A DNA stretch of 8,466 nt from Candidatus Woesearchaeota archaeon (GCA_964468425.1 CAYXSZ010000045.1:1-8466); one strand, 5' to 3'; counted from the stretch's first letter, positions 1 through 8,466 are shown. Notes: generated by a model from the sequence alone, not told the origin. Program-made: numbers and translations.

Positions 1-1073
1 TCTCTTTTGATGAGTGGTTTGTTAACCTGTAAAGGAATAGGATATATTAATTTAGACATCGAAGCTTCTCCACTAAGAAATATCTTAGTTCCGCAACAAG
101 GACATCTATTTTTATTTAGATTCACTTTATGAACGCAAAATCCTTCTCTTTTTATTAGTAAACTTCCACAGTTTGGGCAGTACGTATTTTCTAGTGGATG
201 ACCTGGTACGTTTCCGAGGTAGACGTAATTTATTTCCTCTTCCTTAGCGATTTCTGCATGCTTTTCAAGGATTTTTAGTGGAGTCGCAGGAAAGTCTTTC
301 ATCTTGTAGCTTGGAAAGAATCTTAAGAAATGTATATTCGAATTTTCTCCGAGAACCTCCTTTAAAAACTTACAAAGTCTTTTACATTCGCTTAAGTCAT
401 CTCCAACTTTAGGAACTACTAGATCTGTGATCTCAACGTGAACACTTTTTTTGTATAATTCTTCAATTGCGTGAAAAACGGGTTCGTAGCTCCTAATTAG
501 AATGTAATTTCTAGCGAATTTGTCGCTCCCATTTCCTTTTATATCTATTGTTATCGCATCCAGGAACTTTGAGGCAAAATCGATCGCCTCGTCAGTTAAA
601 TATCCGTTTGAAACCCAGGTTACCTTAAAACCCTCGTTTTTAGCGAGCTTTGCAACATCTTCACAGTATTCGGGATAGATCGAAGGCTCATTGTATGTAA
701 AGCAAATGGAAATTAATCCATAGCTTTTTAGGTCTCTTGCAATCTCTACAATCTCGCGTGGTTCGATCTTGAAGCCAACAACTTCCTTTCTTTGTGAAAT
801 ATCGTAGTTCAAACAGTATTTGCATGCCCAGGAGCATCCTGTCGTTCCCAACGACAATGCCGTGTGTCCTGGATAAAAATGGTAAAATGGCTTCTTTTCG
901 ATAGGATCTAAAGCTATCGAGCTAAAAATCCCATAATTTAGGCAAATGAGTTTGCCGTTAATGTTGTATCTCGTTCCACAGAATCCGTGGAGATTTTTCG
1001 GGATATTACATTTTCTGGCACATGCTAAACATTCTATTCTATCGTTAATCTTTCTGAACAATTTTCCTTCCAT
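1..1073 (-). CDS. amrS: Radical SAM enzyme, AmmeMemoRadiSam-system (AmrS) / PflA-like activase family; the 3' end runs off the left edge (357 codons in window)
   Basis: Absent from the supplied ORF track because no stop codon lies in the window. My translation of the minus strand from the ATG (1073..1071) stays open to position 3 and gives exactly 357 codons: MEGKLFRKINDRIECLACARKCNIPKNLHGFCGTRYNING...SSIALDPIEKKPFYHFYPGHTALSLGTTGCSWACKYCLNYDISQ...CPNCGSLLIKREGFCVHKVNLNKNRCPCCGTKIFLSGE.... It has the CX3CX2C radical-SAM cluster motif (C80, C84, C87), an N-terminal C15-x2-C18-x3-C22, the DPIEKKP motif typical of the AmrS family, and a C-terminal pair of CxxC motifs (zinc ribbon). Confidence 0.85.
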   Translation of the reverse strand, partial: MEGKLFRKINDRIECLACARKCNIPKNLHGFCGTRYNINGKLICLNYGIFSSIALDPIEKKPFYHFYPGHTALSLGTTGCSWACKYCLNYDISQRKEVVGFKIEPREIVEIARDLKSYGLISICFTYNEPSIYPEYCEDVAKLAKNEGFKVTWVSNGYLTDEAIDFASKFLDAITIDIKGNGSDKFARNYILIRSYEPVFHAIEELYKKSVHVEITDLVVPKVGDDLSECKRLCKFLKEVLGENSNIHFLRFFPSYKMKDFPATPLKILEKHAEIAKEEEINYVYLGNVPGHPLENTYCPNCGSLLIKREGFCVHKVNLNKNRCPCCGTKIFLSGEASMSKLIYPIPLQVNKPLIKR

Positions 1074-1107
1074 TTATTTATTAACTTTACTAGCTTTTAA
1101 TTAGATA

Positions 1108-1155
1108 GTGAAGAAGCTGTCCCAGTCTGAACATGATGAGGGAGAGACGAACGGA
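1108..1155 (+). ncRNA. Candidate archaeal C/D-box sRNA (2'-O-methylation guide). Internal boxes are perfect; terminal boxes are degenerate.
   Basis: Layout as read: GTGAAGA (1108-1114, C-like, 1 mismatch to RUGAUGA), 12 nt AGCTGTCCCAGT (1115-1126), CTGA (1127-1130, D'), ACA (1131-1133), TGATGA (1134-1139, C'), 12 nt GGGAGAGACGAA (1140-1151), CGGA (1152-1155, D-like, 1 mismatch). The 12/3/12 spacing is canonical. The GA dinucleotides needed for the k-turn are kept in both degenerate boxes. The terminal stem is weak. It lies in a 110-bp spacer with an A/T-rich stretch (1073-1084) about 27 nt upstream. Confidence 0.3.
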
Positions 1156-1158
1156 TTC

Positions 1159-1184
1159 ACGACAATTATAACGACGCACGACGC
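1159..1184. repeat. ACGAC/GTCGT repeat cluster. On the minus strand it reads GCGTCGT GCGTCGT TATAAT TGTCGTGAA.
   Basis: ACGAC occurs at 1159-1163, 1171-1175 and 1178-1182. ACGACGC is a perfect tandem 7-mer (1171-1177, 1178-1184), and the second copy overlaps the first base of the YjbQ stop codon (1184-1186). The organisation matches the 2668-2716 array: two tandem GTCGT units, an A/T-rich block, then TGTCGTGAA. Confidence 0.4.
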
Positions 1185-1594
1185 TAGTCTCCGATTACGA
1201 AAACAATTACTCTTCTAGCTCTCGGTCCATCGAACTCCGCTAGAAATAACTCTTGCCAAGTACCTCTCACAATTTTTCCATCTTTTATAGGGAAAATGAA
1301 AAATTGCTTAAATAGTGCCGAAAGTAAGTGAGAATCTGCGTTATCGTCTATTCTATTGTGCTTATAATTCTCATTTTCTGGAACAAGCCTATTAAATAGA
1401 TTTATGTAGTCCTCTCTTATAAGTGGTTCGTCTTCGTTCGCAAAGAGAGCGCAGGTTGCATGCGGGACGAAGACGAGAACGAAACCTTCCTCAATTCCAG
1501 ACCTGACGACAATATCCTCGACCTTCTCTGTAATGTTTTTTAAATCTCTTCGGTTTTCGGTGCTTACGTAAAACTCTTCGGAGAAGATTCTCAT
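1184..1594 (-). CDS. YjbQ/UPF0047 family protein (secondary thiamine-phosphate synthase-like)
   Basis: 136-aa ORF with an ATG start at 1594. It shows family-typical motifs: VFVPHATCALFANEDEP, LVPENENYKHNRIDDNADSHLLSAL, IPIKDGKIVRGTWQELFLAEFDGPRARRV. A TATA-like block AAGATAATAAAT (minus strand, about 1614-1627) is centred about 26 nt upstream of the ATG. Confidence 0.9.
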   Translation of the reverse strand: MRIFSEEFYVSTENRRDLKNITEKVEDIVVRSGIEEGFVLVFVPHATCALFANEDEPLIREDYINLFNRLVPENENYKHNRIDDNADSHLLSALFKQFFIFPIKDGKIVRGTWQELFLAEFDGPRARRVIVFVIGD

Positions 1595-1644
1595 TAGTTG
1601 TTAATCGACTTAGAATTTATTATCTTTAACCCGAACCTTTTAGC

Positions 1645-1650
1645 AAAAAA
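1645..1650 (-). terminator. Oligo-T tract downstream of tRNA-Thr (archaeal poly-T type termination signal)
   Basis: The minus strand reads ...AGCTAAATGCTTTTTTGCTAAAAGG. The T6 run starts 11 nt after the tRNA discriminator base. Confidence 0.45.
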
Positions 1651-1660
1651 GCATTTAGCT

Positions 1661-1733
1661 AGCCGCCGCCGGGATTCGAACCCGGGACCTCCGTCTTACC
1701 AGGACGGCGCTCTAACCCCTGAGCTACGGCGGC
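1661..1733 (-). tRNA. tRNA-Thr (anticodon GGU), 73 nt, no intron, CCA not encoded
   Basis: Minus strand: GCCGCCG-UA-GCUC-AGGGGUUA-GAGC-G-CCGUC-CUGGUAA-GACGG-AGGUC-CCGGG-UUCGAAU-CCCGG-CGGCGGC-U. It folds into a complete cloverleaf with a 7-bp acceptor stem, 4-bp D stem, 5-bp anticodon stem, 5-bp T stem, a UUCGAAU T-loop and U33 before anticodon GGU. The GC-rich stems contrast with the AT-rich surroundings. Confidence 0.93.
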
Positions 1734-1734
1734 A

Positions 1735-2661
1735 CTATTTTCCTAGTCTTTTCATAATATCTTTTAAATATGTTGGGTTAATCTCATAGTAGACCTTCTT
1801 ATTTTCTTCAACTCTTATTAGCAATCCTCTCTCAACAAGTCTAGAAACTTGTTTTGAAACTGTGTTATATGGAAGGGAAGTCAGCTCTGCTAATTGCTTA
1901 ACGGTTAATTTATTGCTAATTAGTTTTTCAAGTATTTTTTCTTGTTGTGGAGATATTTTGAGTGCTTCTACCTTATCTTCTTTGGTTTCAAGCAACTCTT
2001 TGTTCAAAACACCTTCGAGAGGATGTTCTAACTCGCTTAGAATCTTGTTTAATTCTATTAAAACAGATCTTACGCATCTATCGTTCTTTTTAATTAACTC
2101 TCGTAAAAATTTTTCATCAACCTCTATTTTTTCATTTAAACGAGTTTTTACAATTTCAACGATTGTTTCTTCATCCGGAAACTCTAGATAAATCTTTCTG
2201 TAAATTCTGTTTGTAAACGATGGAGGAGCATTGACGTTTTCTGAAACTTGAATTAAAAAAAGAGAATGGACCTTCCGAGCATCGTAGAGAGCTTTTACAC
2301 ATTTAATTGCAGCTTCGTTTAGATTCTGGAACTCATCTATGATTAATACGATCGGTTTTTGATCTCTAACTTTAAAGAACAAATATTTCTTGTACATAAC
2401 ATTCTCAACCAATTTCCTGATGTTTGGACTGCTTTCCTCTTCGGCGTTAATGTAGATAAAATTGTATTTGTTTCGAAGTTTTTTAAGAATCTTCAAAGCT
2501 AGCGATGTCTTACCACAGCCAATTGGACCGTATAGGAGAAATATCTCCCCGCTTTCAATAGAATTTGTTACTTGTCGTTCGATGTCTTCTAGGCCTAAAA
2601 CGTTGTCGTTTGGTCTGATGTCTAGGGGGTTGCTCTCGAAACCATAATGTTGCCACCACAT
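1735..2661 (-). CDS. ExeA-like (AAA_22-type) AAA+ ATPase fused to a C-terminal winged helix-turn-helix; predicted ATP-dependent DNA-binding protein
   Basis: 308-aa ORF with ATG at 2661. The N-terminus HYGFESNPLDIRPN resembles the ExeA-type Y..FG...PF opening. Walker A is GPIGCGKT and Walker B is VLIIDEF. The C-terminal LTVKQLAELTSLPYNTVSKQVSRLVERGLLIRVEENKKVYYEINP is a classic ArsR/MarR/TrmB-type wHTH. It is shorter than Orc1/Cdc6 and lacks that family's typical length and lid region. Confidence 0.8.
   Translation of the reverse strand: MWWQHYGFESNPLDIRPNDNVLGLEDIERQVTNSIESGEIFLLYGPIGCGKTSLALKILKKLRNKYNFIYINAEEESSPNIRKLVENVMYKKYLFFKVRDQKPIVLIIDEFQNLNEAAIKCVKALYDARKVHSLFLIQVSENVNAPPSFTNRIYRKIYLEFPDEETIVEIVKTRLNEKIEVDEKFLRELIKKNDRCVRSVLIELNKILSELEHPLEGVLNKELLETKEDKVEALKISPQQEKILEKLISNKLTVKQLAELTSLPYNTVSKQVSRLVERGLLIRVEENKKVYYEINPTYLKDIMKRLGK
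1750..1770 (-). promoter_or_regulatory. Putative tRNA-Thr promoter (TATA-like box) embedded in the last codons of the upstream CDS
   Basis: The minus strand reads TATTTAAAAGATATTATGAA. TTTAAAAG (complement of 1761-1768) is centred about 31 nt upstream of the mature tRNA 5' end (1733), which would give a leader of about 5 nt. There is no intergenic space for a promoter, because the CDS stop codon ends at 1735. Confidence 0.4.
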
Positions 2662-2762
2662 AGATCATTTGTCGTTTTGTCGTTTTTAAAGATATTTGTC
2701 GTGTCGTGAAACGACAGCCAATGATAAGCAAAAGTATATATTTAAACAAGCATAAGATTTAA
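2662..2762. promoter_or_regulatory. 101-bp divergent promoter region for the AAA+-wHTH gene and the small-ORF/MinD-like operon
   Basis: The minus-strand TATA-like CTTTAAAAA (complement of 2683-2691) is centred about 26 nt from the ATG at 2661. The plus-strand TATA-like AAAGTATATATTTAAA (2731-2746) is centred about 24-26 nt from the ATG at 2763. This geometry implies leaderless or very short-leader mRNAs. Confidence 0.5.
2668..2716. repeat. TTTGTCGT direct-repeat array plus a TGTCGT-GAA-ACGACA palindrome; predicted operator or centromere-like site
   Basis: Perfect TTTGTCGT 8-mers lie at 2668-2675, 2676-2683 and 2695-2702. A further GTCGT is at 2703-2707, and the palindrome TGTCGTGAAACGACA spans 2702-2716. 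The repeats bracket the minus-strand TATA-like box. Two more TTGTCGT copies are inside the ATPase CDS, at 2572-2578 and 2603-2609. Confidence 0.55.
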
Positions 2763-3041
2763 ATGATCGTCGCTCCTGATGGTCAAAAAATTTACACACT
2801 CCCGGATCTTTTACTTTGGATTATCTCCCACCAAGATAATGCTCTTTCCTTCTTAAAATCTGAGAAACTTAAAGAGTGGTTGAAATCTGAAGGTTATGAA
2901 GATCTTTTAGAGGAGATAGAGCACACAGAGAGTGTGGATGATATTGTTAACGCGATTAAAAGGATGGTTTTCTCAGCTGATAGAGAAATCGTCATTTCGC
3001 GGGCTGAAGCGATTGAAAAAATTTTAAAGAGTGTGAAATGA
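2763..3041 (+). CDS. Small acidic helical protein of unknown function (92 aa), translationally coupled to the downstream MinD/ParA-type ATPase
   Basis: ATG at 2763. Its stop TGA (3039-3041) overlaps the next gene's ATG (3038-3040) as ATGA. I count about 18 acidic and 12 basic residues. No DNA-binding motif is recognisable, and I cannot assign a family from the sequence. Confidence 0.6.
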   Translation: MIVAPDGQKIYTLPDLLLWIISHQDNALSFLKSEKLKEWLKSEGYEDLLEEIEHTESVDDIVNAIKRMVFSADREIVISRAEAIEKILKSVK

Positions 3042-3712
3042 GAGTTGCAGTTGTTTCTCTTAAGGGAGGAGTCGGCAAGACATTCGTTGCTACAAACCTA
3101 GCGACATACCTTACACTTTATCACAAGAAGAAGGTGCTTTTGATAGATCTTAACGGCAAGATCGCCAATGCTTTCTTATTTACCAACGCTAATACCCAGC
3201 AAACAGAACATTTGTATCAAGGAATTCAAGTTACTCAGTTTTTCCATTTAAAACAGACAGATAAGGTGGAAGGTGACGTTGAGAAGGAACTAGAGCTCCT
3301 GGAAAAAGTTTATGACTTTATAGTTTTTGATGTTCCGCCTAATTTTCACAGGATAAAACAGGTTGAGCCATATGTAGATGTTGTATTATTGGTTACAAGT
3401 CCAACACTACTTTCACTTTATACTAACTTTCTACTTTACAAATTCTTAGATCAAAGTAAGGTGAAACTTGTAGTTAATATGTATGGAACTGGATTGGACT
3501 CTGAAATGATATCTGCTATATTCAAAAAGAATATTTCAGTCGTAATTCCCTACAGCAAGGATGTTCTAAACGCTGAAAATTATTTGGTTCCTTTAGTCGC
3601 CTGGAAGAAGAATTCAAAGGTTTCTCGAGCTATTGACGACTTAGCATATGTTTTAACCGGAATCAAGTTGAAGAGAGGTCTACTAGAACTTATTTTCTCC
3701 TTTTTCTTTTGA
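3038..3712 (+). CDS. MinD/ParA-superfamily P-loop ATPase (deviant Walker A) with a hydrophobic/amphipathic C-terminal tail
   Basis: 224 aa. It has the deviant Walker A SLKGGVGKT with signature lysine K9, the A' region VLLIDLN, Walker B FIVFDVPP, and the MinD-like VVIPYSKDVLNAENYLVPLV. The tail [16 protein letters not shown] is basic then hydrophobic. Confidence 0.88.
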   Translation: MRVAVVSLKGGVGKTFVATNLATYLTLYHKKKVLLIDLNGKIANAFLFTNANTQQTEHLYQGIQVTQFFHLKQTDKVEGDVEKELELLEKVYDFIVFDVPPNFHRIKQVEPYVDVVLLVTSPTLLSLYTNFLLYKFLDQSKVKLVVNMYGTGLDSEMISAIFKKNISVVIPYSKDVLNAENYLVPLVAWKKNSKVSRAIDDLAYVLTGIKLKRGLLELIFSFFF

Positions 3713-4624
3713 GTTGAAGTAGCTAGTTAGATAGTCCTTCGCGTATTCTAAGAACAACGGTCCGAGGAAAATGCCGGGAAATCCTAAGAGATAAAGTCCC
3801 CCCAATATTCCTACAAGAACTATCGCGGGGTTAATCGTAGATGTTTTTCCAACTAAAAGTGGTTTTACAACGACTTCCGCGAGAACCGTAATAACTAAAA
3901 TACCATATACGAATGTAATGGCTGCGAGAAAAATGTACCCTTTCCAAGCAAAGTAAGTGATTATAGGTAGCCATACAGTCCAGGGACCGAGAATTGGCAA
4001 AGCCGAAAAGATGAAAACTAGTATGGAAAGAATAAGCGCCGTCTCAAGTCCGAGAAGGGAGAATCCAATATAGCTTAGAAAAGCTTGGATTAGCCATAAA
4101 AGAATGTTTCCGACCACGATTCCGTAAAACTTCGAAACAGCTTTCTCCAATTCACTTTCTTCGATAAATCCAAGACTTAGAACGAAGTTTTCAACATCTT
4201 TAATGTGAACGAGGACATAATATGTGAGGAAAATAGAGATAACGTATCCTACCAGATCTTTAAATAAGTTTTGGACGAGATCGGACGCGTATTTTGCTAT
4301 AGCCCCTAAGATGTGAGGTAACAAAATTTGTATATATTTGTTGTTTAGAAACTGCTGAGAGTCAATGCTAACGCTAATTGTAGCAAATTCTGAAAATAAA
4401 TTTGAAATGATAGCGTAAACTGAAAATGCAAAAACTACCAATATAAACACGGTAGAAATCATTGCCGCTGCTCTTTTGCTGTGTGTTTTGCTTTGCACTT
4501 TTTGGTATAAGGGATAAACGATTCCAGCTAAGACAAACGAAAACAAAATGTATTTGAGAAAGGGACAAATTATTAAAAAAGAAACAGCGATTAGTGTGAC
4601 GAGTAGGTATTTCTTGTCGATCAT
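3683..4624 (-). CDS. AI-2E family transporter (PerM/UPF0118-type permease)
   Basis: 313 aa and polytopic, with roughly 7-8 hydrophobic segments. The family-like C-terminal half reads [19 protein letters not shown]...[37 protein letters not shown]. The ATG (4624..4622) overlaps the upstream gene's TGA (4623..4621). Confidence 0.82.
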
Positions 4625-5388
4625 CTAATAACTACTAGCTTTCTCCGCTTAACAATTCTATCTGGATGAACTATTATTCCCCTATCTGTTATTTCAAATT
4701 CGTGTCTGCGCATGTCGTGTTTTGTTCCACGCATCTTCCAAATTATCAAAGATCTCTTAAGTTCGCCTTCTATTTCGTCAAGATCTAGACGAATTATTCC
4801 ATCTACAGCGTGCTCCACTCCAAATCCACCGAAGCTTCTTTCAGCTACTGATACTTGTGAAACGAAGAATCCTGTTATTCCGTAACCAGAGAAGATCTTT
4901 TTGAGTTGAAGAACAGTCCTTCTCGCAACCGATGGCTTCGTAAGGTACAATGCCGTTACGGAGTCAATAACACCCCTTACCGGCAGTCTCCCTGTATTCT
5001 CCTTAATCCATTCTATAGCTTCTCTAACAGTATCTATTAACGCTCTAACATCTCCCGGATCTACAACTACAAATCTTTCTCGCTCCGCAGCCTTTCCAAT
5101 TCCACTAGTAAATCCATCAATGATCGCAAACATTCCTTTCTCTTCAAATGGCTTCGGATCCCATCCGAAGTTAGCCATGTTCTCTCTAATTGCTACGGGA
5201 TGTTCTTCTAGAGTGATATAAATTCCTGGTTCTTCTCTTTGAAGACCATAATATATATATTGTTGGGAAAATATTGATTTTCCCGTTCCAGCTCCCCCTG
5301 ATAGCAATACTACGTTTCTGCTAGGTATTCCTCCATTTAATAGCTCGTCCATCCCAGGAATCCCAGTTTCAACTCTTTTTATCACCAT
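4621..5388 (-). CDS. Single-domain KaiC/RecA-superfamily ATPase (archaeal KaiC-like, COG0467 type)
   Basis: 255 aa. Supporting motifs: [33 protein letters not shown] (Walker A), [20 protein letters not shown] (Walker B-like), and [28 protein letters not shown] (typical KaiC-like C-terminus). Confidence 0.88.
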
Positions 5389-5422
5389 AAAAAATAAATA
5401 TGTGTTAAATTTTATATTTTAA
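5389..5422. promoter_or_regulatory. 34-bp bidirectional promoter with two mirrored TATA-like boxes
   Basis: AAAATAAATA (5391-5400, plus strand) is centred about 27 nt from the ATG at 5423. AAAATATAAA (complement of 5411-5420) is centred about 27 nt from the ATG at 5388. There is no room for 5' UTRs, so both mRNAs are predicted to be leaderless. Confidence 0.5.
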
Positions 5423-6010
5423 ATGACTAGCTTCGTGGAGTTTGTAATCAATGTTTTTAACTATTTTGGCGTATTCTATGTCTTTGCAATTCTGTTCTTG
5501 TTTGTTATAGTTTATGCGTTTTCTTCTGTAGTTTTAACTAGTTTTCAAAGAGGAAATTCTTCTCTTTTCGATGAAAAAACCGCAAAAGCGCTATCGTCGC
5601 TAATTGCAATTTCTGTATCTGTTCTCGCTGTTTATGTTTCTAATGTAGTGATATTAATCCAGTATTTTCTTGCAATGTCATCTGTTCTTTTAATTGTGTT
5701 GTTCTTTATAATCCTTCTAGCGTCATTTGTTTGGGGAGAAAGAAAGGCACCTTCAAAAGATTATTCGTTAGCTGTTAGTGTCATGATTATTATCTTGATA
5801 ACGGCATTTATATTTATTGCATTGTTCTACGCATATCAAGATGTATTCGTTCAGATTAATGTGGGAAAAGCTAATGCTACTTCAACACAACTCTTTGGAT
5901 TGGTTTGGAAACCTGAAGTCCTTTTAATTCCATTTATCTTCGTAATGATAGGATTTGCGGTCTGGATAGCTGGAAGAGAGGAAGGAAAGAAAGAGTCTGG
6001 ATCTTCCTAA
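5423..6010 (+). CDS. Hypothetical polytopic membrane protein (about 5 hydrophobic segments)
   Basis: 195-aa ORF with ATG at 5423. It has long hydrophobic stretches (FGVFYVFAILFLFVIVYAF, LSSLIAISVSVLAVYV, SSVLLIVLFFIILLASFVW, VSVMIIILITAFIFIALFY, LLIPFIFVMIGFAVWIA) and a charged C-terminal tail. I do not recognise the family. Confidence 0.65.
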   Translation: MTSFVEFVINVFNYFGVFYVFAILFLFVIVYAFSSVVLTSFQRGNSSLFDEKTAKALSSLIAISVSVLAVYVSNVVILIQYFLAMSSVLLIVLFFIILLASFVWGERKAPSKDYSLAVSVMIIILITAFIFIALFYAYQDVFVQINVGKANATSTQLFGLVWKPEVLLIPFIFVMIGFAVWIAGREEGKKESGSS

Positions 6011-6696
6011 TGCTTTAGCTCTTCCGCAGAACCTTTACCTCTTGTATAATTTCCTAGATCGGAAAAGAATTCAGATTTAATCCCAGAAGGGATTTCAACG
6101 ACCGCGAACCATCCCTCATCTCCCCAATCTTCTTTTAAGACCTTGTATTTCTTCTTTATCAAATTAACTGCCTTAACTTCCTCATAGGGGATAAAAACTT
6201 TAATTTGAGAAACTTCAACTCTAATCGGGAATTTCTTTTTGATTTGCTTGATAATTTCGTTGGCTTGAATCTCTACCGGCTTGAATGGATCTATATTTAC
6301 CTTAACTTGGTTTAGCATTTCTTCTATTCGATGGGGAGTAAACGGGAGATTAGTTCTTGGATCTATGGCGAGTCTTCGAATTATTTCGATTATTTGCTTT
6401 CTTTTTTGCCCTATTAACTTTCTTCTATACTCGGCAGTAACTTGTATTTCACCTCTTTTAATAATTTGGCTTGCTATCTCATATATATCTTCTGTTCCAA
6501 AGACCTCTTTGAGAACGTGTTCTGAAACCCGTTCTCCTTTCTTCGCATCTTTATATATTTCTTCTACGACGAGAACCTCCTCTATGTTTTTGAGTTTTCC
6601 TTCTTTGAAATTTATAGCTTTATCTAGGTCTACATATATTTCGAAAGCGTGATCTCTTATGCGTAATCTAGCGATTACGGCATCTTCCAGCCTCAT
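6007..6696 (-). CDS. sdo1: SBDS-family ribosome maturation protein (SDO1 homologue)
   Basis: 229 aa. The N-terminal FYSH-like region is AVIARLRIRDHAFEIYVDLDKAINFKEGK...EEVLVVEEIYKDAKKGERVSEHVLKEVFGTEDIYEIASQIIKRGEIQVTAEYRRK. It occupies the conserved position downstream of psmA. The ATG (6696..6694) overlaps the psmA TGA (6695..6693). Confidence 0.9.
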   Translation of the reverse strand: MRLEDAVIARLRIRDHAFEIYVDLDKAINFKEGKLKNIEEVLVVEEIYKDAKKGERVSEHVLKEVFGTEDIYEIASQIIKRGEIQVTAEYRRKLIGQKRKQIIEIIRRLAIDPRTNLPFTPHRIEEMLNQVKVNIDPFKPVEIQANEIIKQIKKKFPIRVEVSQIKVFIPYEEVKAVNLIKKKYKVLKEDWGDEGWFAVVEIPSGIKSEFFSDLGNYTRGKGSAEELKH

Positions 6697-7406
6697 ATGT
6701 ATTTTTTAAGTGATTCTCCCTCGATAAAAACAGGTTTTCTGTCCTTTTTCTTAATGTACGCAGCATTTATTCTATTAATATTGAAATCTTCTTTTAAGTA
6801 TTCTTTTAGCAAGTCCAATCCATACTTTATCACTTCTGATACTGTCATGTCTGGATTATATGTCTCTTCGAGCTTGGGGGTGATCTTGTTTTCTCCTTCT
6901 CCAATAACTACTGCATAATATTGAGTTTGTAATCCAGAAGGATCTGTCATAAAAAGTTTGATTTCTCCATCTTCGTCAATTCCCCCAATGATTAAGGATA
7001 CTCCGAAAGGTCTAAGTCCTCCAAATTGTGTGTATTTTTGTTTAATGTTGCTTATTTCTCTTACAAGCGTGCCAACATCGATTGGAACTCCATAAGTAAG
7101 TTTATACTCCTGAGCAATTAGTCGAGCTTCGTCGAGAAGGACTCTCCCGTCTGGAATGAACCCAGAAAACGTAGCGATGATGTGATCGTCGATTATGAAG
7201 ATCTTTTCAACTGATCTATCTACAACTAGCTTATTGTGGACTCTTTTGTCAGCGATTATAACTATTCCGTCTTTAGCTGCAAATCCGAGAGCCGTACTCC
7301 CCGATTTAACGGCTTGTCTAGCGTATTCTACTTGGAGAATTCTTCCTTCCGGAGAAAATATTGTTATCGCGCGATCGTAACCCATAGTCATCGAGGGGAT
7401 GTCCAT
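6693..7406 (-). CDS. psmA: Proteasome subunit alpha
   Basis: 237 aa. YDRAITIFSPEGRILQVEYARQAVKSGSTALGFAAKDGIVIIADKRV aligns closely by eye with the Thermoplasma-type alpha subunit ([32 protein letters not shown]). Also present: QKYTQFGGLRPFGVSLIIGGID. Confidence 0.95.
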   Translation of the reverse strand: MDIPSMTMGYDRAITIFSPEGRILQVEYARQAVKSGSTALGFAAKDGIVIIADKRVHNKLVVDRSVEKIFIIDDHIIATFSGFIPDGRVLLDEARLIAQEYKLTYGVPIDVGTLVREISNIKQKYTQFGGLRPFGVSLIIGGIDEDGEIKLFMTDPSGLQTQYYAVVIGEGENKITPKLEETYNPDMTVSEVIKYGLDLLKEYLKEDFNINRINAAYIKKKDRKPVFIEGESLKKYI

Positions 7407-7423
7407 AAGTTTCTTAAACGTAG

Positions 7424-7436
7424 AATAAATTTATAA
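7424..7436 (-). promoter_or_regulatory. Possible internal promoter for psmA, overlapping the Pop5 stop codon
   Basis: The minus strand reads TTATAAATTTATT, centred about 24 nt upstream of the psmA ATG (7406). The Pop5-psmA spacer is only 24 bp. Confidence 0.3.
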
Positions 7437-7727
7437 CTTTTTGTTTGCGAACTCCTTTAATTTTCTAAGTGTTGGAAAAACACCCAAGAGCTCTCCTCCA
7501 GCTAGATGTGAGACTACAACCGCATAGTGCGTGTACTTTCTAGAAACGCGAATAACATAAGTATCTTCATTGCAAAGATCTTTTACAAATTGTATTCCTG
7601 CCTTCGCTAAACCATAAATCCCAAAAAAATAGATGAACTTGTCGATGAACCTTTGCTCAAACCCCTCTTCAGCCTTTACTAATAGATATCTTCGCTTTTC
7701 TCTATAGCTTGGATAGATTAGTGCCAA
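7431..7727 (-). CDS. rnp2: RNase P protein component 2 (Pop5/Rpp14 homologue), TTG start
   Basis: 98 aa. YREKRRYLLVKAE...FGIYGLAKAGIQFV...YVIRVSRKYTHYAVVV matches the Pop5 pattern (LR.K.RY.., G..G.A.A, iiRc.R). Its position between TFB and psmA fits the archaeal superoperon context. The only canonical start in the ORF is TTG (7727..7725), and there is no internal Met. Confidence 0.78.
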   Translation of the reverse strand: MALIYPSYREKRRYLLVKAEEGFEQRFIDKFIYFFGIYGLAKAGIQFVKDLCNEDTYVIRVSRKYTHYAVVVSHLAGGELLGVFPTLRKLKEFANKKL

Positions 7728-7728
7728 G

Positions 7729-8466
7729 CTAGTCCTCTTCTTCTTCTCTCAACTTCTCCTCTACTTCGTGGAGACCTAACTTTTCTATTAACTCTTTGTA
7801 TCTGTTTCTTACAGTAACTTCGGTTACGCCAGCCACTTCTGCGATCTCTTTCTGAGTTTTCTTAATACCGTGCATTACACATGCCAAATAAATGGCTGCA
7901 GCCGCAACGCCAGAAGGTCCTCTTCCTGCAGTTATGTCTTTTTCTTTTGCGGATTGAACTATATCTATCGCAGAAGCCGTTACTTCTGGAGGGAGCTTTA
8001 AGATTGCTGCGAAACGATGTACGTACTCTGTGATATCTATTGGAAGAATCTTGATTTTCAAATGTCTCGTGAGGTGCCTGTACGTTCTTCCGAGTTCCTT
8101 CTTGTGCACTCCAGAAGCCTTAACCACTTCATCAAGTGTTCGTGGAACATCGTTCATTCTACAGGCTATGTATATACAAGCTGCGATTACGGCTTCTATA
8201 GATCTTCCTCTGATTAAACCACGCTCGGCAGCTGTTAAATACAGTTTCATCGCAGTTTCTTCAACGTGGGGAGGAAGTTGCAAGAGAGAAGACAACCTCT
8301 TTAATTCCTGTTGGGCTAGTTTTAGATTCCTCTCATAGGAGCTCGTAGCCCTCTGCTGCCACTTCTTAAGTCTCTCAAACATCTTTCTTTCTTCGTCTGA
8401 AAGTTGATAGAGTTCTTCTGCTTTACCTATTTCTGTTGTTAGAGAACTTGCTATATTTGAATATCC
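7729..8466 (-). CDS. tfb: Transcription initiation factor IIB (TFB); the 5' end runs off the right edge
   Basis: The ORF-track entry starts at an internal Met (8382). The frame stays open upstream to 8466 (GYSNIASSLTTEIGKAEELYQLSDEERKMFERLKKWQQR...), which is the linker/B-finger region. Two cyclin-fold repeats are present: RGLIRGRSIEAVIAACIYIACRMNDVPRTLDEV and ITAGRGPSGVAAAAIYLACVMHGIKKTQKEIAEVAGVTEVTVRNRYKEL. Confidence 0.95.
   Translation of the reverse strand, partial: GYSNIASSLTTEIGKAEELYQLSDEERKMFERLKKWQQRATSSYERNLKLAQQELKRLSSLLQLPPHVEETAMKLYLTAAERGLIRGRSIEAVIAACIYIACRMNDVPRTLDEVVKASGVHKKELGRTYRHLTRHLKIKILPIDITEYVHRFAAILKLPPEVTASAIDIVQSAKEKDITAGRGPSGVAAAAIYLACVMHGIKKTQKEIAEVAGVTEVTVRNRYKELIEKLGLHEVEEKLREEEED

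Follow-up and report, generated by a model that had tools for sequence, protein, structure and literature searches.

Architecture of the locus

The window, as the whole stretch of 8,466 nucleotides under analysis is called here, derives from a marine-vent member of the Nanopusillaceae (Nanoarchaeota). Three genes of interest flank an intergenic spacer of 101 bp (2662-2762): an AAA+ ATPase carrying a winged helix-turn-helix domain (AAA+-wHTH) on the minus strand and, on the plus strand, a small acidic protein followed by a MinD/ParA-family ATPase, the last two joined by an ATGA at 3038-3041. ORF, sequence and homologue checks found the three ORFs, their overlap, the spacer and the TGTCGT repeats described in a first-pass annotation to be present and conserved, with 41 family matches for the AAA+-wHTH protein, at least six for the small protein and at least eight for the MinD-like ATPase. 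The features are as follows.

1735-2661, minus strand: AAA+-wHTH ORF, 308 aa
2573-2578 and 2604-2609: two TGTCGT boxes that fall within the AAA+ coding region, at its 5' end
2670-2675 and 2678-2683: two direct TGTCGT boxes (ACGACA in the AAA+ direction) between the AAA+ TATA-like element and ATG
2683-2690, minus strand: TATA-like element TTTAAAAA, about 29 nt upstream of the AAA+ ATG, as read from the sequence
2697-2716: candidate inverted-repeat operator TGTCGTGTCGT-gaa-ACGACA (boxes at 2697 and 2702, inverted box at 2711)
2735-2746, plus strand: TATA-like element TATATATTTAAA, 28 nt upstream of the small-ORF ATG at 2763
2763-3041, plus strand: small-protein ORF, 92 aa
3038-3712, plus strand: MinD/ParA-family ATPase ORF, 224 aa
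3659-3709, plus strand: C-terminal ATPase tail, in which an amphipathic segment comes after a basic cluster

Elsewhere in the window, the AI-2E and KaiC genes are likewise joined by a four-nucleotide overlap with no obvious functional link, and the odd-looking ORF-free left end and short TFB call both represent genes crossing the window edges.

The AAA+-wHTH protein

The minus-strand product matches AAA_14, AAA and AAA_22 (the last a generic match, at 37 bits) as well as a winged helix of the TrmB/MarR/ArsR type, for which TrmB is the best Pfam match (32 bits, cut-off 25.6). Both domains lie above Pfam gathering thresholds, in keeping with the initial description of a Walker A/B ATPase with a C-terminal wHTH. 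Invariant motifs comprise a Walker A GxGKTSLA (K51), a Walker B LDE (D109, E110) and arginines R152 and R198. An AF2 model (pLDDT 90.8) adopts an AAA+-lid-WH fold, with RuvB, ORC1/Cdc6 and RFC as best Foldseek matches. The label 'ExeA-like' originally attached to this protein finds no specific support, the score for TIGR03015 (ExeA/GspA-like ATPases) being 27 bits against a cut-off of 324.5.

Along its full length the protein is 46-47% identical to Nanopusillus orthologues. The N. acidilobi orthologue in the same syntenic position, Nps_00355, was detected proteomically and was assigned by its authors to arCOG03167 (AAA+ ATPase fused to an ArsR-family HTH), and orthology together with domain architecture indicates that the window's protein belongs there as well.

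The small protein and the MinD-like ATPase

The small protein, at 92 aa, belongs to a Nanopusillaceae family of 92-108 aa, in which it is a shortened form. It is acidic, as initially described (pI 4.85, within a family range of 4.6-5.8), and shares with its relatives the invariant residues D6, G7, K9, Y11, D15, L16, W19, W39 and E50; its AF2 model is helical (pLDDT 82.9, about 90 over residues 1-70). The statement that it belongs to no recognisable family holds for the window's copy, which like those of L001 and L010 (labels of this kind denote related loci) has no DUF5752 match, and is softened by its relatives: the L005 member exceeds the 23-bit threshold of Pfam DUF5752 (PF19027) with 25.2 bits (E 1.2e-5), and five other members score 15.7-20.9 bits over the N-terminal half of the profile only. 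The window's copy is homologous to these members by alignment and HMMER, which weakly suggests a divergent DUF5752-like protein related to the N-terminal half of PF19027. An exhaustive HMMER search with the protein returned six representatives, all of 92-108 aa, with no fusions and no wider family; PDB sequence-profile and Foldseek searches gave nothing significant and no BcsR, MinE or ParB-type fold, NCBIfam gave no match, and profile searches of the family found no DNA-binding domain.

The ATPase matches CbiA/AAA_31/ParA and, as first annotated, carries a deviant Walker A (KGGVGKT, with K9 and K14), together with D37, a Walker B D98 and no cysteines. KGGVGKT is invariant in 11 of 11 aligned family members, as is the Walker B, and family length is 220-227 aa versus about 260 for MinD. 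Against solved structures the family profile ranks true MinDs first (Aquifex, Pyrococcus and Archaeoglobus MinD), and the broad arCOG00589 includes the N. acidilobi orthologue; with generic archaeal MinDs the ATPase shares only about 25-31% identity, and its TIGR01969 (minD_arch) score of 56.5 bits falls below the curated family cut-off of 201.75. The C-terminal tail is conserved across the family (motif TGxKxK/RxxiLExIF, hydrophobic moment 0.43-0.81, net charge +2 to +5) and is predicted to form a membrane-targeting helix, a possibility already raised in the first-pass annotation. General rules described for A/D ATPases involve the partner's N-terminus and, in MinD-like members, a C-terminal helix (PMC11407121). 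No MinC, MinE or other known MinD partner is present in the window or the related loci.

Outside the family the closest MinD-like protein is P0052, which resides in an ordinary housekeeping neighborhood with none of the glycogen-cluster neighbors described below, so that the association of MinD with this cluster is family-specific. Neither the small nor the MinD-like protein was detected in the N. acidilobi proteome, in which only about a third of proteins were detected. All three families are already catalogued yet uncharacterised: literature searches on DUF5752, PF19027 and arCOG03167 found no papers, and the view that this combination matches no recognised system stands, the literature giving no characterised role for any of the three.

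Origin of the trio in a glycogen gene cluster

In more than 30 related loci, including those of Nanobdella, YN1, N. acidilobi, Nst1 and many MAGs, the same trio is held within a seven-gene cluster. Its ancestral order begins with the AAA+-wHTH gene downstream of GDE_C, both read leftward, followed by GT4/5 read rightward, GH57 read leftward, and the small-protein, MinD and GT3 glycogen synthase genes read rightward. The order small-MinD-GT3 with four-nucleotide overlaps is found in almost every one of more than 25 relatives; the first overlap is near-universal, with L008 and L031 (where the genes abut) as exceptions, and the second is kept in nearly all GT3-bearing loci. The 92-aa ORF is real and conserved as the gene that partners the MinD-like ATPase; across all hot-spring Nanopusillaceae sampled, this ATPase with its family-specific partner directly precedes GT3.

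All four enzyme genes (GDE_C, GT4/5, GH57 and GT3) are gone from the window's clade, and the enzyme-less trio was seen only in the window (also represented by L027-29), L001, L031 and L033, four lineages of one clade. Read from gene order, the divergent layout is derived: GDE_C, GT4/5 and GH57 were deleted between the genes and GT3 downstream of them, and the trio now stands back to back because the intervening enzyme genes were lost. Of the two properties proposed for the three genes, co-occurrence is borne out and divergence is a secondary layout made by these deletions. Their evolutionary linkage is clear, as they share one cluster in most Nanopusillaceae and remain adjacent after enzyme loss under strong purifying selection. 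Versus L001, dN/dS is 0.054 for the AAA+ gene and 0.031 for MinD (dS being saturated), the small ORF shows pN 0.23 and pS 0.79 with all changes among near-identical strains synonymous, and the spacer is about 89% identical to L001 and L033 though synonymous sites are saturated. Since the trio is kept under selection without the enzymes, its genes are not mere passengers of them. The resemblance to partition systems noted in the first-pass annotation has given way to an ancestral setting in glycogen metabolism, and the gene order points to the trio as the surviving non-enzyme members of a glycogen cluster rather than a DNA-partition system.

Gene order may of course be inherited without functional meaning. 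The three genes could be unrelated to each other and to glycogen, the MinD pair serving general positioning or division and the AAA+-wHTH protein acting as a general regulator, their adjacency an accident of two deletions. Compact genomes with frequent four-nucleotide overlaps, persistence of the pair and the AAA+ gene without enzymes, and the ranking of MinDs as closest solved relatives of the ATPase are all consistent with this, as are the clusters of some lineages that have no AAA+ gene, namely the Nanoclepta-type loci L005, L012, L014 and L025, in which small-MinD-GT3 is kept with no neighboring AAA+-wHTH gene. However, the seven genes stay contiguous while cluster flanks vary among lineages, and this in nanoarchaeotal genomes, from which almost all synteny and many operons have reportedly disappeared (PMC3655853). 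In N. acidilobi, moreover, the role of general MinD could fall to a second arCOG00589 ATPase, and sugar-nucleotide and glycosyltransferase genes are found close to the second arCOG03167 paralogue as well; P0052 has no such neighbors. We regard inherited order alone as unlikely, though a serious contender. A genome scan with the search motif returned no N. equitans locus.

Synteny also bears on an anti-phage defence or toxin-antitoxin-like NTPase module, a notion prompted by weak PADLOC matches to P-loop and wHTH parts of mad8, PDC-S01, IetA and Csa3. These matches are low-scoring and limited to generic P-loop or wHTH segments, nuclease or effector domains are absent, and the genes are chromosomal and syntenic among housekeeping genes across the whole family. 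With no PADLOC match beyond generic domains, this reading is effectively refuted, and its probability is close to nil.

TGTCGT boxes and promoter organisation

The window contains 12 copies of TGTCGT (2.7 expected), a count reached in 0 of 200 shuffles, and five of them fall within 2670-2716. The two boxes between the AAA+ TATA-like element and ATG are both kept in L001 and L033, with a box in the equivalent position in L002 and L032, and lie where an archaeal repressor would block RNA polymerase. The inverted repeat at 2697-2716 precedes both TATA elements, that of the small ORF by 19 nt and that of the AAA+ gene immediately. The window, L001, L031 and L032 all carry an inverted pair TGTCGT-N3-8-ACGACA ahead of the TATA, and L002 has a single TGTCGT box beside the TATA and an ACGACA box 22 nt further upstream. 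The same arrangement of the AAA+ TATA recurs in L001, L031, L002 and L032, and the AAA+ transcript is predicted to be leaderless. So is that of the small-ORF/MinD operon, whose start is fixed by an in-frame TAA at 2760-2762 and whose TATA-like element is identical in L001 and L033. The two boxes inside the AAA+ coding region are possibly extra operator sites, or chance occurrences.

Presence of the boxes follows the recognition helix, which in the window reads YNTVSKQVSRL. Counted over the 120 nt that precede the AAA+ start, five loci with the helix YNTVSKQ[VI]SRL have 5, 5, 2, 3 and 4 boxes, and in 5/5 of them boxes lie on either side of a TATA-like element; among loci with other helices, nine have no boxes and L030 has one. 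This co-variation is confined to one clade and is therefore not phylogenetically independent. Three contexts are represented, as the boxes lie across from the small ORF, within the 3' end of GDE_C or just beyond it. In L002 they are inside coding sequence, with the AAA+ gene 4 kb from the small/MinD pair, whose promoter contains no TGTCGT box, and in L032 they accompany the AAA+ gene on a contig with only GDE_C upstream. A scan of the relatives' other cluster promoters (between GDE_C and GT4, and between GH57 and the small gene) found no TGTCGT boxes, and thus no sign that the AAA+-wHTH protein controls the enzyme genes via this motif; in clades without the boxes no operator was found. Because they bracket the AAA+ TATA, follow the gene in three contexts and match one helix only, the boxes are best read as a putative autoregulatory operator of the AAA+-wHTH gene and not as a centromere; being tied to the AAA+ promoter and absent from the L002 small/MinD promoter, they do not appear to form a parS-like site. 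A single control region common to the three genes, as first described, exists in the window as a shared spacer and is not the ancestral arrangement, the repeats going with the AAA+ promoter.

These observations also address the possibility of one three-part positioning machine, in which the AAA+-wHTH protein would be a ParB-like adaptor, the TGTCGT array a centromere-like site, and the MinD/ParA ATPase with its small partner the motor for DNA or a DNA-tethered cargo. Co-retention of exactly this trio, adjacent, in four lineages after enzyme loss, its presence in one cluster in most family members, and the position of the inverted-repeat boxes between two promoters in the window all suit such a machine. 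Yet the boxes are just two to five six-base elements, are lacking from most of the family, and in L002 and L032 follow the AAA+ gene and bracket its TATA away from the pair. The ATPase has a MinD-type amphipathic tail and no ParA-type DNA-binding surface. The proposal of a single two-ATPase machine is further undermined by the Nanoclepta-type clusters without an adjoining AAA+ gene and by a distant AAA+-wHTH relative that adjoins a T2SSF/pilus-like cluster without MinD. We hold it to be improbable.

A replication origin is a second way to read the spacer, on which the AAA+-lid-winged-helix protein would act as an Orc1/Cdc6-like initiator at ORB-like repeats by its own gene. The fold does resemble ORC1/Cdc6, and the AT-rich stretch immediately before the AAA+ gene has repeats on its flanks, an inverted pair among them. 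ORB elements are far longer than the 6-bp boxes, however, the protein has no Cdc6_C match, and N. acidilobi has separate Cdc6-family proteins (Nps_00005 and Nps_02130). In most relatives, moreover, the AAA+ gene abuts or overlaps GDE_C, leaving no spacer and no boxes, and the L002 boxes are within coding sequence. Rejected on the protein's TrmB/MarR/ArsR-type wHTH, the separate Cdc6 genes and the spacer-less relatives, this reading is very improbable.

A two-unit model

The explanation that we favor, and to which we give about an even chance, views the locus as a remnant of the seven-gene cluster consisting of two units, an autoregulated AAA+-wHTH protein and a membrane-binding MinD/partner pair once coupled to GT3. 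Box location, the Nanoclepta-type loci and the pilus-side relative argue for two units rather than one machine. In the first, the AAA+-wHTH protein would be an ATP-dependent, oligomerising DNA-binding regulator, whose winged helix recognises the TGTCGT/ACGACA boxes around the TATA of its own leaderless promoter and so represses its own transcription, probably with a few further targets. In the second, the MinD-like ATPase would form an ATP-bound sandwich dimer held at the membrane by its C-terminal amphipathic helix, with the small DUF5752-like protein as its partner or adaptor, contacting it probably through the conserved N-terminal DGxKxY hairpin. Since such overlaps of four nucleotides also join genes of no obvious functional link in these very compact genomes, the overlap itself is weak evidence for such a complex. 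The ancestral pair would have been co-transcribed with the GT3 glycogen synthase and may have localised or regulated it, as BcsR-BcsQ does for cellulose synthase. Retention of the pair after GT3 loss speaks against a role tied to glycogen synthase only, and its survival under selection without the enzymes suggests that in the marine-vent clade it also serves another or a broader client.

A bolder version, rather unlikely in our estimate, regards the pair as an undescribed A/D-ATPase system whose ancestral cargo was the eukaryote-type GT3 glycogen synthase or the glycogen granule, with the AAA+-wHTH protein as its dedicated ATP-sensing regulator and the trio re-used in the marine clade once glycogen metabolism had been lost there. 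At the membrane of an ultra-small symbiont the pair would then serve to tether, position or prime the making of polysaccharide, and the trio's new client might be the site of host contact or of division, for example. The cargos of ParA/MinD ATPases are numerous, yet a review names no storage polysaccharide among them (PMC11407121), and archaeal GT3 glycogen synthases are biochemically uncharacterised, their priming without glycogenin an open question (PMC11046441). If true, this version would add storage-polysaccharide metabolism to the known ParA/MinD cargos and offer a handle on how archaeal GT3 works without glycogenin.

A MinD-like ATPase and partner encoded before GT3 are in any case a testable candidate for a missing accessory function of glycogen synthase. 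The window constitutes a natural experiment, in which the enzymes were discarded and three accessory genes were kept under strong selection, and the enzyme-less trio is a minimal set already isolated for experiments. The AAA+-wHTH protein and its readable putative operator make a tractable starting point for studying how organisms that possess very few regulators control transcription. A practical limit is that these organisms are obligate symbionts. The sequences show the synteny history, conservation, selection, motifs, box-helix co-variation and promoter geometry, whereas the mechanism built on them, from DNA binding by this AAA+-wHTH protein and repression to membrane binding, a pair complex and any tie to glycogen synthase activity, is throughout one that we infer.

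Comparison with known systems

BcsR is a small protein encoded immediately upstream of BcsQ in enterobacterial cellulose synthase operons (bcsRQABZC), and the locus shares with them a small gene directly upstream of a MinD/ParA-family ATPase, followed in the relatives by a polysaccharide glycosyltransferase. A review of A/D ATPases counts BcsQ as one that localises a polysaccharide synthase (PMC11407121). The small protein, however, has no sequence or fold similarity to BcsR, and the ATPase matches PF06564 over residues 3-41 only and scores 31.4 against a TIGR03371 cut-off of 157.85, BcsQ not being among the PDB profile matches of its family. In place of a membrane GT2 the relatives have as glycosyltransferase a cytosolic GT3 glycogen synthase, which is gone in the window.

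With MinD (of bacterial MinCDE or archaeal arCOG00589, such as Haloferax MinD4) the ATPase shares the deviant Walker A with its signature lysine, the Walker B and a basic/amphipathic tail. It differs in its shorter length, the lack of MinC/MinE, the upstream DUF5752-like partner and the ancestral GT3 coupling. ParABS and archaeal SegAB likewise combine a Walker-type A/D ATPase, a small co-operonic partner and short repeats nearby. Of the hallmarks of ParABS the deviant Walker A is present, whereas an HTH ParB or RHH partner and a par-linked centromere-like site are not: the partner here is acidic and upstream-encoded with no DNA-binding fold detected, the repeats belong to another gene's promoter, and the ATPase tail is MinD-like, not DNA-binding.

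DnaA, which autoregulates through arrays of short boxes, and Orc1/Cdc6 resemble the AAA+-wHTH protein in combining an AAA+ domain with an arginine finger, a C-terminal (w)HTH and a short-box array in the gene's own promoter. By sequence the protein is in neither family, separate Cdc6 genes exist and there is no origin link, so that for Orc1/Cdc6 the likeness is limited to overall three-domain architecture. The TrmB sugar regulators of Thermococcales differ in carrying a C-terminal sugar-binding domain, none being found here, where an N-terminal AAA+ ATPase would be the sensor module. They are nevertheless akin to the AAA+-wHTH protein in the winged helix, which scores best against Pfam TrmB, in the location of the gene within a carbohydrate cluster, and in operator boxes that flank or follow the TATA box, the classical geometry of an archaeal repressor.

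Gene content of the window

The window is a fragment of archaeal chromosome carrying genes for proteasome alpha, SBDS, TFB, a thermo_KaiC_1 protein, an AI-2E transporter and YjbQ, together with tRNA-Thr(GGT). Homologues of the trio come nearly all from Nanopusillaceae (Nanobdella aerobiophila, Nanopusillus, YN1 and related MAGs), and an identical locus is carried by marine hydrothermal-vent metagenomes (L027-L029 among the related loci compared, numbered L001-L033). The three open reading frames, the ATGA junction and the 101-bp spacer described in the first-pass annotation are all present:

1735-2661, minus strand: AAA+-wHTH gene
2763-3041, plus strand: 92-aa small ORF
3038-3712, plus strand: MinD/ParA-like gene
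3038-3041: ATGA, junction of the small ORF and the MinD-like gene

At its 3' end the MinD-like gene overlaps the convergent AI-2E transporter gene by 30 nt (3683-3712), the site of the MinD/GT3 junction in relatives that retain GT3. The AI-2E-family transporter and thermo_KaiC_1 ATPase genes (3683-5388) overlap by 4 nt and are conserved as a pair, found beside the cluster in the wider clade of the window (window, L001, L002-4, L031) and not at that position in Nanopusillus, Nanobdella or Nanoclepta-type loci.

A glycogen gene cluster and the loss of its enzymes

The DNA around relatives of each trio protein was compared, with neighbours typed by BLAST against reference proteins, and a single cluster proved common to more than 30 loci: AAA+-wHTH <- GDE_C; GT4/5 -> <- GH57; small -> MinD-like -> GT3, the last being a glycogen synthase of family PF05693. 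It occurs in the complete genomes of Nanobdella aerobiophila, YN1 and N. acidilobi, as well as in Nanobsidianus stetteri Nst1 and many MAGs, and its seven genes stay contiguous though the flanks vary by lineage. The small/MinD and MinD/GT3 junctions are 4-nt overlaps in nearly all cluster loci (the small and MinD-like genes abut in L008 and L031, and MinD/GT3 overlap by 1 nt in L010), while the end of GDE_C is abutted or overlapped by the AAA+ gene. Nanoclepta-type loci (L005/L014, L012, L025) hold the cluster without the AAA+ gene, with tRNA genes adjoining GDE_C.

All four enzyme genes are missing, among the loci compared, only in the window (with its identical L027-29), L001 (75-81% identical to the window), L031 (62%) and L033, and in these enzyme-less loci the AAA+ gene lies next to the small/MinD operon in divergent orientation. 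Since no other loci show this layout, the divergent trio with one control region is a derived state of one marine clade. It arose when GDE_C-GT4/5-GH57 were lost in one deletion and GT3 in another. The grouping of three genes at one control region, central to the first-pass annotation, thus holds for the window, but the >30 cluster loci identify it as a product of enzyme loss. Such a loss is consistent with the published contrast between terrestrial nanoarchaea, which have the genes to make and degrade glycogen, and N. equitans, which lacks them (PMC3655853, PMC4935971). Some carbohydrate-related genes remain in the window lineage, as a GHL6-family protein of 678 aa, a putative glycoside hydrolase, is encoded on the same contig some 7 kb away from the trio (L027 10907-12943).

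As in the other Nanoclepta-type loci, two tRNA genes in L005 (1354-1567) replace AAA+-wHTH directly downstream of GDE_C, and the window has tRNA-Thr right beside the AAA+ stop codon (1733/1735); the rearrangements may have their boundaries at tRNA genes.

TGTCGT boxes as a putative operator

The window contains 12 copies of the hexamer TGTCGT (2.7 expected), a number that none of 200 shuffles reached, with five copies within 2670-2716. Read in the AAA+ direction, the spacer runs TGTCGT-ttc-ACGACAcgaca, aatatc, TTTAAAAA, ACGACA-aa-ACGACA, aatgatct, ATG, so that an inverted box pair lies just upstream of the TATA-like element of the AAA+ gene and two boxes lie between this element and the start codon; the AAA+ mRNA is predicted to be leaderless. 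The prediction tested was that AAA+ genes encoding the same recognition helix should be preceded by the same boxes. In the loci with YNTVSKQ[VI]SRL, boxes are found within 120 nt of the AAA+ start (window 5, L001 5, L031 2, L002 3, L032 4), and in all five the TATA-like element is flanked by boxes on both sides. Among loci with other recognition helices, nine have no box and L030 has one. The boxes lie within the 3' end of GDE_C in L002 and just past GDE_C in L032, and none was found at the L002 small/MinD promoter, which indicates that it is the AAA+ gene, not the ATPase pair, whose position they follow. We infer that they constitute the putative operator of the AAA+-wHTH gene itself, negative autoregulation being the simplest reading of a sequence test confined to one clade. 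The partition-like model first put forward, with the trio as one machine, fits the box placement in L002 and L032 less comfortably than it does the shared control region of the window and is possible, but less likely.

Clusters of (T/C)GTCGT also lie directly past the YjbQ stop codon in the window (1159-1180) and in L001 (3664-3691, just upstream of a TATA-like element), where the downstream genes differ (radical SAM and topoisomerase IA, respectively). These may be further putative operator sites of the same factor, hinting at a small regulon. An inverted TGTCGT-N5-ACGACA pair at 840-856 of the window falls within radical-SAM coding sequence, which is cut short by the left edge.

The three proteins

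Among 25 AAA+-wHTH sequences the N-terminus (MWW..YGF..NPLDIRP), Walker A, Walker B, R152 and R198 are invariant. The structure model (pLDDT 90.8) is nearest to AAA+-lid-winged-helix proteins (RuvB, ORC1/Cdc6, RFC subunits; E about 1e-11), and the winged helix scores above Pfam thresholds as one of the TrmB/MarR/ArsR type. The earlier 'ExeA-like' label found no specific support (TIGR03015: score 27 bits, cut-off 324). Proteomics has detected the N. acidilobi orthologue, Nps_00355, which carries the annotation arCOG03167 ('AAA+ ATPase fused to ArsR family HTH'). A replication origin and a defence system were also considered as settings for the trio; Cdc6_C was not among the Pfam wHTH hits of the AAA+ protein, and the N. 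acidilobi genome has separate Cdc6-family genes. A second N. acidilobi arCOG03167 paralogue lies near an NDP-sugar pyrophosphorylase and a glycosyltransferase, and in L030 (1-6924) a distant relative (38% identity) sits beside uncharacterised genes including one for a T2SSF-like (pilus/archaellum platform) protein, in a locus with neither glycogen genes nor MinD.

The MinD-like ATPase keeps the signature lysine, D37 and the Walker B D98, and has no cysteines. Its closest solved relatives are true MinDs, BcsQ not being among them, and its tail is conserved, pairs a basic cluster with an amphipathic segment behind it, and matches or exceeds classical MinD tails in amphipathicity. The small proteins (92-108 aa) are acidic family-wide and share invariant D6, G7, K9, Y11, D15, L16, W19, W39 and E50. 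An exhaustive HMMER search returned only six representatives. Six relatives give weak matches to Pfam DUF5752 in its N-terminal half (one above threshold); the shortened protein of the window gave no hit to it. Residues 1-70 are modelled with confidence as a beta-hairpin leading into helices, and no PDB relative of the model was found. These features of the ATPase and its partner agree with the general rules for A/D ATPases, namely an ATP sandwich dimer, partner binding via the partner's N-terminus and a C-terminal helix for the membrane (PMC11407121). N. acidilobi has a second arCOG00589 MinD/ParA ATPase, again with an uncharacterised small protein ahead of it; this gene pair and the second arCOG03167 paralogue are listed as Nps_03275/03280 and Nps_01660 (Wurch et al. 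2016, Supplementary Data 1).

Selection after enzyme loss

Between the window and L001, dN/dS is 0.054 for the AAA+ gene and 0.031 for the MinD-like gene, with dS saturated, and the small ORF has pN 0.23 against pS 0.79. Despite saturated synonymous sites, the window and L001/L033 share about 89% identity in the spacer. Four near-identical assemblies differ in the small ORF by synonymous changes only, and by one single-base deletion in L028. This lies in a C-run at about 8507 (window about 2776, codon 5) and truncates the ORF; an error in assembly or sequencing is the probable cause, and a genuine strain-level frameshift a possible one. Pure synteny inertia, a further alternative considered, is an unlikely explanation for the persistence of cluster and trio, since nanoarchaeotal genomes are reported to have lost almost all synteny (PMC3655853).

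Two proposed units and their likeness to known systems

In the best-supported picture, the trio comprises two units. The first would be an autoregulated ATP-dependent DNA-binding regulator, the AAA+-wHTH protein, and the second a MinD-like ATPase that binds the membrane and has an acidic partner specific to the family, presumably co-operonic in ancestral form with the GT3 glycogen synthase. The survival of both under selection after enzyme loss shows that their role goes further than service to the enzymes next door. Although the organisms are difficult to work with, the comparative-genomic signal is clear, the enzyme-less loci offer a natural minimal set, and the predictions are testable. The three families are catalogued (arCOG03167, arCOG00589 and, weakly, DUF5752) and none is characterised; a literature search by family names found no paper mentioning them under these names, and the A/D ATPase review includes no glycogen-related cargo (PMC11407121). 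The nearest functional likeness to the ATPase pair with GT3 would be BcsR-BcsQ with cellulose synthase, a likeness without homology. The arrangement is a variant on the known 'A/D ATPase plus partner' theme, joined by an AAA+-wHTH regulator, and not categorically new.
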